Source: a virus
Length of the DNA: 64,000 nucleotides
Reading direction: 5' to 3' (one strand)
Virus record (IMG/VR): IMGVR_UViG_3300033183_000354
Coordinates: 32,001-96,000 of that record
Below are positions 1-64,000 of this stretch, piece after piece; positions within the stretch are counted from its first letter, which is position 1; each line of letters opens with the position of its first letter. Both the position numbers and the translations under genes were made by a program. Below the pieces are notes generated by a model that was given only the letters and a program-made list of their open reading frames with translations, did not search any database and was not told the DNA's origin.

Positions 1-9
1 ATTTCCGAC

Positions 10-399
10 ATGCACACTAAGTTTGGTGTCCGTGATTGGGTCGCCGGAGAATTGGAAAAAGGTGATTGGTCTAGACTTCAAAAGTTTATCGAATTTCGCC
101 TCAATTTTCTACAAGAAGAACTAGACGAGACAAGAGCAGCTGCTATTGTCGATAAAAATCCTGAAGAGATCGTTGATGGATTGATTGATTTATGCGTCGT
201 AGCTATTGGTACAATGGATGCCTTTGGTGTCGACGCCCATAAAGCATGGGACGCAGTACATAATGCTAATATGGCAAAAGAACGCGGTGTAAAAGAATCT
301 CGACCAAATCCACTTGGTCTACCAGATCTCATCAAACCTGAAGGTTGGCAAGGTCCAAGCCATAAGGATAATCATGGAAATCTCAATCACGCTCTTTAA
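10..399 (+). CDS. MazG-like / PRA-PH all-alpha NTP pyrophosphohydrolase (may start upstream of window)
   Basis: EELDE...EEIVDGLIDL acidic motifs, AVHNANMAK, KPEGW. Confidence 0.8.
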   Translation: MHTKFGVRDWVAGELEKGDWSRLQKFIEFRLNFLQEELDETRAAAIVDKNPEEIVDGLIDLCVVAIGTMDAFGVDAHKAWDAVHNANMAKERGVKESRPNPLGLPDLIKPEGWQGPSHKDNHGNLNHAL

Positions 400-1300
400 G
401 AGTGTATATGATAATAAGACACATCGACGAGTTGATCTCCCTGATTTCGACTCGTTCGAACGTGTCTTATATGATTTATCAAAGAAACCTCGGCAATCGA
501 AGAAAGATGCCGATTTAATGTCACCAGCCACTTACGAAAAGGGTACTACTCGTGCTAATCGTAACGTGGTCGAGTGGGCAGGATGGTGTGCAGTAGATGT
601 TGATGACTTTATTGTTGAAGGAGATCTAAAAGATGCTATCATTGAACGAACTGGTAATTGGCGTTTCGTGTGTTATTCTACTGCTAGTTCCAGTATCGAT
701 CTACCTAAGTTCAGACTTGTATTTCCACTTAAAAGAAAGTTATCGAATGACGAAATATCAAGTTTCAACTTTGCGCTACTTCAGTCCCTCGGCGGTATCG
801 GCGATGAACAAACAAAAGATCTTGCTCGTATGTATTATATACCTGCTGAGTATGCTGGCGCTTACAACTTTATCTTCTCTCATGATGGTGATCCTATTAA
901 TCCAGACACTCTGATGTCAAAATACCCTTATATCCAAAAGACGGGTACTAATTTCTTTGATCGCCTTCCTGAAGCTATGCAAAAGCAAATCATTGAACAT
1001 CGTAAATCTAAACTAGAAAATATTGATGTTCATTGGTCATCTTATCGAGATTGTCCTTTCTTTCCTCGACATCTCGAAAATGAGTATAGGTCTATTAGTA
1101 ATACCGGTTGGTATCATAAGATGTATCAGATCATGGTCGCCCTCGCTGGTAATGCTATTAAGAATGAATATCCAATTACCGCTAATGAGATCGCAGTCCT
1201 TTGTCGAGAGCTTGATATGGATACTGGTAATTGGTATGAGAATCGTCCATTAACGAAAGAAGCTGATAGAGCTCTCGAATACGTATATAAAAATATGTAA
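374..1300 (+). CDS. Primase-polymerase (AEP/RepB-like) protein
   Basis: AVDVDD metal motif, YSTAS...PKFRLVFPL, KDLARMYYIP; ATG 374 with AGGA RBS. Confidence 0.6.
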   Translation: MEISITLFKSVYDNKTHRRVDLPDFDSFERVLYDLSKKPRQSKKDADLMSPATYEKGTTRANRNVVEWAGWCAVDVDDFIVEGDLKDAIIERTGNWRFVCYSTASSSIDLPKFRLVFPLKRKLSNDEISSFNFALLQSLGGIGDEQTKDLARMYYIPAEYAGAYNFIFSHDGDPINPDTLMSKYPYIQKTGTNFFDRLPEAMQKQIIEHRKSKLENIDVHWSSYRDCPFFPRHLENEYRSISNTGWYHKMYQIMVALAGNAIKNEYPITANEIAVLCRELDMDTGNWYENRPLTKEADRALEYVYKNM

Positions 1301-1407
1301 AAAAATCACATCTGATTGTTTTTATTTGATAAAAAAATGCGTTTTTTTATTTACAAATGAATTTTTATAGTGTATATTATACCTATAATTAAAGAGGAGA
1401 ATACATT
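1298..1407 (+). promoter_or_regulatory. Early promoter cassette (repeat copy)
   Basis: AAAATCACATCTGATTGTTTT...AAAATGCGTTTTTT-TTTACA-N17-TATATT...AAAGAGGAG. Confidence 0.75.
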
Positions 1408-1692
1408 ATGAATAAACAAATTCCGCCACTTGTTGCTCTTAACTCTCTTGCCAAATCATTTTGGAACGAATATGTTTCTAATATTGGCATTGATGAAGAA
1501 GCTGCTGAGTATGCAGCCATGGATCGTAATGATATTCTCGATGTAAAAGCTCTCCTTATTGCTGGTGATACTAAAGCAATGGCTGCTAAGATTGAAGAAG
1601 TCGATACTTATATTCGCGAAGCTATCATTATCGCAATGATCGATGACATGGGTAAAGATTTCGTCCTTGAAACTACTGGTTATTATGTGTGA
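1408..1692 (+). CDS. Hypothetical early protein
   Basis: ORF with GAGGAG RBS directly after early promoter. Confidence 0.75.
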   Translation: MNKQIPPLVALNSLAKSFWNEYVSNIGIDEEAAEYAAMDRNDILDVKALLIAGDTKAMAAKIEEVDTYIREAIIIAMIDDMGKDFVLETTGYYV

Positions 1693-1699
1693 GGTTGTT

Positions 1700-1903
1700 A
1701 TGAAGACTCTTAAGATTGGTGATACTGTTATTTCTCGTCATGGTCCAGGAAAGATCACAAAGATCGAACTCTGTGAAAAACCTGGGTATAAGTATGGCAT
1801 CGACATCAAAGAGATCTATGTCGATCTTGTTGATCGCTGTGTATTTGATCTTGACAATGGCCATTTTGCATATGGTGATCAGATCGATTTTGTAGGAGTC
1901 TAA
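1700..1903 (+). CDS. Hypothetical small SH3-like protein
   Basis: GAGG RBS, LKIGDTV...HGPGKI. Confidence 0.65.
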   Translation: MKTLKIGDTVISRHGPGKITKIELCEKPGYKYGIDIKEIYVDLVDRCVFDLDNGHFAYGDQIDFVGV

Positions 1904-1904
1904 G

Positions 1905-2597
1905 ATGGATTTCCTAATTAAAGTAGGCGAATCATTTAGTTTAGCTGATATCGATTTAGATTGGCTAGAAAAACATACTGCTCTTGAATATGTAAATTTT
2001 TTACCAGATCCATATCGATCTGATACGCGTGTTTATAATGATACCTATAATGGTCTAGCAGCAGAGCACTATATGGTCGAAGAATATGGTTATACTAATG
2101 ATGACCGTAAATACAAAGATCTCTTTGCGCCATGTGGTACTTCTGTTGAAATTAAGTCTGGCTCTAGTGAAGAAACCATCCAAAAACATATAGAAACACT
2201 TACAGAAAGAAAAAGTTGGGGACCAAAATACGATATATCTGATTACGTAATATGCTTTCTTCGTGACAATAAAACTTACACGTGTCATTCGCTTTGGCAA
2301 TGGGATGGCAATAATTACGTAAAAGTAAAAGAAGAGCCAGAAGAAGATCGTACCGAAGTCATTCGTAAGCTTGAACGTATGCCTCTCGAAAAAGCTCGCC
2401 AAGTTGCCCTTCAATTGATGGAAGATTGGAATCCTCAAAAGATAGGTGGTAAAGCATCTAAAAATAGAACGATATATGATATCGAAACAGCGTGTACATC
2501 AGCCGATATTTGTGGTATAATGTACAGATTACAACTCGCTTATGAAGGTTTAGGTACTATTGGATCTTCATGGCAAAACCATTATAGGAATATCTGA
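1905..2597 (+). CDS. Putative PD-(D/E)XK nuclease-domain protein with extra C-terminal domain
   Basis: AAEHY...KDL...SVEIKS pattern. Confidence 0.45.
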   Translation: MDFLIKVGESFSLADIDLDWLEKHTALEYVNFLPDPYRSDTRVYNDTYNGLAAEHYMVEEYGYTNDDRKYKDLFAPCGTSVEIKSGSSEETIQKHIETLTERKSWGPKYDISDYVICFLRDNKTYTCHSLWQWDGNNYVKVKEEPEEDRTEVIRKLERMPLEKARQVALQLMEDWNPQKIGGKASKNRTIYDIETACTSADICGIMYRLQLAYEGLGTIGSSWQNHYRNI

Positions 2598-2956
2598 TGA
2601 AAGAGTCAATCAAAGTTTTACAAGAGTGTGCTGAACTGCAGACTAAAAAAGGTAATGACTATCAAAACGAATATTCTCGTATTAAACAAGCAGACTATTA
2701 TCCTAACGGTGTATCTACTCTGCTTGACATTAATCATGCAAAGATGCTTCGTATGCAATCTGTCGTATCTGCTATGATGGCCGATCCTAACTATGAGCCA
2801 AACTTTGAATCAATCGAAGATTCGGCTAAAGACATGATTAACTATTGTTCGTTTATCGTTGCTTATTGTCGTGGTAAGATGGATGGTCAAAATCCAAATC
2901 ACGACTTCCTTAATCGCCCAAAGAAAGTGAAAGATAATGCAGAACACAGTGAATGA
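2597..2956 (+). CDS. Nucleotide-modification-associated all-alpha protein (Nmad1/DUF1599-like)
   Basis: KKGNDY...K..R...ESIEDSAKDMINY; next to TS-fold gene. Confidence 0.65.
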   Translation: MKESIKVLQECAELQTKKGNDYQNEYSRIKQADYYPNGVSTLLDINHAKMLRMQSVVSAMMADPNYEPNFESIEDSAKDMINYCSFIVAYCRGKMDGQNPNHDFLNRPKKVKDNAEHSE

Positions 2957-3614
2957 TATTCGTCAGCATTTTATCAATGAATTGAAGAACGAAAACTTCA
3001 CTACTGATAAAACTGGCCAAAAAACAATTGAGATTATCGGTGCTTCTTTCGAAGCTAATGAACCAGCTATCTTTGGTACTCCTAATAAAGAATATATCGA
3101 TAAAGAAATTGATTGGTATTGTACAGGTAGTACTAATATCAATGACATCTATGGTGAAGAACGTGAACCACCTGAAGCATGGAAATATGCTGCTAATAAG
3201 TATGGTGAAGTTAATTCTAACTATGGCACATTGATCTTTGACGATATATACTATAGACAGTACGAAAACGTCCTTGACGAATTGGCAGGTTCCAATGATA
3301 CTACACGACGTGCTACAATGGTTTACAACCGACCAAGCATCTGGGCAGAGTTTCAGGCTGATGGTAAAAACGATTTTATTTGTACTAATGCTGTCACTTA
3401 CTATATACGCAATAATGAACTCCAAGCTGTTGTCCAAATGCGATCTAACGATGTCGTGTTCGGATATAAGAATGATTATGCTTGGCAGCGTTATGTAATG
3501 GAACTTATTTGTCAAGATCTAAGTGGTGGTAATACTACTTTGAAACCAGGCAAATTGATTTGGCAAGTTCAAAACTTGCATGTTTATGAAAGGCATTTCC
3601 ACCTTGTCAAATAA
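2937..3614 (+). CDS. 42: dCMP hydroxymethylase (T4 gp42-like, thymidylate synthase fold)
   Basis: DFICTN catalytic Cys; MRSNDVVFGYKNDYAWQ closely matches T4 gp42 MRSNDVVFGFRNDYAWQ with the dCMP-specifying Asp; NLHVYERH. Confidence 0.85.
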   Translation: MQNTVNDIRQHFINELKNENFTTDKTGQKTIEIIGASFEANEPAIFGTPNKEYIDKEIDWYCTGSTNINDIYGEEREPPEAWKYAANKYGEVNSNYGTLIFDDIYYRQYENVLDELAGSNDTTRRATMVYNRPSIWAEFQADGKNDFICTNAVTYYIRNNELQAVVQMRSNDVVFGYKNDYAWQRYVMELICQDLSGGNTTLKPGKLIWQVQNLHVYERHFHLVK

Positions 3615-4041
3615 GTGGGATAAGAGATACCTTGCGCTAGCAGAACAAGTCTCGAAGTGGTCCAAAGATCCATCTCGCCAAATTGGTGCAGTTGCGGTAG
3701 GATCGAAGGGACAGGTTCTCGCGCAAGGCTACAATGGTTTCCCTCGCGGGATTGATGATAATGAAGACCTATATAATGACCGCGAGGTAAAGTATAAGTA
3801 TGTAGTTCATGCAGAGATGAATGTTATTTATAATGCCACGTATAATGGTGTATCACTTGATGGTTCTACTCTGTATGTTTATGGTTTACCAGTCTGTAGC
3901 GATTGTGCCAAGGGCGTTATACAGGTTGGCATCAAAGGGGTTGTCATGCCAGAACAGTTAATCCCTGAACATTGGCAACCATCTTGGCAATTAACGAAAA
4001 AAATGTTTGAAGAAGCAGGAGTTTTATATGACTTTATTTAA
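3604..4041 (+). CDS. cd: dCMP deaminase
   Basis: SKDPS..IGA, GYNGFPRG, HAEMN, PVCSDC. Confidence 0.92.
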   Translation: MSNKWDKRYLALAEQVSKWSKDPSRQIGAVAVGSKGQVLAQGYNGFPRGIDDNEDLYNDREVKYKYVVHAEMNVIYNATYNGVSLDGSTLYVYGLPVCSDCAKGVIQVGIKGVVMPEQLIPEHWQPSWQLTKKMFEEAGVLYDFI

Positions 4042-4312
4042 CGGAAATAATGATACGGGTCCAGTATTTGAAAAAGGTTATCCAAAGCATGAAGGTTATG
4101 AAGAATATATGAAACGAAGAATGCGGGAAGAGGATATGAAGATGGAAAAAAATATTCCAGAAAAAGTCGATCGAGTCGTTGAGCGAATCATGTGGAAACT
4201 TGATCTCCTTGAAAAACGTATGAAGTCTGTAGAGACAGACGTCGCTTATATGCAAACATATCAACCAACAAGTCCAGAAGAAAAGAAGATCAAGGATTAT
4301 CTTAACAAATGA
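4028..4312 (+). CDS. Hypothetical coiled-coil protein
   Basis: Coupled ORF inside operon. Confidence 0.6.
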   Translation: MTLFNGNNDTGPVFEKGYPKHEGYEEYMKRRMREEDMKMEKNIPEKVDRVVERIMWKLDLLEKRMKSVETDVAYMQTYQPTSPEEKKIKDYLNK

Positions 4313-4734
4313 AATCTGTACTTGACTTCTTAGAAGGACATCAAATATCCGAGGACATCATCGTCCTCGGACAATGTCCATCGACCAAAACGACACCTTC
4401 TGTCAACGGCACATTTGCTCGCCTAAAACGATGGCTCTTGACAGTAGGTGTTCGTGATTGGGACTTTCATAATGTAATACCTCATAAGATCAATTCTTAT
4501 GATATCAAAGACGTTGACGTAGAGGCTTTACGTAAAGCTGTTGAAGGTAAGTCAATCGTTATCTCACTCGGAGGGTTTGTCGAAAGAGTATGTAAGAAAT
4601 ACTCTATAGATAATTACAAGATCGATCATCCATCTCCGAGAAATCGTAATCTCAATAGTATAGAATACGAAGCAGCAATGCTTCACAGTTTGAAGGAATA
4701 TCTTGATGAACATAGAGCTAACGGAATACTATGA
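4309..4734 (+). CDS. Uracil-DNA glycosylase superfamily protein
   Basis: IIVLGQCPS (motif A) and HPSPRN (motif B). Confidence 0.7.
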   Translation: MKSVLDFLEGHQISEDIIVLGQCPSTKTTPSVNGTFARLKRWLLTVGVRDWDFHNVIPHKINSYDIKDVDVEALRKAVEGKSIVISLGGFVERVCKKYSIDNYKIDHPSPRNRNLNSIEYEAAMLHSLKEYLDEHRANGIL

Positions 4735-5875
4735 TGACTTTCTTCGCTATTTTCATAAAGCGAAAGAACAACAGGTAAAATGTAACGTCGCAGACGTAGA
4801 ACCATATGGACTAATACCCCATATGGAGTCCGATATGGACGATGACCTTATGCATTATATTGAACTATATGACGTCGTCGAACGTAAATATGCCGGGTTT
4901 TCTCAAATCGTTAATGATTGTTGGTCAGGTTGGACAGAAGGCCATCCATATTGGAAGAAGATGGAGGCCGGTAAAGCAACATCTCAACGTGAGGTCGTTG
5001 CTAAAAACTGGACAGGCAAGCATAAAGAATTTGATCTACCTGAATGGTTGTACCTTTTTATCCTCCATCGTGTGACAGGTTCTGCGATTAATTATGGTAC
5101 TAAACCTTCGGGTTATCATAACACATTACTATTCACCCTTCATAAAGCGCGTACCATCGAAGAGATGATATGGCATATGAAGAGACATAAAGCCCCTTTC
5201 TATACTTCAATTGGCTATCAATTCCCTAAGTTTCCAAAACCTCAAGGAGACTACAAGAAGGGTGGAGACTACTACCTTGGTGAGTATGCGCCACGCCTAG
5301 CACGTGAGATGGCAGAATGGTTGCAAAAGACAAATAATAGAAAGGACCTTCGAGAGATCGGAGAGTTTATGGGTCAGTGGAATGAACGAAATGGTCTTAA
5401 CAGGTATACTTTTCAGTATGCAGCTGTTGTTGCTGATGTTGCTGATTGGTACCCTCAATACGTCAACAAGGAATCACCCTTTTATTACGGAACTAACGCT
5501 GTTGAGTGTATTAGCTACCTTGCTCGTCCTACAGAGCGTATGAAGAAAGAACAGTTTTTAGATCAGGTGATGGCCAAGATCTATGAAGATACGAAGTCAT
5601 ATCCGTATAATGCCGAAGACGTATGTTGTGACTATATCCGTTGGGTTGAAAACTATGTTCGACCAGGTGCACATTACTCTCACGTCGACCTTGATAAAAT
5701 TTGGTCATCAAGTAATATCAAGAACCATCCATTTGGTAGACAAAAGGCAATGTTAGAGATGGGCCTTGTCGAATCTTTTAACGGTCTAAAGCATCATCCT
5801 TCTGATGATATGATCATTAAAGCTGCTGGTATTGATGTTGAGGAATATAAAAGAAGATGTATAACGCTACACTAG
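4706..5875 (+). CDS. Putative amino-acid:DNA transferase (aGPT-PPase-like) 1
   Basis: C-terminal AEDVCCDYIRW resembles ExxxC motif; context next to hydroxymethylase and PLP enzyme. Confidence 0.55.
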   Translation: MNIELTEYYDDFLRYFHKAKEQQVKCNVADVEPYGLIPHMESDMDDDLMHYIELYDVVERKYAGFSQIVNDCWSGWTEGHPYWKKMEAGKATSQREVVAKNWTGKHKEFDLPEWLYLFILHRVTGSAINYGTKPSGYHNTLLFTLHKARTIEEMIWHMKRHKAPFYTSIGYQFPKFPKPQGDYKKGGDYYLGEYAPRLAREMAEWLQKTNNRKDLREIGEFMGQWNERNGLNRYTFQYAAVVADVADWYPQYVNKESPFYYGTNAVECISYLARPTERMKKEQFLDQVMAKIYEDTKSYPYNAEDVCCDYIRWVENYVRPGAHYSHVDLDKIWSSSNIKNHPFGRQKAMLEMGLVESFNGLKHHPSDDMIIKAAGIDVEEYKRRCITLH

Positions 5876-6846
5876 ATGACTTTATTGATCCAAACCCGCA
5901 TTCAATAGTATACGAAAATACAGTTACTCCTATCCTCAATAAGGGCAAAGTCACTAATCACTTACTTGAACCATGGTCTCTCGAAGAACGTATTCAAAAG
6001 TTCTTTGAGTTTTGTCGTGCCTATGACGTAAGAGAAGAACCGCTCCTTAAATCTAACCCTCAACAGTTTTCTCATCGTCTACATTGGGATGAAATGCCAT
6101 ATGTTGATGAGATGAAAGAAGAGAAAGACATCAAGCGACTTTTACATCATACTATCGTATGGTCATTTAGTAATGAACATTGGCTAACATTCAGGACACT
6201 TCGCGATCATGGCGTTGAAGCCATGAAAAAGAGGTTTGAAACAGAAAGACATGCTCGATCTGACCTCTTTCAAGTATATTATCCAAAGGGGACAGTAGTA
6301 AAAGACTGGTTGTGTAATGTACCTCAACAAATAGCCGAAGACTGCTACACAATGTTACAGTCAAATCGACCGCTTAAGATGATGGAGCTGGCATCAAAGC
6401 TTGAAGCTCATACGAAAAAGAAGTATGGCTTTCGTAACGTGATGTATCCATATAAGAACCTTTCTCGCCATATCGCGATGGCCCGACCTGACCTTGTTGA
6501 TCCAGAATCATGGGTCACCCCAGGTACACTCTCATTTTATGGTCTATGGCAAATATTTGGAGATAAGAATTTATTTGGTAAAACTAAATTCGAATTAGAT
6601 GAAAATACTGGTGACTATACTCCAGTTAATGCTCAAGCTATTGAGCTTGTACGCCAGTTTAGTGTTTTGGCCAAACATCCGGATAATCCAATGAAGAGGC
6701 AGTATAATATTAATATCGAAGATAAAGCTTGTATGTGGTGTAAACACCTCTTCATTAGTCATGGCGTCAAGTCGACCACGAAGAAGATCCCATACGAGTG
6801 GATTTATCCTCGAACATTTTCTCTAAAAAAGAGTTTACAATCCTAG
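5857..6846 (+). CDS. Putative amino-acid:DNA transferase (aGPT-PPase-like) 2
   Basis: IEDKACMWCKH = ExxxCxxxK; context. Confidence 0.5.
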   Translation: MYNATLDDFIDPNPHSIVYENTVTPILNKGKVTNHLLEPWSLEERIQKFFEFCRAYDVREEPLLKSNPQQFSHRLHWDEMPYVDEMKEEKDIKRLLHHTIVWSFSNEHWLTFRTLRDHGVEAMKKRFETERHARSDLFQVYYPKGTVVKDWLCNVPQQIAEDCYTMLQSNRPLKMMELASKLEAHTKKKYGFRNVMYPYKNLSRHIAMARPDLVDPESWVTPGTLSFYGLWQIFGDKNLFGKTKFELDENTGDYTPVNAQAIELVRQFSVLAKHPDNPMKRQYNINIEDKACMWCKHLFISHGVKSTTKKIPYEWIYPRTFSLKKSLQS

Positions 6847-6868
6847 GATAGTTTGGTATAATATACAC

Positions 6869-7810
6869 ATGTCACATGATAAGCATATTATTGATCATAT
6901 TAATAAGGACGTTGAGGTATTACGTTTACAAGGCGTAACGAATCGACATGAAGCAAAGCAATATTATTTAAGTTTAGCAGAAGGCTGGGAAGATCCAAAT
7001 CCTGATCCAGTCGTTAAGGAGTATGAAGGTGTTAGAGTCGTTCGAGATGATCTTATCACTGGTAGCAAAGTACGGGGTGGAGATCTTCTTATATCTCGTA
7101 TTAACCAACTTAATCTTGTTTATGTTCAGCCTCGTACAGGTCTTGCGGGCGTATCGCTCTTGGACGTGGCGAAGCGCCACGGAAAACGCGTTCGTCTTTT
7201 TATGCCAAGTTCAAAGAGAATCTCTCATCACCAGGCTTGCTGTATTGAGCGTGGTGCTGATTATGAGTTCCATCGCGTGGCTGCTATGCCAAATCTTAAT
7301 TCCATAGCAAAGAAATGGGCAGAACAAAACGAAGATTCATACTTCATCCCACTTGGATTAAAACATGAACTCGTAACAGCAGGCATCGTAAAGGCTGCAT
7401 CGAAGATACCAGAGCCACAAGAAGTGTGGACAGTCGTATCAACAGGTGTACTACATCGAGCACTTCAGATCGCATGGCCAAATGCTGAGTTCCATGCCGT
7501 CGCAGTCGCTCGTAATATGAAAGAAGGAGAAGTTGGTCATGGTAATATCATCTCTGCCCCAGAACCATTTACCACTTCTATTAAAAAAGGATTGCCTCCT
7601 TTCCCAACCATCGATACGTACGATGGAAAGGCGTGGAGATATATCCCTAAAAATACAGGCAGAGACATCTTATTTTGGAATGTAGGCACTGAACCAGTGC
7701 TCAATGACGAGTCTATATATGATAGGATAGACTCTTATAGAAGGTGGAAAAAAGATGAAGGTACTACTCACGAGCTTGGGACCAATCTCGAACAAAATAC
7801 ATTCGCATAA
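6869..7810 (+). CDS. PLP-dependent enzyme, fold type II (TrpB/cysteine synthase-like)
   Basis: VVRDDLITGSKVRG (PLP Lys), VVSTGVL, YDGKAW, FWNVG. Confidence 0.8.
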   Translation: MSHDKHIIDHINKDVEVLRLQGVTNRHEAKQYYLSLAEGWEDPNPDPVVKEYEGVRVVRDDLITGSKVRGGDLLISRINQLNLVYVQPRTGLAGVSLLDVAKRHGKRVRLFMPSSKRISHHQACCIERGADYEFHRVAAMPNLNSIAKKWAEQNEDSYFIPLGLKHELVTAGIVKAASKIPEPQEVWTVVSTGVLHRALQIAWPNAEFHAVAVARNMKEGEVGHGNIISAPEPFTTSIKKGLPPFPTIDTYDGKAWRYIPKNTGRDILFWNVGTEPVLNDESIYDRIDSYRRWKKDEGTTHELGTNLEQNTFA

Positions 7811-8774
7811 AGCAGCACAAGCAATCATTTATGCTGATCAGCTAAAAGAAGCAGGTCATGATGTGACGATTAACCTTGTTAGCAATAAGGTTTATGACTA
7901 TTCACCTTATGATGAAGTATACGTATATCATGGTTCTGATTGGAGTGGTAACCTTAATCTCTTCGGCGGTATCCAAGCATATCCAAATACAGAGTTTGTA
8001 AAAGCTTTGTCAGAGTATAAAGGTACCGTTAAATCCATCTTAATCGATTTTCCTGACTATGCAAGTATGTTTCAAGATCGCTTGAACAAAGCAAATTTAA
8101 CATGGGATGTCAATTTTGCAGCCTTGTCAGAGATGACTAAGGCAGAAGTCATCGATCCAAATATGATAAAACGATATCGTAATATTGCGTTTGGCGATAG
8201 TCATGCGATTAGCATGTACCGTCCCGGTTGGGAAAACGTATCAGTACCATTCTCTACTCTACATGGATCTATCAATCGAGGGTTTGAGACGTTTATCCCA
8301 GAAGGTGGTCAGTATGATAATATCGAGACTTATTTTGGTAACATTGATATTCGACATCACCTCTGTCGCTTTGATGATCCTATCGCTGAAGCAAAAAAAT
8401 TAGCAAAACGTTATATGGGTGAAGTTTCTCGTATAAGTAATAAGTATGAAGCGCACGTAAAGGTGTGGGAACCACTGCCAATCGAAAACGAATCTCGTAA
8501 AGTGCCAAAGACTGGTTGGTATAAAGGTACACCCTTCTATGGCACTTGGCAACAAAGGACCGACGTGCGTCAAGCTTTTATCGACTCACTTGAATGTGAT
8601 GTATATAGATGGACAGATAACTTGAAAAATCCGATCGGTGAGTTAGACTTTGAATATATGGAAAAACCTCAATCAATTCACTTATCAAGAGCTTCTTATC
8701 CTCATTGGCAAGGCCGACAGTGGACAGAAGAAGTAGTGTCTGAGGCAAATAGTCTAGATGAATTTTTTATGTAG
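7755..8774 (+). CDS. Two-domain protein: GT-B/Rossmann-like N-terminus plus SGNH-like domain
   Basis: MKVLLTS...LKEAGHDVTI; AFGDSHA; FGNIDIRHH; SIHLS. Confidence 0.45.
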   Translation: MKVLLTSLGPISNKIHSHKAAQAIIYADQLKEAGHDVTINLVSNKVYDYSPYDEVYVYHGSDWSGNLNLFGGIQAYPNTEFVKALSEYKGTVKSILIDFPDYASMFQDRLNKANLTWDVNFAALSEMTKAEVIDPNMIKRYRNIAFGDSHAISMYRPGWENVSVPFSTLHGSINRGFETFIPEGGQYDNIETYFGNIDIRHHLCRFDDPIAEAKKLAKRYMGEVSRISNKYEAHVKVWEPLPIENESRKVPKTGWYKGTPFYGTWQQRTDVRQAFIDSLECDVYRWTDNLKNPIGELDFEYMEKPQSIHLSRASYPHWQGRQWTEEVVSEANSLDEFFM

Positions 8775-8787
8775 GAGATAATAATAT

Positions 8788-9831
8788 ATGTCTATTATGG
8801 ATAAATTGAAGAAGAATAGTAAGGTTAAAGAGTCTTCTGTTCTTTCTGATTCCAAATTCTTTACCGAAAAGGATATGGTAAAGACCGAAGTGCCAATGAT
8901 TAACGTGGCATTGTCGGGTTCCGTGGATGGCGGACTTGCGCCAGGACTAACAGTACTAGCTGGCCCATCCAAACATTTTAAGACCTCATTCGCTTTGATC
9001 ATGGCATCTGCATATCTCAAAGAGCACGATGATGCTGTGTTACTTTTTTATGATTCAGAATTTGGTTCACCACAATCATATTTTGAAAACTTTGATATCG
9101 ATACGAGTCGAGTCCTTCATACGCCTATTACAAACGTAGAAGAACTTAAGTTTGATATCATCGCTCAACTCGAAGAGTTGGATCGTAATGATAAGGTAGT
9201 AATTGTAATCGATTCTGTTGGCAACTTAGCATCAAAGAAAGAACTCGAAGATGCTATTAATGAAAAGTCAGTTGCTGATATGTCTCGAGCAAAAGCGCTA
9301 AAGGGTTTGTTCCGTATGTGTACACCATACTTGAACATGAAGAATATCCCGTTGATTGCCGTGAACCATACTTATATGGAGATTGGTCTATTTCCAAAAG
9401 CAGTTGTGTCAGGTGGTACTGGCATCTATTATTCAGCAGATAATATTTGGATTCTCGGTCGTCAACAGGATAAACAAGGCACTGAGATCAAAGGTTATCA
9501 TTTCGTGATTAATGTGGAGAAATCGCGTTATGTCAAAGAAAAGTCTAAGATTCCCATCAGTGTTAGTTGGGAAGGTGGAGTACAAAAGTGGTCTGGTCTG
9601 CTTGACGTTGCTCTCGAGGGTCAATATGTCACTAAGCCGTCTAATGGCTGGTATTGCAGGGTTAGCCGGGAAACTGGTGAACTACTTGAACCAAAAGTAC
9701 GAGAAAAACAAACTTTAGAAGCAGAATTTTGGGAACCAATCTTTGCTGAAACGGATTTCAAAGATTATTTGAAGAATCGTTTTTCAATCTTAAACCAAAA
9801 AGGTATTGAAGATGTCGCAGAAGTTAGTTGA
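8788..9831 (+). CDS. uvsX: UvsX RecA-like recombinase
   Basis: GPSKHFKT Walker A, FYDSEFG, SVADMSRAK, VVSGGTG. Confidence 0.97.
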   Translation: MSIMDKLKKNSKVKESSVLSDSKFFTEKDMVKTEVPMINVALSGSVDGGLAPGLTVLAGPSKHFKTSFALIMASAYLKEHDDAVLLFYDSEFGSPQSYFENFDIDTSRVLHTPITNVEELKFDIIAQLEELDRNDKVVIVIDSVGNLASKKELEDAINEKSVADMSRAKALKGLFRMCTPYLNMKNIPLIAVNHTYMEIGLFPKAVVSGGTGIYYSADNIWILGRQQDKQGTEIKGYHFVINVEKSRYVKEKSKIPISVSWEGGVQKWSGLLDVALEGQYVTKPSNGWYCRVSRETGELLEPKVREKQTLEAEFWEPIFAETDFKDYLKNRFSILNQKGIEDVAEVS

Positions 9832-10114
9832 ACTGAAAGACTATGAACTCATCCCAGCAGAGGATGATGATCAAGCTTGGGCGGTTCGAGTCGTGACAGG
9901 TGACTATGTTGAAACTGTACTTCGTTTTGGAGCTATTGCTATCAAAGAAGATGGTATAATGACTTTTAACTTTACGGTCGTGTCATCTCCTAACCCAGAC
10001 CTTACAAGCGAAGACGTGGATCTACAAGAATACGCCGGAGATTTGTTGCAAGCCATCATCGTAGATGGCATTGAATCTGGTTCAATAATTACAAAGGAGA
10101 GAGATGATGAGTAG
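9812..10114 (+). CDS. Hypothetical, positional equivalent of T4 gp40
   Basis: Small acidic ORF between uvsX and 41. Confidence 0.5.
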   Translation: MSQKLVELKDYELIPAEDDDQAWAVRVVTGDYVETVLRFGAIAIKEDGIMTFNFTVVSSPNPDLTSEDVDLQEYAGDLLQAIIVDGIESGSIITKERDDE

Positions 10115-10271
10115 TAAAACTTCAGAGATTGATCGTATTGTTATGTTAATGGAAGAGATTGCATATGCTAAATCACAGCTGCAACCTCATGATACTGGTC
10201 ATATCCATACGGCAATTAATTGGATGCAATCTCGAGTTGATAGTATCAAAGAAAAATTAAAAAAAGAATAG
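10107..10271 (+). CDS. Small hypothetical protein (54 aa, not in ORF track)
   Basis: MSSKTSEIDRIV...PHDTGHIHTAINWM; AGGAG RBS. Confidence 0.7.
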   Translation: MSSKTSEIDRIVMLMEEIAYAKSQLQPHDTGHIHTAINWMQSRVDSIKEKLKKE

Positions 10272-10329
10272 TTTACTTTGTTAGAGAAATATGATATAAT
10301 ACAATTATCTAACAAAAAAGGATACATTC

Positions 10330-11697
10330 TTGCAAGCGAACATTGAACAAACCATCCTTCGTAATCTTCTGACTGATGAAGAGTATATGCGTAAAGTATT
10401 GCCTTTCATTAAGTCAGATTATTTTCAAGGCACATATAAAACCCTCTTTAAAGAAGCGGGCAAATATGTTGGTAAGTATAATAAACTACCAACTACTGAG
10501 TCTCTTGTCATTGAACTACAAGAGACAAGTAATATGTCAGATGAACAGTTTCAAATGTCAATGGATATTATTCCACAACTGTTTACTCGTGAGCCTATTG
10601 ATAATGATTGGCTACTTGATGCCACCGAAAAATGGTGTCAAGATCGCGCATTGTATAATGCTGTAATGGAGTCTATCTCTATTATTGATGGTAAACATGA
10701 ATCTTTGACAAAGAATGCTCTTCCTGATATTTTATCAAAAGCTCTTGGCGTTTCATTTGATAAAAACATTGGTCACGACTATATTGAAAATGTTGAAGAA
10801 CGCTATGAGTTTTATCATACAGAAGAAGATCGAATCCCATTTGATCTAGAATACTTTAATAATATCACGAAAGGTGGAGTACCACGTAAAACATTGAACA
10901 TTGCTCTTGCTGGTACAGGTGTCGGTAAATCTCTGTTTATGTGTCATGTGGCTGCATCTGCCTTAGTCGAAGGACGTAATGTTCTCTACATAACAATGGA
11001 GATGGCAGAAGAACGTATCGCTGAACGTATCGACGCCAATCTTCTAAACGTACCTATCGATCAACTTGAGAATATGTCAAAGGATATGTTTACGACTAAA
11101 GTACATAACCTCGCAAAAAAGACAACAGGTAAACTAATCATTAAAGAATACCCGACTGGCTCAGCGCATGCTGGTCACTTTAGAGCACTGCTCAATGAAT
11201 TAAAATTAAAGAAACAATTCGAACCAGATATTATCTTTATTGATTATCTTAATATCTGTGCTTCTTCTCGTATGAAAGGAATGGGTGGTGCTATTAATTC
11301 TTATAACTATATCAAGGCCATTGCCGAAGAACTTCGAGGCCTTGCTGTGGAATTTGATATACCTGTTTTCTCTGCAACTCAAACTAATCGCAGTGGATAT
11401 TCGAATTCTGATGTTGGTCTTGAAGATACATCTGAAAGCTTTGGCCTTCCGGCTACTGCAGATTTAATGTTTGCTCTTATCTCTACAGAAGAGCTAGAGC
11501 AATCAGGTCAAATGATGGTTAAACAATTAAAGAATAGATATAATGATCCTACGCATAATAAACGTTTTGTGATTGGTGTTGATCGATCGAAGATGAGACT
11601 CTTTGATGCTGACGAAAATGAACAGACTTTAACTGATGATACGCCTGCATTTGATAATGGCAAGATTAATGAAAGATTTAAGGAGTTTAAATTATGA
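10330..11697 (+). CDS. 41: Replicative DNA helicase (T4 gp41)
   Basis: AGTGVGKS, ITMEMAEE, IDYLNI, SESFGLPATAD, QLKNRY. Confidence 0.97.
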   Translation: MQANIEQTILRNLLTDEEYMRKVLPFIKSDYFQGTYKTLFKEAGKYVGKYNKLPTTESLVIELQETSNMSDEQFQMSMDIIPQLFTREPIDNDWLLDATEKWCQDRALYNAVMESISIIDGKHESLTKNALPDILSKALGVSFDKNIGHDYIENVEERYEFYHTEEDRIPFDLEYFNNITKGGVPRKTLNIALAGTGVGKSLFMCHVAASALVEGRNVLYITMEMAEERIAERIDANLLNVPIDQLENMSKDMFTTKVHNLAKKTTGKLIIKEYPTGSAHAGHFRALLNELKLKKQFEPDIIFIDYLNICASSRMKGMGGAINSYNYIKAIAEELRGLAVEFDIPVFSATQTNRSGYSNSDVGLEDTSESFGLPATADLMFALISTEELEQSGQMMVKQLKNRYNDPTHNKRFVIGVDRSKMRLFDADENEQTLTDDTPAFDNGKINERFKEFKL

Positions 11698-12116
11698 GTG
11701 AATCCGATATTAAATTAGACTATGAGGTAGCTAGAGAAATTACTGTACAATTTATTACAAATATGTTGGATAATGATGCTCTACCTGAAGGACGTGAAAT
11801 TGACTTTATGATGGCATGTCAGGAAGTGCTTCATTTCATTATGCTTCCAGAAGAATGGGAAAAAAGATTTGATAGAAATTTCCTCGAATATTCAACAGGG
11901 CCTCGTAAAGTAGATACAGATGATGCTAGTTTATATCATACATTTTGGGGTGAAGGAGAATATGATGATCGATCGGCTTTTGTAAAGATAAATGATAAAG
12001 GCTTCTTTGTTGAGATGTGGAGTAATACAGAGCTTGTTGAGACTAGACCTCTATATGAATATAGTGAGACTTATGCAGAGAATTGTGCAGAGAATTGGGT
12101 AATCGGAGTAATTTGA
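11694..12116 (+). CDS. Hypothetical protein
   Basis: Coupled ORF. Confidence 0.65.
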   Translation: MSESDIKLDYEVAREITVQFITNMLDNDALPEGREIDFMMACQEVLHFIMLPEEWEKRFDRNFLEYSTGPRKVDTDDASLYHTFWGEGEYDDRSAFVKINDKGFFVEMWSNTELVETRPLYEYSETYAENCAENWVIGVI

Positions 12117-12117
12117 T

Positions 12118-12351
12118 ATGTTGATTGAGATAATTGAATATAACGAAGATAGTGATGGTGGTGCTACAGTAACAATAGATATTGATGAAGAAGGTAAAAC
12201 TTTTCTCATAGAAAAAGGTTTTAACAGTCTTCTCGAAAATGCAATCGAGAAAATGAAATCTGATATGGCACTTGTTGAATTAGTCAAATCTGCTCAAGAA
12301 GATGGTGATTATGAACCTATCGTTGATCAAGAGCAAAAGTTCTCTTTTTAA
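12118..12351 (+). CDS. Hypothetical acidic protein
   Basis: GGAG RBS. Confidence 0.65.
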   Translation: MLIEIIEYNEDSDGGATVTIDIDEEGKTFLIEKGFNSLLENAIEKMKSDMALVELVKSAQEDGDYEPIVDQEQKFSF

Positions 12352-12361
12352 GGTATAAATC

Positions 12362-13024
12362 ATGAAAGCAAGATTAATTAGTTATAGTCAACCACCAAAG
12401 GACGGTCTCTATGTCGGTGACAATATCCAAGAACTTATCGCGTATTGCGCCCGTGTATCGAATCCCTCGAACCAAGATAACACGGAAACCTCAGAAAAAC
12501 TACTACGATATCTCATTAGAGAAAAACACTGGTCGCCATTTGAAATGGTTAGCGCTTGCTTAGAGATCGAAACAACTCGAGATATCGCAAGACAATTACT
12601 TCGACATCGTTCATTCTCTTTTCAAGAATTCTCTCAGCGATATGCAGATCCTACTCAAGATCTTCAATTTGAATTCAAAGAAGCTAGACTTCAAGACACG
12701 AAAAATAGACAAAATAGTTTAGATGTTAAAGACGTAGATTTACAGCTTGAATGGCTTAAGCAACAATCAGAAGTAGTAGTAAGAGCAAGAGAAAGTTATG
12801 AATGGGCAATTGAAAATGGTATCGCTAAAGAACAAGCTAGGGCAGTTTTGCCAGAAGGTATTATGCAATCTCGACTCTATGTTAATGGCACCATCAGGTC
12901 CTGGATCCATTATATCGAATTACGTTCAGGCCATGGAACACAAAAAGAACACATTCAGCTAGCCAAAGCTTGTGCTGACGCTATTGAACCTATCTTTCCG
13001 ATGATCAGAGAATTTTGTCATTAA
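12362..13024 (+). CDS. thyX: Flavin-dependent thymidylate synthase
   Basis: HWSPFE, RHRSFSFQEFSQRY, KEQARAVLP. Confidence 0.97.
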   Translation: MKARLISYSQPPKDGLYVGDNIQELIAYCARVSNPSNQDNTETSEKLLRYLIREKHWSPFEMVSACLEIETTRDIARQLLRHRSFSFQEFSQRYADPTQDLQFEFKEARLQDTKNRQNSLDVKDVDLQLEWLKQQSEVVVRARESYEWAIENGIAKEQARAVLPEGIMQSRLYVNGTIRSWIHYIELRSGHGTQKEHIQLAKACADAIEPIFPMIREFCH

Positions 13025-13130
13025 AAAATTACATCTAATTGTTTTTATTAAATAAAAAAATGCGTTTTTTTGTGTACATTCTTCTTAAATTGGGGTATTA
13101 TATATCTATAATCAAAGAGGAGTTAAGATT
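13024..13130 (+). promoter_or_regulatory. Early promoter cassette (repeat copy)
   Basis: Near-identical to 62061-62166 and 1298-1407. Confidence 0.75.
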
Positions 13131-13283
13131 ATGTTTAAGTTTGTTATTACTGCTAAGATGGAAAATGGCGAAGCATGGGAAACCGTACGTCATACCAAGC
13201 AAGGCCTTGATGAAGTTATCTCAAACATCTTAAAGGATAAAGCTGTAGTTTCATTCTCTGTTGAAGAGAAGAAATATGCTTAA
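13131..13283 (+). CDS. Small early protein (50 aa, not in ORF track)
   Basis: MFKFVITAKMENGEAWETV...; GAGGAG RBS. Confidence 0.7.
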   Translation: MFKFVITAKMENGEAWETVRHTKQGLDEVISNILKDKAVVSFSVEEKKYA

Positions 13284-13779
13284 GCGTATCTTAATGACAG
13301 CATGCACTGTTATGTCAATGAGTGCAGCAGCAGAAGCTGCAGATTTCAATGATGAAATGAAGTGCATGGCTGATAACATGTATTGGGAATCACGTAATCA
13401 ATCTTTTCGTGGTTTAATTGCGGTTGGTAATGTAGTCATGAATCGAGTTGCCGATTCACGTTATCCTAATACTATTTGTGAAGTAGTTAAACAAGGACCT
13501 GAGATTAAGTCTTGGAAGTCTGGTGAATATTTTCCAAAGCGTGACCGGTGTCAGTTCTCTTGGTACTGTGATGGGAAGTCAGATGAGATTCCGGAAGTGG
13601 ATGCTAATCTTTATGAATATGTTCGTGCATTAGCAGTTAAAGTTTCAGATGGTTTCTTTGGTGATATTACCGGTGGTGCTACACATTATCATGCTTATTA
13701 TGTTAGACCAGATTGGGCAGAGACAAAAACACCTACTGCTCGTGTAGATGCTCATATTTTTTACAGGTGGGAAAAATGA
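13276..13779 (+). CDS. SleB-like cell wall hydrolase (Hydrolase_2) with signal peptide
   Basis: YWESRNQ, AVGNVVMNRV, CQFSWYCDG, GATHYHA. Confidence 0.9.
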   Translation: MLKRILMTACTVMSMSAAAEAADFNDEMKCMADNMYWESRNQSFRGLIAVGNVVMNRVADSRYPNTICEVVKQGPEIKSWKSGEYFPKRDRCQFSWYCDGKSDEIPEVDANLYEYVRALAVKVSDGFFGDITGGATHYHAYYVRPDWAETKTPTARVDAHIFYRWEK

Positions 13780-14141
13780 TTATAGAATTTGATAAAGATG
13801 ATTACAATGGCATTGACTATAAGTTCAATGAAGATATTCTGATTGAAGAGTTTCAAGAATATATTGACTCAACATATAGTGGTCATTATTCAAAGGATAA
13901 TTTTCAAGCTACTGAATTTATTATCGATGGTGGTCATGGTACGGGTTTCTGTATTGGAAATGTTCTTAAGTACGCGCAGCGTTACGGGAAGAAAGGCTCG
14001 CGCGAAGACGCTCGGAAGGACTTAATGAAGGTTTTGCACTATGCTCTGATTCAGCTTTATGTGCATGACTCTGAGCCTGATGTGGAGGAAGAGATTTTGC
14101 TTTATCGTGGTGAGAAAATCGGTTCAAGCGCAGATTCATAA
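13776..14141 (+). CDS. DUF3310-like (T7 gp1.7 nucleotide kinase-like) protein
   Basis: HY...GFCIGNVLKYAQRYGKK...DLMKVLHY. Confidence 0.75.
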   Translation: MIIEFDKDDYNGIDYKFNEDILIEEFQEYIDSTYSGHYSKDNFQATEFIIDGGHGTGFCIGNVLKYAQRYGKKGSREDARKDLMKVLHYALIQLYVHDSEPDVEEEILLYRGEKIGSSADS

Positions 14142-14252
14142 AATCTATCTGACGCTTAATGTAAACAACTCGGTCTTCCAAAGCTCCTCTTAATTCCGGA
14201 AGACCGAGTTGTTTTCTTATTGCTTGTATTTGAGGCTTTAATATCTCATACA

Positions 14253-14852
14253 TTAGTTAGCCAGAGGGTTGTCTAAGGCTCTTTGTAGTTTCTTACTAAG
14301 ACGATCTTCTAGATCTTTCAGTTCACGTTCTACCTTTGCTTCGAGGTCATCCATACGACTTGTATTTGATTCTTGAAGTCTATTCGCTTTCTCATCATAA
14401 TCTACTTGCAATCTATCACGCTTATTCTCAAATCTTTCTTCGGCATTCTGCACTATTGAACGTACTTCAGCTTCCACTTTTCTTACTTCATCTTCTACAC
14501 GATCTGCAGTTTTTTCGATCGAAAGAATATCATCTCGTAGATCGCCTTTAATGGCTCTGGTATAGTCGACCGCTTCTTCTAATTTAGTTTCAATTACTTC
14601 CATGCGTTGCTCAAATCCGGCAATCTTTTCTTCATATTCTTGTTGTTGCTCAACAAACTCAATCGCCTGTTCAATCTTCTGATACATAAGGAAACCACCA
14701 TAAAGGGCGCCTACCACTGAACCAAGAACAGCAACAAGCGCCGATACAGTCATAAATGTAACCTTAATACCAAAGATACGGAACTCTTTATTCTTTAAGT
14801 TCTCAATACCCTCTTCCATATTTTCAAGTTCTTGACCTAGATCTTTAGTCAT
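14253..14852 (-). CDS. Single-TM protein with long coiled coil
   Basis: TM segment at aa ~33-57, heptad-rich tail. Confidence 0.75.
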   Translation of the reverse strand: MTKDLGQELENMEEGIENLKNKEFRIFGIKVTFMTVSALVAVLGSVVGALYGGFLMYQKIEQAIEFVEQQQEYEEKIAGFEQRMEVIETKLEEAVDYTRAIKGDLRDDILSIEKTADRVEDEVRKVEAEVRSIVQNAEERFENKRDRLQVDYDEKANRLQESNTSRMDDLEAKVERELKDLEDRLSKKLQRALDNPLAN

Positions 14853-15249
14853 TGTTACCTTCCTGTAAATCTTGCAAGCGTTTGAGTTCCTGTTCTAATT
14901 TTAATATCTCTAGTCTTTTCTTTTTCAATTCAAGTTCATACAGAGTATTACAATTAATTCTTTCTGCAGGCCCGTCAAGTGGAATAGTTATTCTTGCGAA
15001 TACACCAACATCTTTTGAACTATTTCCGGAACTACTACTAAAAGGAGCTTCATAATTATCGATAATACCAGTTACTCCGAATTCCAAATTTGTTCCACCG
15101 CCAATTGAATTCTTACAATCTAATTCTCCAGCTCTAAAAGCATCTTGTCCATATGTATTACCAGCATTTGGCAATTGTAAGTTAAGTGAGCTACTTTCTG
15201 CAAGAGCTATTGATGGAATTAGCGATAATATAAAAATAATTTTCTTCAT
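14845..15249 (-). CDS. Exported protein with amphipathic beta strands and coiled-coil tail
   Basis: Signal peptide; NLEFGVTGII and VGVFARITIPL between two Cys. Confidence 0.7.
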   Translation of the reverse strand: MKKIIFILSLIPSIALAESSSLNLQLPNAGNTYGQDAFRAGELDCKNSIGGGTNLEFGVTGIIDNYEAPFSSSSGNSSKDVGVFARITIPLDGPAERINCNTLYELELKKKRLEILKLEQELKRLQDLQEGNND

Positions 15250-15617
15250 TTAAATCTCGAGCATATCATTGAAGATATTGCTGGTGCATTATTGTTTCTC
15301 AATTTAGAAGTAGAACAAATATATTCAGTTCTTTCTCTATCTTGTTCACGAATATACACATCAAATTTTACTCTTGACAAATATTCAAGCTTGAATAATT
15401 TAAATGATGATACGAATGGAATTGGATTCCATTCTTCATCAAATACAGCAATCTCATAATATTCAACATCTTCTCTTTTATTGAACATCTCCATTTCGGT
15501 TACCAATAAACCGTCATGAATAGATGTTTTCCACTTTGGATATGTCGGTGTCATCTCATGCGCATACGCAAAAAATGGCATTAACATAATGAGAAATGTT
15601 AAAATATAATTTCTCAT
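15246..15617 (-). CDS. Exported Ig-like protein, pilus chaperone-like
   Basis: Signal peptide ending AYA; HEMTPT...MFN...YYEIAV; Cys pair. Confidence 0.5.
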   Translation of the reverse strand: MRNYILTFLIMLMPFFAYAHEMTPTYPKWKTSIHDGLLVTEMEMFNKREDVEYYEIAVFDEEWNPIPFVSSFKLFKLEYLSRVKFDVYIREQDRERTEYICSTSKLRNNNAPAISSMICSRFK

Positions 15618-15618
15618 A

Positions 15619-16122
15619 TTACTTTGCAATACACACTGCTTCGATATTTGCAGTGTATGTTCCACCAGGGAAAGCCTTATCGCCACCATAAGAGGCAGTC
15701 GAACTAGACTTAAACCAAGTTGATCCAGTCGCAGTCAAATCATATTGTGTTGTCTGACCAAATGTTACTTTATTTGTTTCGTATGAACCCATGTTAGTAG
15801 CATCACTTACAGCACTTACTTCAGTCGATCCAGTCCATGTGACCGTATCACTCAAAGAAGGACTTTGAGCAAATGAAGTTGGTGTAGTGATTTGAGCATA
15901 GTATGCATCAGCAAGTGTTACATCATATCTTACGATAGGCTGCACGCCGCCATCTGCAGCTGCAGTTGTAAGCGTATACGCATTTGGGTTTCCATAGACA
16001 CCAGGAGTGTCAGTAGTGATTACACAGCGGGATTGTACATTACCAGTAATTGGAACCTCTTCGGCATATACTGCTGCTGTCCCTAAACACATTACCCCGA
16101 CAAGAATTGCTTTTCTAAGCAT
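15619..16122 (-). CDS. Exported pilin/fimbrial-subunit-like protein
   Basis: Signal peptide; ITGNVQSRCVI start; GGTYTANIEAVC end; Thr-rich all-beta. Confidence 0.55.
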   Translation of the reverse strand: MLRKAILVGVMCLGTAAVYAEEVPITGNVQSRCVITTDTPGVYGNPNAYTLTTAAADGGVQPIVRYDVTLADAYYAQITTPTSFAQSPSLSDTVTWTGSTEVSAVSDATNMGSYETNKVTFGQTTQYDLTATGSTWFKSSSTASYGGDKAFPGGTYTANIEAVCIAK

Positions 16123-16131
16123 TTACTTCTC

Positions 16132-17028
16132 CTAATTATTATACTGCATTTCGACCATTTCTTCATGCAGTAATTGTTGCGCAAGGCCGTTCCTTAATCC
16201 TTGCTTGTTTTCATCAATTTTCTTATCAACTAAAACTAAACTGTCTTTATATTCACCACCAGGAATAGAAGTTTTTAGATAGGTGTTATCGATTATAGTC
16301 TGTACAGCTCTATTCATAGCCAGTAACCGTAAATCTTGAGAAATCAATAATGCTGCATTTGTATCTGCTAGAGCTTGCAATCGATATTCTCTCTTACGCT
16401 TTTCTTCTTCCTCTTTTTCTTCTTCATCGATCTCTTCAAGCACTTCTTCGTTTTCTTCGATCGTAACTCTTTCTTCGTTGCTGAGAGTTACATACTCATC
16501 TTGTGTTGCATCATATATCGTACTTACATCAACTTCAGGTATCACTGGAATAGGAGCTTCATATCCAGGACAGTTAGGATCAAATTGCGGATCATAACAA
16601 GGATCAACTTTATAACTATAAATCACTGTCGCATCTTCGACTGTGCCAGTGCCTTCTACTTCAATGGATCCATCACCCCATAATTCTCGAGGCAGTTGAG
16701 GAATAACTGGAACAGCTTTCCTAATTTCAATTCCACCTGGTGCACCAGACCAGTCATCTGTTTCGCGAAAGATATATCCAGTGCCATTTGCATTTTCATT
16801 CTGTACGTGCACCTTCATATCGTCTTCGGTGTTCTTATTTGGTGTATAACTATAGATCACACCATTAATATCTAATCCAGGAGGAGTTGGCAAGACATTG
16901 TCCATACTCCATGTGTGGCCACCAGCCGCAGCATTTGGTGTAGTACCAAAGTATGGCTGAATGCTATCAGAATAAGAGTAAGAGGGTAAGAAGACCACCA
17001 ATACCGTAAGTAGCAGTTTCTTTAACAT
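16132..17028 (-). CDS. Exported protein (beta domain, DPCYDPQFDPNCPGY motif, acidic linker)
   Basis: Signal peptide; translated motifs. Confidence 0.7.
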   Translation of the reverse strand: MLKKLLLTVLVVFLPSYSYSDSIQPYFGTTPNAAAGGHTWSMDNVLPTPPGLDINGVIYSYTPNKNTEDDMKVHVQNENANGTGYIFRETDDWSGAPGGIEIRKAVPVIPQLPRELWGDGSIEVEGTGTVEDATVIYSYKVDPCYDPQFDPNCPGYEAPIPVIPEVDVSTIYDATQDEYVTLSNEERVTIEENEEVLEEIDEEEKEEEEKRKREYRLQALADTNAALLISQDLRLLAMNRAVQTIIDNTYLKTSIPGGEYKDSLVLVDKKIDENKQGLRNGLAQQLLHEEMVEMQYNN

Positions 17029-17506
17029 CTCTTTTCTCCTCAGCCCCAACTTTTTCTAATTGAGATTCTTTATGAGATTCCCAACCAATCTTTGCAGCTT
17101 CACCAATCTGGCCTTCATAAGGGCATGGAGTGCCAGCCATCATCATGGCATCAAACACGTTCTTATCTTGACACATAACAGAAACAGCAGCGACTTTCAT
17201 TCCCATATCGTATAGAGTCTTAGCATTCTTAAGTCTTAAGCAATTCTCTTCTGTAAATGTAGTACCAGCAGAGATACCTAAAATCTGAGTTTGTACAGCA
17301 CCAGCGACACCAATAGTACATAAATCACTGTTGCTATTAGCGCCTAGTTGTGGAGAGATAGCTGATGGAGGAGGCGACTTTACAGTAGTTTCCATCGTTC
17401 CATTTGTTGTAACCGTGCTGTTGGTTGTCGATTCAGTTACGATCGGTTCTGCAATCGCCAATGATGAAAACATAATAAAGACAGCAGCTAATGCTAGTCT
17501 TTTCAT
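16967..17506 (-). CDS. Exported Cys-containing protein with beta-hairpin and C-terminal hydrophobic tail
   Basis: Signal peptide; CTIGVAGAVQTQILGISAG; 4 Cys; GGAG RBS. Confidence 0.75.
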   Translation of the reverse strand: MKRLALAAVFIMFSSLAIAEPIVTESTTNSTVTTNGTMETTVKSPPPSAISPQLGANSNSDLCTIGVAGAVQTQILGISAGTTFTEENCLRLKNAKTLYDMGMKVAAVSVMCQDKNVFDAMMMAGTPCPYEGQIGEAAKIGWESHKESQLEKVGAEEKRDVKETATYGIGGLLTLLLLF

Positions 17507-17527
17507 AAAGTATTTCTCCTACATTAA

Positions 17528-17535
17528 TATTTATA
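17528..17535 (-). promoter_or_regulatory. T4-type late promoter TATAAATA (second copy at 17607-17614)
   Basis: TATTTATA on + strand just upstream of the minus-strand operon. Confidence 0.65.
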
Positions 17536-17616
17536 TAGTGTCAATTTTTTGACACTAACAATAATTTGTTATGTTCAATTGTCATAATATTGACCAATTA
17601 TATCAGTATTTATATG

Positions 17617-17652
17617 TTTACAAACACAGAAAACTGTAGTATAATATAAATA
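17617..17652 (+). promoter_or_regulatory. sigma70 promoter overlapping a late promoter, driving tmRNA
   Basis: TTTACA-N17-TATAAT plus TATAAATA at 17645-17652. Confidence 0.75.
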
Positions 17653-17654
17653 CA

Positions 17655-18045
17655 ATTGTAGTGATGAAGCAGACCGAAAGATAGACTGGACACGGGGGCA
17701 GTACCCGTCAGCTCCACCATAAACACACGGTGAATGACATGCGTATCAAATTAAATTCAGGCGATGAGTATGATGCACTCACAAAAGCCAAGAAATATTT
17801 TAAGTGGCGCGCAGGTCAACGCAAAAAGATCAAGCGAGGCTACAATAAAAGACTTCGCCGTGTGCTTATGATGGGGCTGAACTAGGATCGACAGGTATTG
17901 AATAGGGAAGTGGAGCTATCCCGCGCAAGCTGGGTTAACGCAAGAACTAAGTAACTGCAAACGATAACTTTGCACCTGTAGATTACGCTATCGCAGCATA
18001 ATCTAGCGGGCCAGTCCGGAGCCTAGGAACAGAATCCGGACACTT
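17655..18045 (+). ncRNA. ssrA: Circularly permuted two-piece tmRNA (outer ends approximate)
   Basis: Acceptor piece ends GACACGGGGGCAGTACCCGTCAGCTCCACCA (17719); coding piece starts GGGGCTGAACTAGGATCGAC (17873); tag ANDNFAPVDYAIAA* at 17957-18001. Confidence 0.93.
17739..17885 (+). CDS. Small Lys/Arg-rich protein encoded in tmRNA intervening segment (48 aa)
   Basis: MRIKLNSGDEYDALTKAKKYFKWRAGQRKKIKRGYNKRLRRVLMMGLN; GGTGA upstream; stop lies inside tmRNA coding piece. Confidence 0.65.
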   Translation: MRIKLNSGDEYDALTKAKKYFKWRAGQRKKIKRGYNKRLRRVLMMGLN

Positions 18046-18061
18046 AACTTGGAGATATATA

Positions 18062-18250
18062 ATGATAGCAGCAGTTTTATTTGCAATGTTGTTTGTTGCA
18101 GACAATAGAGAGTTTTTTGACACAGTTGAAGAGCAACAAAAACAAGGATATAAGTGGACGAAAGTTGGAAAGAGCCAACCGTCCGGAACACCAGCACTTG
18201 TAATGAAGAATACCAATGAAGAGTACATCTACTACAGATTGGAAAAGTAA
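18062..18250 (+). CDS. Small membrane/exported protein
   Basis: GGAG RBS, hydrophobic N-terminus. Confidence 0.65.
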   Translation: MIAAVLFAMLFVADNREFFDTVEEQQKQGYKWTKVGKSQPSGTPALVMKNTNEEYIYYRLEK

Positions 18251-18600
18251 TGAAAACGCTTTTATCAGCCCTCGTGCTGCTGGCCTTAGTTTCTACCACA
18301 GAAGCTAAGTGGTTTCAGAAACCCGTACAGTGTTCGACAGGAGAAGATGTCTATAGTACATTGATCGAACCATACGATTTACAGCCGATGTTTGCGGCTG
18401 TGGCAAGTATCGTTACACCGGATGCATCATCTCCGGCAGTATTAATCTTTTATATGAATATAGATACGGGAAGATTTCTTATTGTTGAAACTGACGATAT
18501 AAGTACATGTATTATTGGAATTGGTGATGGTGTTGATTTTAATATTACGCCAGAAGAGATGAGAAAATTTTTATTAAATGAAAACGACTCTCAGTTTTAG
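18250..18600 (+). CDS. Exported hypothetical protein
   Basis: Signal peptide, KPVQC...TCIIG. Confidence 0.7.
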   Translation: MKTLLSALVLLALVSTTEAKWFQKPVQCSTGEDVYSTLIEPYDLQPMFAAVASIVTPDASSPAVLIFYMNIDTGRFLIVETDDISTCIIGIGDGVDFNITPEEMRKFLLNENDSQF

Positions 18601-19096
18601 TGATAAGAAAAAGATAGTACAAAATAGAAAGTTATTGCCTTATAAATTCATTGGGAAAGTGTCTCAACAGTTTATTGAAGATTGTATTTCAGATTTAAAT
18701 CATTTAGAAGACACTACATTAAAATCAAAAAATAATAATATTGATTTCGGCGATTATTCTTTCTTAGACCATTATCATCAAAAGCATCTGAATAATATAG
18801 AATTGCCTAATATATTCAAATTATTTGGTGAAGTCTATGATTTAAGATATGGGATCCTAGACAAAGATCAATCAATTCCTCCTCATGTTGATAAGCCTGA
18901 TGGCCATCGATTCATGTGTATCATCAAAGGTAAGCATGAATATGTTACTCAAGTAGAAGAAATAAATAAAGTTGAAATGAATGAAGGTGAACTTTGGTTT
19001 ATTAATGCTAGTTTTAAGCATAAAGTAATAAACACTGGTCATCAAGATAGAATTGCTTTGTTAGGAAAATTTAATGACATCTCTCAATTATTATGA
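18578..19096 (+). CDS. 2OG-Fe(II) oxygenase (Asp/Asn beta-hydroxylase-like)
   Basis: IPPHVD...HKVIN.G...RIAL. Confidence 0.75.
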   Translation: MKTTLSFSDKKKIVQNRKLLPYKFIGKVSQQFIEDCISDLNHLEDTTLKSKNNNIDFGDYSFLDHYHQKHLNNIELPNIFKLFGEVYDLRYGILDKDQSIPPHVDKPDGHRFMCIIKGKHEYVTQVEEINKVEMNEGELWFINASFKHKVINTGHQDRIALLGKFNDISQLL

Positions 19097-19985
19097 ATTA
19101 AATCCTCGTGATAATCATTTTACTGATGTTGTAGTTGATGTTACGCATCGATGTAATATGGCATGCAAAAACTGCTATATTCCAAATAGATCTATACCAG
19201 ATATGGACGCTGATCAAATGATCGAGGCGTTATCTCAGTTTCCTAAGAAAGTGACTGTAAGGATCATTGGTGCAGAACCAACGATGAGACAGGATTTGCC
19301 AGATCTTATTTCTCGTATACGTAAAACTGGTCATCGTATTACTTTATTGACGAATGGTCTTCGTCTCGCACGAGAAAATTATGTAAAGACATTGAAAGAT
19401 TCTGGTCTACGTAATCTATATCTATCGATGAATGGGGTGGATAATGACGATTGGTACGAAAAGATCGATGAGATGAGATGTGCTGATAAAAAAATTAAAG
19501 CCATGTTATATGCACACCAATATAAACTCCTTCGTGATATCGGTTGTATTATCGTTGATCATGTAAATCTTGATGCGCCTTCTCGTATGATCTCTCTCCT
19601 AAATAAACATGACATCGCTAACGTTACAATTCGTTTTAAAACAATTGGTCAAATTGGCAGATTTATGGGAGAAGAACATCAGATGAAAATGGACGATTTA
19701 ATTCGAGTAATGTCAGATCAATTAAATGTGTCATATGATTATATCAAGAGCTGGCAAGATCAATGGATATATCCAGAAAATAGACAGGAAAAAGATAGTT
19801 TCCTATTCCCTCTTAATCCTAAAAGTACACGTGTTTATAATGGCATATGGATTAAACTTGTTAATTGGAATAGCTATGACAAATCAACGGTGTTAAGTGA
19901 TAGTACTCGAAGAGGAAGACTGACAGAAAACTTTAAAGTAGCTCCGTTTTTTGAACACGTAACTTTAAATGAAAATGGTTATTAA
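19074..19985 (+). CDS. Radical SAM enzyme
   Basis: CNMACKNC, GAEPT, TNG. Confidence 0.9.
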   Translation: MTSLNYYELNPRDNHFTDVVVDVTHRCNMACKNCYIPNRSIPDMDADQMIEALSQFPKKVTVRIIGAEPTMRQDLPDLISRIRKTGHRITLLTNGLRLARENYVKTLKDSGLRNLYLSMNGVDNDDWYEKIDEMRCADKKIKAMLYAHQYKLLRDIGCIIVDHVNLDAPSRMISLLNKHDIANVTIRFKTIGQIGRFMGEEHQMKMDDLIRVMSDQLNVSYDYIKSWQDQWIYPENRQEKDSFLFPLNPKSTRVYNGIWIKLVNWNSYDKSTVLSDSTRRGRLTENFKVAPFFEHVTLNENGY

Positions 19986-19987
19986 TT

Positions 19988-20542
19988 ATGTATAAAGTAG
20001 TAAATACGAAGGATAATCCTGAATATTTGCCAATTTTACAAGGATTTTGTAAGACTATTACGGGCCATAGATCTGAAAACTATATCAATCTTAATGTCGA
20101 TAATGCTCTCATTTGGTATATTTTGTATGTTGGACCGTGGATAGTTGGCTTTTCTGGAATACAAGTTCCTCGACATTTAAACGAACACCGCCTTGCTAGA
20201 ATAATGTATAGGACTTATTTAGCTCCAGAAGTAAGAGGCGAAGGTCTTATACCTTCTCGTTTAAATTGGATTTATTCTGGAGAACAACAAATAAAATATT
20301 GTTTAGATAATGGTTACACTCCATTTATCTCACGTGAAGATACTGGAAACCTTAATGCAAGTCGAAATATTCTTAAAGTATTAGATGAAAAGTACGGAAA
20401 AGGCACATGGAATTTAATTGATAAAAAGATATGGACGTGCAATAGTGATCCTTCAGATAATCCGAAGTGTTGGCAAAGATTAATAGTAAAAGGAGATGCG
20501 AAAGTTTTTGATCAGATTAAACGCGAGTATATCCAGGAATAG
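19988..20542 (+). CDS. Putative GNAT-fold acyltransferase
   Basis: IVGFSG...RTYLAPEVRGEG resembles acetyl-CoA-binding motif A. Confidence 0.5.
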   Translation: MYKVVNTKDNPEYLPILQGFCKTITGHRSENYINLNVDNALIWYILYVGPWIVGFSGIQVPRHLNEHRLARIMYRTYLAPEVRGEGLIPSRLNWIYSGEQQIKYCLDNGYTPFISREDTGNLNASRNILKVLDEKYGKGTWNLIDKKIWTCNSDPSDNPKCWQRLIVKGDAKVFDQIKREYIQE

Positions 20543-20774
20543 GATAGCCTATTGTTGAGCTATGATCTGTCATTTCAATGAACGTGTCCATGTTATCAAC
20601 TTCAATCGTGATAGTCATGATATTATCGACCCAATCAGATCGATCCCAGCGAATTAATCTTCCTTCATTCATAAGACTATTTTTATATTCCTGAAACTGA
20701 ATAAAAAAATCAGTCTCTTCATAAGGTTGTGCACCTTCTTCTCTTTTTAATTTTAATTCAATTATCTCTGACAT
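20517..20774 (-). CDS. Hypothetical late protein
   Basis: AAGGT RBS; TATAAATA on minus strand at 20798-20805. Confidence 0.6.
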   Translation of the reverse strand: MSEIIELKLKREEGAQPYEETDFFIQFQEYKNSLMNEGRLIRWDRSDWVDNIMTITIEVDNMDTFIEMTDHSSTIGYPIPGYTRV

Positions 20775-20814
20775 ATGACACCTTTATCTTATTAGATTAT
20801 TTATATATATTCTC

Positions 20815-21435
20815 ATGCAACATCTTTATAATTCACTTATTCGATACGGATTATATTATAAGCTTAGACTGAAATTAGACGTCTATGATTTCCTAGAACA
20901 ACTAGATTTATTTGAAGATTTATGGGTACAATATAATCCACGAAAGAATATTCGTAGAAAGGGCTTAAGTCTTACGAGTTTAGATGGCGGAATGTCTGGA
21001 TATCCTGATCTTGACTCAATAAGAGAATATAATCAAACCCATAATATCAAGCTTGATGAAAACAGTTTTAAAACAAAAACTATGGCGTGGTCTCTCGTAG
21101 ATTCTGCACTTGATAGTTTTGGAGATGATGTAAGTAGGACACATGTGATTAAACATGAAGTAGGAGGTTGTTTTCCTCCTCATCGTGATTCATACACGCG
21201 TGAGCTATCATCTTTTCGATTGTTCATACCAATTAAAAATTGCAATCCTCCAAATAATTATTTCATACTCGATGAGAGGATTTTACACTTTGATCATGGT
21301 CATGTATATTTTATAGACACGTGTAAAGAACACACAGTATTCACTACTGGGAGCTCTACTATATTTGTGGTATCAAATATACAATTATCAGAGAAGAGTG
21401 TCGATAATGTACTAGGTAATATGGAAATAACTTAG
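20815..21435 (+). CDS. 2OG-Fe(II) oxygenase-like protein
   Basis: FPPHRD...FRLFIP...EHTVF. Confidence 0.7.
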   Translation: MQHLYNSLIRYGLYYKLRLKLDVYDFLEQLDLFEDLWVQYNPRKNIRRKGLSLTSLDGGMSGYPDLDSIREYNQTHNIKLDENSFKTKTMAWSLVDSALDSFGDDVSRTHVIKHEVGGCFPPHRDSYTRELSSFRLFIPIKNCNPPNNYFILDERILHFDHGHVYFIDTCKEHTVFTTGSSTIFVVSNIQLSEKSVDNVLGNMEIT

Positions 21436-21614
21436 GTAACCCTAAACCATTCCTTTACTTCTTTTTCGTCTTTGGTCATATATTTGCTAACGCAAGCCAT
21501 CATAATTTTTCCATCTTCATGCTTTACGACAACCCAATCACTTGAGCCGGAAGGTGCTTTCACTATATCCCCTCTTGTCAGAATTATATTACCAACTTTT
21601 CCGAGTAGATTCAT
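21432..21614 (-). CDS. Small hypothetical late protein
   Basis: AAGGAG RBS; minus-strand TATAAATA at ~21649-21656. Confidence 0.65.
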   Translation of the reverse strand: MNLLGKVGNIILTRGDIVKAPSGSSDWVVVKHEDGKIMMACVSKYMTKDEKEVKEWFRVT

Positions 21615-21659
21615 TATGAATCTCCTTATTTGAAGTTTGTGTATCTAATATTTATAAAC

Positions 21660-21753
21660 GAAAAAAAATCACTTTAAGAGCGTTTTTTCTGTTTACTTTT
21701 CAAAAGAAATGGCGTATAATATATCTATCAAATGAAAAAAGAGGAACTATATC
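21660..21753 (+). promoter_or_regulatory. Early promoter cassette (repeat copy)
   Basis: GCGTTTTTT..TTTACT-N17-TATAAT...GAGGA. Confidence 0.7.
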
Positions 21754-22029
21754 ATGTTGAATACAAATGAAATGAACGAAATCAAGATGCTTTTCCTGAA
21801 AGCTAGTGCTGAAGACATGAATGAAATTGCATCGCTGTTCAATGCTGTACGCCGAGTCAAAGCTTCACAGGCCGCCGACAAATTCAAAGTTGGTCAGAAA
21901 GTCGAATGGGTTGGCAAGCGTGGGCCAATGTCAGGAATCATCGAAAAAGTCAATCGTAAGAATATTGTGGTTGACGCTGGTTCAAACGGTAAATGGAATG
22001 TTACCGCAACTCTTCTCAAAGCTGCTTAA
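21754..22029 (+). CDS. Hypothetical early protein with SH3-like C-terminus
   Basis: FKVGQKVEW...GIIEKVNRK. Confidence 0.75.
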   Translation: MLNTNEMNEIKMLFLKASAEDMNEIASLFNAVRRVKASQAADKFKVGQKVEWVGKRGPMSGIIEKVNRKNIVVDAGSNGKWNVTATLLKAA

Positions 22030-22041
22030 GGAGATTATATG

Positions 22042-22143
22042 ATGGATTATATCAATGAAGTAATTGCCGATTTTATGGAAATTGGTTATACTGAAAAAGA
22101 AGCAACCGCTCTAGCATGGGCAAAATTCGTGGAGGCAATATAA
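22042..22143 (+). CDS. Small hypothetical protein (33 aa)
   Basis: AAGGAG RBS; stop overlaps next ATG. Confidence 0.55.
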   Translation: MDYINEVIADFMEIGYTEKEATALAWAKFVEAI

Positions 22144-23099
22144 TGGCACACATGGTTGAAACAATGGCTTATGCAGGTGAAGTTCCTTGGCATGGCCTGG
22201 GTGTTCCGGTTTCAAATGATCTGACACCCGTACAGATGATGGAAAAAGCTGGACTGGATTGGAAAGTCCATGAAGTTGAATCCTTCATCGAGTTTAATGG
22301 TAAGCGTATGCCTACCGGTCAAAAGTCTCTTATCCGCGAAACTGACGGTAAGATCTTGACAAATGTCGGTGCAGACTGGAATCCAGTGCAGAATGAGACT
22401 GCATTTGAATTCTTCTCTGAGTTTGTACTTTCTGGTAATATGGAGATGCATACTGCTGGTTCACTTAAAGGTGGTCAGATGGTATGGGCTCTGGCAAAAG
22501 TCAGTGAGTCATTTGATCTCTTTGGTGGTGATGAGGTTGAGTCATACTTGCTCTTCTCTAATCCTCATCAGTACGGTAAAGCTATCGATGTTCGCTTTAC
22601 TCCAATCCGTGTAGTATGCAACAACACTCTGACTCTGTCACTTGATCAGAATGCTCAGCGTTCAGTCAAGGTTGGTCACCGTACTGAGTTTGATGCTGAC
22701 ATGGTTAAAGAGTCTCTCGGTATTGCACACGAAAAGCTTGCTACTTACAAAGAGATGGCAGAGTTTCTTGGCAAGAAGCGTTACAGCGCTGATGCTCTGA
22801 TCGAGTATTACAACACTGTCTTCCCGCGCACTGCAGACAAGCGTGTACAAGGTAAGGCACTGTCAATCGATACTCTCTCACGTAATGCTAAGATGGCACA
22901 CGATGTTCTGGAAACTCAGCCTGGTGCAGAATATGCCGAAGGCTCATGGTGGCAGGCATTTAATTCTGTCACATATATTACTGACCACGTACAGGGTCGT
23001 AATGCAGATAACCGGTTGTACTCATCATGGTTTGGCAGCAATCAGGTTCGCAAGCGTGATGCACTTAAAACAGCAATTGAATTCGCAGAAGCAGCTTAA
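22143..23099 (+). CDS. DUF932/DUF945 phage-plasmid family protein
   Basis: PWHGLG, AGLDW, TAGSLKGG, TPIRVVCNNTL. Confidence 0.88.
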   Translation: MAHMVETMAYAGEVPWHGLGVPVSNDLTPVQMMEKAGLDWKVHEVESFIEFNGKRMPTGQKSLIRETDGKILTNVGADWNPVQNETAFEFFSEFVLSGNMEMHTAGSLKGGQMVWALAKVSESFDLFGGDEVESYLLFSNPHQYGKAIDVRFTPIRVVCNNTLTLSLDQNAQRSVKVGHRTEFDADMVKESLGIAHEKLATYKEMAEFLGKKRYSADALIEYYNTVFPRTADKRVQGKALSIDTLSRNAKMAHDVLETQPGAEYAEGSWWQAFNSVTYITDHVQGRNADNRLYSSWFGSNQVRKRDALKTAIEFAEAA

Positions 23100-23110
23100 A
23101 GGAGATTATT

Positions 23111-23368
23111 ATGCGAGAAATTGATCGACTGAAAAAAATTGTTGAAGGCCTTCAAGTCAAAATTGAAAAGCTTTCAACACAAGAACCTCTAGTGACATAT
23201 AATCCCGATACGAAAACATTGTCATTTGTTGGCCTTGATGTTGTCAAAAGAAATAAGAAGTCTCTTATTCTTCGTGATAGTGTGGATCGTGAATATATGT
23301 TCCGTTGTACAGAACACATTGACGGAATCACTAAAGGTAAACGAGTATCAATTGTTGAGGCAGTATAA
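23111..23368 (+). CDS. Hypothetical protein
   Basis: AAGGAG RBS. Confidence 0.65.
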   Translation: MREIDRLKKIVEGLQVKIEKLSTQEPLVTYNPDTKTLSFVGLDVVKRNKKSLILRDSVDREYMFRCTEHIDGITKGKRVSIVEAV

Positions 23369-23556
23369 TGGAAGGACCATTTAAGCAAGCTCTTGATAAT
23401 CTACCGAGCCAAGGAGTGTTCCAACACTCTTTGGTAACCTATCGATATAAGAGTGGACAACTTATTAAGGAAACTCATAGTCGTACATATACTCATAATG
23501 GCGACTATAATGACTCATTTACAAGCGAACCAATCGGAAAAGGAAGTTCAGTATGA
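23368..23556 (+). CDS. Hypothetical protein
   Basis: Coupled ORF. Confidence 0.6.
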   Translation: MEGPFKQALDNLPSQGVFQHSLVTYRYKSGQLIKETHSRTYTHNGDYNDSFTSEPIGKGSSV

Positions 23557-23720
23557 AGAAGCATGATTTCAATATGATCTCTGCATGGGCAAAAGAACAC
23601 GACATTGAAGGATTCGAACACTATGATCCTAAAGTTCGTGAACAACGACGAATCGCAGGCTTAAAACGCATGCGAGATCGTGAACGTAAAGAACAAGAGC
23701 GTAAGCAACAGAAATATTAA
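23553..23720 (+). CDS. Small hypothetical protein (55 aa, not in track)
   Basis: MKKHDFNMISAWAKEH...; ATGA coupling. Confidence 0.55.
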   Translation: MKKHDFNMISAWAKEHDIEGFEHYDPKVREQRRIAGLKRMRDRERKEQERKQQKY

Positions 23721-23811
23721 AGTTTTGTTACGTTTTGAGTTTATGTGATAAATAAAAATGAGCTGATGTTGAGACCAGCTCATTTTCACGTTCATAGGAG
23801 AAATTTCAAAC

Positions 23812-24750
23812 ATGAAAAAAATCGTATTCGCTCTGGCTCTCATTGCTACGGCCTCAACTGCGTACGCAAGAGATCAAATTTCTATCGTAGGTTCGTCCAC
23901 GGTATTTCCATTTGCTACGACTGTAGCCGAAAAATTCGGACAAATTTCTAACTTTAGAACTCCCGTCATTGAATCCACTGGTTCCGGTGGAGGAATGAAG
24001 ATGTTTTGTAAAGGTGTAGGTACAGACACACCTGACATTACAAACGCATCTCGTGCAATTAAAAAGTCAGAAGAAGAACTGTGTGCTAAGAATGGTGTAA
24101 CACCAATCGAAAGAATGATTGGTTATGATGGCATCACAATCTCTACTTCTCTCAAAGGTAATCCATTTCCAATTACAAAGGAAGAAATCTATAAAGCAGT
24201 TGCTGCCGAAGTTTGGAATGGCACCGACTTTGTAGCAAATCCGTATAAGACTTGGAAAGACATCAATCCTGAACTTCCGGCACTATCGATCGATATCATG
24301 GTACCACCTACAACCTCAGGTACTCGTGATGCATTCGTAGAGCTGATCCTCCACGATGTATGTCGTAAAGAATACAAGCTCGATAAGAAGACCGCAAAGG
24401 CAAGATGCACTGCACTCAGAACCGATGGTCGTCATGTAGTACAAATGGGCGAAAACGATAATCTACTCATTGAAAAGCTGGTAGCCGATGCTGATCGTAT
24501 GGCAGTGTTTGGTTTCTCATTCTTGGATATGAACCGCGATAAAGTAGTTGCTCATCCAGTGAATGGTGTATCACCAGAATTTGATACAATTGCTGATGGT
24601 TCTTATAAAGTATCACGTCCACTGTTCTACTACATTAAGAAAGAACATCTTGGAGTGATTCCTGGCATCGAAGAATTTGACGCATTATTTAAGAAACTAT
24701 CAGACGCTGATGGTCCTCTCGCTGAACAAGGATTGATTCCTCTTCAGTAA
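23812..24750 (+). CDS. pstS: Phosphate ABC transporter periplasmic binding protein
   Basis: Signal peptide, VGSSTVFP, ESTGSGGG, TSGTRDAF, SRPLFYY. Confidence 0.95.
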   Translation: MKKIVFALALIATASTAYARDQISIVGSSTVFPFATTVAEKFGQISNFRTPVIESTGSGGGMKMFCKGVGTDTPDITNASRAIKKSEEELCAKNGVTPIERMIGYDGITISTSLKGNPFPITKEEIYKAVAAEVWNGTDFVANPYKTWKDINPELPALSIDIMVPPTTSGTRDAFVELILHDVCRKEYKLDKKTAKARCTALRTDGRHVVQMGENDNLLIEKLVADADRMAVFGFSFLDMNRDKVVAHPVNGVSPEFDTIADGSYKVSRPLFYYIKKEHLGVIPGIEEFDALFKKLSDADGPLAEQGLIPLQ

Positions 24751-24766
24751 AAAATACAACTAATTG

Positions 24767-24796
24767 AAAAGGGCCGGAATAATTCCGGCCCTTTTT
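24767..24796 (+). terminator. Rho-independent (bidirectional-looking) terminator
   Basis: AAAAGGGCCGGAAT-A-ATTCCGGCCCTTTTT. Confidence 0.88.
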
Positions 24797-24809
24797 ATGT
24801 ACTTTTCGT

Positions 24810-24817
24810 TATAAATA
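24810..24817 (+). promoter_or_regulatory. T4-type late promoter
   Basis: TATAAATA upstream of late block. Confidence 0.75.
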
Positions 24818-24853
24818 GATCATAATCTATAAGATAATCTATAAGAGGGAAAA

Positions 24854-26260
24854 ATGATGCGATTTACTAGATATTTGACTGAATCACAGATTGCCGTAGA
24901 CGCTGCTACTCAGCTAGCAAAGGCTCTACCATCTTTTGAAGTGATTGATACTAAATACGTCAAAGAAACTGGTAAACGTATTACTATTACTCAAACAATG
25001 CCAGATGCAAAAAGACGTCCCTTTGTACAAGCTGCAAATTCTTGGCTACAGAAAAATAAAGAAGGATTTCAATATATTGAAATCACATCAAATCGTGCAA
25101 CAAAAGATATACACTTCAAATCACCAGCTTCAGATAAAGGAATTTATATTAAAACAAAGCCAGATGGTAAAAGAGGAAGTACAGATCCAAATGAATTGAT
25201 GACAGCCACACTCGCATGCGTCCCTCGTCTTAAAGCACCAAAAGATCTTGACGCTCTTGATGCTATGGTCGATTCAACGAAAGCTTTAGTACCATCAAAA
25301 ATATACGATTATGCACAGAATGAATTAGATGCATTTGACGGAGACTACACAAACTTTTGTCAAGCCATTTCAGCTGCTATTGCTATTCAAAAATTTATTG
25401 GTGGTACCGCTGATAAGGCATACATCACAGGTCGGGTTTGGCACCGCGATATTCAAAAATTTAAGATGAACGCTTATGGAATGAAAGACTTTAACTCTTC
25501 TGATATTGTATTGAAGCGAGGTAAAAAGTTTTATGGTATATCACTGAAGAAAAAAGATAGACCAACTACAGCAGATCCAACAATTCTAAATAAATCAGTT
25601 AGATCAGTATTTGATGATCCAACCTTGATTGCAAGTTATAATGATTCTATCCGTAACTTCATGATTAATCGTGTTATAGCGGTGGCAGAACGAGCAAAGA
25701 TGTTGGATACAGGATCAAAAAGAAAAGCTGAAATTGATCGCACAGGTAAAGTATGGAAAAACTTGATATCTCGTTTGCCTAACGATTATTTTAATCGTCA
25801 ACTTAAAGGAAGAAATAGCGTATTCAAAGATATAGCAGATTTGTTTAATAAAAAAGCCGATTCAATCGCAAATACCTTAATACAGCTTGTATTGAAGATG
25901 GATTTACAACAATTAAAACAATTTGATTTTGACTTTGCACTTGTAACTGGTATCGGTAATTATGGTCCACGTGTTGGACCAGTTGTGAGTAAAGCTGATC
26001 TCATTAGTATTGACACTATTGTTGAAAGAATGGCAGTGCTCGCAAAAAATAATTCACCTACGATCGAACTAGATCGTAATACTATACAGCCTGGCGAAAG
26101 AGGCGCAACTGCAGCGGTGTTAAAACTAAACTTAATGATGGGTACAATGAAGATTCTTGATATTACAATTAGATACAAAGGTTCAGCCAGTTGGACATCA
26201 CAGCCGTCAATTTTGGCTACCATGACAAAAGAATTTAAAGATTATCTGAAAGGCGAATAA
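24854..26260 (+). CDS. Putative virion-packaged PD-(D/E)XK-like nuclease
   Basis: N-term MRFTRYLTE; DPNE...SSDIVL...GISLKK. Confidence 0.5.
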   Translation: MMRFTRYLTESQIAVDAATQLAKALPSFEVIDTKYVKETGKRITITQTMPDAKRRPFVQAANSWLQKNKEGFQYIEITSNRATKDIHFKSPASDKGIYIKTKPDGKRGSTDPNELMTATLACVPRLKAPKDLDALDAMVDSTKALVPSKIYDYAQNELDAFDGDYTNFCQAISAAIAIQKFIGGTADKAYITGRVWHRDIQKFKMNAYGMKDFNSSDIVLKRGKKFYGISLKKKDRPTTADPTILNKSVRSVFDDPTLIASYNDSIRNFMINRVIAVAERAKMLDTGSKRKAEIDRTGKVWKNLISRLPNDYFNRQLKGRNSVFKDIADLFNKKADSIANTLIQLVLKMDLQQLKQFDFDFALVTGIGNYGPRVGPVVSKADLISIDTIVERMAVLAKNNSPTIELDRNTIQPGERGATAAVLKLNLMMGTMKILDITIRYKGSASWTSQPSILATMTKEFKDYLKGE

Positions 26261-26377
26261 TGAGATTTCAAGAGTTTATAACTAAACAAAAATAATTATG
26301 TATATATGTTACTGAAGAAACTCAACTCGCTGGCTATCACCGAGGCCGCACAGTTAAGAAAGGAGGTAAAGCCGATT

Positions 26378-27607
26378 ATGAATACATTTCAGCAGTTCGT
26401 AACAGAACAAAAGAATACTCATATGACGCATATTGAGGACAAGGTTCTCTATGGTGGTGTGAAGGGAACTCGTGAAGCTATTCTTGCTTTGCGTTCATTG
26501 AGAGATGCTCTTGGAGGCGTACATGATGGTAATGTTAGTGTTAAGTGGGACGGGGCTCCTGCTATCTTCGCTGGTACTGATCCTCGTGACGGTAAATTCT
26601 TTGTCGCAAAGAAAGGTATTTTTAACAAATCGCCAAAAGTCTACAAGACGCCGGCAGACGTTGATGCTGATACTTCTGGTGATCTTGCTGATAAACTTAA
26701 GTTGGCTCTTAAGCATTTACCAGAACTTGGGATAAAAGGAGTTATTCAAGGTGATTTTCTGTTCAGTACTGGAGATGTTGAAACCTCTAAAATCAAAGGT
26801 AAATCTTATGTTACCTTCCACCCCAATACAATTGTTTATGCAGTTCCAGCAGGAAGTGACGCAGCGAAAGAAATTAAATCAGCGAAATTGGGGATTGTCT
26901 GGCATACGACATACAAAGGACCAACATTCGAAACGATGAAGGCTTCTTATGGTGTTGATGTGACTAAACTAAGAAAATCAAAGAATGTTTGGTCACAAGA
27001 TGCGATGCTTCGTGATATGACAAAATATACGATGTCAAAAGAAGATACTGAAGAAGTAAATGAATATTTGTCTCGTGCAGGATTTATCTTTAATAAAATT
27101 GCAGCTTCTACATTAAAGCAACTCGAAGAAAATCCAGCTTTAGCAGGGATGATCGAAACGCATGGTAATACATACGTAAGAGCAGGAACAGTACCTCCTG
27201 ATCCAAAGAAAAGAGTTGAAGCTTTGATTAAATTTATCCAACAGAAATATCAAAAAGAGATGGATAAAAGAAGCACTGAACAAGGTAAAGCTGTACAACA
27301 AAAAAAATTAAATGAGATTTTAACGTTTTTTTCACAAAAAAACAAACAAAGTCTTATCCAGATGTTCGAATTGCAAAGAATCATCGTTTTAGCAAAACTA
27401 AAACTTATAAATATACTTAACAAGCTTAATGGTACTTCTACCTTTCTTAAAACGAAAAGAGGGTATAGAGTTACCGGTCAAGAAGGTTATGTTGCGATTG
27501 ATAAGCTTGGTGGTGACGCGGTTAAGATTGTTGACCGAATGGAATTCTCATTTGCCAACTTTAGCCCAAGTGTATTAAAAGGATGGGATAAACCAGGGAG
27601 AAACTAA
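26378..27607 (+). CDS. Conserved T4-like phage protein, possible ligase/nucleotidyltransferase-like fold
   Basis: MNTFQQFVTE; HMTHIED; SVKWDGAPA; QGDFLF; EGYVA; KIVDRMEFS. Confidence 0.6.
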   Translation: MNTFQQFVTEQKNTHMTHIEDKVLYGGVKGTREAILALRSLRDALGGVHDGNVSVKWDGAPAIFAGTDPRDGKFFVAKKGIFNKSPKVYKTPADVDADTSGDLADKLKLALKHLPELGIKGVIQGDFLFSTGDVETSKIKGKSYVTFHPNTIVYAVPAGSDAAKEIKSAKLGIVWHTTYKGPTFETMKASYGVDVTKLRKSKNVWSQDAMLRDMTKYTMSKEDTEEVNEYLSRAGFIFNKIAASTLKQLEENPALAGMIETHGNTYVRAGTVPPDPKKRVEALIKFIQQKYQKEMDKRSTEQGKAVQQKKLNEILTFFSQKNKQSLIQMFELQRIIVLAKLKLINILNKLNGTSTFLKTKRGYRVTGQEGYVAIDKLGGDAVKIVDRMEFSFANFSPSVLKGWDKPGRN

Positions 27608-28110
27608 TGGCGGATATCGTTCGCTTCAAAGACGTATTCAATAACCCAGACGCTCTCACATTTAAAGATATGTATACAGTAGAGTATCGTCCAGGCGAGG
27701 ACGAGCTTGTAAATTATCGTGCGATGAGACGTAAGAGAACAATTGGTGTTGGTGAAGGTGGTCCAATCGGCGAGTCGACTGATGTAGAAGAAGCACTTAA
27801 TCTGACTCAGAGAATGAAGCGCTCTCGCATGATGAAGAAGATGAAGTCGCGGATTAAAATTGGCCGTGAACGTGCAAAGCGTAAAATGGCCGATAAGAAA
27901 AAATTAGAAAAACGAGCAAATCGTAAAGCCCGTGATGCTATTGTAAGAAAACTTACAAAAGATATTCCTAAGTCTGAACTTACTTATGCAAGAAGGCAGG
28001 AGATTGAGAAGAGGCTCGATAAACCTGCAATAAAAGCTAGAATTAAGCGACTTGCTCGTAAGATGTTTCCTAAAATTCGCAAAGCAGAAGTTGAACGGAA
28101 AAAAGGTTAA
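27607..28110 (+). CDS. Basic hypothetical late protein
   Basis: VEEALN then K/R-rich helical domain. Confidence 0.7.
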   Translation: MADIVRFKDVFNNPDALTFKDMYTVEYRPGEDELVNYRAMRRKRTIGVGEGGPIGESTDVEEALNLTQRMKRSRMMKKMKSRIKIGRERAKRKMADKKKLEKRANRKARDAIVRKLTKDIPKSELTYARRQEIEKRLDKPAIKARIKRLARKMFPKIRKAEVERKKG

Positions 28111-29345
28111 TGATTAATTCATTTCGTAATTATCTGGTCGAAGAAGAGAAAACCTTATACTTTGTATGGGGTCGTATGAATCCGCCGACTGCGGGTCATG
28201 AGAAGCTTCTTGACTTTTTGAAATCTAAAGCTGGTAATAATCCCTTTAGGATTTATTTGACTCAATCAGAAGATAATACTAAAAATCCTATTCCATTTGT
28301 ACAGAAAGTAAAGTTTGCTCGTAAAGGATTTCCTCATTATGCTCGTCAGATCATGATGGATAAAAAACTGAAGACGATCTTTGACGCAATGACATCTTTT
28401 TATAATGAAGGGTTTAAGCGTATTGTTATTGTTGCTGGCGCTGATCGTGTAACAGAATATGATATTACTCTGAACAAATATAATGGGAAAAAGGGTCGTC
28501 ACGGATTCTATAACTTTGAACGTATTACAGTAATGAATGCTGGTAAAAGAGATCCAGAATCAAAAGGCGTTGAAGGCGTATCTGGTACAAAACTAAGAGG
28601 TTATGCTGAATCTGGTGACTTTACTAAGTTTGCTCAATATATGCCAAAGAGACTTTCAAATGCAGATGCCAAAGCAGTATATAATGCTGTTCGTAAAGGT
28701 ATTGGCATGAGAGAACAAAGAGAATTTAAGAATCATGTACAATTAGAACCAGTGTCTGACCTTCGCGAAAGCTATGTACAAGGTAGCCTCTTTAATCCAG
28801 GCGATACAGTAGCTGTAAAAGAAACTGGTCAACTTGGAAAAGTTAAACATCTTGGTTCGAACTATGTTATTATTGAAAGTAATGGCACAGAATATCGTAA
28901 ATGGATCGATTCGATAGAAAAGCTTGATGAGAATATGGAAGTTGAAGTGGCTTCTTTCTCAGTTCAAAAAGAATCTTTGAATGAAGCGACATCTTCTCGT
29001 CAAGATCCAGATATTAAAGATAGAAAAGGTACTCAGCCAAAAGCATATCATGCTGGTTTAAAAAAATCTACTAAGGTTGCAAGAGACGCGCACTTTAAGA
29101 AGCATGGAAAAATGGCTGACGACAACCCTGCTGCATATAAGAAAGCACCTGGTGATGCGACTGCTAAGACTAGATTGTCTAGACATACATTGAAATTTAG
29201 ACAGATGTTTGGTGAACAAGATGCAGCTGATATGGCAAAGAAAAGAATCGAAAGAGAAAAAGAAATTGATAAAAGAAAGCATGATCGTATGATGGATCGT
29301 GCCCGTCTTAGAGATACTCTTAAAAAGAATAGGGAAACGAAATGA
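28110..29345 (+). CDS. Cytidylyltransferase-like (HxGH) protein with C-terminal extensions
   Basis: WGRMNPPTAGHEKL, VAGADR, VSGTKLR; N-term MINSFRNYLVE. Confidence 0.8.
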   Translation: MINSFRNYLVEEEKTLYFVWGRMNPPTAGHEKLLDFLKSKAGNNPFRIYLTQSEDNTKNPIPFVQKVKFARKGFPHYARQIMMDKKLKTIFDAMTSFYNEGFKRIVIVAGADRVTEYDITLNKYNGKKGRHGFYNFERITVMNAGKRDPESKGVEGVSGTKLRGYAESGDFTKFAQYMPKRLSNADAKAVYNAVRKGIGMREQREFKNHVQLEPVSDLRESYVQGSLFNPGDTVAVKETGQLGKVKHLGSNYVIIESNGTEYRKWIDSIEKLDENMEVEVASFSVQKESLNEATSSRQDPDIKDRKGTQPKAYHAGLKKSTKVARDAHFKKHGKMADDNPAAYKKAPGDATAKTRLSRHTLKFRQMFGEQDAADMAKKRIEREKEIDKRKHDRMMDRARLRDTLKKNRETK

Positions 29346-29578
29346 TTGGTTTTAAATCCTACATTGCTGAAGATGCGACAGCAGCATTAAAAAAGAAAGC
29401 AGAAAAGACTGGCTTTTCACTTGCGACTTTACGTAAAGTATATAATCGTGGTGTTGCTGCTTGGAAAACAGGTCATCGGCCTGGAACTACTCCTCAACAA
29501 TGGGGTTTAGCAAGAGTTAATTCATTTGTAACAAAGGGAAAGGGCACCTATGGCGGTGCAGATAAGGATCTAACATGA
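29342..29578 (+). CDS. Small putative internal head protein
   Basis: MIGFKSYIAE; VYNRGVAAW...ARVNSF. Confidence 0.75.
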   Translation: MIGFKSYIAEDATAALKKKAEKTGFSLATLRKVYNRGVAAWKTGHRPGTTPQQWGLARVNSFVTKGKGTYGGADKDLT

Positions 29579-29964
29579 AAAATTTTAAACAACTCCGCGA
29601 AAGTAAAATTGCACTTGAAGATATGGAAATTTTGGATAACATTTTATCAGAAATGCCTATTGACGATCTAGATGAATTATCTGAAGGTCCATTTAGTCGT
29701 ATCGGCAAATTCATGATGAAAAGAAAGTTAGCAAAACAAGTAAAAAAATCTAATAAAGATATAGCAAAACATACGGATGCTCAAAATAAAGATAAAAAAT
29801 ATGCGTTCAAACAAGTAGCAGGGCCAGGCGATTATCCGCATCATGTGGCGAACCATCCGAAGGTAAGGCAAGCACATGACAGATATCAACCTGCTATAGA
29901 CAAAGCTAAAAAAATGGCTGATCGTTCTCAAAAAGCATTAAACCGCTTAAATAAGAGTAAATAA
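29575..29964 (+). CDS. Putative internal head protein
   Basis: MKNFKQLRE. Confidence 0.65.
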   Translation: MKNFKQLRESKIALEDMEILDNILSEMPIDDLDELSEGPFSRIGKFMMKRKLAKQVKKSNKDIAKHTDAQNKDKKYAFKQVAGPGDYPHHVANHPKVRQAHDRYQPAIDKAKKMADRSQKALNRLNKSK

Positions 29965-29979
29965 TTAGAGGAAAATAAA

Positions 29980-31533
29980 ATGCCACTTAAAGTATCAGAT
30001 GGAATTGGTGCGTGGATCAAAGACTTCAAAAAGTCTGATGCTCCGCAGTTCAAAGGCAAATCAGAAAAAGAACGACGCGATCAAGCAATTGCAGCATATT
30101 TGTCTGCAAAACGAGGCGGGAAACCTCAAGAAGAGAACGTAAGTTCAGCTGATAGAAAGCCTCAGATGTATACTAAACCTGACGGCAAACGTGGCGTACG
30201 TATGGTAAAAGTTGATCGTGAAGTAATTAAAACCGATGAAACTACTAAGAAAGAAGATTCAGATGCAGTGAAAGCATTCCTTGCAAAAGGCGGTAAGATT
30301 ACTAAACTTCCTCCTGGAAAAGCTCAAGGCTATCACGGTAAAGATGATCCCGGTAAAGACCAAGTTGGCATGTTAGATCGAGGTGATACTAAACAATTTG
30401 GCACTCGTAAAAAAGTCAAGTCGATGGGTGAAGGAAAACAAACTCATGTATTTGACAATGAGAAAGATGCTCGTGCTAAGGCTAAAGAAATCGGCGGTAA
30501 GTATGTAAAAGGTACTGGTAAGAGTGCTGGTAAACATGCTGCTATTAAAGAAGCTGCACCTAAGCCATTGAATCGTTCTGATCATACTCACACTGTTCAC
30601 ATTGATGGTGAAGGTAAATATAGAGTCAAAGCTAAGTCGATGGATCATGCTAAGAAAGTTGCATTCAAACAAGCTGGTATCTCTAAGTTACATGGACACC
30701 CTACAATGGAACCAAAGACTCGTATCTATGGTGAAGCAAAGAGAGTCGTTCATTCTGATCGTCCTGATTCTCTTAAATCACTTCGTGTTATGCATCCTAA
30801 ACCTGCTAGTGATAAAATGCCATTTGATGGACCATATAGAAAAGCGGGAGAAGTAAGAAAAGACAAGTATGGTAATGTAATTAAAAATCTTCCTCGTCAT
30901 CTTGCTCGTAATGCTGCCCGTAGAGCTGCGGGCATGGATGAATCTGTAAACGAAGAAACAAACTTTCAAGTCAATATCGAAGGTCTTCCAATGATGTTCA
31001 TGTCAGGTATGGGTCAAGGCGAAATCATGCAAAAACTTCGTAAGATTGTCAAGCAACCTTCGATGATTCAGTCTGTCAAGCGTGTTACTGATGCCGATGT
31101 AAAGAAAACATTTCGACTCAAAGCACAAGGTCGTGATGAAGAAGAACAAGTTGATGAAGCACTTAAGCATACTCATGCTGTAATAGACGGCAATGGTAAA
31201 GTTGCTGGTATGTCATCAGATGAAAAAGGTGCAAAGGATATTGCTCGTAGACATAATGGTAGAGTCGTAAAGTTGAAAAAACCTATATCTTCAAGAAAGG
31301 GTGATATGATGATCAATCGTCCTTTCTCCGAAGCAAAACTTGATGAGCTTTCACCAGCAACAATGGCTCGTTATCACTCTGCTGCTGACAAGAGCAAGTC
31401 AAGAGCTTGGGCTAAGTTTGATCTCGGTAAGACGACTGCTGCAGACGCTCTCAAAAATCAAGAAAAGCGTACTGCTGGCCAAAAATTAGCAAGAAAGAAA
31501 ATCAATCAAAAAGCATTTAGGACAAGCAAATGA
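29980..31533 (+). CDS. Modular putative internal head polyprotein
   Basis: Basic modules separated by (I/V/L)xE sites. Confidence 0.65.
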   Translation: MPLKVSDGIGAWIKDFKKSDAPQFKGKSEKERRDQAIAAYLSAKRGGKPQEENVSSADRKPQMYTKPDGKRGVRMVKVDREVIKTDETTKKEDSDAVKAFLAKGGKITKLPPGKAQGYHGKDDPGKDQVGMLDRGDTKQFGTRKKVKSMGEGKQTHVFDNEKDARAKAKEIGGKYVKGTGKSAGKHAAIKEAAPKPLNRSDHTHTVHIDGEGKYRVKAKSMDHAKKVAFKQAGISKLHGHPTMEPKTRIYGEAKRVVHSDRPDSLKSLRVMHPKPASDKMPFDGPYRKAGEVRKDKYGNVIKNLPRHLARNAARRAAGMDESVNEETNFQVNIEGLPMMFMSGMGQGEIMQKLRKIVKQPSMIQSVKRVTDADVKKTFRLKAQGRDEEEQVDEALKHTHAVIDGNGKVAGMSSDEKGAKDIARRHNGRVVKLKKPISSRKGDMMINRPFSEAKLDELSPATMARYHSAADKSKSRAWAKFDLGKTTAADALKNQEKRTAGQKLARKKINQKAFRTSK

Positions 31534-32066
31534 GTTTAAGATCAGCTATCGAAGAAGTTCGTAAAAAGCAATATGATTGGGGAACACCAGAGTCGACTGC
31601 TCATGCTAAACGTATGACTCCAGGCGAAACCAATGAAGGTACATGGGCCACCCCTCGAACTCCTAAAGAAAAGGCCGCGCTCAAAAAACTTATGAGCAAT
31701 CCTATTAAATTGGGCAAAGAAGGCGATGAAGCAGCAGGTAAGATTTATTCACTGATTGGTGATGATGAATTATATGATGATCTTTATGCTGCTGGTAAAA
31801 AGAATCCAAATGGTGATGCTCGTCCAATAATTAAAAAACATATGAAGAGACTTCGTATCGCTGAAGCTAAAGATGAAGATCCTGGCGAATATGATCAAGA
31901 AGGTGATATGGCAAAGTCTCAATTGAGAAGCATTATTGCTAATGCTAAAGAACTTCATGATATGCTTGATGATAATGAGAATATGCCTGAATGGGTACAA
32001 AATAAAATTACTTTAGCTCAAGACTATATTAGTACCGTAAAAGACTATTGTAAAAGCGAGGACTAA
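31530..32066 (+). CDS. Putative internal head protein
   Basis: EYDQEGDMAKSQL...PEWVQNKIT..DY. Confidence 0.7.
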   Translation: MSLRSAIEEVRKKQYDWGTPESTAHAKRMTPGETNEGTWATPRTPKEKAALKKLMSNPIKLGKEGDEAAGKIYSLIGDDELYDDLYAAGKKNPNGDARPIIKKHMKRLRIAEAKDEDPGEYDQEGDMAKSQLRSIIANAKELHDMLDDNENMPEWVQNKITLAQDYISTVKDYCKSED

Positions 32067-32067
32067 A

Positions 32068-32376
32068 ATGAAAAGCTTTAAGACATTTGCTGAAGAAAAA
32101 GATTCTCGCTTGAAGTCGGCTGGTGTTTCTGGTTATAATAAACCAAAGCGTACGCCTGGCCATCCTGAGAAAAGTCATATCGTTGTCGCTAAAGATGGTA
32201 ATAAAGTAAAGACTATTCGATTTGGGCAACAAGGCGCTGAAACTGCTGGAGATCCAAAAAAGGGAGAGTCAGCGCGTATGAAGGCAAAACGAAAGTCATT
32301 TAAAGCTCGTCACGGTCGTAACATCGCAAAAGGTAAAATGTCAGCAGCCTACTGGGCGGATAAGGTAAAATGGTAA
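32068..32376 (+). CDS. Putative internal head protein
   Basis: MKSFKTFAEE; RFGQ...KSFKARH...SAAYWA. Confidence 0.75.
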   Translation: MKSFKTFAEEKDSRLKSAGVSGYNKPKRTPGHPEKSHIVVAKDGNKVKTIRFGQQGAETAGDPKKGESARMKAKRKSFKARHGRNIAKGKMSAAYWADKVKW

Positions 32377-32654
32377 TGATTGAATCAACTAATACTCGCC
32401 TCGATAGAATTGAAGAGAAGCTAGATAGACTGGCCGAAGCAATGATTGCGCTTGCTCGTGCTGAAGAAAAAATCGCGTCTCTGCATGAAAATCAAAACAA
32501 TCATTTCGAAAGATTAAATCGATTCTCGGCGAAATTAGATGAGATTGAAAAGAAAGTAAACGATAATAATCGTACTGTACAACTTATACATAAATTATTC
32601 TGGGTGGTTGTGGTATCGGCCGCCGGAGCTATAGCAACTAACTTATGGATGTAG
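32370..32654 (+). CDS. Coiled-coil protein with C-terminal TM
   Basis: RLDRIEEKLD; hydrophobic tail. Confidence 0.7.
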   Translation: MVMIESTNTRLDRIEEKLDRLAEAMIALARAEEKIASLHENQNNHFERLNRFSAKLDEIEKKVNDNNRTVQLIHKLFWVVVVSAAGAIATNLWM

Positions 32655-32662
32655 AGGAACAA

Positions 32663-33787
32663 ATGGATCCAGTAAACAAAAAAGAACTGAAAGGCACCCA
32701 CGCCCAGAGAAAAGATAAAGACATTAATAACGATGGGAAAGTGGACAGAACAGATAAATATTTGCATGCTCGTCGTAAGGCTATTACTAAAAACATTAGT
32801 AAAAAGAAAGACGAAACAGCAAGCATGAACCCAAAGCTTTCAATAAACAGAGAAAAAGGTAGTGAGATGGAACAGAAAGAGTCAACGATTCGCGAAAAGC
32901 TGATGGCTGTTCTCGAAGGTGATCGCAGTAAACATTATAAAGGTGCTACTGCTCCTGAAGATATGGATAATAATCTAAAAGGTGCTGGCGCTAAAAAGAT
33001 GAAAGCAGATATTCAAGGTAATGCTGCTAATCCTGATCTCGAGAAGCAATCACATGACGATGCTGCAAAGGCTGGTCGCGTAACAAAGGATGCGAAGAAG
33101 CGTTCAAATGATAATCCAAAGGGCGATAAGAAGATCATTAATCCACCAGAAGATATCACTAAAAAGGGTCAAGGCGCATCTGAAGTAAAAGAATCCCGTG
33201 ATAAATTGGCTGGTATTAAAGCAGCTTATGCATCGATGTATGAAACAGTGTCTTCTGGTAACGCTCAGCATAACCTTGAAGATGATGAGAGAAAAGCCCA
33301 TGCTGATTATATGAAAAAGAAACACGGAGTTACTACAAAGTTTCATGGCTCTGATGAATTAAGTTATCATGGTCCTAAAGCAAATGTAAAGAAAGCTCTA
33401 GGAACCCATTATGGTGGGGACCACGATCACGCTAAAGAAGAACACCCTCATATTTTCAAAGAAGGTGTTATTGGTGATTTCCTTGCTAAAAGGGAGATAA
33501 AAACTTCTCTTAAAAAACAGCACGATTTTCATACTGATCGGATAAAGCATCATAATAATGAATCAGATAAGAAAGAGAAGGCTAAGAGTAAAGCTTTCCA
33601 GAGTTATCATAAAGATAAAGCTGATGCTCACAGAATAGCTAGAGATCATATAGCAAATGCATTAGCTGCTCATAACAAAGGAGACCATAAAGCTCGTAAT
33701 GCTCACATTGCAAATTGGAAAAGTCATACCAAAAAAAGTGAGATCGCGCGTGATCCATCTCAGGCGAGTTATGGGGCACGAGGGTAA
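32663..33787 (+). CDS. Modular putative internal head protein
   Basis: EF-hand-like DINNDGKVD; His/Lys-rich modules. Confidence 0.65.
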   Translation: MDPVNKKELKGTHAQRKDKDINNDGKVDRTDKYLHARRKAITKNISKKKDETASMNPKLSINREKGSEMEQKESTIREKLMAVLEGDRSKHYKGATAPEDMDNNLKGAGAKKMKADIQGNAANPDLEKQSHDDAAKAGRVTKDAKKRSNDNPKGDKKIINPPEDITKKGQGASEVKESRDKLAGIKAAYASMYETVSSGNAQHNLEDDERKAHADYMKKKHGVTTKFHGSDELSYHGPKANVKKALGTHYGGDHDHAKEEHPHIFKEGVIGDFLAKREIKTSLKKQHDFHTDRIKHHNNESDKKEKAKSKAFQSYHKDKADAHRIARDHIANALAAHNKGDHKARNAHIANWKSHTKKSEIARDPSQASYGARG

Positions 33788-33946
33788 GACACATGGCAAG
33801 CAGAATCAAACCAGTTAAAAACGGTGTACTTACCTCTCGCGGGTGGGTACACGAGCGTACGGGCGAATGACGGCTTGGAAAAATCATAGCGCAAAGGCTC
33901 GTATCCTTATTTCAAAGGGATAGAGACAAGTATAATAAATACCTAT

Positions 33947-34312
33947 ATGATGAACATTGAACTGACCGAAGATAATCTCTTCTTGTACGCCGCAAAGCAT
34001 TATTATAATCCTCAATTTTCTGATATCGAGGAGTTTTATGATGATTTGAAAAGGTTTAAATATATCAAGAGACTTGTAAATCGTTACTTAGAAAACGGTG
34101 AACTCGCTGAAAGACTTATATTAAATCACCTTATAGTAGTTTTTAATTCGTTTGGAGTTGAAGCAACTTTAAATATATTGGAACTAAAACTTGATGATAA
34201 ACATTGGTCAATCGTAAAACCATTTTTGATCTTCCTTAAATATATTCGAAATGATCAATATACTGGAATCTCGATGGACCAACAAGTTGTAGAAACTTTG
34301 AGGAAGATATAG
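33947..34312 (+). CDS. Conserved T4-like phage hypothetical protein
   Basis: YAAKHYYNP...DLKRFKYIKRL...RLILNHLI. Confidence 0.8.
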   Translation: MMNIELTEDNLFLYAAKHYYNPQFSDIEEFYDDLKRFKYIKRLVNRYLENGELAERLILNHLIVVFNSFGVEATLNILELKLDDKHWSIVKPFLIFLKYIRNDQYTGISMDQQVVETLRKI

Positions 34313-34783
34313 ATGTCAAAGGGTAGAACTTTCGCGCAGACTTTAGGAAGAGCAATTAGTAGTGGTTCGATAACCAGTACTGGTTCAATTAGTGGTGCGG
34401 GTGGTGATGCTCAATATAGCGTCTCATCTGCAACTGCTGTAACTGTCAATACTAGTACGCCTACTGCAATATGTAGTACAAGTATTACAGTCACTGATAG
34501 ACCAATCTTACTCGTTGCGACTGGTGACGCAAATCCTAATCAAAGTGGCGGATGGCAATATTACCAAATTTATAGAGATTCTACTGCCATTGGTAAAAAG
34601 ATTATTAATGAAAATGGCGGCGGTACTTCTAAAAACTGTCCATGGGCGTTAACACATATAGATGCACCATCTGCAGGCACATATACGTATACTGTAAAAG
34701 CTTATCAAGGTTCTGGATCTATGACATATGGTGAAACAGGAGATGTGCAAGCGCCTACTATTACTGCAGTGGAAATTATATAA
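34313..34783 (+). CDS. Small beta-rich virion/tail-fibre-like protein (paralog A)
   Basis: DAPSAGTYTYTV...ITAVEI. Confidence 0.6.
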   Translation: MSKGRTFAQTLGRAISSGSITSTGSISGAGGDAQYSVSSATAVTVNTSTPTAICSTSITVTDRPILLVATGDANPNQSGGWQYYQIYRDSTAIGKKIINENGGGTSKNCPWALTHIDAPSAGTYTYTVKAYQGSGSMTYGETGDVQAPTITAVEII

Positions 34784-35250
34784 TGTCAAGATCAAGGACA
34801 TTAGCTAAAAACTTTAGTAAAGCAATTGCGGCTGGCAATATTTCTTCTACAGGAACTATAGCAGCCGCCAGTAATGCTCAATATGGTGTATCATCTGCTA
34901 CAGCTATAACTGTTAATACTACTACTCCTACCACAATATGCAGTACAAGTATTACGGTTAGTAGTCGTCCCATATTAATAATAGCAACTGGCGATCAAAA
35001 TCCTAATCAAAATGGCGGATTCCACGCTTTAAGGTTATATCGTGATAGTACAGCAATTGGTAAATTAATATATAATGAAAATGAAGGATTCACTTCTAAA
35101 AATTGCCCATTTGCAATTTCAACTATTGATGAACCTACAGCTGGAACATATACATATTCTTTGAAAGCCTATCAAGGTTCTGGATCCATGACATACGGTG
35201 AAACAGGAGATGCGCAAGCACCTACGATCGTAGCAGTAGAAATTCTATGA
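34783..35250 (+). CDS. Small beta-rich virion/tail-fibre-like protein (paralog B)
   Basis: Closely similar to upstream gene. Confidence 0.6.
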   Translation: MSRSRTLAKNFSKAIAAGNISSTGTIAAASNAQYGVSSATAITVNTTTPTTICSTSITVSSRPILIIATGDQNPNQNGGFHALRLYRDSTAIGKLIYNENEGFTSKNCPFAISTIDEPTAGTYTYSLKAYQGSGSMTYGETGDAQAPTIVAVEIL

Positions 35251-35257
35251 GGTTAAA

Positions 35258-35434
35258 ATGAGTTCAGTCGTTTCAAGAGCAATTACAAGACTACAGCCAA
35301 ATGCTGAATTTGTAATTCATGGTACAATTGATAGTGGATATACTATTGATTGGCATTCAGTAGATATTGATCAACCAAATGATTCTGATTTAAATGCCAG
35401 TATTATAGTAATTCAAACTGAGGATGAAGAATAA
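35258..35434 (+). CDS. Small XkdW-like fibre-associated protein (58 aa, not in track)
   Basis: AITRLQPNAEFVI...IDWH...QP; GAGG RBS. Confidence 0.55.
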   Translation: MSSVVSRAITRLQPNAEFVIHGTIDSGYTIDWHSVDIDQPNDSDLNASIIVIQTEDEE

Positions 35435-35438
35435 TATA

Positions 35439-36026
35439 ATGGGATTATTAAAAAGAGCAGCAGATCTAACATACGCGTTTCGGTTCGTTCGCATGCTCGT
35501 TCTTGATTGGAAAGAATGGGATGCCTATAAACTAGGTATTATTGACGAAAACGGAAAACGAAAAAAAGAAGAGAAGCTAGATACAGATGAAAAAAAGTCT
35601 GCTTATACTCCTTTTATTAGGCTCTGCGCCAATATTAAAAGGCTGCTCAGCAAACTCCCGGGAGGAGGTAGCAAACTCGGGTCATTTGCCTCAGCTTTGT
35701 ATCTCATTAAGGAAAAATATTCCCTATCTGATAATAAGCTTAGAAAAATCCTGTCTGAAGCAGGATGTGACACATTAGATTTTTTGATCGAAGAAAATAA
35801 ATGGTTCGTACTAGAAGATAAACAACTTTCTCCGGGAATCTATCGTGTTTATAATCCTAAGCTACTTAATAGTTCATGTGAAGAGATGGTCTTCGCAAAG
35901 GATCAAGTTAGGGTTGAAGATAATGCTTATCCTATTGGTGATATCTTTGGGATTGATGTGTATAAAGCGACTCATGTGAATACGAATCAAAAGGTTTTCA
36001 TTACAGCTAGCGAGATTTACAAATGA
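35439..36026 (+). CDS. Conserved phage hypothetical protein
   Basis: DAYKLGIIDENG. Confidence 0.75.
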   Translation: MGLLKRAADLTYAFRFVRMLVLDWKEWDAYKLGIIDENGKRKKEEKLDTDEKKSAYTPFIRLCANIKRLLSKLPGGGSKLGSFASALYLIKEKYSLSDNKLRKILSEAGCDTLDFLIEENKWFVLEDKQLSPGIYRVYNPKLLNSSCEEMVFAKDQVRVEDNAYPIGDIFGIDVYKATHVNTNQKVFITASEIYK

Positions 36027-36832
36027 GATCAGAATGTATAGAAGAAGGGGTGAATGATCCCGCAATCTTTAAAGCTGTATTCCTCGCTGGTGGTCCTGGA
36101 TCTGGTAAATCATTTATCGTAGGTAAAACAGCACTTACTGCTCTTGGTATGAAAGTAATTAACTCGGATGATGCTTTTGAGCGTGGACTCAAGAATGCTG
36201 GTTTAGAGATGACTCCAGATAATATCTACTCACCAAAAGGTCAAGATATTCGTTCTCGCGCAAAAGCTCTTACAAAGAGTAAACAGCAAGGCTATATTGC
36301 TGGTCGTCTTGGAATGGTTATTGATGGAACAGGTAAAGATTATAATGAGATTATAAAACAAGCAACTGCTTTAAGAAAACTTGGTTATGATATAGCAATG
36401 ATTTTTGTTAATACCGACAAAGAAACCGCACTTAATCGTAATCGGATGAGAGCGCGTTCTCTTCCTGATACTGAAGTATCAAAGATGTGGAAAGATGTTC
36501 AAAAGAATTTGGGTAGGTTTCAGATCTTCTTTAAAAACTTTTTTATTATAGATAACTCTGAAGGTTCTGACTATAATAATCAAGTACTAGATGTTTATAG
36601 AAAAATGGCAGCTTGGACTAAAGTAACTCCTAAAAATAGAGCAGTTACTTCTTGGATGAAAGCACAAAAAATAAACGAGGAAATGACTACTACAGCGGCT
36701 ATTCCAAATCCTGCATTAACTGCTATGGGACCAAGAATTAAAACGATAAATGTAACTGATCGTCGTCGTAAGAAGGATAAAATCCCGGTTCTTTTAAAAC
36801 GATTTAGAAAATATATGGACGACAATGCTTAG
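36023..36832 (+). CDS. Zeta-toxin-like / AAA_33 P-loop kinase
   Basis: AGGPGSGKS, INSDD, VIDGTG, RN..R.R. Confidence 0.8.
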   Translation: MRSECIEEGVNDPAIFKAVFLAGGPGSGKSFIVGKTALTALGMKVINSDDAFERGLKNAGLEMTPDNIYSPKGQDIRSRAKALTKSKQQGYIAGRLGMVIDGTGKDYNEIIKQATALRKLGYDIAMIFVNTDKETALNRNRMRARSLPDTEVSKMWKDVQKNLGRFQIFFKNFFIIDNSEGSDYNNQVLDVYRKMAAWTKVTPKNRAVTSWMKAQKINEEMTTTAAIPNPALTAMGPRIKTINVTDRRRKKDKIPVLLKRFRKYMDDNA

Positions 36833-37328
36833 AATTTATGTCCTCATCGTTGTTCTTGGTATCCTCGGCGGTGTAGGATATGGCGCTAAGTATTACTATG
36901 ATACTACACAGCAGACAATTGCTACACTCCGTGAAAATAATATAAAACTTGAAAGTGCAGTCGAAACTGCAGAAACAAGTCTTGCATTAGTACAAGATAG
37001 TATGCAAAAAATGTCTGAATTGAATACACAATTACAAGCAGATTTACAAAAGGCAGAAGCTTATGGTGATGAGCTTCGCGGTAAATTAAGTCGACTAAAT
37101 TTAGTTCAAGAGGCATTGAAAGATGCCGCACGATTAGAAGGAAAGATGAATGGCGCAACGGCAAAACTTTGGCGTGGCTTCATGGCTGATACTGGTAACC
37201 CTAATGAGTACGATCTTCCTGAGTGGTTGCAGCCGTTACCAACCAGAACCGGAGATCAAAGTGGTGACCAAAGTGGAACGAGTCCAGATACCGACGGTGT
37301 CGAGACCGAAACCGCTCCAGCTGAATGA
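36825..37328 (+). CDS. Inner-membrane spanin (Rz-like)
   Basis: N-terminal TM plus coiled coil; overlapped by lipoprotein gene. Confidence 0.7.
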   Translation: MLRIYVLIVVLGILGGVGYGAKYYYDTTQQTIATLRENNIKLESAVETAETSLALVQDSMQKMSELNTQLQADLQKAEAYGDELRGKLSRLNLVQEALKDAARLEGKMNGATAKLWRGFMADTGNPNEYDLPEWLQPLPTRTGDQSGDQSGTSPDTDGVETETAPAE

Positions 37329-37578
37329 TACCCGTGTATTTGTAGTCAACGAAGAAAACTTTGATGCATTCGTAGAAGAATTCAAGTCTATCTATGGTGA
37401 AGTAGCTTTTGTTGCTTTGTCAATGCAAGACTACGAGAACCTTGCGTTAAACGTCGCAGATCTAAGAAGATATATTAATCAACAAACTGAGATTATAGTT
37501 TACTATGAAAAGGCAGTGACTGAAGAGCCAAAAGAGGAGAAAGCTCAAGATGGAACTGAACTTGGAGAAAGCCAATAA
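37150..37578 (+). CDS. Outer-membrane spanin lipoprotein (Rz1-like); exact start uncertain
   Basis: LSGC lipobox, Pro-rich segment, overlaps Rz-like gene. Confidence 0.7.
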   Translation: MAQRQNFGVASWLILVTLMSTIFLSGCSRYQPEPEIKVVTKVERVQIPTVSRPKPLQLNDTRVFVVNEENFDAFVEEFKSIYGEVAFVALSMQDYENLALNVADLRRYINQQTEIIVYYEKAVTEEPKEEKAQDGTELGESQ

Positions 37579-38266
37579 ATTTGCCAAAATGGCGTCTATT
37601 GCCTATCAAAGTCTAGAAGCTAAAATTTCATATGCAGGATTAGGATACGAAGATTCTATCTATCTAGATAGAGATGGTGCACAATGCCATCTCGTTTGGA
37701 AAGATGACGAAATGGTTGTGTGTTTTAGGGGTACTCAACCAGAAGAATTATCAGATGTTCTTGCAGACTTAAATGCACTTCCTAAAAAGAGTATGACAGA
37801 TGGTTGGGTTCACCGCGGATTTCGTGGAGAACTTGATAAACTTTGGCCAGAAGTAAAAGAATTTATTGAGAAGAATCCTGAAAAATCTCTCTTCATTTGT
37901 GGACATTCACTTGGTGCTGCAATGGCAACCATCTGTACATCTCGTATTGAAGAATTTAGAGATGTTGAAGAACTATACACATACGGATCTCCTCGTGCTG
38001 GGACTCGGTCGTTTGTAAAAGCAATCAGAACAACACACTGGAGGTTTGTAAACAATAATGATATCGTTACAAGAGTTCCTTTGGCTCTCATGGGGTACAA
38101 ACATCATGGCCAGCTTTGTTATATTAACCATTATGGCAAAATTCGGAAAATGACCGTATGGCAAAGGATTAAAGATAAATTTAGAGGATATAGAGACGGA
38201 TTACTTGACGGAGCACAAGACCACTCCATGACAAATTATGTTAATTACACAATTTCGGAGGGTTAA
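37550..38266 (+). CDS. Class 3 lipase
   Basis: FRGT, VHRGF, GHSLGAA, YGSPR, DIVTRVP, HSM..Y. Confidence 0.92.
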   Translation: MELNLEKANKFAKMASIAYQSLEAKISYAGLGYEDSIYLDRDGAQCHLVWKDDEMVVCFRGTQPEELSDVLADLNALPKKSMTDGWVHRGFRGELDKLWPEVKEFIEKNPEKSLFICGHSLGAAMATICTSRIEEFRDVEELYTYGSPRAGTRSFVKAIRTTHWRFVNNNDIVTRVPLALMGYKHHGQLCYINHYGKIRKMTVWQRIKDKFRGYRDGLLDGAQDHSMTNYVNYTISEG

Positions 38267-38737
38267 ATGCAACAGAACGAATACGACGTACACGTCATCA
38301 AAGTCGTGGACGGAGATACTGTAGACGTAGATATTGATCTTGGTTTTGGTATCTGTCTCAAAGACGAAAGAGTACGGATTATGGGTATTGATACACCTGA
38401 GTCTCGTACATCTGATAAAGTTGAAAAACTATTTGGACTTGCAGCAAAGATTAGGCTTTACGAATTACTTGAAAAGAATGCTAAACTTATCACCACCGAA
38501 GATAAGTCTGGTGAAGATATGAAGGGTAAGTTTGGTCGTATCCTTGGTGATTTTAGAGCTGCTGATGGCAGATTAGTCACCGAGATCCTTATCGAAGAAG
38601 GACACTGTGTACCTTATCATGGTGAAAGTAAGGATGATGTTCAAGCCCAACATATGGCTAACAGAGAAAGATTGTTAGCTGAAGGCGTCGTATCTCGTGA
38701 AGAGTATGATGCTGCAGTTAAAGAAATGGAGGACTAA
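38267..38737 (+). CDS. Thermonuclease (SNase) family protein
   Basis: VVDGDT, RIMGIDTPE, GKFGRILG. Confidence 0.9.
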   Translation: MQQNEYDVHVIKVVDGDTVDVDIDLGFGICLKDERVRIMGIDTPESRTSDKVEKLFGLAAKIRLYELLEKNAKLITTEDKSGEDMKGKFGRILGDFRAADGRLVTEILIEEGHCVPYHGESKDDVQAQHMANRERLLAEGVVSREEYDAAVKEMED

Positions 38738-38902
38738 ATGATTAAAAGATGGATTAATGCAAGGATGAGAGAACGCACTACCCTTGATGGCGCTCTTCTT
38801 GTTGCTCTAGGGTTTATGGTATTATTCTTAGCACCACTTGCAAAGATTGCTGCTGGTATTGCAATTGCCTACGGTGCCTGGACAATCTGGAAGTCAGAAT
38901 AA
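38738..38902 (+). CDS. Small two-TM holin-like protein (54 aa, not in track)
   Basis: MIKRWINARMRERTTLDGALLVALG...AYGAWTIWKSE; GGAGG RBS. Confidence 0.55.
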   Translation: MIKRWINARMRERTTLDGALLVALGFMVLFLAPLAKIAAGIAIAYGAWTIWKSE

Positions 38903-39183
38903 TGATCGAGAGAATGTTTGCAGATACATTATGGATATATACAGCTATAGCCGGTTCTCTGTTAGGCGCAGCATTTCTTGCTTACTTTAAAGACACGAGA
39001 GCCGGCTTATGGTGTTATGCTAAGTTAGACCAGACACTTGATTATCTAGTTGAGAGATGGGGATGGACTTGGTTTGAACAACCTACAGACGCATGGAGAA
39101 AGAAGTATCCATACGTCACAAAGAAAATTGATGAACTTGAAAAACGAATTGAGGAATTAGAAAATGAGAGAAAAATTGATTAA
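38902..39183 (+). CDS. Single-TM hypothetical protein
   Basis: N-terminal TM. Confidence 0.7.
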   Translation: MIERMFADTLWIYTAIAGSLLGAAFLAYFKDTRAGLWCYAKLDQTLDYLVERWGWTWFEQPTDAWRKKYPYVTKKIDELEKRIEELENERKID

Positions 39184-39364
39184 AGCATTTATTAGTCATG
39201 CACAAGGACATATCGATAAGCATGTCGCAAACGTAGAAGTATATCTTGCCAATCCTGCTGGTATTGGCGAGCACTCCGATATTATGGAAGCAATCGAGAT
39301 TGAAATGAAGCAGATTGCAGATTATGATGATCAATTAGAAATGATGAAAAAATATTTCTCATAA
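39164..39364 (+). CDS. Conserved small phage protein
   Basis: NPAGIGEHSD. Confidence 0.75.
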   Translation: MREKLIKAFISHAQGHIDKHVANVEVYLANPAGIGEHSDIMEAIEIEMKQIADYDDQLEMMKKYFS

Positions 39365-39449
39365 TATTTGTTAAAATACGGTTTACAAGAACCGCGTTTT
39401 GATATATAATACTATCATATAAAAAAATCATGTCAAAAGAGGTAGTAGA

Positions 39450-41666
39450 ATGGCAACAGCAATTGTTGACACAAGGAAGTTTTTGTCTGAGACGAAATTC
39501 TACGAAGGTTATTCACGTTATGTTGAAGACGAAGGTAGATACGAAACTTGGGACGAGGCAGTCGATCGTGTATTAGAAATGCACGAAGAAAACTATAAAG
39601 AAAAAAATAATGAATTAAAAGAATATTTTGAAGAAGCGAGACAAGCCTATAAAGAACAACGAGTCCTTGGTGCTCAACGTGCTTTGCAATTTGGCGGTGA
39701 ACAATTAATGAAGCATCAGATGCGCATGTACAACTGTACATCTTCTTATGCTGACCGACCAGATTTCTTTGGTGAACTATTCTATATTCTTCTTTGCGGT
39801 GCTGGGGCAGGTTTCTCTGTACAAAAGCATCACATCAAAAAACTACCAAAGATTCAAGCCCGTACTAAACAGGCTAAAGGTTATATCGTAGAAGACTCGA
39901 TTGAAGGTTGGGCGTCTGCACTTGACGTACTTATGTCATCCTACTTTGTAGGCGGTGGTAAACATCCGGATTACGAAGGCCGCCGAGTTTTCTTTGACTT
40001 ATCACAAATTCGTCCAAAGGGTGCTAAGATTTCTGGAGGGTTTAAGGCACCAGGACCTGAAGGATTGCGTCGTTCACTCGACAAGATCGAACATCTACTC
40101 CAAGGTATTGTATTAGACCAAAAAGAACCAGTCTCGATTAAACCAATTAATGTATATGATATTGCTATGCATGCAGCCGATGCAGTTTTGTCTGGTGGTG
40201 TACGTCGTTCAGCAACTATTTGTCTTTTCTCGCCAGACGATGAAGAGATGATGAATGCTAAGACTGGTAACTGGTTTATGGAAAATCCACAAAGAGGTCG
40301 CTCAAATAACTCTGCAGTGATCGTAAGAGATAAGACCACGCCAGAACAGTTTGGTAAGATCATGGAATCTGTCAAACAGTTTGGTGAACCAGGATTTGTC
40401 TTCGTTGAATCAACAGAACATACAACTAATCCATGTGTGGAGATCGGCATGTTCCCACAGATTGGACGTAAATCAGGTTGGCAAGGTTGTAACCTGACTG
40501 AGATCAACGGTGGCATGTGCAATACCGAGGAAGACTTTTATAAGGCATGCCGCGCAGCGTCTATCCTCGGTACCCTACAAGCTGGGTACACAGACTTTAA
40601 GTTCTTGTCTGACACATCAAAGAAAATTTTTGACCGTGAGGCATTGCTTGGAGTTTCAATTACAGGATGGATGAACAATCCGGATATTCTTTTTGATGAG
40701 AAAATTCTCGAAAAAGGAGCAAAGATTGTTAGAGAAGTTAATAAAAAAGTATCATCCATTATTGGTATTAATGCTGCTGCTCGCACTACTTGTGTTAAGC
40801 CAAGCGGTAATGCATCGGTTCTTTTACGAACCGCTTCTGGTATCCATGCAGAACATTCAGGTATGTATATCAGAAACGTGCAAATGAATAAAGAGTCTGA
40901 GATTACTCAGGCAATCATCAATACAAATCCTTATATGGTTGAAGACTCGGTTTGGTCATCAGGTGGTACAGATGTAGTTGTATCATTCCCTATCGTACCA
41001 AAAGAAGGGTCAATCTTTAAAGACGATCTACTTGGCGTTAAACACCTTGAACTCGTAAAGAAAGCCCAAAAACATTGGGTTAATGCTGGCACAAATGAAG
41101 AACTTTGTGCTGATAAAGGCGTTCGTCATAACGTATCAAATACCATCATCGTTGATGATTGGGATGAAGTAGAAAAATATGTTTTCGAAAACAGACATTC
41201 ATTTGCTGGCATTTCATTCCTTGCTATGACTGGTGATAAAGATTACAACCAAGCCCCAAACACCGCAGTTATTACAGCAAAAGAAATGGTAAAGAAATAC
41301 AATGACGCTGCTATCTTTGCTTCTGGCATGGTAGTCGATGCGTTAAAGGTATTTCCTAATCTTTGGGATGCATGTGCTACTGCACAAGGTTATGGTATGG
41401 ACATCTCACTCGAATCTGCAGAAAACTCAGCAAGACAAGATTGGGTACGTCGATTCAATAACTTCGCAGAAAACTATCTTAAAGGTGATATTAAGAAAGC
41501 TGAATACTGCCTTAAGGATGCTTATCTACTTCATAAGTGGAATAAGATTCAAGCTAACCTAAAACCAATGGACTGGCAAGATGACTTAACCGAGAAGAAG
41601 TATACAGATGTTGATACTCTCGGTGCAGCAGCGTGTGCCAGCGGAGCATGTGAGATCGACTTTTAA
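39450..41666 (+). CDS. nrdJ: Class II (B12-dependent) ribonucleotide reductase
   Basis: YNC, GGVRRSA, TNPCVEI, CNLTEI, VKPSGN, C-terminal CASGAC; no beta subunit adjacent. Confidence 0.9.
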   Translation: MATAIVDTRKFLSETKFYEGYSRYVEDEGRYETWDEAVDRVLEMHEENYKEKNNELKEYFEEARQAYKEQRVLGAQRALQFGGEQLMKHQMRMYNCTSSYADRPDFFGELFYILLCGAGAGFSVQKHHIKKLPKIQARTKQAKGYIVEDSIEGWASALDVLMSSYFVGGGKHPDYEGRRVFFDLSQIRPKGAKISGGFKAPGPEGLRRSLDKIEHLLQGIVLDQKEPVSIKPINVYDIAMHAADAVLSGGVRRSATICLFSPDDEEMMNAKTGNWFMENPQRGRSNNSAVIVRDKTTPEQFGKIMESVKQFGEPGFVFVESTEHTTNPCVEIGMFPQIGRKSGWQGCNLTEINGGMCNTEEDFYKACRAASILGTLQAGYTDFKFLSDTSKKIFDREALLGVSITGWMNNPDILFDEKILEKGAKIVREVNKKVSSIIGINAAARTTCVKPSGNASVLLRTASGIHAEHSGMYIRNVQMNKESEITQAIINTNPYMVEDSVWSSGGTDVVVSFPIVPKEGSIFKDDLLGVKHLELVKKAQKHWVNAGTNEELCADKGVRHNVSNTIIVDDWDEVEKYVFENRHSFAGISFLAMTGDKDYNQAPNTAVITAKEMVKKYNDAAIFASGMVVDALKVFPNLWDACATAQGYGMDISLESAENSARQDWVRRFNNFAENYLKGDIKKAEYCLKDAYLLHKWNKIQANLKPMDWQDDLTEKKYTDVDTLGAAACASGACEIDF

Positions 41667-41824
41667 TGAAAGAATATACGGTTGAATGTGAAGAGTGCGA
41701 AAGCGTAACAGACGTTTTTGCATATAGTAAACCAGAATTCTGCCCGTGCTGTGGAAGGCGGGCAGAAGTCGAGTCACGTAGGCTTGATATCGACGACCAG
41801 GAGCTATTGCTCGAGGCCGAATAA
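41666..41824 (+). CDS. Small zinc-ribbon protein (52 aa, not in track)
   Basis: CEEC...CPCCG. Confidence 0.7.
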   Translation: MKEYTVECEECESVTDVFAYSKPEFCPCCGRRAEVESRRLDIDDQELLLEAE

Positions 41825-41832
41825 ATACCTTT

Positions 41833-42234
41833 ATGTGGTATTATGAAGATAAAGAATATAGCGAGACGCCAGAAGAATATCAAGGGTTTGTTTATCAAAT
41901 CACCGAGATCGATACTGGTAAGAAGTATATCGGAAAGAAAAACTTCTGGCGTCCTAAAACCCTCCCTATTACTAAGACAAGAAAACGCCGAGTAAGGACT
42001 CGAGTAGAGTCTGATTGGCATACGTATTATGGATCTAATAAAGAGGTCCAACTCCTTGTCGAAGAAAAAGGCCATAATAATTATCATCGAGAAATCCTTC
42101 GACTTTGTAAGACAAAAGGAGAGATGTCATACTATGAGGCAAAGCTTCAGTTTGAGTATGATGTCTTGCTCTCTGACGAGTATTATAATGAGTTTATCGG
42201 ATGCAAAATACATTCAAAACATATAAAAAAGTAG
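41833..42234 (+). CDS. GIY-YIG endonuclease (T4 EndoII/DenA-like)
   Basis: GFVY...YIGKK...YYGS..E..YYN. Confidence 0.8.
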   Translation: MWYYEDKEYSETPEEYQGFVYQITEIDTGKKYIGKKNFWRPKTLPITKTRKRRVRTRVESDWHTYYGSNKEVQLLVEEKGHNNYHREILRLCKTKGEMSYYEAKLQFEYDVLLSDEYYNEFIGCKIHSKHIKK

Positions 42235-42288
42235 TTTACTTTTATAAAAAAATAGGGTATAATAATCCTAACAATTGAGGAGTAAACT

Positions 42289-42501
42289 ATGACACATTCG
42301 ATTCAACTTGACATCTCAGCAGATTGCCCACATGTCGTTCTTCTTCAAGATACAAAGAACTATGATATTTCTATTAAACTCATTACTTTCATCGGCCCAG
42401 GTGGAGGAAATCCAGTCTATGAGTTTTTTGGCAAATACGAAAATCTCGTTAAATTTTGCAATGAATATGATTTTCCAACAGAATATATCGAAAAGGTTTA
42501 G
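42289..42501 (+). CDS. Hypothetical early protein
   Basis: TTTACT-N17-TATAAT promoter, GAGGAG RBS; GPGGGNP. Confidence 0.7.
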   Translation: MTHSIQLDISADCPHVVLLQDTKNYDISIKLITFIGPGGGNPVYEFFGKYENLVKFCNEYDFPTEYIEKV

Positions 42502-42503
42502 TT

Positions 42504-43355
42504 ATGATTTTAGTTGATTTTTCTGGCATTTGTCTTGCTAGTATCCTTATTAATAAAACACTTGACGAAGGTATGATTCGTCATATGACTCTCAACTCAT
42601 TGCGTATGTATAATAAGAAGTTCCGTGATGACTATGGTCAAATGGTTCTGGCTTGTGATGGTCCTAACAACTGGCGTCGCAATTGTTTTCCACAATATAA
42701 AGCAAGTCGTCGTACTGGTAGAGATAAATCCGACTTTGATTGGAACGAAGCATTTCGTATTATGCATACAATTAAAGATGAGATTCGCGAAAACTTTCCA
42801 TATAAAGTTATTCATCTTGAAGGCTGTGAGGCAGATGATGTTATCGCTACACTTACTGAACATACTCAAGAATTTGGCAACTACGAAGACGTTATGATTG
42901 TATCTTCTGATGGTGATTTCAAACAATTGCAGAAGTATGATAACGTAAAACAGTACTCGCCAATGCTCAAGAAGTTTGTAGTTGATGATAACCCACGTCT
43001 TAATCTTCTCGATAAAATCTTAAAGGGTGATGCCGGTGATGGTATACCTAATGTATTGTCAGATGATAATGTATTTGTAGAAGGTCTCAGACAAACACCT
43101 CTATCAAAGAAAAAGAAAGATGCAATCATCGAAGATCTAGCTGACGCAGATCTATTATATGCTGCTTCATGGTATCGTAACTATTGTCGTAATTCAAGAT
43201 TAATTGATCTTACTCATACGCCAAAAGATCTCAAAGAAAAAATTATAAATACCTATGAAGAGCAAGATCCATGGAATAACAAAGGCAAAGTATTTCCATA
43301 TCTTGTCGCTAATAGAATGAATCGCTTGATTGAAAGTGCAGAGGAATTTATTTAA
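42504..43355 (+). CDS. rnh: T4 RNase H / 5'-3' exonuclease
   Basis: LVDFS, YKASR, EADDVI, SSDGDFKQL, GDAGDGIPN. Confidence 0.95.
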   Translation: MILVDFSGICLASILINKTLDEGMIRHMTLNSLRMYNKKFRDDYGQMVLACDGPNNWRRNCFPQYKASRRTGRDKSDFDWNEAFRIMHTIKDEIRENFPYKVIHLEGCEADDVIATLTEHTQEFGNYEDVMIVSSDGDFKQLQKYDNVKQYSPMLKKFVVDDNPRLNLLDKILKGDAGDGIPNVLSDDNVFVEGLRQTPLSKKKKDAIIEDLADADLLYAASWYRNYCRNSRLIDLTHTPKDLKEKIINTYEEQDPWNNKGKVFPYLVANRMNRLIESAEEFI

Positions 43356-43356
43356 A

Positions 43357-43770
43357 ATGAAACAATATGTACATGAAGTCTTGGAAGAAGTTGCCAAGAA
43401 GCGAAGTAAAGAAGAAAAGATTAAAGTCCTAAAAGAGAATGAATCATGGGCTTTGAAAGACATTATCAAAGGATCAATGGATACACGCATTCATTGGATC
43501 CTTCCTCCAGGTGCTCCGCCATATACGGCGTCAGAGCCACATAATCATCCATCTAATCTCATGAGAGAAAATACAAAGTTTAAATATTTCGCGAAAGGTG
43601 GACCTGGCGAACAATTGCCTGCCTTTAAACGTGAAAATATTTTCATTGGCTTGATCGAAGGCGTGCATCCAAAAGATGCAGAGCTTGTTATTGCTATGAT
43701 TAATAAAGAGACGCCCAAAGGTCTGACAAGGCCGTTGGTAAAGGAGGCTTTTCCCGGCTTAATCGACTGA
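43357..43770 (+). CDS. Conserved T4-like hypothetical protein
   Basis: LPPGAPPY...KRENIFIGLIEGVHP. Confidence 0.75.
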   Translation: MKQYVHEVLEEVAKKRSKEEKIKVLKENESWALKDIIKGSMDTRIHWILPPGAPPYTASEPHNHPSNLMRENTKFKYFAKGGPGEQLPAFKRENIFIGLIEGVHPKDAELVIAMINKETPKGLTRPLVKEAFPGLID

Positions 43771-43800
43771 GGGTAAACATTAACCTCGGAGAAAGTACAC

Positions 43801-43962
43801 ATGGTTTTAGCTCAGCTAGAAAGACTTAAGAAAGACGCAACCGAATTAGAAATCTACGCACGAAAACTCGAAAAGAAAGGGCAAGTAGATCGTATGAAGA
43901 AAATACTCAAAAAGCAAGATTTCTTGAAACGTCGAATCGCTGAGGCCCAATATTCAACTTAA
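43801..43962 (+). CDS. Small basic helical protein (53 aa, not in track)
   Basis: GGAG RBS; MVLAQLERLKKD. Confidence 0.6.
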   Translation: MVLAQLERLKKDATELEIYARKLEKKGQVDRMKKILKKQDFLKRRIAEAQYST

Positions 43963-44041
43963 ACTAAAATATAGGAGTGTACATGCCCCTGTCGATTTGG
44001 TATAATAAGATTATCATTATTCGACAGGGGTATATTATATT

Positions 44042-44617
44042 ATGAATATTTTTATATTAGATAATTGTCCAATTGTTTCTGCTATGTGGCAGTGTGATAA
44101 GCATGTTCCCAAAATGATTGTCGAATCTGCTCAGATGCTATCAACTGCGCACCGTATGCTTGATGGTACTATGGAAAAGCGACCATCAAAGTCTGGTAAG
44201 ACTATGGTCAAGTATTACAAGCTTGACAATCAGTTCGAATCTCTACTATACAAAGCAGTGCATCACAAACATCCATGTACAGTATGGACTATGGAAAGTG
44301 CCGCTAACTATGACTGGCACTATCTACACTTCGCGGCGCTCTGTCAAGAATATACATTCCGCTATGGTAAGATTCACAAGACTGATCGCGAACTACGCGA
44401 AGTACTTGAAACAAAGCCACTGAATATACCATACCGCAACGGTGAAATGACACCTTTCAAACTAGCAATGAAATCGAATCCAGAATGCATTGCACTCGGT
44501 GATCCAGTCAAAGCATACCGTGCATTCTATCAGACCAAACAACATCGCTTCAATATGGTATGGACGAAGCGAAAAAAACCGGAGTGGTTTCAATATGCCG
44601 ACTTATACGCTGCGTAG
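44042..44617 (+). CDS. Pyrimidine-dimer DNA glycosylase (DenV-like family) protein
   Basis: MNIFILD...DKHVPKMIVESAQMLSTAH...HPCTVW...EYTFRYGK.H. Confidence 0.75.
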   Translation: MNIFILDNCPIVSAMWQCDKHVPKMIVESAQMLSTAHRMLDGTMEKRPSKSGKTMVKYYKLDNQFESLLYKAVHHKHPCTVWTMESAANYDWHYLHFAALCQEYTFRYGKIHKTDRELREVLETKPLNIPYRNGEMTPFKLAMKSNPECIALGDPVKAYRAFYQTKQHRFNMVWTKRKKPEWFQYADLYAA

Positions 44618-44828
44618 TCTTAAGAATAATCATGAATGGGATGTCACATGTTCATTCGAAGAACTAAATACTATCATCGATGAGATGGAAGATGTAGTAA
44701 GGGTTATTAAACCTCCAAAGATTGTTACTGGAGTAGGTAACTTACATAGTAAAGTCCCTGATGGGTTTAGAGATAAATTAAAACAAATTAAAAGGGGCTC
44801 TGGTAGAGATAATACAATTAAGATATGA
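44595..44828 (+). CDS. FmdB-like small regulatory protein
   Basis: MPTYT...VPDGFRDKLKQIK. Confidence 0.6.
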   Translation: MPTYTLRSLKNNHEWDVTCSFEELNTIIDEMEDVVRVIKPPKIVTGVGNLHSKVPDGFRDKLKQIKRGSGRDNTIKI

Positions 44829-45016
44829 TTAATGCATTATGGTGGAGAATAAGATTTGCTCTTGCAGTTTCTTGGATACTCCGTGAAAGTTGGTGGCCAC
44901 ATAAGAAATTATATTTGATATTTGGTTGGCAGATATCCGGATATATGTATTTAAAATCTGATGATGCACCATATCAATCAGCTCTTGATGAAATGACTAG
45001 ATGGTATACTGAATGA
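44825..45016 (+). CDS. Small hypothetical protein
   Basis: Coupled ATGA overlaps both sides. Confidence 0.55.
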   Translation: MINALWWRIRFALAVSWILRESWWPHKKLYLIFGWQISGYMYLKSDDAPYQSALDEMTRWYTE

Positions 45017-45690
45017 AGCAATCTGCTGTTAAACTAGATGAACTCTTTGAATATGAGCCTTTAACTGAAAATCAAAAGAAGACCTTTGATGCTTGGGCTG
45101 ATGGAGAAAACTTAGCTCTTGTTGGGTCTGCTGGTACCGGTAAAACATTCTTAGCGATGTACCTTGCGCTCGAGACGATTACAGATAAACAAACACCATA
45201 CGAAAAGATTACTCTTTTTCGTTCTGTCGTACCTACTCGAGATATGGGCTATCTGCCTGGAACAATAGAAGAAAAGAAAGAAGTCTTTGAGACTCCTTAT
45301 AAGAGTATCATTTCAGAGATACTTGGAGGAGATCAGCCATATAAGAGGTTAATTACGACTCATCAGTTTGAGTTCATGACGACTTCTTTTATTCGTGGTT
45401 TAACGATCGATAACTCAATCATCATTGTTGATGAGATGCAAAACTTAAACTTTCATGAACTTGATTCAGTTATGACGCGTATAGGTAATAATTGTAAGAT
45501 CATCTTCTGTGGGGATTATCATCAGTCTGACTTTCGAGAGGGGCCTGAAAGAGAAGGTATCATGAAGTTCATGAGAGCGGTCGAACAGATGAAAAACTTT
45601 ACTGTCGTACAGTTTACTTGGTCAGACATCGTTCGTTCTGATTTTGTACGAGATTATATTATGACAAAAGAGATGTTAGGTATTAGATAA
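45013..45690 (+). CDS. phoH: PhoH family ATPase
   Basis: GSAGTGKT, GYLPG, FIRGLT, VDEMQN, TRIG, GDYHQSD. Confidence 0.95.
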   Translation: MKQSAVKLDELFEYEPLTENQKKTFDAWADGENLALVGSAGTGKTFLAMYLALETITDKQTPYEKITLFRSVVPTRDMGYLPGTIEEKKEVFETPYKSIISEILGGDQPYKRLITTHQFEFMTTSFIRGLTIDNSIIIVDEMQNLNFHELDSVMTRIGNNCKIIFCGDYHQSDFREGPEREGIMKFMRAVEQMKNFTVVQFTWSDIVRSDFVRDYIMTKEMLGIR

Positions 45691-46361
45691 TGGGGTTTAT
45701 ACATGAAACAGTTGATCTTGGATATGATGACTTGGATACTGATACACGCGCAACAGGTAGGACTTATGTTGCTCCTGATGGTAGTCGGTTTCCTAGCATT
45801 ACAACAGTATTAAGTATTATTAATGAAGATGCCATCGCTGCGTGGAGGAAGCGAGTAGGGGAGGAAGAGGCAAATCGTATTGGCAATCGTGCCAGTAACC
45901 GTGGAACTCTAGTCCACTCTATTATTGAAAGGTATCTAAAAAATGAAGACATTGAAGACTATCTCCCACACATTAGACAAAGCCTCGAGAACCTACGTCC
46001 AATTCTTGATCGAAGGATTGGAACGATATATGGTCTTGAGACTGCTCTTTATTCTCATCACTTGGGTCTTGCTGGCCGATGCGATTGTGTTGCTGACTTC
46101 GATGGCGTACCGTCTATTGTAGACTTTAAAACGTCGAAGAGGGTGAAGAAGCACGAGAACATCTCGAACTACTTTGCACAAATGTCTGGGTATGCCGTTA
46201 TGTGGGAAGAACGTACCGGCATACCTATTACCAATACAGTGATAATCATGGACGTCGATGATAATGAACCATTGGTATTCAAAGAGCATCGCGATAACTA
46301 TATCAAGCTGCTTATTGATACGAAAAAAGAATATGATCGTCGGCAACTATTTCACAAGTAG
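45690..46361 (+). CDS. PD-(D/E)XK exonuclease
   Basis: PSITTVL, RGT.VH, AGRCDC, VDFKTS, Q..GY. Confidence 0.88.
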   Translation: MGFIHETVDLGYDDLDTDTRATGRTYVAPDGSRFPSITTVLSIINEDAIAAWRKRVGEEEANRIGNRASNRGTLVHSIIERYLKNEDIEDYLPHIRQSLENLRPILDRRIGTIYGLETALYSHHLGLAGRCDCVADFDGVPSIVDFKTSKRVKKHENISNYFAQMSGYAVMWEERTGIPITNTVIIMDVDDNEPLVFKEHRDNYIKLLIDTKKEYDRRQLFHK

Positions 46362-46377
46362 TTGATTTCAAACAAAA

Positions 46378-46453
46378 ACAAAATGCGTTTTTTTGTTTAC
46401 AAGCTATCTTTTTTATGGTAAGATAGGACCATAATAAAAGAGGAGCTAATATT
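46378..46453 (+). promoter_or_regulatory. Early promoter cassette (near-identical to 55998-56072)
   Basis: AATGCGTTTTTTTGTTTACAAGCT...TAAGAT...AAAAGAGGAG. Confidence 0.75.
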
Positions 46454-46780
46454 ATGGATACATTCACAGTCTATCAAGCCAATCTGGATCGCTTTATCGA
46501 AGATGGTAACTTCATCGACGCAGATAAAGAAAAGCTTTGGTTCGACATTTCACGTGGTAAAGTAACCAACAACGATGTCGTTCGTCATTATTGGCCAGTT
46601 TGCACAATTGAAGCTAAAGATCTTAACGAAGTTTTTCACATCGGTAACGTTGGTCCTGAAGATCGCATTCGTCGTTATAACGACACTAGAATGCATTCGA
46701 TCTCAGTTGGTGATGTTATCAGCAACGTGTTTACCGGTAAACGGTATGTAGTAAAACCATTTGGATTCGAGGAGCTTTAA
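46454..46780 (+). CDS. YodL-like hypothetical early protein
   Basis: LNEVFHIGN...MHSISVGDVI...GF. Confidence 0.65.
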   Translation: MDTFTVYQANLDRFIEDGNFIDADKEKLWFDISRGKVTNNDVVRHYWPVCTIEAKDLNEVFHIGNVGPEDRIRRYNDTRMHSISVGDVISNVFTGKRYVVKPFGFEEL

Positions 46781-46781
46781 T

Positions 46782-47333
46782 ATGACTGTATATCTTGACA
46801 TGGATGGCGTAATCGCCGACTTCTTCGGTGGAGTAGAAAAACTTTACAACGTTGATCATTGGAAATCAATCCAACATCGCGATGGGATCTTTGTAGAACT
46901 CCGTAATACAGACTTCTTTAATACGCTTGGTACATTTAGATTCCATCCTGAAATGGGTATCAATGACAAATTTGGTTATTGCCTTTCGCAACAAATCATT
47001 GATCGCGTAAAAGAAGTCTCAAACGGCGATTGGGGTATTTGCTCTTCACCCCTTCGCGGTGATATCATGAACTCAGCTTACTGGAAACGTGTATGGCTTG
47101 AACGTCATGGATTTATGCCAGAAGTTGAAAAGTGTATCTTCACTAGTAATAAACATAAATACGCAATGAACGATATCATGCGTAAACCAAATATCCTCAT
47201 CGATGATAAACCAGAAAATATTAAACGATGGGAAGAAGCTGGAGGTATCGGTATTCGCTTTCAGTGCAATCAAGACGATATTGAAGAATACCTGTTTATT
47301 GAACTGGAGAAAGCACTTGAAATCGCTCGCTGA
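46782..47333 (+). CDS. HAD 5'(3')-deoxyribonucleotidase
   Basis: YLDMDGVIADF, K..W, LIDD. Confidence 0.88.
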   Translation: MTVYLDMDGVIADFFGGVEKLYNVDHWKSIQHRDGIFVELRNTDFFNTLGTFRFHPEMGINDKFGYCLSQQIIDRVKEVSNGDWGICSSPLRGDIMNSAYWKRVWLERHGFMPEVEKCIFTSNKHKYAMNDIMRKPNILIDDKPENIKRWEEAGGIGIRFQCNQDDIEEYLFIELEKALEIAR

Positions 47334-47538
47334 ACTTATCATGCTCAGACATGAGTTTGAGTTAATTACTTCTAATTATAATATGCCCGAAGGAAGTGAT
47401 ATAAATACACTCGAGTGGTTTATTGAAAACGGACACCGTTCCAATTCGCTTCGTAATGGATTTGATGATGCTAAAGCAATTGCTATCACAATCATTACGG
47501 AGCATAACGAATGGCTGAAGAAGAAAAGAAACGTGTAA
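47317..47538 (+). CDS. Hypothetical protein
   Basis: GGAG RBS with TTG start. Confidence 0.5.
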   Translation: MKSLAELIMLRHEFELITSNYNMPEGSDINTLEWFIENGHRSNSLRNGFDDAKAIAITIITEHNEWLKKKRNV

Positions 47539-47855
47539 CTGTAGACGCTGATGCGGTCGAAGGTGCAGATACTAATGGAGACGGACACATCTCTAAAGAA
47601 GAGATGGAGATGCATTTGGAGTTTAAACGTAAAGCGTTAGAAGATGCTGATGCACAGCGAGATGCTATTCGAAAGATGGCATGGTTCTCGCTTTTCGGTT
47701 TGCTTGTATATCCTATTGGCATCGCGATCACTTCTGCTTTTGGCATGGATCAAGCATCTGAACTTATTGCAGATATTGCGCCTACATACTTTGCTTCTAT
47801 TGCAGTATTAGTTTCAGCATTCTTTGGAGCCGACGCTATCGCTAAAAAGAAGTAA
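47511..47855 (+). CDS. EF-hand two-TM membrane protein (holin-like)
   Basis: DTNGDGHISKEE; two TMs; TATAAATA at 47400-47407. Confidence 0.65.
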   Translation: MAEEEKKRVTVDADAVEGADTNGDGHISKEEMEMHLEFKRKALEDADAQRDAIRKMAWFSLFGLLVYPIGIAITSAFGMDQASELIADIAPTYFASIAVLVSAFFGADAIAKKK

Positions 47856-47879
47856 TATATAATCTAAAGTGAGTTTGTT

Positions 47880-48665
47880 ATGAAAAGATTGATTTACCAA
47901 GTTTACGTTGGACGACGTTCTAAGTTATACGACCTTTGTGTCGATTCAGTAGGTCAATATTGTAAAGAACACAATATCGACCACGTCGTCCAACGAACCC
48001 CTATCCTAAGAATCAAACCTGACGTCTTCGCTACGAATCGAAGTAAAGAGTCGTATGAGAAGCATGGCGGTTATCTTCCTATCTTCGAAAAAGAAAACGC
48101 ATTTACGTACTGGCCAAAGTATGATCAAATTGCAATTGTGGATGCCGATATTTGGATTCGACCAGATTCTCCTAACATCTTTGATGAACTACCAATTGAA
48201 TATGATTTTGGCGGAGTGGTTGAGCGTGAGATGCCGATCACTGACCAATATCGTCAAAAGATCCATAACTATTCTCGTATGCAGTATGGTTCTATTCGAC
48301 TTGATTGGAAATGGGATAAACAGTCGGGTGGCGAATTCTTTAATATGGGGATGATGGTCATGAATAAGAGTATAAGTAAATACTTGAAGGGTCAAACTCC
48401 TCATCAGTTCCTTAATCGACCTGAGTTTAAAGCATTTGTTGATGGTATGGGCGCTTGGAAGTGGTCAACAGACCAAACATTATTAAATACTTGGATTAAA
48501 CAAGAAAAGATGAAGGTAAAGCATCTTGATTGGAAATGGAACGGTCTTTTCAAAGGCATTAAAGATGATAAGGTCCGTGAAGCACACTTTGTACACTTTT
48601 TTCTTAAAGATAAACTCCCTAATCGGGGTGAAAATGTAGATGAACTTATGAGGTTAGTAAAATGA
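47880..48665 (+). CDS. GT-A glycosyltransferase (GT8/GT34-like)
   Basis: VDADIW, FNMGMMV, DQTLLN, WN, FVHF. Confidence 0.8.
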   Translation: MKRLIYQVYVGRRSKLYDLCVDSVGQYCKEHNIDHVVQRTPILRIKPDVFATNRSKESYEKHGGYLPIFEKENAFTYWPKYDQIAIVDADIWIRPDSPNIFDELPIEYDFGGVVEREMPITDQYRQKIHNYSRMQYGSIRLDWKWDKQSGGEFFNMGMMVMNKSISKYLKGQTPHQFLNRPEFKAFVDGMGAWKWSTDQTLLNTWIKQEKMKVKHLDWKWNGLFKGIKDDKVREAHFVHFFLKDKLPNRGENVDELMRLVK

Positions 48666-49801
48666 AAATCGTAGTTGTAGGCGGTGATGGCTTTTGTGGT
48701 TGGCCGACTTCTCTTAAACTGGCAAAAGAAGGCCATGACGTTACCATCGTTGATAACTTCTCACGTAGAAAGATCGACGAAGAGTTAAATAGTAATTCTT
48801 TGACTAACATCGCTGACATTTGGGACCGTTTAGAAGCAGCAAAAGAACATGGTATGGCCATGAGTCTTTGGACTGCTGATGCTACAAACTATAATTCAGT
48901 CTTTGCTATCGTAGATGATATTAGGCCTGATGTAATCGTACACTTTGCTGAACAACGCGCTGCTCCATATTCAATGATTAGCAATAAGGAAAGACGTTAT
49001 ACAGTTGATAATAATATCACTGCTACTCACAATATCCTTAATGCTATCGTCGATATTGATCCTAATATCCATCTGGTACACCTCGGAACGATGGGCGTAT
49101 ATGGTTATTCGAAAGAGTTTGGTGATATCCCTGAAGGATACCTGAACGTGAGGATTAATTCTACTCAACAAGATACTGATATCCTTTATCCTACAAATCC
49201 TGGCAGTGTCTATCATATGACTAAGTCACTTGATCAAATTATGTTCCAATTCTACAACAAAAATTGGGGCTTGAAAATCACTGACTTGCATCAAGGTATT
49301 GTTTGGGGTACACAGACCGAAGAGACTGAACTTGATGAAAGACTCGTTAATCGATTTGACTATGATGGCATCTACGGTACAGTGCTTAATCGATTTATCT
49401 CTCAAGCTGCTACCGGTAATGACATTACTGTGTATGGTGTAGGTGGTCAGGCAAGAGCTTTTATACATATTCAAGACACTGCACGTTGTATCAAACTTGC
49501 ATGTGAAAATCCACCAGAAGGTGGCAAGGTAAGGATCTTTAATCAGGTATCTGAAGTACGAACAGTTAAAGAACTAGCCGAGATCGTGGTAAATTCTTAT
49601 GGTGGTAATATCACTTATGTTGATAATCCAAGAAAAGAATTGGCCGAAAATGAACTGACAGTGAGCAATGAAGGCTTAAAGAGTCTTGGATTTGAACCTA
49701 TCACGCTGTCACAAAGCTTAGTAGATGACGTTAAGTTTATTGCCGAAAAGATGAAAGATAATCTAAAGAAGGAAAACATCTTAACGTCACCTAAATGGTA
49801 A
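48662..49801 (+). CDS. sqdB: UDP-sulfoquinovose synthase
   Basis: GGDGFCGWPT, HFAEQRAAPYSM, HLGTMGVYG, PGSVYHMTK, TDLHQGIVWG, RFDYDG.YGTVLNRF. Confidence 0.93.
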   Translation: MKIVVVGGDGFCGWPTSLKLAKEGHDVTIVDNFSRRKIDEELNSNSLTNIADIWDRLEAAKEHGMAMSLWTADATNYNSVFAIVDDIRPDVIVHFAEQRAAPYSMISNKERRYTVDNNITATHNILNAIVDIDPNIHLVHLGTMGVYGYSKEFGDIPEGYLNVRINSTQQDTDILYPTNPGSVYHMTKSLDQIMFQFYNKNWGLKITDLHQGIVWGTQTEETELDERLVNRFDYDGIYGTVLNRFISQAATGNDITVYGVGGQARAFIHIQDTARCIKLACENPPEGGKVRIFNQVSEVRTVKELAEIVVNSYGGNITYVDNPRKELAENELTVSNEGLKSLGFEPITLSQSLVDDVKFIAEKMKDNLKKENILTSPKW

Positions 49802-49802
49802 A

Positions 49803-50477
49803 ATGAAAAATATTATATTACAACATTATACTGGTGAACTTGGTGAACTTGAAAAACAGAGCGTAGAAAATATCAAGAAATATGCTCATCGTTTTGGGGT
49901 CGACTATCAGCTCGTGACCGGTCAAGTATTCAACGAAAAGTTCACCACTCCAATTCAAAAGCTTTATATGCTTGATAAGGTATGGGATGACTACGATACT
50001 GTAGTTATGCTTGATATCGATATGTTTGCTCCAAAGGATCTTGAAGAAAATGTATTTGAAGTAGAAGGTATTGGTCTTCACGAAGATACTCAAAAAAGAT
50101 TGCATAATAATCTTTGTCGAACATATCCACATCTTGCAAGTAAGATGTATCCATATTGGGGAGGAGCTATCTATAAATTAGATAGAGCAGCACGTCAACA
50201 GCTGAGATTACCTCTTCAGTCCAACACGGGTTGGATGCAAAATTATAATAGACGATATCACTTCGGCGATGAAGGTATCATGCATACTCTTGCGCTTAAG
50301 TCAGACTTTAAGACTGATAAACCATATATGCATAAGAAGTGGTGTCAGTGTAGTTTTCTTCCGGAGCCAGAAAAAGCAGGCTTTATCCATATTCGCACAA
50401 AAGTAACTCCTCGAGGCCCGAAGAGAGAAAAGATCGATAACCTTAAATCGTTACAACAGAGAAATATCATCGAATGA
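49803..50477 (+). CDS. GT-A glycosyltransferase
   Basis: MLDIDMF, DEG, FIH. Confidence 0.7.
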   Translation: MKNIILQHYTGELGELEKQSVENIKKYAHRFGVDYQLVTGQVFNEKFTTPIQKLYMLDKVWDDYDTVVMLDIDMFAPKDLEENVFEVEGIGLHEDTQKRLHNNLCRTYPHLASKMYPYWGGAIYKLDRAARQQLRLPLQSNTGWMQNYNRRYHFGDEGIMHTLALKSDFKTDKPYMHKKWCQCSFLPEPEKAGFIHIRTKVTPRGPKREKIDNLKSLQQRNIIE

Positions 50478-51328
50478 AGATCTTAGTTACCGGCGCCACC
50501 GGATATATTGGCTCACACTTTGTTAAGACAGCAGCTGAACATGGTCATTCTGTAGTCGCTACAGATTATAATCACAAGCAAAATGATATTAGTCAATATG
50601 TTACTGAGATCATTGATTGGGATTTTCGTCGACCTGCTGGTATGAGACGATCATTTGATAAAGTCGTACATATTGGCGCGATGGGTAAGGTACCACTCTC
50701 TGTCAAAAATCCATGGCTTTATTATGAGACAAATGTTGTAGGCACAAAGAACGTGATCGACTTTGCGGACTGTGATCACTTTGTCTATTGCTCAACTGGT
50801 TCTGCTTTTAGTCCTGAAGCTTCTCCATATGCTGCTACTAAGTATGGCGGGGAATTGATAACAAAACAATTCAAAGAAAAACATAGCATCGTAAGGTTTT
50901 ATAATGTTTGTGGCAATAATGGATTTAATAAGTATGATGATGAATATTCCCATTTAATTAGAAAAGCAGCTGCTGTTGCAAATGGCAAGTTTGATACGCT
51001 TGAGATCTTTGGCACAGACTATGATACTCGAGATGGTACGTGTATTAGAAACTATACACACGTAACTGATATCGTTGATTCATTAGAACGAGTAGTTGAT
51101 AATGAGCCTACAGACATCATCGATTGTCTTGGTTCACCTGAAGGCGTAACAGTAAGAGAAGTAATCGATACGATGTGTAATGTTTCAAAAAAGAACTTAC
51201 ATGTAGTAGAAAGAGATAGAAGAGCCGGAGATATTCCAGTCTCAACTGTACCAGATAAATCAATACATTTTATGCAAACTAAGTCTGTTGCCGATATGTG
51301 TCTAGATGCATTGGATCATGAAGTATGA
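50474..51328 (+). CDS. galE: UDP-glucose 4-epimerase-like SDR
   Basis: GATGYIGSH, YAATK, GTDYDTRDGTCIR. Confidence 0.85.
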   Translation: MKILVTGATGYIGSHFVKTAAEHGHSVVATDYNHKQNDISQYVTEIIDWDFRRPAGMRRSFDKVVHIGAMGKVPLSVKNPWLYYETNVVGTKNVIDFADCDHFVYCSTGSAFSPEASPYAATKYGGELITKQFKEKHSIVRFYNVCGNNGFNKYDDEYSHLIRKAAAVANGKFDTLEIFGTDYDTRDGTCIRNYTHVTDIVDSLERVVDNEPTDIIDCLGSPEGVTVREVIDTMCNVSKKNLHVVERDRRAGDIPVSTVPDKSIHFMQTKSVADMCLDALDHEV

Positions 51329-52119
51329 AGAAATATTTAATTTACCAATATTGGATAGGTCCAACCATGGAGAAGTGTGCCGAATATGGCATTGAAACCA
51401 TGAAAGCGTATGCTAAAAAGATTGGCGCCGAATATCGATTCGAAAGAAATCCTACTTTCTTTAATAATATTTGTTCTCAACCTGCAGCCTTTAATTCATT
51501 TCAACCTGTCTTCAATGAAGAGTATCATGAGTATGATGCTGTACTAACACTTGACACTGACATCTTTCCAGTTGATGGCATCGAAGAGAATATCTTTGAG
51601 TCGGATCTTGGAGAGATGAATATTTGTGAAGAAGTGCATATGCCAGCGCTAAAGAAGAAGACTGGTACGTATGACATCCAAGAGAAATGGTCACAAGAAG
51701 TGGAACGATTCTATGACATTGAAATGCCTAAAAATAAAGATGGATTATACAAGATTTATAATGGCGGCTTAGCAATCTATACAAAAGATGGTATGAAGAA
51801 AGGCAAGGAGCTGATGCAACCTATTCAGCCTTTCATGGATCACTTTAGATCAAAGTTTAGTCGTAAACTCTTTTGGAGGGATCAGGCTTATGTACATGCT
51901 ATGTTCGTAAAAAGTGGTTTACAATCGAAAGAACTTGATGTAAAATGGAATACACAAATACACTATGAACCAAATACAAAAGGACCTAAAAGGCCAGTTA
52001 TAGATATTAGAAATAAAGATACTCGCTTCGTTCATCTACAACTATCTGGTTCAAGTGATTGGGATAAACAAAGGATTTGGGAAGCGGTCAATTTACCGCC
52101 AACTATGTGGAACAACTAA
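51325..52119 (+). CDS. GT-A glycosyltransferase
   Basis: LDTDIF, YNGG, DQAY, WN, FVH. Confidence 0.75.
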   Translation: MKKYLIYQYWIGPTMEKCAEYGIETMKAYAKKIGAEYRFERNPTFFNNICSQPAAFNSFQPVFNEEYHEYDAVLTLDTDIFPVDGIEENIFESDLGEMNICEEVHMPALKKKTGTYDIQEKWSQEVERFYDIEMPKNKDGLYKIYNGGLAIYTKDGMKKGKELMQPIQPFMDHFRSKFSRKLFWRDQAYVHAMFVKSGLQSKELDVKWNTQIHYEPNTKGPKRPVIDIRNKDTRFVHLQLSGSSDWDKQRIWEAVNLPPTMWNN

Positions 52120-52847
52120 TGACTTTATGGAATGAAATTAAATCAAATATAGCAAATGACTTTAAGAGTAAGCAAAAAAACTTCTTAAAGTCAAATGCAG
52201 TGAAGAAGACGATGCATTTTCATAACCCAAAATTATGCAGTCGTTTATACGAACGTGTCAAAAAAGATCCACGGATTAGTCAAATTAAAGATCCTCAAAT
52301 TGGATCTCCTACACTTTATAAATTAGGCCTATCACAATCAACTCTTCGAAGTTTTTATTATTATAAGCTTTTTGAAGATACATTTGGAACTGAGATCGAT
52401 CATATTACAGACTTTGGAGCAGGTTATGGTAATAACTGCAGAGTATGGCATGATTTAGGGTTTAATGGTGAATATTATCTCGTTGACTTGCCTGAAGTCA
52501 CTGAGCTTCAACAATACTATACTTCAAAGACTGTTAAAGGTAATCTACGCTTTATGTCGGCCGAGACTCTCAAACAACCTTCAACTCGAAATGGATTATT
52601 CTTCGCTACATTTAGTTTGGATGAAACTCCTTATGAAGTAAGGGATATGATGGAAGAGAAGCTACGTAATTATCGTTATATCTTTATTCATTATAATGAT
52701 TCATTTCCTGTATATGGCCGCGACCAAGAAGAAATAGATAATGTAAAGTATTTTAAAGATCTTCAGAAGCGATTGTTTAAATATAATTTTTATGATATTA
52801 AAGATGAGATGCAGATGAAAAACTATATGATAGGTGTTAAGAAATGA
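52119..52847 (+). CDS. Putative sugar O-methyltransferase
   Basis: DFGAGYG, VDLPEV, FSLDE. Confidence 0.7.
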   Translation: MTLWNEIKSNIANDFKSKQKNFLKSNAVKKTMHFHNPKLCSRLYERVKKDPRISQIKDPQIGSPTLYKLGLSQSTLRSFYYYKLFEDTFGTEIDHITDFGAGYGNNCRVWHDLGFNGEYYLVDLPEVTELQQYYTSKTVKGNLRFMSAETLKQPSTRNGLFFATFSLDETPYEVRDMMEEKLRNYRYIFIHYNDSFPVYGRDQEEIDNVKYFKDLQKRLFKYNFYDIKDEMQMKNYMIGVKK

Positions 52848-53419
52848 TCAATTCAGATTTATCACATGTAGAGACTCTAGTTGAATTTAATGAGTCTATT
52901 CGTGAACAACAAGAAGAAGCTCATGGTAAAGACTATTGTGCTATTCATGACGCAATTAAAAAGTATATGAAAGAATGTAAGAGTTATATGGAACTTGGTA
53001 CACATCAAGGCGGTACTGCTTCGACTGCTATGCTCTGTAATCCAGAATTTATTCAACTCGTTGATATTGACTTCTCTCGTTATAATAAATTCCTCGCACC
53101 TATCGCAAGAAAATACTGTAAAGAAAACGACATCAAGCTTTCAATCAAACAAGCTGACTCAACAGGCCTTGGTTCTACTGCTTGGGTCGATATGTTGGTC
53201 ATCGACTCTTATCATCATCCTCAGCATATGATAAAAGAATTAAATATGCATGCTGGTCACGTAAGTAAATATATCATCGCTCATGATACGAGCGTACTAC
53301 ATGGCAATCCTAATGATTCTCTTTATCGTGTTCTTAAAAACTTTGCGAGTGATGGTAAATGGGAAATCATTGAACACAATACAAATAATGTAGGTTATAC
53401 GGTATTGAAAAAACAATGA
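52844..53419 (+). CDS. SAM-dependent methyltransferase
   Basis: ELGTHQGGT, IDSYH, IAHDT. Confidence 0.75.
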   Translation: MINSDLSHVETLVEFNESIREQQEEAHGKDYCAIHDAIKKYMKECKSYMELGTHQGGTASTAMLCNPEFIQLVDIDFSRYNKFLAPIARKYCKENDIKLSIKQADSTGLGSTAWVDMLVIDSYHHPQHMIKELNMHAGHVSKYIIAHDTSVLHGNPNDSLYRVLKNFASDGKWEIIEHNTNNVGYTVLKKQ

Positions 53420-54117
53420 AAGCATATGTAATCACGATAGAAGGTCACGGTATATCCGAAGAAGCCGCTGCTAATTGTGTCATTAGTAGTAAGTCAGTAA
53501 AGAATGACTTTGACGTTGAAGTCTTCAAAGCTGTTGTACCTTCTGAAGTTCCGGCTCTTATGCGAGACTTTAGAGTAAAATGGAACTATCCATGGGAAGG
53601 ACAAATATTTGACTTTAAGACTGGCCTTAAAAAGACTGCATATCCTACTAAAAATAGAGACGCAAGAATCGCATGTGCTCTGAGTCATTATTCTCTTTGG
53701 AGAGAATGTCTGCATAAGCATAAAGATATTCTTGTCCTTGAGCATGACGCTCGATTCAAACGTAAACTCGATACTGGATTAATAGATCGTAATAAGTATG
53801 TTATCATTGGCATTAATAACCCTCTCTTTGCGACGAGGAAATCAAAAGAATTTAAAGACAAAGTTGATCAATATCAAAAGCAGTATGAAGTCGTTCCTGC
53901 ACCGACTATTGATGATCATGATGTACCACAGGGATTAGCCGGAAACTCTGCATACATAATTAAACCAAAGGGCGCAGAGAAGATGATTAAGCTTGTTGAA
54001 GAACATGGCCTTTGGCCAAATGATGCACTAATGTGTAAACAGCTTGTACCATTACTTGGAGTAACGACCACATTTTACACAGAAGTACAAGGAACACCTT
54101 CAACTACATCGAGATAA
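53416..54117 (+). CDS. GT25 glycosyltransferase
   Basis: ACALSHYSLW, LEHDA, AYIIKP.GA. Confidence 0.82.
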   Translation: MKAYVITIEGHGISEEAAANCVISSKSVKNDFDVEVFKAVVPSEVPALMRDFRVKWNYPWEGQIFDFKTGLKKTAYPTKNRDARIACALSHYSLWRECLHKHKDILVLEHDARFKRKLDTGLIDRNKYVIIGINNPLFATRKSKEFKDKVDQYQKQYEVVPAPTIDDHDVPQGLAGNSAYIIKPKGAEKMIKLVEEHGLWPNDALMCKQLVPLLGVTTTFYTEVQGTPSTTSR

Positions 54118-54119
54118 AA

Positions 54120-54770
54120 ATGAAAGCATACGTAATTACGATTCAAGACAATGAAAGATCTGTGCAGGTAGCATCACGTTGCATGCAATCTGCAGAGAGA
54201 AATGGTATTGTAGTAAAACAATGGAAAGCTACAACTCCGATAGATATGCCTATCGATAAGCTTATCTTGGATGATGTAAAGATCACTGGATTACATGAAG
54301 CATATTCGCGAATCGCTAACTGTGCTGCAGCATTTCATTCTCATTATTCTTTATGGAAACACTGTGTCGAAACTGATGAAGAGCTATTGATTTTTGAACA
54401 CGATGCATATGTTATCGATCAGATTAAAACTAATCTTCCATATGAAAAGGCAATGTCAATCGGTAAGCCTTCTTATGGTAAGTTTAATATCCCTCCTCAT
54501 CTTGGCATTAATCCTCTTACGTCAAAAAGTTATTTCCCGGGTGCTCATGCATATTTTGTAAAACCAGCTGGAGCAAAAGAGTTTATTAAGCAAGCAAAGG
54601 TATTTGCTAGACCAACAGATGTATTCCTTAATACGCAATCATTTCCATGGTTACAAGAATATTATCCTTGGCCAGTAGAAGCGCGTGATAACTTTACAAC
54701 CATTCAAAACGAAAAGGGCTGTTACGCTAAACATAATTATGGTGAAGCTTATGACATTGAAGAAGTATGA
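54120..54770 (+). CDS. GT25 glycosyltransferase
   Basis: SHYSLW, FEHDA, GAHAYFVKP.GA. Confidence 0.82.
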   Translation: MKAYVITIQDNERSVQVASRCMQSAERNGIVVKQWKATTPIDMPIDKLILDDVKITGLHEAYSRIANCAAAFHSHYSLWKHCVETDEELLIFEHDAYVIDQIKTNLPYEKAMSIGKPSYGKFNIPPHLGINPLTSKSYFPGAHAYFVKPAGAKEFIKQAKVFARPTDVFLNTQSFPWLQEYYPWPVEARDNFTTIQNEKGCYAKHNYGEAYDIEEV

Positions 54771-55401
54771 TGAAGCGTTTTTGACAGGCTGTGATGAAGG
54801 CCATGCGTGGATGCTTCCATGGTTCGTTGAAAACTACAAAAAATATAACAAAACTCCTCTCGTCTTTGCTGATTTTGGGGTTTCTAAGGATACAATGGAG
54901 TTTGTGCAACAAAACTTCCATGCGATCCTTGATATGACGAAGACTAAAGAAAAAGGTTGGTTTAAGAAACCACGTTCAATGCTCTATGCGCCTTCACGTA
55001 AGACTGTATGGATTGATACTGACTGTGAAGTAAAAGCAAATATCGAAGACTTATTCAATATGCTTGAGCCTGGTAAACTTGCTATGGTCGAAGATAAACC
55101 ATGGTCAAAGAGAAGAGGAGATCTGTGGCATAACTCAGGAGTAGTGGGCTTTATAGATAAGCCTATAATCCTCCATCAATGGTGTCAAAATGTACACGAT
55201 GATCCTACTGTTGGAGATCAAGAGGTCTTACATAGTATGTTAAATCCTATTACCAAATTAACATACATTAAAGACTTACCAAATGAATATAATGTGATGA
55301 GACTGCAACTTGATCATGATGGATATAAAGGTGAAACGAAGATTATCCATTGGACAGGCGCAAAAGGGAAAGAGCGTATTAGGAGTATGATGAATGGCTA
55401 G
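54751..55401 (+). CDS. GT-A glycosyltransferase (GT8-like)
   Basis: WIDTD, NSGVV, GDQEVL, YN, IIHWTG..K. Confidence 0.75.
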   Translation: MTLKKYDEAFLTGCDEGHAWMLPWFVENYKKYNKTPLVFADFGVSKDTMEFVQQNFHAILDMTKTKEKGWFKKPRSMLYAPSRKTVWIDTDCEVKANIEDLFNMLEPGKLAMVEDKPWSKRRGDLWHNSGVVGFIDKPIILHQWCQNVHDDPTVGDQEVLHSMLNPITKLTYIKDLPNEYNVMRLQLDHDGYKGETKIIHWTGAKGKERIRSMMNG

Positions 55402-56002
55402 AGTTGTTCATGTATTAGGTAATGGTGATTCAGCTTCTTTTTATAATGCTGAACCTCGTAAAGGATTAAAGCTTACCTGTAATTTGCCACCATTTGAAGT
55501 AAATGACGTATATGCTACTACGATCGTTGACTTTAAGATGATGAGAGCGATGGCTAAAGGTGAGATCATTGTTCCAGGTCAATGGGTCCTTGGTATGAGA
55601 CCAAAAATATTCCTCGATGGTAACCCTCAAGCCCATATGCGGTTTGCCCAACAGATTAAACAATTCTATTTGACTCTACCAAAGTATTGTCCTAACTATA
55701 CAGATTTAAGCTGTGGTCACTTTGCCGTACATTATGCAGCATCAACGTTTAAGCCTGATGAGATCCATATGTATGGATTTGATGCTATCTTTGACTTTAA
55801 TCTACGTAGCTCTTCAGATCTTTTTATGCATTCAGATCGTGAAAATATGAATAACAATCGCCTAGCTACTAACTGGAGACCAGTTTGGACTGGCATCTGG
55901 AATGAGTTCAAAGACGTCAAATTTGTACTCCATCATTTTCATAATGGTCTTAAGCCTAAACACGGTGATAACGTAGAGATTAAAGTTTATTCGAAAAAAT
56001 AA
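55394..56002 (+). CDS. Rossmann-like sugar transferase (GT29/MAF-like) protein
   Basis: VLGNGDS...CN...SCG..A...MYGFD. Confidence 0.5.
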   Translation: MARVVHVLGNGDSASFYNAEPRKGLKLTCNLPPFEVNDVYATTIVDFKMMRAMAKGEIIVPGQWVLGMRPKIFLDGNPQAHMRFAQQIKQFYLTLPKYCPNYTDLSCGHFAVHYAASTFKPDEIHMYGFDAIFDFNLRSSSDLFMHSDRENMNNNRLATNWRPVWTGIWNEFKDVKFVLHHFHNGLKPKHGDNVEIKVYSKK

Positions 56003-56072
56003 TGCGTTTTTTTGTTTACAAGCTCCTCTTTTTATGGTAAGATAGGATCATAATAAAAGAGGAGTTAATATT
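55998..56072 (+). promoter_or_regulatory. Early promoter cassette (repeat copy)
   Basis: Near-identical to 46378-46453. Confidence 0.75.
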
Positions 56073-56285
56073 ATGTCACGTTTGAAAGACCTTATCATCG
56101 ACGCACAAGAACTAGCTTGTGAAAACTATAATCTCGATCGTCGAGATTTTCGTACAATAATCGAAAAAGAGTTTGCCGATCATCCATATCGTCCATTGAT
56201 GATCCAAGCAGCTTATCAATGCTACGATGAAATCCAAAATGAAATGTATGCATGGCACGAAGGAGCACTCCAAGGTGTCGCATAG
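56073..56285 (+). CDS. Hypothetical early protein
   Basis: GAGGAG RBS. Confidence 0.7.
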   Translation: MSRLKDLIIDAQELACENYNLDRRDFRTIIEKEFADHPYRPLMIQAAYQCYDEIQNEMYAWHEGALQGVA

Positions 56286-56475
56286 TTCTGATATCGTCAA
56301 TACCAAAAATCACTGGGCAGTAGGCATTCGCTGGCCAGTGATTGGTAGTCGCGGTGATAAATATACAGTGGAAATGACAGACTATGGCTTTGAATGTAAC
56401 TGTATATCATTCCGCAAGTGCAAACATATCAAACAAGTAGAGGCATTATTCGATGATCACAGTGAAGGGCGGTAG
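56275..56475 (+). CDS. SWIM zinc-finger protein
   Basis: GSRGDKYTV...CNC...CKH. Confidence 0.75.
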   Translation: MSHSSDIVNTKNHWAVGIRWPVIGSRGDKYTVEMTDYGFECNCISFRKCKHIKQVEALFDDHSEGR

Positions 56476-56869
56476 AGCCAAACAAAGGCAGATTGTTAAT
56501 CGTGCTGCAGAGTTTGCGTGGAATTATCTCATGCCACGAGTCAGAAACTGTTTCGTCGATATTCAACTGAAAAAAATTGAAGATGCTCAAGGCTATTGTC
56601 TTGAAGTTGATGATCGGATGTATGATCTTGAGATTGATAGTCGACTCGAAGGTGACGACTTATTGACTTGTGTTTTTCATGAGATGGTTCATGTGAAGCA
56701 AGGTGTTCGTGGAGAGTTGAAAGATAAAACTTATTTCGCGAAGATATGGAAGGGTGAAGAATATCTTAATTTTGTCTATGATGTTAATCACCCATGGGAA
56801 GAAGAAGCTTATCGTTTACAGGAGGTAATTTTAGAAGCATGGAAACGTACTCGTTCGGGATCCCCTTGA
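56453..56869 (+). CDS. Zincin-like metallopeptidase
   Basis: HEMVHVKQ...PWEEEAY. Confidence 0.75.
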   Translation: MITVKGGRAKQRQIVNRAAEFAWNYLMPRVRNCFVDIQLKKIEDAQGYCLEVDDRMYDLEIDSRLEGDDLLTCVFHEMVHVKQGVRGELKDKTYFAKIWKGEEYLNFVYDVNHPWEEEAYRLQEVILEAWKRTRSGSP

Positions 56870-57111
56870 AACCGGTGGATCAAACTGACAAAGAAGCTGA
56901 ATACTACCGTGACATGGTAGTAAAACAAGGCGATCATATTGAACTGCTCAAGCAAAATGTTCATGAATTACAAGGTCAACTACAGCAAGCATATCGTCGA
57001 ATCGCTGAATTGAGAGAAGCACTCGATGTAGAAATTGGAGAAAAACAAAATGAAGAAAATCTTATTGTCGACTACACCCTTATTCCTACTCGCAACGACA
57101 GCATTCGCTGA
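56839..57111 (+). CDS. Coiled-coil hypothetical protein
   Basis: Heptad-rich ORF in operon. Confidence 0.55.
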   Translation: METYSFGIPLKPVDQTDKEAEYYRDMVVKQGDHIELLKQNVHELQGQLQQAYRRIAELREALDVEIGEKQNEENLIVDYTLIPTRNDSIR

Positions 57112-57436
57112 GACTACTCAAGATCATTATAAAACTGTTATTGTTCAAAAGCCATATACAGTTGAAATCTGTACTCAAGGCAACAACAAGTCAGAAGTTC
57201 AAAACTTTCTAGAAGGAGCTATTGTAGGTGGTGCTATTGGCAATAACATTCCTGGTGAAAAGAATGGTGGAGCGCTCGGAGCATTCTTAGGTGGTGTACT
57301 CAATACTGAGAGAAACAAAGGACCTCAGTGTCGTACCGAAACACGATATGAGGAAGAGACAAAGACAATCTATTCTCATTCAACTGTTACCTTTACGCAT
57401 GAAGGTCGTCAATACTCACTGAGGTTTCAGAAATAA
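57050..57436 (+). CDS. Exported glycine-zipper protein
   Basis: Signal peptide; GAIVGGAIG...GALGAFLGG. Confidence 0.8.
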   Translation: MKKILLSTTPLFLLATTAFAETTQDHYKTVIVQKPYTVEICTQGNNKSEVQNFLEGAIVGGAIGNNIPGEKNGGALGAFLGGVLNTERNKGPQCRTETRYEEETKTIYSHSTVTFTHEGRQYSLRFQK

Positions 57437-57684
57437 TGTACACCGTCTACTCAAAAGCAGGATGCATCTTTTGCGATGCAGCAATGGATCTAATGGATCG
57501 CCATCACATTCAATACAAAGAAATCAAAGTTCATCTAGACGAAGGTGCTCGAGCTCTATTCAAGCAGAGAAAATGGACAACTGTTCCTCAGATTATTGAT
57601 GATAACGGCATCCATATTGGTGGCTATGAGGACTTTAAAAAAAGTCTGATTGTTGAAAACCCAGCCGAGGTAAATTCATTTTAA
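57436..57684 (+). CDS. Glutaredoxin
   Basis: CIFC, TVPQI, IGGY. Confidence 0.9.
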   Translation: MYTVYSKAGCIFCDAAMDLMDRHHIQYKEIKVHLDEGARALFKQRKWTTVPQIIDDNGIHIGGYEDFKKSLIVENPAEVNSF

Positions 57685-57765
57685 TTGAAAAAAGTGCATT
57701 TTTTAGTGTACATTTACTGAGAGTTGTAGTATAATATATACATGATTGAAAAAGAGGAGCTAATC

Positions 57766-58065
57766 ATGTCTTACATTATGGAAAAAAATCTCGTCGATTA
57801 CATCAACGCTCAGCGCGCTGAGGCCGAAGAGTTCTCAAAGCAGCCTGGCTGTTGGATGGGTAAGATGGTCGATCCCGCTGATATCGAATACTGGAGCCAG
57901 CGTGTTCCTTCCGGTACTCTCAAAGAGTTCCAGCGTATCCAACTCATCGAGGATGCGTACTATATCACCGCTGATCATGTCAGCAAGTCGTATGCTCGGT
58001 CTCTCGAGTTTCATAAGTGGACCGATGAGAAGATTGAGGCTCATATAGAAAGGATGTGTGCATGA
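57766..58065 (+). CDS. Hypothetical early protein
   Basis: Follows promoter cassette at ~57685-57765 (TGTACA-N17-TATAAT, GAGGAG). Confidence 0.7.
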   Translation: MSYIMEKNLVDYINAQRAEAEEFSKQPGCWMGKMVDPADIEYWSQRVPSGTLKEFQRIQLIEDAYYITADHVSKSYARSLEFHKWTDEKIEAHIERMCA

Positions 58066-58280
58066 TGGAGTACGCAGGTTCAGGATCTCCCTTTGTTCGA
58101 GGCGGTATGGATAGCTATTATCGCAGACCTCGCTGTCCTCACTATCACATGAATGGTATTAATGAATACGGCAATCCGTGTATTAATAGAGTCTATGATC
58201 TGACCGAAGAACAGATCAAAGAATATCATGCTGGTTATGATGAGAACGAAGAGCGCGGTGACTATAAGGATTGGGGTTAA
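58062..58280 (+). CDS. Hypothetical protein
   Basis: GSPFVRGGMDSYY...Y.AGY...KDWG. Confidence 0.7.
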   Translation: MMEYAGSGSPFVRGGMDSYYRRPRCPHYHMNGINEYGNPCINRVYDLTEEQIKEYHAGYDENEERGDYKDWG

Positions 58281-58380
58281 TCATGAAAATCATTATAGGT
58301 ATTCTCATGATATTACTATTAGGTTATAATGATTGGGAATTATTAGATATATTACAACGACATGTAGTAGAGTTTTTAAA

Positions 58381-58548
58381 ATGACATCACAAGAATTCGA
58401 ATTATTTGAACGTCGCATTGATAACTGTTTTCGTGCAGCAGATCTTGCTAATGATCCAGATTTTAAGAAACTTTGGTATCAAACTGCAATGGCTCTGCTA
58501 CGTAAAATGAATTATAGAATGAATGGCTCCGTAGCTCAGCTGGATTAG
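58381..58548 (+). CDS. Hypothetical protein whose stop lies inside tRNA-Arg
   Basis: MTSQEFELFERRIDNC...; last 24 nt overlap tRNA. Confidence 0.5.
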   Translation: MTSQEFELFERRIDNCFRAADLANDPDFKKLWYQTAMALLRKMNYRMNGSVAQLD

Positions 58549-58602
58549 AGCAATTGCCTTCTAAGCAATGGGTCGGGGGTTCGAGTCCTCCCGGAGTCGC
58601 CA
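58525..58602 (+). tRNA. tRNA-Arg (TCT)
   Basis: Cloverleaf; ATTGC-CTTCTAA-GCAAT; GTTCGAG; CCA. Confidence 0.95.
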
Positions 58603-58607
58603 ATATT

Positions 58608-58697
58608 GGAGGGCTGGCAGAGTCTGGCTTAATGCACCTGGTTTGAAACCAGGAGATGGGCAACCATCCGGGGGTTCGAATCCCTCGCCCTCCGCCA
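58608..58697 (+). tRNA. tRNA-Ser (TGA)
   Basis: CCTGG-TTTGAAA-CCAGG, long variable arm, CCA. Confidence 0.95.
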
Positions 58698-58700
58698 TAT

Positions 58701-58785
58701 GCGGGCGTGGTGGAATAGGTAGACACACAGGACTTAAAATCCTGAGGCTTAGGCCGTGAGAGTTCGAGTCTCTCCGTCCGTACCA
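58701..58785 (+). tRNA. tRNA-Leu (TAA)
   Basis: CAGGA-CTTAAAA-TCCTG, variable arm, CCA. Confidence 0.95.
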
Positions 58786-58803
58786 AATTATATGAGGTGT
58801 TAT

Positions 58804-59085
58804 ATGTTAGGTAAAGATTTTTGGGAAGATTTAGATATTGATGCTGCTGAATTTAATGTTCAGATTGAAGTATCTGCAAAAGCATTAATTGATGAATGGG
58901 GTTCTAAGTTGACTGAAGCTGATCTTCTAAAACTAAATGCATATGTACATGCTCAAGATAAATCGATCGAAGGATCTATTGCAGCATCTGCGCTTGAATA
59001 CTACTTAACTAAAGATTATAATCCACAGTTTATCCATTACTATGAGTCAAAGAAAAAAGCTCCGTGGTGGAAATTCTGGAAATAA
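58804..59085 (+). CDS. Hypothetical protein
   Basis: GAGGT RBS; ends PWWKFWK. Confidence 0.65.
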   Translation: MLGKDFWEDLDIDAAEFNVQIEVSAKALIDEWGSKLTEADLLKLNAYVHAQDKSIEGSIAASALEYYLTKDYNPQFIHYYESKKKAPWWKFWK

Positions 59086-59093
59086 ATAGTAGT

Positions 59094-59252
59094 ATGAGAA
59101 AATTAAACGTTACACTTGGCGATATTGTCGTCATTCTTCCTTTTGCTTGGGTTATATCACAGTCATTACTGTATATGAATTTTTTTTGGGCAATAGGTGC
59201 TTTATTTTTATTTGACGTTTATGCTGCCAATAGGAGGAGATGGAATGTCTGA
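59094..59252 (+). CDS. Small two-TM protein
   Basis: Hydrophobic ORF. Confidence 0.5.
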   Translation: MRKLNVTLGDIVVILPFAWVISQSLLYMNFFWAIGALFLFDVYAANRRRWNV

Positions 59253-59508
59253 TGATATTTTTGATTTTGGTTTTACTGCTGTAGATGAGACAGAACTAAA
59301 AGCAGTTCAAGATGTTGCTGCCAAAGCAGAATCTTTGGGTGCTAATGCACTAAACACTCAAGAAAAACTTGATAAACTATATAATGCCATCACACCTCTG
59401 CTTAACAACCTTAAGAAGAATCCAGAAAAAGAATATATCCTTTGGCCTAATCGTATTGAAAAGGTTGAGGCATTCGAGGATTATTTGTATAAGATTTACT
59501 CAAAATGA
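59245..59508 (+). CDS. Conserved phage hypothetical protein
   Basis: FDFGFTAVDE...NLKKNPEKEYILWPNR. Confidence 0.75.
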   Translation: MSDDIFDFGFTAVDETELKAVQDVAAKAESLGANALNTQEKLDKLYNAITPLLNNLKKNPEKEYILWPNRIEKVEAFEDYLYKIYSK

Positions 59509-60476
59509 CTTTTTACGACGACCAAATTATCCTAAATAAAAAGATAGAGAATTTTCTTTCCTCTGATTTAATTCAAGAAATAAAAGATAATTTCTTAGAA
59601 TGTGAAGAATTAATTAAAGAAGAATATGATAGAGATGAAAAATATGATGGATTAAATGAATTTTATTTCACATATACTGGAGAATATTTTTTAAATGATC
59701 ATGCTCTATTAAAAAATAGGTCTAACTTTGATCAAATGGTTTTAGTGCCAGAACACATGCATATTAAGGTTAGAGAAAAATTATCTAAAATGTTTTTCGC
59801 TGATATTTTTGATGAAATTAAAGAACATATAGAAAACACGATCGGCTTAGGATACGTTGAACGATTAGCATTCATGAATATGCCAAGTGATTTTCAAATT
59901 CACACAGATAGTTTAGATGTAAAAAATAGATTTATAAAACGACCAAATAATTGGGATGATTTAAAAAAAGAAGATTATCATCCAGACAACGTAACTAATT
60001 GGCCGATTTATCAAGGGTTAATTAATATTGACGCACCTTCTAATAACGGAACTATAATTTTTGATCAATGGTTTCCATATTCAGTTTATTGGTCTCCGCA
60101 AAATACTTCTAAAGAAACTGATGGAACCAGAAGCGCTAAGAAAGATATTATATTTTTTTATTCTGACGATCAACCACATAGATTTGAAGAAAGCATTAGA
60201 AATTTTACTGGCCAAGAAATATCAGAAAAAGATTTCAATTTATTAATTGAAAAATCTCCAAGACCAGATAGAGTTAAAAAAGATGAATACTATGGATTAT
60301 CGATTGATTCATTAATGACTTTCGATACTCCAGGAACTCTTAATATGTGGGACAGTAAAAAGTTTCATAAAACGATACCGTTTAAGCACCATGGTAAAAA
60401 TCAAAATAGATTAGTTTTACAATTTATTGCAATGAAAAAACCATTATTTTATAAAACAGGGCATACTATATTTTAG
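59505..60476 (+). CDS. 2OG-Fe(II) oxygenase-like protein (paralog 1)
   Basis: FQIHTD...GTIIFDQ...WDSKKFH...R. Confidence 0.6.
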   Translation: MTFYDDQIILNKKIENFLSSDLIQEIKDNFLECEELIKEEYDRDEKYDGLNEFYFTYTGEYFLNDHALLKNRSNFDQMVLVPEHMHIKVREKLSKMFFADIFDEIKEHIENTIGLGYVERLAFMNMPSDFQIHTDSLDVKNRFIKRPNNWDDLKKEDYHPDNVTNWPIYQGLINIDAPSNNGTIIFDQWFPYSVYWSPQNTSKETDGTRSAKKDIIFFYSDDQPHRFEESIRNFTGQEISEKDFNLLIEKSPRPDRVKKDEYYGLSIDSLMTFDTPGTLNMWDSKKFHKTIPFKHHGKNQNRLVLQFIAMKKPLFYKTGHTIF

Positions 60477-61422
60477 ATCTACAAACAAATTGTAAAACTT
60501 TTCTACTTGTTTGATCTTCAAATTTATATGGCATCTGACAATGATATCGTCGACTATCCCATAGACTAGTAGTTCCAGGTTTATCAAAAAAGAAAAGTTT
60601 TTCTAAGCTGAGTCCATAACCTTGATCTCTATTAAATTTCCCATTATCTACTAAATTATTGGTTATCATATTGAAATCATCATCAGAAAATGGTTTGTAT
60701 GTAAAATTTTTTATAGTGTGACCAAATCGCGTTGGTGAATCATCTTTATAAAATGTAATAAAGGGATATCCACATATAGTATTTTTATATCCCGAATATT
60801 CTTTATCAAATGCAAGATACGTTGTAAAAGGAAACATCTGATCAAATAGGATTGTTCCATGAGTCGTAGGAGCATTAATATTAATTAATCCTTGGTATAT
60901 GTTCATTCTATTGATATAATCGTCTTGCATATAATCTTTTTGAATTAGACTATCCCAATCATCTGGTCTATCCATATATTTGTCTTTTACTGCTAATCTA
61001 TCAGTATGAATTTCAAATGAGGATTTCATATTCATGAATTCAAACCAAGCTATTTTAATATTAGAATCATTTAATCGAGTAAGTATTTTTTCTTTGTATT
61101 CAAAAATTTTATCATTTAAATCTTTTAATTCAATTGCTGCATATTCCTTAAAATCTTCTATTAACTCTAAACGTTCTAACTTTGAATAAAATAAGACTTC
61201 ATTAATAGTAAAATCCATTATAATTCCAGTCTCTTTTTCATCATCAAAATGGTGGAATATTGAATGTAATCTTAATTGAGAAATGGGTCGAGTACTTCCC
61301 CAATAATCTTGGGCGATTCTTTCGGCATACTGGTCAAAGATAGATTCGAGTTCTGCTGCTTCTTCGACAGAGAAAAAATCTTTATCTTGAATAGTAGGAT
61401 AAATATAATCGTTATCTAACAT
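60466..61422 (-). CDS. 2OG-Fe(II) oxygenase-like protein (paralog 2)
   Basis: FEIHTD...GTILFDQ...WDSRRYH...R; minus-strand TATAAATA at 61428-61435. Confidence 0.6.
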   Translation of the reverse strand: MLDNDYIYPTIQDKDFFSVEEAAELESIFDQYAERIAQDYWGSTRPISQLRLHSIFHHFDDEKETGIIMDFTINEVLFYSKLERLELIEDFKEYAAIELKDLNDKIFEYKEKILTRLNDSNIKIAWFEFMNMKSSFEIHTDRLAVKDKYMDRPDDWDSLIQKDYMQDDYINRMNIYQGLININAPTTHGTILFDQMFPFTTYLAFDKEYSGYKNTICGYPFITFYKDDSPTRFGHTIKNFTYKPFSDDDFNMITNNLVDNGKFNRDQGYGLSLEKLFFFDKPGTTSLWDSRRYHCQMPYKFEDQTSRKVLQFVCRSKI

Positions 61423-61434
61423 AGGAATATTTAT

Positions 61435-62076
61435 ATGGCATTTTTAGTACATCCACTTCCACCTATTCCAGTCTATGTAAAAAAAGAATATCTGTATGAT
61501 CTAGAAAGGGGTCACGGTGAATATACACCTGGCATCTGGATCGCAGTTAAATCAATACAATATAAAGCACTTTATTTCGAAACCCTATTAACAGATTATG
61601 GAGCACTATATGATAAACTCCCTTTGGTAGCGTTTGTTCATAGCCTTGATCATAGCGACCTTCCTCTCGATGTTCTTCAGCTTTGGGATTGTTTTGATTA
61701 TGACATTACTGTAGTTCAAAAACCACTATTAAGCAGATGTGAATTCTTTGGAAAGGATCGCAAGATGCATTCGGGTGAGTATATGTTTACTATTGATAAC
61801 GCTCATCGAGATCATGCATATCTTGATACTAACTTTAGTGAACACGATCCTGAACATAAGTCATTCAATATCATTAAGTTAGATAGTGGTCAGTTTGCTG
61901 CTCAACCAAACAATAGAGTCATCTTTAGAGACTCAAGCCTTACACCTGAGAAGTTACTGATGCCAGATTTTAAAGTCTGTACTCAGAACTATGCAGTAGA
62001 GACTGAACCAAAATGGTCAGTTGGCCACACAGACGAATGGCAATACAAGACTGAAGATGAAAAAAATCACATCTAA
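61435..62076 (+). CDS. Conserved phage hypothetical protein
   Basis: LQLWDCF...EHK...GQFAAQPNNR. Confidence 0.8.
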   Translation: MAFLVHPLPPIPVYVKKEYLYDLERGHGEYTPGIWIAVKSIQYKALYFETLLTDYGALYDKLPLVAFVHSLDHSDLPLDVLQLWDCFDYDITVVQKPLLSRCEFFGKDRKMHSGEYMFTIDNAHRDHAYLDTNFSEHDPEHKSFNIIKLDSGQFAAQPNNRVIFRDSSLTPEKLLMPDFKVCTQNYAVETEPKWSVGHTDEWQYKTEDEKNHI

Positions 62077-62166
62077 TTGTTTTTATTAGATAAAATAATG
62101 CGTTTTTTTGTGTACATTGCCTAAAGATTGTAGTAGTATAGTCCTATAATCAAAGAGGAGTTTATT
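62061..62166 (+). promoter_or_regulatory. Early promoter cassette (repeat copy)
   Basis: Near-identical to 13024-13130. Confidence 0.75.
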
Positions 62167-62403
62167 ATGATTATTAAACCTGAAGATCGTCTGGCTTATA
62201 TCAAAAAAGCTGCAGCCAAGTTTAACAAAAAAGTTAAGCGGAATGCTCGTGTTCGCGACTATACCACTCCTGTCGAAGATCGTAGCACTGACGACTCTGT
62301 TAACATCAACGCTTGGACTGATGCCGAAAAGTATGTCGACGAATATTATGGCGATCGCGTACGTGGTCAAACTGCATACGAATCATATGAAGGATGGAAC
62401 TAA
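62167..62403 (+). CDS. Hypothetical early protein
   Basis: GAGGAG RBS. Confidence 0.7.
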   Translation: MIIKPEDRLAYIKKAAAKFNKKVKRNARVRDYTTPVEDRSTDDSVNINAWTDAEKYVDEYYGDRVRGQTAYESYEGWN

Positions 62404-62555
62404 TGTTTGAAGTATTTCTCACAAATTTTGGCTTTACTCACAGCTCTCATAAAACTTTAGAAGATGCGATTAAGGCTGCCAAGAATACTGGTTTTCAGTG
62501 TCACATCTTTAAGAGTACAGATCCTTTCACTATCTTAAAGACGGTATGGAACTAA
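62403..62555 (+). CDS. Small hypothetical protein (50 aa, not in track)
   Basis: TAATG coupling at both ends. Confidence 0.6.
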   Translation: MFEVFLTNFGFTHSSHKTLEDAIKAAKNTGFQCHIFKSTDPFTILKTVWN

Positions 62556-62914
62556 TGACTATGCATCTTGTTCATGGTATGTCTACCACATCAACTCGAA
62601 AGCGTAAGACCAAGCGTACTCCTGGCTGGCAGAAAGCCGAAGCTAAACACAATGCTTGGCTGCGTAAGATGGGTGTGCATCCTGATCAGCTCAAAACAAA
62701 GGAGAAATCAAGTGGCGCGAGTATTCCGAATTATGCAGAGACACGCTTCAGCATCCCGACGTCGGACGTCGTTACACCCATCGCAGGAAAGCGAAAGGCA
62801 CAAGAGTATTCAGGAGACTACATCGTCGGGCTCGCAACAATGCACAAATCAAACACAGTTCCAGTGGGTAGATCCGATTCCCCAGAAATATATGCACAAA
62901 TGAGGCGAAATTAA
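62555..62914 (+). CDS. Conserved basic phage protein
   Basis: GLATMHKSNTVPV. Confidence 0.75.
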   Translation: MTMHLVHGMSTTSTRKRKTKRTPGWQKAEAKHNAWLRKMGVHPDQLKTKEKSSGASIPNYAETRFSIPTSDVVTPIAGKRKAQEYSGDYIVGLATMHKSNTVPVGRSDSPEIYAQMRRN

Positions 62915-62952
62915 TGGTTTACTTTTGTGGAAAACTGTAGTAGAATATATCT

Positions 62953-63170
62953 ACAATAAAAAATTGTCGAACGAGTATAAACGTGGTTAAGCCTGTAAAC
63001 GACATTAAAATTAAGACGCAGGTGGGAATGAAGAGCCCTCATAAGAAAGACTCAACTGGGAATGGTCCGTTCGTCCAGTCTAAAAATTAAGGAACGCGCG
63101 AGTTACGAGGCCCCCGGGCTCGAAAATAGAATGAAAAAGACCGTCCTAGGAATCGGTTTGGGGTCCCATA
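62953..63170 (+). ncRNA. Candidate structured ncRNA or 5' leader
   Basis: Own promoter (TTTACT-N17-TAGAAT, 62918-62946); ~220 nt without a gene; several helices. Confidence 0.45.
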
Positions 63171-63192
63171 TTATTATTGAGGAGCAAACATA

Positions 63193-64000
63193 ATGGCATT
63201 ACAAAAACGTAAGAAGAAAACAGTTCGCGCTCGTGCGCGTACAGGGATAGCTGCAGCACCTATCGATAAGGGCTTTGAGGCTGTTAAAGATTATTTCCAT
63301 ATGGAGATCGATCGTAAAGACATCTCAGCTCAAATCAAGACTTATATCAAGAAAACATTGAATAAGTCAGATCAGCGCGCCGCGCTTGCCTGTCCTGAAT
63401 ATAAGTTTGTTCTCGGATATTTAGGTGCCACAGCATTTTGGAATAATCAAGGGTTGACTCAATGTGATAAATCAAAGTCATATACAGCACACTTAGATGC
63501 TAAGATTGCTGATCTAGTAGTACTTGGTAAGACCATCTTAGCAGAGAAAAAGGCTGAAGCAAAGACAGAAAGTAACGTAATAACACTTTCTCCAGCACAA
63601 CGCCTTCAGAATAAGATTAGTAATACTATTATGCAAGATCTACTTAATCTCGAAGATCAGTGGATCGAAGGTAAGAAGACTACAATTGATGTTTATCTTC
63701 TCTTTAAGAAATACAGTTTGGCTGGATCGGCTACATTGCCAGTCCGCCAGGTGATTGAGGGATGGTTGCTAGATTATGAAGATGCATACCATAAGCGTTG
63801 TGACCAAGCCGTCGAGGGCTATTCACATGTGAAAAGACCTGAACTCAATCGCCGCATTAAAGCGTGTCAAGACATGCTCCTCGATCTTGACCGCATTAAG
63901 TCCGCAGCGAAGGCTACTCGTAAAACTCGAGTCAAACAGCCTAAAGCTGCGGACAAACAAATCTCGAAGGTTAAATACAAGACCGAAGATACTACATATA
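63193..64000 (+). CDS. Hypothetical protein, truncated by window end
   Basis: GAGGAG RBS; MALQKRKKKTVRARARTG..., no stop seen before window edge. Confidence 0.75.
   Translation, partial: MALQKRKKKTVRARARTGIAAAPIDKGFEAVKDYFHMEIDRKDISAQIKTYIKKTLNKSDQRAALACPEYKFVLGYLGATAFWNNQGLTQCDKSKSYTAHLDAKIADLVVLGKTILAEKKAEAKTESNVITLSPAQRLQNKISNTIMQDLLNLEDQWIEGKKTTIDVYLLFKKYSLAGSATLPVRQVIEGWLLDYEDAYHKRCDQAVEGYSHVKRPELNRRIKACQDMLLDLDRIKSAAKATRKTRVKQPKAADKQISKVKYKTEDTTY

Follow-up and report, generated by a model that had tools for sequence, protein, structure and literature searches.

A candidate kinase-free gene cassette for hypermodification of 5-hydroxymethylcytosine in a marine T4-like phage

Which base does a phage decorate when it encodes a cytosine-type hydroxymethylase beside relatives of the thymidine-hypermodification enzymes, and how would that base be activated? 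The question is raised by the cluster at 2597-8774 of the window (the whole stretch of 64,000 nucleotides analysed), which comes from the complete 152.7-kb genome of an uncultured marine T4-like phage. A sequence-only reading had described the cluster as a hybrid of the two enzyme types, and this pairing is borne out by a gp42 homologue, two proteins resembling amino-acid:DNA transferases (AADTs) or aGPT-Pplases, and a PLP enzyme of the M6 gp52 type. We found no paper on this cassette in the literature. We consider it reasonably likely that the cassette carries out a post-replicative, kinase-free hypermodification of 5-hmC in phage DNA, which probably carries a decorated cytosine without prior chemical description.

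Gene content and linkage

The cluster is a compact operon in which stops and starts overlap or abut. All genes listed in the sequence-only reading were found where it had placed them, every one on the + strand. Two further genes outside the cluster are included below.

2597..2956, + strand: 119-aa helical protein just 5' of gene 42 (phrog_1485, 1e-12; phrog_18404 'hydrolase', 8e-11)
2937..3614, + strand: dCMP hydroxymethylase, T4 gp42 orthologue (PF00303, 1e-15; phmmer match to PDB 1b49)
3580..4041, + strand: dCMP deaminase, T4 cd-type (PF00383, 2e-18; phrog_174, 6e-44)
4007..4312, + strand: 101-aa ORF without family match
4309..4734, + strand: small UDG-superfamily-like protein (Pfam UDG, E 0.22, whole model spanned)
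4703..5875, + strand: 390-aa HhH-glycosylase-fold, AADT-like protein (E305-D306-x-x-C309-D310)
5857..6846, + strand: 329-aa protein, distantly paralogous to the 390-aa one (invariant E288-D289-K-x-C292)
6869..7810, + strand: fold-type II PLP enzyme, M6 gp52 family (phrog_7093, 4e-40, full length)
7755..8774, + strand: 339-aa GDSH protein (Rossmann-like N-domain and SGNH esterase/acyltransferase domain)
8751..8771, + strand: C-terminal tail of the GDSH protein, SLDEFFM (T4-type sliding-clamp, gp45, binding motif)
12362..13024, + strand: ThyX (PF02511, 3e-42)
36023-36832, outside the cluster: the window's one P-loop kinase

We counted neighbours at those related IMG/VR loci whose sequence continues for 4 kb or more downstream of the 390-aa gene. 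The GDSH gene was present in 48 of 48, the PLP gene in 45 and that for the 329-aa protein in 36, and gp42 was found upstream in 39 of 47 related loci; these counts rule out chance linkage of the cassette genes.

The smaller ORFs are less uniform. A homologue of the first gene, which had been labelled Nmad1-like, occurs upstream in 36 of the 47 related loci. The ORF itself stands, but its DUF1599 signal is weak (PF07659, E 0.064, 11.5 bits, sub-threshold, the genome's single match for this model). Its product is possibly an Nmad1/DUF1599, MazG-like protein of the NTP pyrophosphatase type; it shows no similarity to T4 gp56, and our guess is that it removes dCTP. The 101-aa ORF gave no tblastn match in 80 loci and is not kept in relatives. 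The label 'UDG-like' is likewise weakly supported: motif A (GQCPS; GINPS, GLNPA or GQAPS in relatives) and motif B (HPSPRN) are kept across homologues (alignment, n=21) and 24 of 30 atlas neighbours fall in clusters with PF03167, against a weak Pfam signal. This gene is present in 20 of the 47 loci with sufficient upstream sequence.

Pyrimidine supply and the target base

The gp42 homologue displays the T4-type signature, including the dCMP-specifying Asp noted from the sequence. It matches T4 dCMP hydroxymethylase (1b49) over residues 4-224 (phmmer, E 3e-70), is 52% identical to T4 gp42, and has active-site strings NDFICTN and MRSNDVVFGYKNDYAWQ identical to those of the T4 enzyme. The catalytic Cys is present, with Asp at the ThyA-N177 position, at L143 and, rather than Asn, at D169. 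Because these residues agree with published criteria for the substrate and product of TS homologues (PMC13326640), the enzyme is predicted to use dCMP and to yield a hydroxymethyl product. A 5-hydroxy-dCMP synthase was also considered for this gene and is ruled out by the Asp at D169.

The deaminase, with zinc motifs HAEMN and PVCSDC (HAE, PCxxC type), and the separately encoded ThyX were both confirmed. Since ThyX is a separate thymidylate synthase, the gp42 homologue would be dispensable for dTMP synthesis. By sequence, hydroxymethylase, deaminase and ThyX together represent the T4 pyrimidine scheme, predicted to place 5-hmC rather than 5-hmU in the DNA, although, unlike in T4, homologues of gp1 (hm-dCMP kinase) and gp56 (dCTPase) were not detected in this phage.

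The sequence-only reading had also raised a route in which the deaminase turns hm-dCMP into hm-dUMP, so that 5-hmU would be decorated as in M6 and ViI after an unusual activation. The deaminase gene does lie directly 3' of gene 42, a UDG-like gene sits within the cluster, and every characterised AADT and PLP relative works on 5-hmU. We nevertheless regard this route as improbable. The combination of gp42, cd and a separate thymidylate synthase, here ThyX, is that of T4, a phage whose DNA contains hmC alongside ordinary T. Moreover, 18 of 47 related loci have no deaminase gene upstream, but gp42 is rarely absent and was found in 5/5 near-complete genomes with the cassette. Gene order points the same way. 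T4 has 42, beta-gt, (segA), uvsX, 40, 41 and the window has 42, cd, cassette, uvsX, one ORF, 41, so that the cassette stands where T4 has its hmC-specific beta-gt, in the interval from gene 42 to uvsX.

The helical proteins, the PLP enzyme and the GDSH protein

Both ExxxC motifs noted from the sequence hold within their families. The E305/C309 pair of the 390-aa protein (whose gene likely starts at the ATG at 4706) is near-invariant across 60 diverse sequences, and E288/C292 is invariant among relatives of the 329-aa protein; in AADTs, the family of the 390-aa protein's relatives, the Glu/Cys pair is catalytic. The HhH-glycosylase/aGPT fold suggested for the two proteins is supported for the 390-aa protein by structure, with weaker links between profiles. 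The best match of a structural model of the 390-aa protein was the amino-acid:DNA transferase PaMx11 gp46, the catalytic motif being common to both. The 329-aa protein is its paralogue (hhalign of the two families, probability 91.6%, E 8e-7, with VDPxS, G-T-x and EDxxC aligned), and has atlas neighbours with PF18723 or PF18724. Both proteins score under all Pfam cut-offs for AADT and HMUDK_hel (PF18724, PF18723), profile-profile comparison with these families was weak (P 0.006 and 0.024), and single AADT sequences gave no match. We propose that the 390-aa protein is a DNA 5-hmC group transferase and the 329-aa protein an accessory or second transferase, which some relatives do without; the two mirror the paralogous aGPT-Pplase pairs of PMC8989533. 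The catalytic Glu is followed by Asp in 52 of 60 sequences of the 390 family and invariably in the 329 family; in the thymine enzymes the residue at this position is Thr or His. This may resemble the Asn-to-Asp switch of TS enzymes and, if so, would also speak against 5-hmU as the target.

The fold-II PLP enzyme noted in the cluster shares its PHROG with M6 gp52, a decarboxylase proven to act on DNA, which matches phrog_7093 at 2e-159. Its match to Pfam PALP is sub-threshold (19.7 bits; cut-off 35), and it aligns with gp52 by BLASTP (E 2e-6) so that K67, the putative aldimine lysine, faces gp52 K36, a residue named in PMC8989533. In phages of Erythrobacter and Microcystis, homologous PLP domains are joined to DNA methylase-like proteins by fusion or encoded next to them.

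The GDSH protein comprises a Rossmann-like domain (~residues 1-135) and an SGNH esterase/acyltransferase domain (~139-319) that keeps all four catalytic blocks of the fold; the GDSH motif seen earlier (G147-D148-S149-H150) is invariant among homologues. The N-domain is probably similar to that half of T4 beta-glucosyltransferase which binds DNA, a moderate link (probability 51-68%) that was recovered neither by hmmsearch against the PDB nor in Foldseek lists. The C-terminal SLDEFFM resembles the ends of the phage's own gp43 (TLDEFFG) and T4 gp43 (SLDFLFG); [ST]L[ED]xFF ends most GDSH homologues, and a clamp-type tail was found in only 3 of 865 frames of the genome. We propose that this protein acts on flipped 5-hmC in DNA.

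It is very unlikely that the genes beyond gp42 and cd serve something other than base modification, for instance nucleotide-pool or small-molecule metabolism, anti-defence, or repair by a set of glycosylases. The polymerase-like tail points to DNA as substrate, the top fold match is a DNA base transferase with a common catalytic motif, the PLP enzyme's family is proven to act on DNA and has the methylase-linked members described above, and the cassette is strictly linked to gp42 in the beta-gt slot.

Activation and the proposed pathway

The cluster had been read as kinase-free, and this extends well beyond it: no P-loop kinase lies within 2597-8774, and PF18748, PF18723 and PF18724 found no match in the whole genome or in 5 relatives. 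The kinase at 36023-36832 is missing from the 5 cassette-bearing relatives and is present in HTVC008M and Melnitz, for which a search of the phage collection gave no match to the 390-aa protein. The different activation chemistry that had been suggested fits the GDSH protein, an SGNH-fold enzyme linked to the 390-aa gene throughout and found as an N-terminal fusion partner of 390-type domains, both in at least 7 representative proteins and in T4-like Aeromonas phages, which also encode gp42. This fusion parallels the kinase::helical-domain fusions from which PF18723 takes its name.

The following account of the modified base, the donor and the part played by the SGNH enzyme is inferred. After replication, the GDSH protein would be held on the sliding clamp by its tail, its beta-glucosyltransferase-like N-domain binding or flipping 5-hmC. 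The SGNH Ser-His centre would act on the 5-CH2OH, most likely by acylation, turning the hydroxyl into a leaving group and so taking the role of ATP and the 5-hmdU DNA kinase in thymidine hypermodification. Attack of Cys309 of the 390-aa enzyme on C6, helped by Glu305, would expel the leaving group to give an exocyclic methylene, to which the enzyme would add a small nucleophile, probably an amino acid via its side chain. The PLP enzyme would then trim the adduct, probably by decarboxylation. The 329-aa paralogue could assist as a clade-1-like accessory or serve as a second transferase, and the UDG-like protein may guard against uracil or hmU. Since no radical-SAM isomerase is present, our best guess is a ViI-like product, e.g. 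5-(2-aminoethoxy)methylcytosine. C5-methyltransferases can join nucleophiles to 5-hmC that has not first been activated; if the same holds here, the activation step may be unneeded.

The same pathway could run with the SGNH enzyme in another role, either as an esterase that acts late to deprotect or trim an intermediate carrying an ester link, or as the maker of an acyl ester on 5-hmC as the final mark in minimal two-gene systems, where the 390-type domain would only flip the base like the kinase helical domain. SGNH proteins are mostly hydrolases, which also counts against activation, and no acyl donor is evident; GDSH and 390-type genes occur alone as a pair in five loci (L057, L058, L065, L077 and L079) and as the single fused protein of the Aeromonas phages, and helical proteins of the PF18723 type accompany kinases, their own catalytic role being unproven. 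We rate this as unlikely, if the strongest of the alternatives, because the AADT-catalytic pair is near-invariant in the 390 family, nine loci have the 390-aa, PLP and GDSH genes without the 329-aa gene, so that there the 390 protein must provide the transferase step, and the fusion order, enzyme domain before helical domain, fits coupled consecutive steps.

Activation by the GDSH protein, as preferred here, would set the cassette apart from its closest known counterparts, the thymidine systems of M6, ViI and PaMx11 (PMC8989533, PMC5889632, PMC11472151), built from a dUMP hydroxymethylase, a 5-hmdU DNA kinase (PF18748) with helical partner (PF18723), an AADT (PF18724; PUGT structure 8z2m) and a PLP decarboxylase (gp52/gp226). 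Common to both are a 5-CH2OH pyrimidine from a TS-fold hydroxymethylase, a paralogous HhH-glycosylase-fold pair with Glu-x-x-x-Cys, a PLP enzyme of gp52's PHROG and, in some genomes, a helical domain fused to an enzyme in the activator's place. Unlike those systems, this T4-like myovirus has a cytosine-specific hydroxymethylase, helical proteins below the PF18723/PF18724 thresholds, no 5-hmdU-type P-loop DNA kinase in the genome and no tailoring gene of the radical-SAM, FAD or acetyltransferase kind, the kinase's place being taken by a predicted clamp-tethered SGNH-fold enzyme with a beta-gt-like N-domain.

T4 glucosylation of 5-hmC (gp42, then alpha-/beta-glucosyltransferase) shares the orthologous gp42, the order 42, modifier, uvsX, 41 and, probably, the beta-gt-like N-terminal (DNA acceptor) half of the modifier, but the cassette lacks the UDP-glucose-binding GT-B C-terminal half and any glycosyltransferase, its slot holding five genes of amino-acid-type chemistry. 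The idea of aGPT-Pplase-type enzymes working on DNA 5-hmC is shared with the TET/C5-methyltransferase metavirome clusters, which include a P-loop kinase and aG/PT-PPlase and have 5-hmC as their proposed target (PMC8256090). There, 5-hmC arises post-replication (methyltransferase and TET) and the kinase is kept; here it would be made pre-replication by gp42, with the kinase replaced. In RB69 and DLP3 5-hydroxycytosine arabinosylation (PMC13326640), as here, a gene-42-position TS homologue of a T4-like phage feeds a non-glucose cytosine hypermodification. The cassette is without sugar-nucleotide or arabinosyltransferase genes, and whereas the RB69/DLP3 homologues have Asn at the ThyA-D169 position and yield 5-hydroxy-dCMP, the window's enzyme has Asp there, as T4 gp42 does.

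Genome setting and pyrimidine supply

The source genome is complete (152,719 bp with terminal repeats, the window being its positions 32001-96000) and belongs to an uncultured T4-like phage, for which no close cultured relative was found among 50,697 phage records either by megablast of the region or by tblastn of the 390-aa protein. The region 1905-8774 contains ten ORFs, all on the + strand and overlapping or abutting one another, with genes of a replication module on both sides.

Genes of the cassette and other genes of the window discussed here (positions in the window)
314-1300: gp61-type primase, replication module
1905-2597, + strand: 230-aa ORF directly upstream of the cassette
2597-2956, + strand: 119-aa protein, possibly Nmad1-like
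2937-3614, + strand: gp42 (dCMP hydroxymethylase) orthologue
3580-4041, + strand: dCMP deaminase (cd)
4309-4734, + strand: 141-aa protein, possibly UDG-like
4703-5875, + strand: 390-aa helical protein
5857-6846, + strand: 329-aa helical protein
6869-7810, + strand: PLP enzyme
7755-8774, + strand: GDSH protein (339 aa, with an SGNH domain)
8788-9831: UvsX, replication module
10330-11697: gp41 helicase, replication module
12362-13024: ThyX, about 8 kb downstream of the hydroxymethylase and deaminase genes
36023-36832: P-loop kinase of 269 aa, the only one in the window (AAA_33 2e-10, Zeta_toxin 6e-10, phrog_12810), with a very basic C-terminal tail

The order in the window is 42, cd, a 101-aa ORF, the 141-aa, 390-aa, 329-aa, PLP and GDSH genes, uvsX, a 102-aa ORF and 41, to be compared with 42, beta-gt, segA, uvsX, 40 and 41 in T4; the cassette therefore occupies the slot of T4's 5-hmC-specific glucosyltransferase. 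The T4 late promoter TATAAATA was not found on the + strand between positions 1 and 14000, which is weakly consistent with early or middle expression. None of the families in Pfam, PHROGs and NCBIfam matched the 230-aa ORF, for which tblastn gave matches in no more than about 10 of 80 related loci.

The product of ORF 2937-3614 aligns with the solved T4 dCMP hydroxymethylase (1b49/1b5e; phmmer E 3e-70, residues 4-224 against 7-225), and its NDFICTN and MRSNDVVFGYKNDYAWQ motifs follow the same pattern as SDFMCTN and MRSNDVVFGFRNDYAWQ in T4. Gene-42-position TS homologues of many T4-like phages make 5-hydroxy-dCMP according to a 2026 paper (PMC13326640). The same study defines four diagnostic positions (ThyA numbering): the catalytic Cys; N177, where Asp marks the choice of dCMP; L143, where Asp or Glu gives water access and a hydroxymethyl product; and D169, where Asp rather than Asn excludes a 5-hydroxy-dCMP synthase (PMC13326640). 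ORF 2937-3614 has the Cys and Asp at the other three positions, all four exactly as in T4. The enzyme should therefore make hm-dCMP, and neither 5-hydroxy-dCMP, a product rejected on the D169 residue, nor hm-dUMP. The sequence-only reading had proposed a gp42 homologue with a dCMP-specifying Asp and a separately encoded ThyX, and both assignments hold, the Asp lying at ThyA N177 and ThyX being ORF 12362-13024.

ORF 3580-4041 encodes an ordinary dCMP deaminase. By gene content, 42 and cd together with ThyX in place of td are T4's own pyrimidine gene set, so that hm-dCMP synthesis and a T4-like pyrimidine scheme are established at the level of sequence. No homologue of T4 gp56 or gp1 was found in the genome. 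The 119-aa protein, encoded upstream of gene 42, has no similarity to gp56 and is a weak candidate for a pyrophosphatase; its match to PF07659 (Nmad1/DUF1599), in the correct ORF and frame, is the only one in the genome but falls short of the 25-bit cut-off, with 11.5 bits (E 0.064 for one genome). Beyond thyX, ORF 13713-14141, which is without a P-loop, gave a match to phrog_480 (6e-29) and weaker ones to C-terminal portions of several 'nucleotide kinase' PHROGs.

The 141-aa protein had been described as UDG-like. Motif A (G-x-x-P-x) and motif B (HPSP) are both present and conserved, and the match to the family model is weak (Pfam E 0.22). UDG is found in 18-33% of members of its atlas neighbours. 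At the motif A position of the family-1 catalytic Asp, the family carries Cys (most members), Asn (GINPS, GLNPA) or Ala. Asn at this position is the MUG/SMUG state, and SMUG-type enzymes excise 5-hmU; the 141-aa protein may therefore serve in proofreading against hmU.

Helical proteins and PLP enzyme

The 390-aa protein matched nothing in Pfam, PHROG, NCBIfam or PDB sequences, and phmmer or hmmsearch of the 390-aa, 329-aa, PLP, GDSH and 119-aa proteins or profiles against PDB sequences returned nothing useful. Relatives of the 390-aa protein are nonetheless numerous, at 106 IMG/VR loci and as 949 homologues in a 90%-identity collection (145 clusters at 50% identity). Near-invariant in a 60-sequence alignment of this family are H122-R-x-T-G-S, D245, G263-x-N265 and E305-D-x-x-C309-D310, with E305 present in 59 of the 60 sequences and C309 in 58; E288 and C292 are invariant in the 329-aa family. 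Both families thus conserve, close to the C-terminus, the Glu and the Cys at a spacing of four residues by which the two ExxxC-motif proteins had originally been picked out. PUGT, an amino-acid:DNA transferase (structure 8z2m), has the same pair (E243/C247), clamping the flipped base with Cys247 and using Glu243, and mutation of the Cys or the Glu abolishes the activity of M6 gp51 and ViI gp247, from two thymidine-hypermodifying phages (PMC8989533). M6 gp51 (VETVLCKW), M6 gp55 (IEHTLCEF) and the 390-aa (EDVCCDY) and 329-aa (EDKACMW) proteins share an E-x-x-x-C-x-aromatic motif in equivalent relative positions.

The AF2 model of the 390-aa protein (pLDDT 95) gave only weak HhH-glycosylase matches with Foldseek, PUGT not being among the matches listed; with VIA-align, the modelled chain adopts the two-helix-bundle HhH-glycosylase-like fold of PUGT. 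The 329-aa family is a distant paralogue of the 390-aa family by profile comparison (hhalign probability 91.6%, E 8e-7), the two proteins giving no significant BLASTP match to each other. Neither protein matches the PF18724 (ADDT) model, which is hit by one of the 60 members of the 390-aa family (E 0.001), and hhalign was not significant against single AADT sequences (gp46, gp51) or a two-sequence alignment. Pfam likewise gave no match to PF18723, the 5-hmdU DNA kinase helical domain; hhalign against an alignment of M6 gp55 and PaMx11 gp50 (HMUDK_hel) was weak for the 390-aa (P 0.006) and 329-aa (P 0.024) families, with the motifs colinear. Language-model atlas neighbours of the 329-aa protein are clusters with PF18723 or PF18724, PF18723 occurring in 14-36% of members. 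As these sequence-profile links are weak, both proteins are treated as remote members of the aGPT-Pplase/HhH superfamily rather than of PF18724 or PF18723. They probably work like AADTs.

The product of ORF 6869-7810 gave a full-length match to phrog_7093 (4e-40, residues 26-273 against 7-278 of 279), a family that M6 gp52 also matches (2e-159). BLASTP between the two proteins (E 2e-6) aligns K67 with K36, the proposed aldimine lysine of M6 gp52, an enzyme that decarboxylates amino-acid:thymine conjugates in DNA (PMC8989533). The PF00291 score is 19.7 bits, below the cut-off of 35; the phrog_7093 match and the aligned lysine place the fold-II PLP enzyme of the sequence-only reading with the M6 gp52 type. 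Homologues of 33-35% identity occur in Erythrobacter phages, as a domain inside an 812-aa protein that also has an N6/N4 DNA-methylase segment (gene 7 of phage ZS04, locus L087:2326-4764), and in Microcystis phage Mae-JY30, as a 236-aa protein beside ParB/methylase genes (locus L088:5992-6702). Their location in or beside DNA-methylase-like or ParB genes again points to DNA as the substrate, and they may represent other PLP-dependent DNA modification systems.

GDSH protein and DNA kinase

The GDSH protein belongs to the SGNH/GDSL hydrolase superfamily by its fold and by four conserved blocks (G-D-S149-H, G171, G195-N-I-D198 and H309), and the conservation of all four implies that the domain is probably catalytic. 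A Rossmann-like domain, residues 1-135, carries the invariant motifs S17-H18 and G65-x-x-N68-L-F-G-G72. It aligns with residues 1-101 of T4 beta-glucosyltransferase (hhalign P 1.6e-4, probability 51%; and 5e-5, probability 68%), LNLFGG of the GDSH protein falling on INFFGG of beta-gt, and the fused homologue P0212 has a weak PF09198 match in the same N-terminal region (E 0.078). The top 50 BFVD Foldseek matches of the GDSH model comprised homologues and SGNH proteins but did not include beta-gt. We rate the link to the N-terminal acceptor domain of beta-gt as moderate, because neither PDB hmmsearch nor the fold lists recovered beta-gt. Whereas T4 beta-gt continues into a C-terminal UDP-glucose-binding Rossmann domain, residues 139-319 of the GDSH protein have the SGNH fold instead.

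The GDSH protein ends in SLDEFFM, to be compared with TLDEFFG in the phage's own gp43 and SLDFLFG in T4 gp43, and most of its homologues end in [ST]L[ED]xFF. The gp43 tail is the gp45 clamp-binding element, and the polymerase-like tail therefore suggests that the GDSH enzyme is probably clamp-tethered and acts on newly made DNA. Only three of the 865 frames in the genome have such tails, namely the polymerase, the GDSH protein and a 71-codon frame ending in TLDKLFL (positions 117311-117526 of the complete genome, C1, 21.3 kb past the window end), which might encode a gp33-like late-transcription co-activator.

In canonical thymidine systems a DNA kinase (PF18748) phosphorylates the base used by the AADT, whereas the cassette has no PF18748. 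PF18748, PF18723 and PF18724 are all absent from the phage's own genome, and PF18748 was not detected at E up to 10 in that genome or in five cassette-bearing relatives that are 83-99% complete. All five relatives encode gp42, and none has an AAA_33-type kinase above cut-off. The initial proposal that the cluster lacks a P-loop kinase is upheld, the only one in the window lying at 36023-36832. This enzyme, common to Pelagibacter phage HTVC008M, Methylophilales Melnitz phages and Agrobacterium phage Atu_ph07, was considered as the missing DNA kinase and rejected: it is absent from the five cassette-bearing relatives and present in HTVC008M and Melnitz, both of which lack a 390-aa match in a search of the phage collection. 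A further difference from the canonical systems concerns the partner of the helical protein. There, the clade-1 helical protein (M6 gp55, PaMx11 gp50), whose current Pfam name is that of the kinase's helical domain, is encoded beside the kinase; in the cassette, the adjacent or fused partner is the SGNH enzyme.

Linkage, proposed chemistry and cultured carriers

In 48 related loci with enough downstream sequence, the 390-aa gene is accompanied by the GDSH gene in every case, by the PLP gene in 45 and by the 329-aa gene in 36. Reduced sets consist of the 390-aa, PLP and GDSH genes only (nine loci) or of the 390-aa and GDSH genes only (three loci). A GDSH domain is fused with a 390-type domain in at least seven representative proteins of 640-790 aa.

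There are good grounds to infer that the cassette works post-replicatively, its target being 5-hmC in DNA and its agents a Cys-dependent transferase-like enzyme and a PLP enzyme. The individual steps can be outlined more speculatively. The SGNH enzyme might acylate the hydroxymethyl group, turning it into a leaving group; its placing at the activation step derives mainly from the parallel with the adjacency or fusion of kinase and helical domain. The nucleophile could be an amino acid attached by its side chain, given that the PLP enzyme requires a free alpha-amine and that the cassette has no radical-SAM isomerase; the product might then be a ViI-like aminoethoxymethyl-type cytosine. The complete scheme, which we put forward tentatively and consider rather doubtful in its entirety, would have a clamp-tethered SGNH enzyme with the DNA-binding half of a glucosyltransferase acylate the hydroxymethyl group of 5-hmC in duplex DNA, so that the leaving group for a Cys-dependent base transferase would come from acylation instead of ATP-dependent phosphorylation. 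The resulting base, a new cytosine derived from an amino acid, such as 5-(2-aminoethoxy)methylcytosine, would occur widely among T4-like phages of the sea and of fresh water as well as in cultured Aeromonas phages.

A kinase and an aG/PT-PPlase have been proposed to act on TET-made 5-hmC (Burke et al., PMC8256090). In a literature search of incomplete coverage, no paper came up that describes a kinase-free system linked to gp42 and coupled to an SGNH enzyme, nor anything relevant on SGNH proteins in DNA hypermodification or on an amino-type 5-hmC derivative in a phage. The characterised non-sugar 5-hydroxymethyl-based pyrimidine hypermodifications that we found are all on thymine and all kinase-dependent. 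The cassette would carry such chemistry to cytosine, exchange the kinase for an enzyme of esterase/acyltransferase fold and couple the first modification step to the replication clamp. Since the cassette is so common (106 loci, 949 homologues, 145 clusters), the base would be a major feature of aquatic viral DNA, with consequences for the evasion of restriction and CRISPR, for bias in virome sequencing and for the development of enzyme tools in 5-hmC chemistry.

The question is directly testable in cultured carriers, namely Aeromonas phages 31, 44RR2.8t and 25, Tenacibaculum phage PTm1 and the Stenotrophomonas phages. GDSH homologues were detected in T4-like Aeromonas phages (31, 44RR2.8t, 25 and others), three Tenacibaculum phages and two Stenotrophomonas phages. 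The Aeromonas phages concerned encode gp42, and both gp42 and Alc are reported for them (PMC2771037). A 795-aa protein of Aeromonas phage 31 (ORF233c) has the GDSH homologue as its N-terminal third, and its C-terminal part has a weak PF18723 match and the motif CEIACCQF; hhalign detected no link between this C-terminal half and the 390-aa family. Directly upstream of this GDSH::helical fusion gene lies ORF234c (locus L081:4408-5931), encoding a 507-aa sodium:solute symporter (PF00474, 7e-53; closest NCBIfam entry of PRK10484/YidK type). An importer encoded beside a DNA-modifying enzyme might bring in the attached group.

Follow-up and report, generated by a model that had tools for sequence, protein, structure and literature searches.

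A small-protein gene nested in the spacer of a permuted tmRNA gene of a T4-like phage

The locus studied here raises the question of why an open reading frame (ORF) should nearly fill the segment between the two pieces of a permuted tmRNA gene, and how such a frame could be expressed given that the segment is removed on maturation. A preliminary description of the window, i.e., of the whole 64,000-nt stretch of DNA that was analysed, had proposed an ArfA-like feedback, in which the excised segment is a stop-less mRNA for a ribosome- or RNA-binding peptide that accumulates only when trans-translation is saturated. We arrive at a different reading and consider it likely that the ORF is a genuine small-protein gene, nested in the permuted-tmRNA spacer as in an exchangeable slot and translated from the nascent precursor.

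The source record is a complete virus of 152,719 bp with terminal repeats, which is assigned to the T4-like phages by its gp23 match (E=1e-149). Within this marine phage DNA, the Rfam model RF04321 identifies a permuted (two-piece) tmRNA at 17658-18001 with 103.9 bits (cut-off 47), and a second model, RF01849, matches at 17613-18044 with 96.9 bits (cut-off 50). Both matches are full-length and place the acceptor piece upstream of the coding piece. The resulting order (acceptor piece, spacer, coding piece) is that of the permuted tmRNAs of Alphaproteobacteria and of aquatic T4-like phages such as Melnitz (RF01849/RF04321; PMC9004378), whose SsrA is also the nearest DNA match of the window tmRNA. 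Further features shared with known permuted tmRNAs are the tRNA-like domain, the G.U acceptor pair, the encoded CCA and the ANDN...AA tag. In the acceptor stem, GGGGCTG pairs with CAGCTCC, with G.U as the third pair, followed by the discriminator A and CCA; that is, the acceptor piece ends in ...CAGCTCCACCA. The tag frame begins with the resume codon GCA and ends with hydrophobic residues and a stop. All coordinates (Table 1) as well as Rfam agree with the two-piece tmRNA of the preliminary description, i.e., an acceptor CCA closing at 17719, a coding piece starting with GGGGCT at 17873 and a tag, and also its 153-nt spacer, nearly filled by a 48-codon ORF that stops inside the coding piece, is confirmed. 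By analogy with established tmRNA and tRNA processing, RNase P would cut at the 5' end of the coding piece (17872/17873). The motif TATAAATA is found upstream of the acceptor piece in related loci too.

Table 1. Features of the tmRNA locus (positions within the window)
Feature	Position	Strand	Basis
Predicted sigma-70-like promoter, TTTACA-17-TATAAT	17617-17645	+	consensus match alone (11/12 positions)
Predicted T4-late-type promoter, TATAAATA, overlapping the sigma-70-like promoter	17645-17652	+	consensus match alone
Acceptor piece: T-arm and acceptor 3' strand CAGCTCC-A-CCA	17658-17719	+	Rfam RF04321/RF01849 alignments, sequence
Closing helix, 5' strand CATAAACACACGG	17717-17729	+	sequence, fold
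Spacer (intervening segment), 153 nt, removed on maturation	17720-17872	+	sequence, Rfam
Shine-Dalgarno-like GGTGA, 6 nt upstream of the ATG, partly within the closing helix	17728-17732	+	sequence
48-codon ORF, small basic helical protein (phrog_16066 family, "Fam1")	17739-17885	+	ORF call, PHROG, dN/dS
Closing helix, 3' strand CCGTGTGCTTATG, also encoding the non-conserved C-terminal tail	17858-17870	+	sequence, fold
Coding piece, 5' end GGGGCTGAACTAGGATCGAC... (GGGGCTG)	17873-18044	+	RF01849 alignment to 18044
Tag frame, resume codon GCA to TAA, reading ANDNFAPVDYAIAA	17957-18001	+	sequence; RF04321 alignment ends at the tag stop

ARAGORN reports three tRNAs only and does not call the window tmRNA (17600-18060) despite Rfam scores above 95 bits. 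Long gene-bearing spacers probably cause a systematic under-calling of two-piece phage tmRNAs. With regard to the protein partner of tmRNA, a profile search for SmpB (PF01668) gave no match in the complete 152,719-bp genome, such that the absence of smpB noted earlier for the window extends to the whole phage; without a gene of its own, the phage would need the SmpB of its host for tmRNA activity. Downstream of the tmRNA, a 62-codon ORF with a GGAG Shine-Dalgarno (SD) sequence (18062-18250) starts 17 nt past the tmRNA 3' end and may be co-transcribed with it. A gene for an Asp/Asn beta-hydroxylase-like cupin lies at 18578-19096 (PF05118, E=4e-7).

The spacer is bounded by a closing helix of 13 bp with one A.C mismatch, which the preliminary description had reported and which is present both in the sequence and in the minimum free energy (MFE) fold of 17655-18045 (z = -4.2). 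A comparable helix is found in 68 of the 71 viral spacers of at least 40 nt, formed by 64 distinct sequences, and 3.4% of shuffles reach the same pairing. As judged from these comparisons, the closing helix is a conserved, covarying feature of the precursor. It also affects the start of the ORF: the mean unpaired probability from SD to AUG is 0.13, compared to 0.44 for the whole folded window spacer, with values of 0.20-0.47 in relatives. Since SD and AUG are masked by the folded helix, initiation would be favoured on the nascent transcript, i.e., before the 3' strand is made, while the spacer, once excised and refolded, is expected to serve poorly as a messenger.

The spacer ORF matches the PHROG profile phrog_16066 with its residues 8-43 on profile positions 9-44 of 53 and is the only copy of its family in the phage genome. 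Relatives occur on 295 viral and at least 429 metagenomic contigs. The homologous protein clusters share a conserved core of about 40-42 residues with nine invariant positions, followed by variable C-terminal tails. Pooling the best 80 of the 295 viral with the best 80 of the at least 429 metagenomic loci and discarding duplicates gave 123 distinct loci. At 94 of these, the gene is free-standing and has its own stop, often being translationally coupled to the next gene; mostly free-standing homologues were the very outcome that the preliminary description had named as speaking against its proposal. One free-standing copy lies within an integrase/ThyX/primase-helicase module and another one after a large terminase. 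Free-standing relatives also match phrog_16066, and an Rfam scan of eight free-standing loci detects no tmRNA at up to 3 kb from any of them. Copies embedded in permuted tmRNA spacers are found at 22 loci by motif criteria and at three more confirmed by Rfam.

In L344 (1-305), the same cassette, TAAACACAC-SD leader included, is flanked by two tRNA genes; the gene stops at its own TAA inside the helix 3' strand, and what follows (GATAGGAGGG) looks like a decayed tmRNA 5' end. In L325 (990-1247), an acceptor-like piece (..GCAGCTCCACCA TAAACACA..) precedes the gene, which has a non-helix tail and terminates at a TAA of its own; the contig breaks off 36 nt further on. This copy may be embedded and have its stop inside the spacer; two pattern scans gave no longer relatives of it. 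Among named phages, tblastn yields weak matches only, those in mycobacteriophages (E 0.1-1) not being trusted. In Puniceispirillum phage HMO-2011 (NC_021864 / GU557055), a stretch without annotated gene (15471-15560) shows 60% identity over 30 residues (E=0.1) and, by this similarity, may hold an unannotated free-standing homologue.

Is the window a singular case? For a census that is independent of any ORF, viral contigs were sampled by the 5' motif of the coding piece alone. Acceptor pieces were recognised by their pairing with the 7 nt that open the coding piece, which identified them for 128 of 135 viral motif hits, and an ORF was counted as spacer-filling if it has at least 30 codons and covers at least 70% of the spacer. 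The 108 tmRNAs of the viral contigs show a median spacer of 71 nt; 31 spacers measure at least 100 nt, and 23 carry a spacer-filling ORF, from 17 unrelated families. The same procedure applied to alphaproteobacterial genomes provides 105 tmRNAs with a median spacer of 30 nt, three spacers of at least 100 nt and a single spacer-filling ORF. By this comparison, phages specifically use the spacer as a slot for small genes. The sole cellular ORF stems from a metagenome-assembled genome labelled Vulcanimicrobiaceae (L260), where an apparent spacer of 392 nt holds a 75-codon membrane-like ORF; possible explanations are a prophage, misbinning of a viral contig or a wrong assignment of the acceptor piece.

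The genes in phage tmRNA spacers include those of membrane peptides and cysteine-rich proteins. A PHROG scan of ten other spacer ORFs returned no family, and we judged their reality from homologues in other loci. Five spacer genes have free-standing homologues beside the tmRNA genes of other phages; the spacer gene of L144, e.g., matches gp84 of Melnitz, which is located just upstream of the Melnitz tmRNA. Melnitz itself (Methylophilales phage Melnitz-1, MZ577095 ~44844-45008; L001 3102-3266) carries a 54-codon ORF within SsrA that is absent from its GenBank annotation. This ORF has a GGAGA SD, fills a spacer of 142 nt and reads 39 nt into the coding piece, i.e., belongs to a read-through family, and a diverged homologue occurs in L163. 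In the same locus, Rfam places a glutamine riboswitch after the tmRNA. The longest spacer seen (499 nt; L136, minus strand, ~2100-2600) holds two genes. The first is a 34-codon ORF that shares a KIPKYLSG motif with the Melnitz spacer gene, and the second encodes a membrane protein of 120 codons, the homologues of which usually lie just downstream of tmRNA genes (about 20 other loci).

Spacers and tmRNA pieces do not share one history. The spacers of L016 and L040 are 99% identical, while their acceptor and coding pieces show only 57-77% identity. Conversely, L329 and L330 show 97-98% identity in their tmRNA pieces but 84% in their spacers, which differ in leader and gene subtype. Such discordance is expected if spacers recombine as units, and the alignments show cassettes to have been exchanged between tmRNA genes.

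The position of the stop codon is central for the feedback that was proposed originally. Eleven of the 17 viral spacer-gene families stop inside the spacer and six read through. Among the former, six families use the TGA of ..TGAT/GGGG, one nucleotide before the cleavage site (slash), and five end 7-15 nt earlier. Whether a stop comes before or after the RNase P site is decided by the frame in which the gene enters the fixed helix and junction sequence. In the window, the first in-frame stop is the TAG at 17883-17885, 10 nt inside the coding piece, and none of the 25 complete embedded copies of its family stops before the GGGG of the coding piece, with stops falling 10 to 105 nt inside it. Thus, the earlier expectation that no stop precedes the RNase P site holds for all complete embedded copies of this family but not for most other spacer-gene families. 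Two junction frames are used. Subgroup A, including the window, reads ..CGT GTG CTT ATG ATG GGG.. and stops at a conserved UAG. Subgroup B reads ..TGT GCT TAT GAT GGG G.. (frame b) and continues for a variable distance, as does L329, whose protein shows 98% identity to that of the window over 40 residues. Given that the tail is read in two frames and at variable length, it is neither conserved nor selected.

Since the complete embedded copies lack an in-spacer stop, cleavage by RNase P would leave a stop-less message, and this part of the feedback proposal stands. The alternative that survives best builds on it, keeping the logic of ArfA without homology to it: RNase P makes a non-stop mRNA, the product of which is tagged and degraded, while untagged protein accumulates if processing or trans-translation is limiting. 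The absence of a stop before GGGG in 25 of 25 copies and in two junction frames fits this idea, as does the TGA within ..TTATGAT/GGGG, which six other spacer-gene families use and the window family never does. Unconserved tails past the cleavage site are what one expects if they are rarely translated. There is also a precedent, as PMC10107115 describes ArfA as an alternative rescue factor that is made from a non-stop mRNA and repressed by trans-translation. Nevertheless, stops within the spacer in 11 of 17 families imply that stoplessness is not a property of the slot; most members of the family are free-standing genes that end in normal stops and whose phages show no tmRNA close by; folding of the spacer buries its own SD and AUG; and the precursor provides a normal in-frame UAG at +10. 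Furthermore, only about three junction types are independent, which puts the chance of missing the stop-giving frame (c) every time at about (2/3)^3 = 0.3, for which reason we rejected the avoidance of frame c as evidence for selected stoplessness, although the stoplessness of all 25 copies could still stem from selection rather than from frame chance.

For frame-b relatives, the precursor is not a comfortable main template either, as ribosomes would need to travel 27-105 nt into the structured tmRNA, adding junk tails. Such tails are easier to tolerate if ribosomes rarely pass the junction. Together with the stop-less copies, this tolerance leads us to keep the ArfA-like regulatory logic as a live minority reading, which we rate as unlikely. 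Its generalisation seems quite improbable to us, namely that RNase P maturation turns read-through spacer genes into non-stop mRNAs whose output is gated by precursor processing versus trans-translation capacity, whatever the role of the protein. Translation of the nascent precursor is the reading that we prefer. As for the original feedback, free-standing homologues, in-spacer stops elsewhere and the masked start weigh against it.

A second alternative assigns the ribosome to the protein itself, i.e., the product would be a ribosome-rescue or ribosome-binding factor and a backup for trans-translation. The AlphaFold2 model (pLDDT 87) predicts two short helices (8-14 and 16-20) followed by a long basic one (27-47), and a small, very basic protein with a long basic C-terminal helix, encoded inside the tmRNA gene of a phage without smpB, would be compatible with such a role. 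The searches for relatives point elsewhere. No Pfam family matches the window protein at E up to 0.1, and for 43 aligned family members a loosened threshold of E = 10 gave seven weak, unrelated families but neither ArfA (PF03889) nor SmpB nor Ribosomal_S21. A profile search of PDB chains (cut-off E = 10), which include ribosome-rescue complexes, found influenza BM2 only (E=0.09) and no chain of ArfA, ArfB, SmpB or S21; we take the BM2 match as chance. An N-terminal resemblance to bS21 (PF01165) was considered and dropped, as PF01165 gave no match in the genome at E up to 1 and none among the 43 members. The rescue or ribosome-binding peptide of the preliminary description is therefore left without a match in Pfam and PDB profile searches to any of the factors that would back it. 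In addition, most homologues reside in replication or packaging modules of unrelated phages, and in other phages the same slot is occupied by membrane peptides and cysteine-rich proteins. We thus regard a rescue function of the protein as very improbable.

With regard to other functions, Foldseek with the predicted model gave no match in the PDB, and the ESM Atlas returned unnamed viral clusters only. The wide structural search by VIA reached a best Z of 4.1, a value of about 4 being below the trustworthy level for a 48-residue helical model, with sigma-factor region 4 and LuxR-type DNA-binding (helix-turn-helix) domains among its top rows. These fold matches are a weak lead towards DNA binding and, as far as they go, indicate helix-turn-helix domains instead of a rescue factor. 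The protein is probably a nucleic-acid binder unrelated to ribosome rescue.

That a protein is made at all is indicated by the substitution pattern. Between the window and subgroup A, about 10 synonymous differences face 4-6 non-synonymous ones, i.e., dN/dS is 0.07-0.10 (Nei-Gojobori, core), and between subgroups dN/dS is 0.05-0.2 by the same method. None of the 25 embedded copies has a frameshift or an internal stop, and the start codon and the position of the SD are kept in subgroup A relatives. The check suggested in the preliminary description, i.e., conservation of the ORF with dN/dS<1, thus came out in its favour (phrog_16066 at E=1.6e-7; 52 clusters of homologues at 90% identity in a large protein collection; dN/dS ~0.07-0.15). 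Read from these alignments, the spacer ORF is a real conserved gene under purifying selection. An untranslated ORF, conserved through spacer RNA structure or as the decaying remnant of an inserted gene, could draw on the spacer folding more stably than shuffles (z = -3.5) and on the window's GGTGA being a weaker SD than the GGAG of relatives, but is hardly tenable given the excess of synonymous differences, the intact start, SD position and frame of the embedded copies, and the conservation of the same protein in free-standing genes of quite different nucleotide context.

For a translated spacer gene, we propose the following order of events. The tmRNA promoters would drive one transcript, which serves first as messenger and afterwards as stable-RNA precursor. 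A ribosome would load on the GGTGA SD (9-13 nt past the acceptor CCA) immediately upon its transcription, translate the 42-residue core, pass the 3' strand of the closing helix and terminate at the UAG at +10 in the coding piece. Only after termination would the closing and acceptor helices form, such that RNase P and 3'-end trimming can release the two tmRNA pieces. The product of the gene, with three predicted helices of which the long C-terminal one is basic, is a member of a widespread phage family that is usually free-standing, and the spacer is an exchangeable slot in which related phages keep many unrelated small genes.

We compared the locus with known systems in which a reading frame meets RNA processing. 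The E. coli arfA mRNA is made non-stop by RNase III, which cuts a hairpin. As in arfA, a small basic protein is encoded by a reading frame that crosses an RNA-processing site in a hairpin, and cleavage would remove the stop. Unlike in arfA, the enzyme here would be RNase P acting on a tRNA-like substrate instead of RNase III, neither sequences nor profiles show any similarity, most family members are free-standing and carry normal stops, and neighbouring spacer genes often keep their stop. ORFs are also known from other stable-RNA genes: the S23p ORF sits in intervening sequences of 23S rRNA, and homing-endonuclease genes sit in group I introns of tmRNA (the latter: PMC11915505). The present ORF resembles both in being placed in a helix-closed segment that is excised from a stable-RNA precursor. 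It differs from the tmRNA group I introns, since no intron is involved and the tmRNA stays in two pieces, and from homing-endonuclease cargo, since spacers of the window type carry varied small phage genes and no mobility enzyme. In contrast to cellular permuted tmRNAs, which have a median spacer of 30 nt without genes, the 153-nt window spacer is nearly filled by a selected gene. Compared to other phrog_16066 members, the window gene has lost its own stop and takes its C-terminal tail from the closing helix and the coding piece.

From the intervening sequences of permuted tmRNAs, the 2025 tmRNA database paper (PMC11915505) mentions nothing beyond a tRNA gene or a repetitive element. The Melnitz paper (PMC9004378) does not mention a spacer ORF, although Melnitz carries one. 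In the papers that we could search, among them these two and the tmRNA-SmpB survey, we found no description of protein genes in permuted-tmRNA spacers.

The spacers of two-piece tmRNAs have been treated as disposable, while about one fifth of the phage spacers sampled here carry protein genes and cellular ones almost never do. The gene-in-spacer layout would explain why such loci are missed or mis-annotated by gene callers and ARAGORN, and it exposes a hotspot at which small phage genes recombine. A single, strongly promoted transcript would be messenger and stable-RNA precursor at once, such that translation has to compete with RNase P processing for the same RNA; loci of this type represent a compact system for the coupling of translation with RNA maturation. 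If the gating reading were true, the tmRNA gene itself would contain an ArfA-like feedback, independently of what the encoded protein does.
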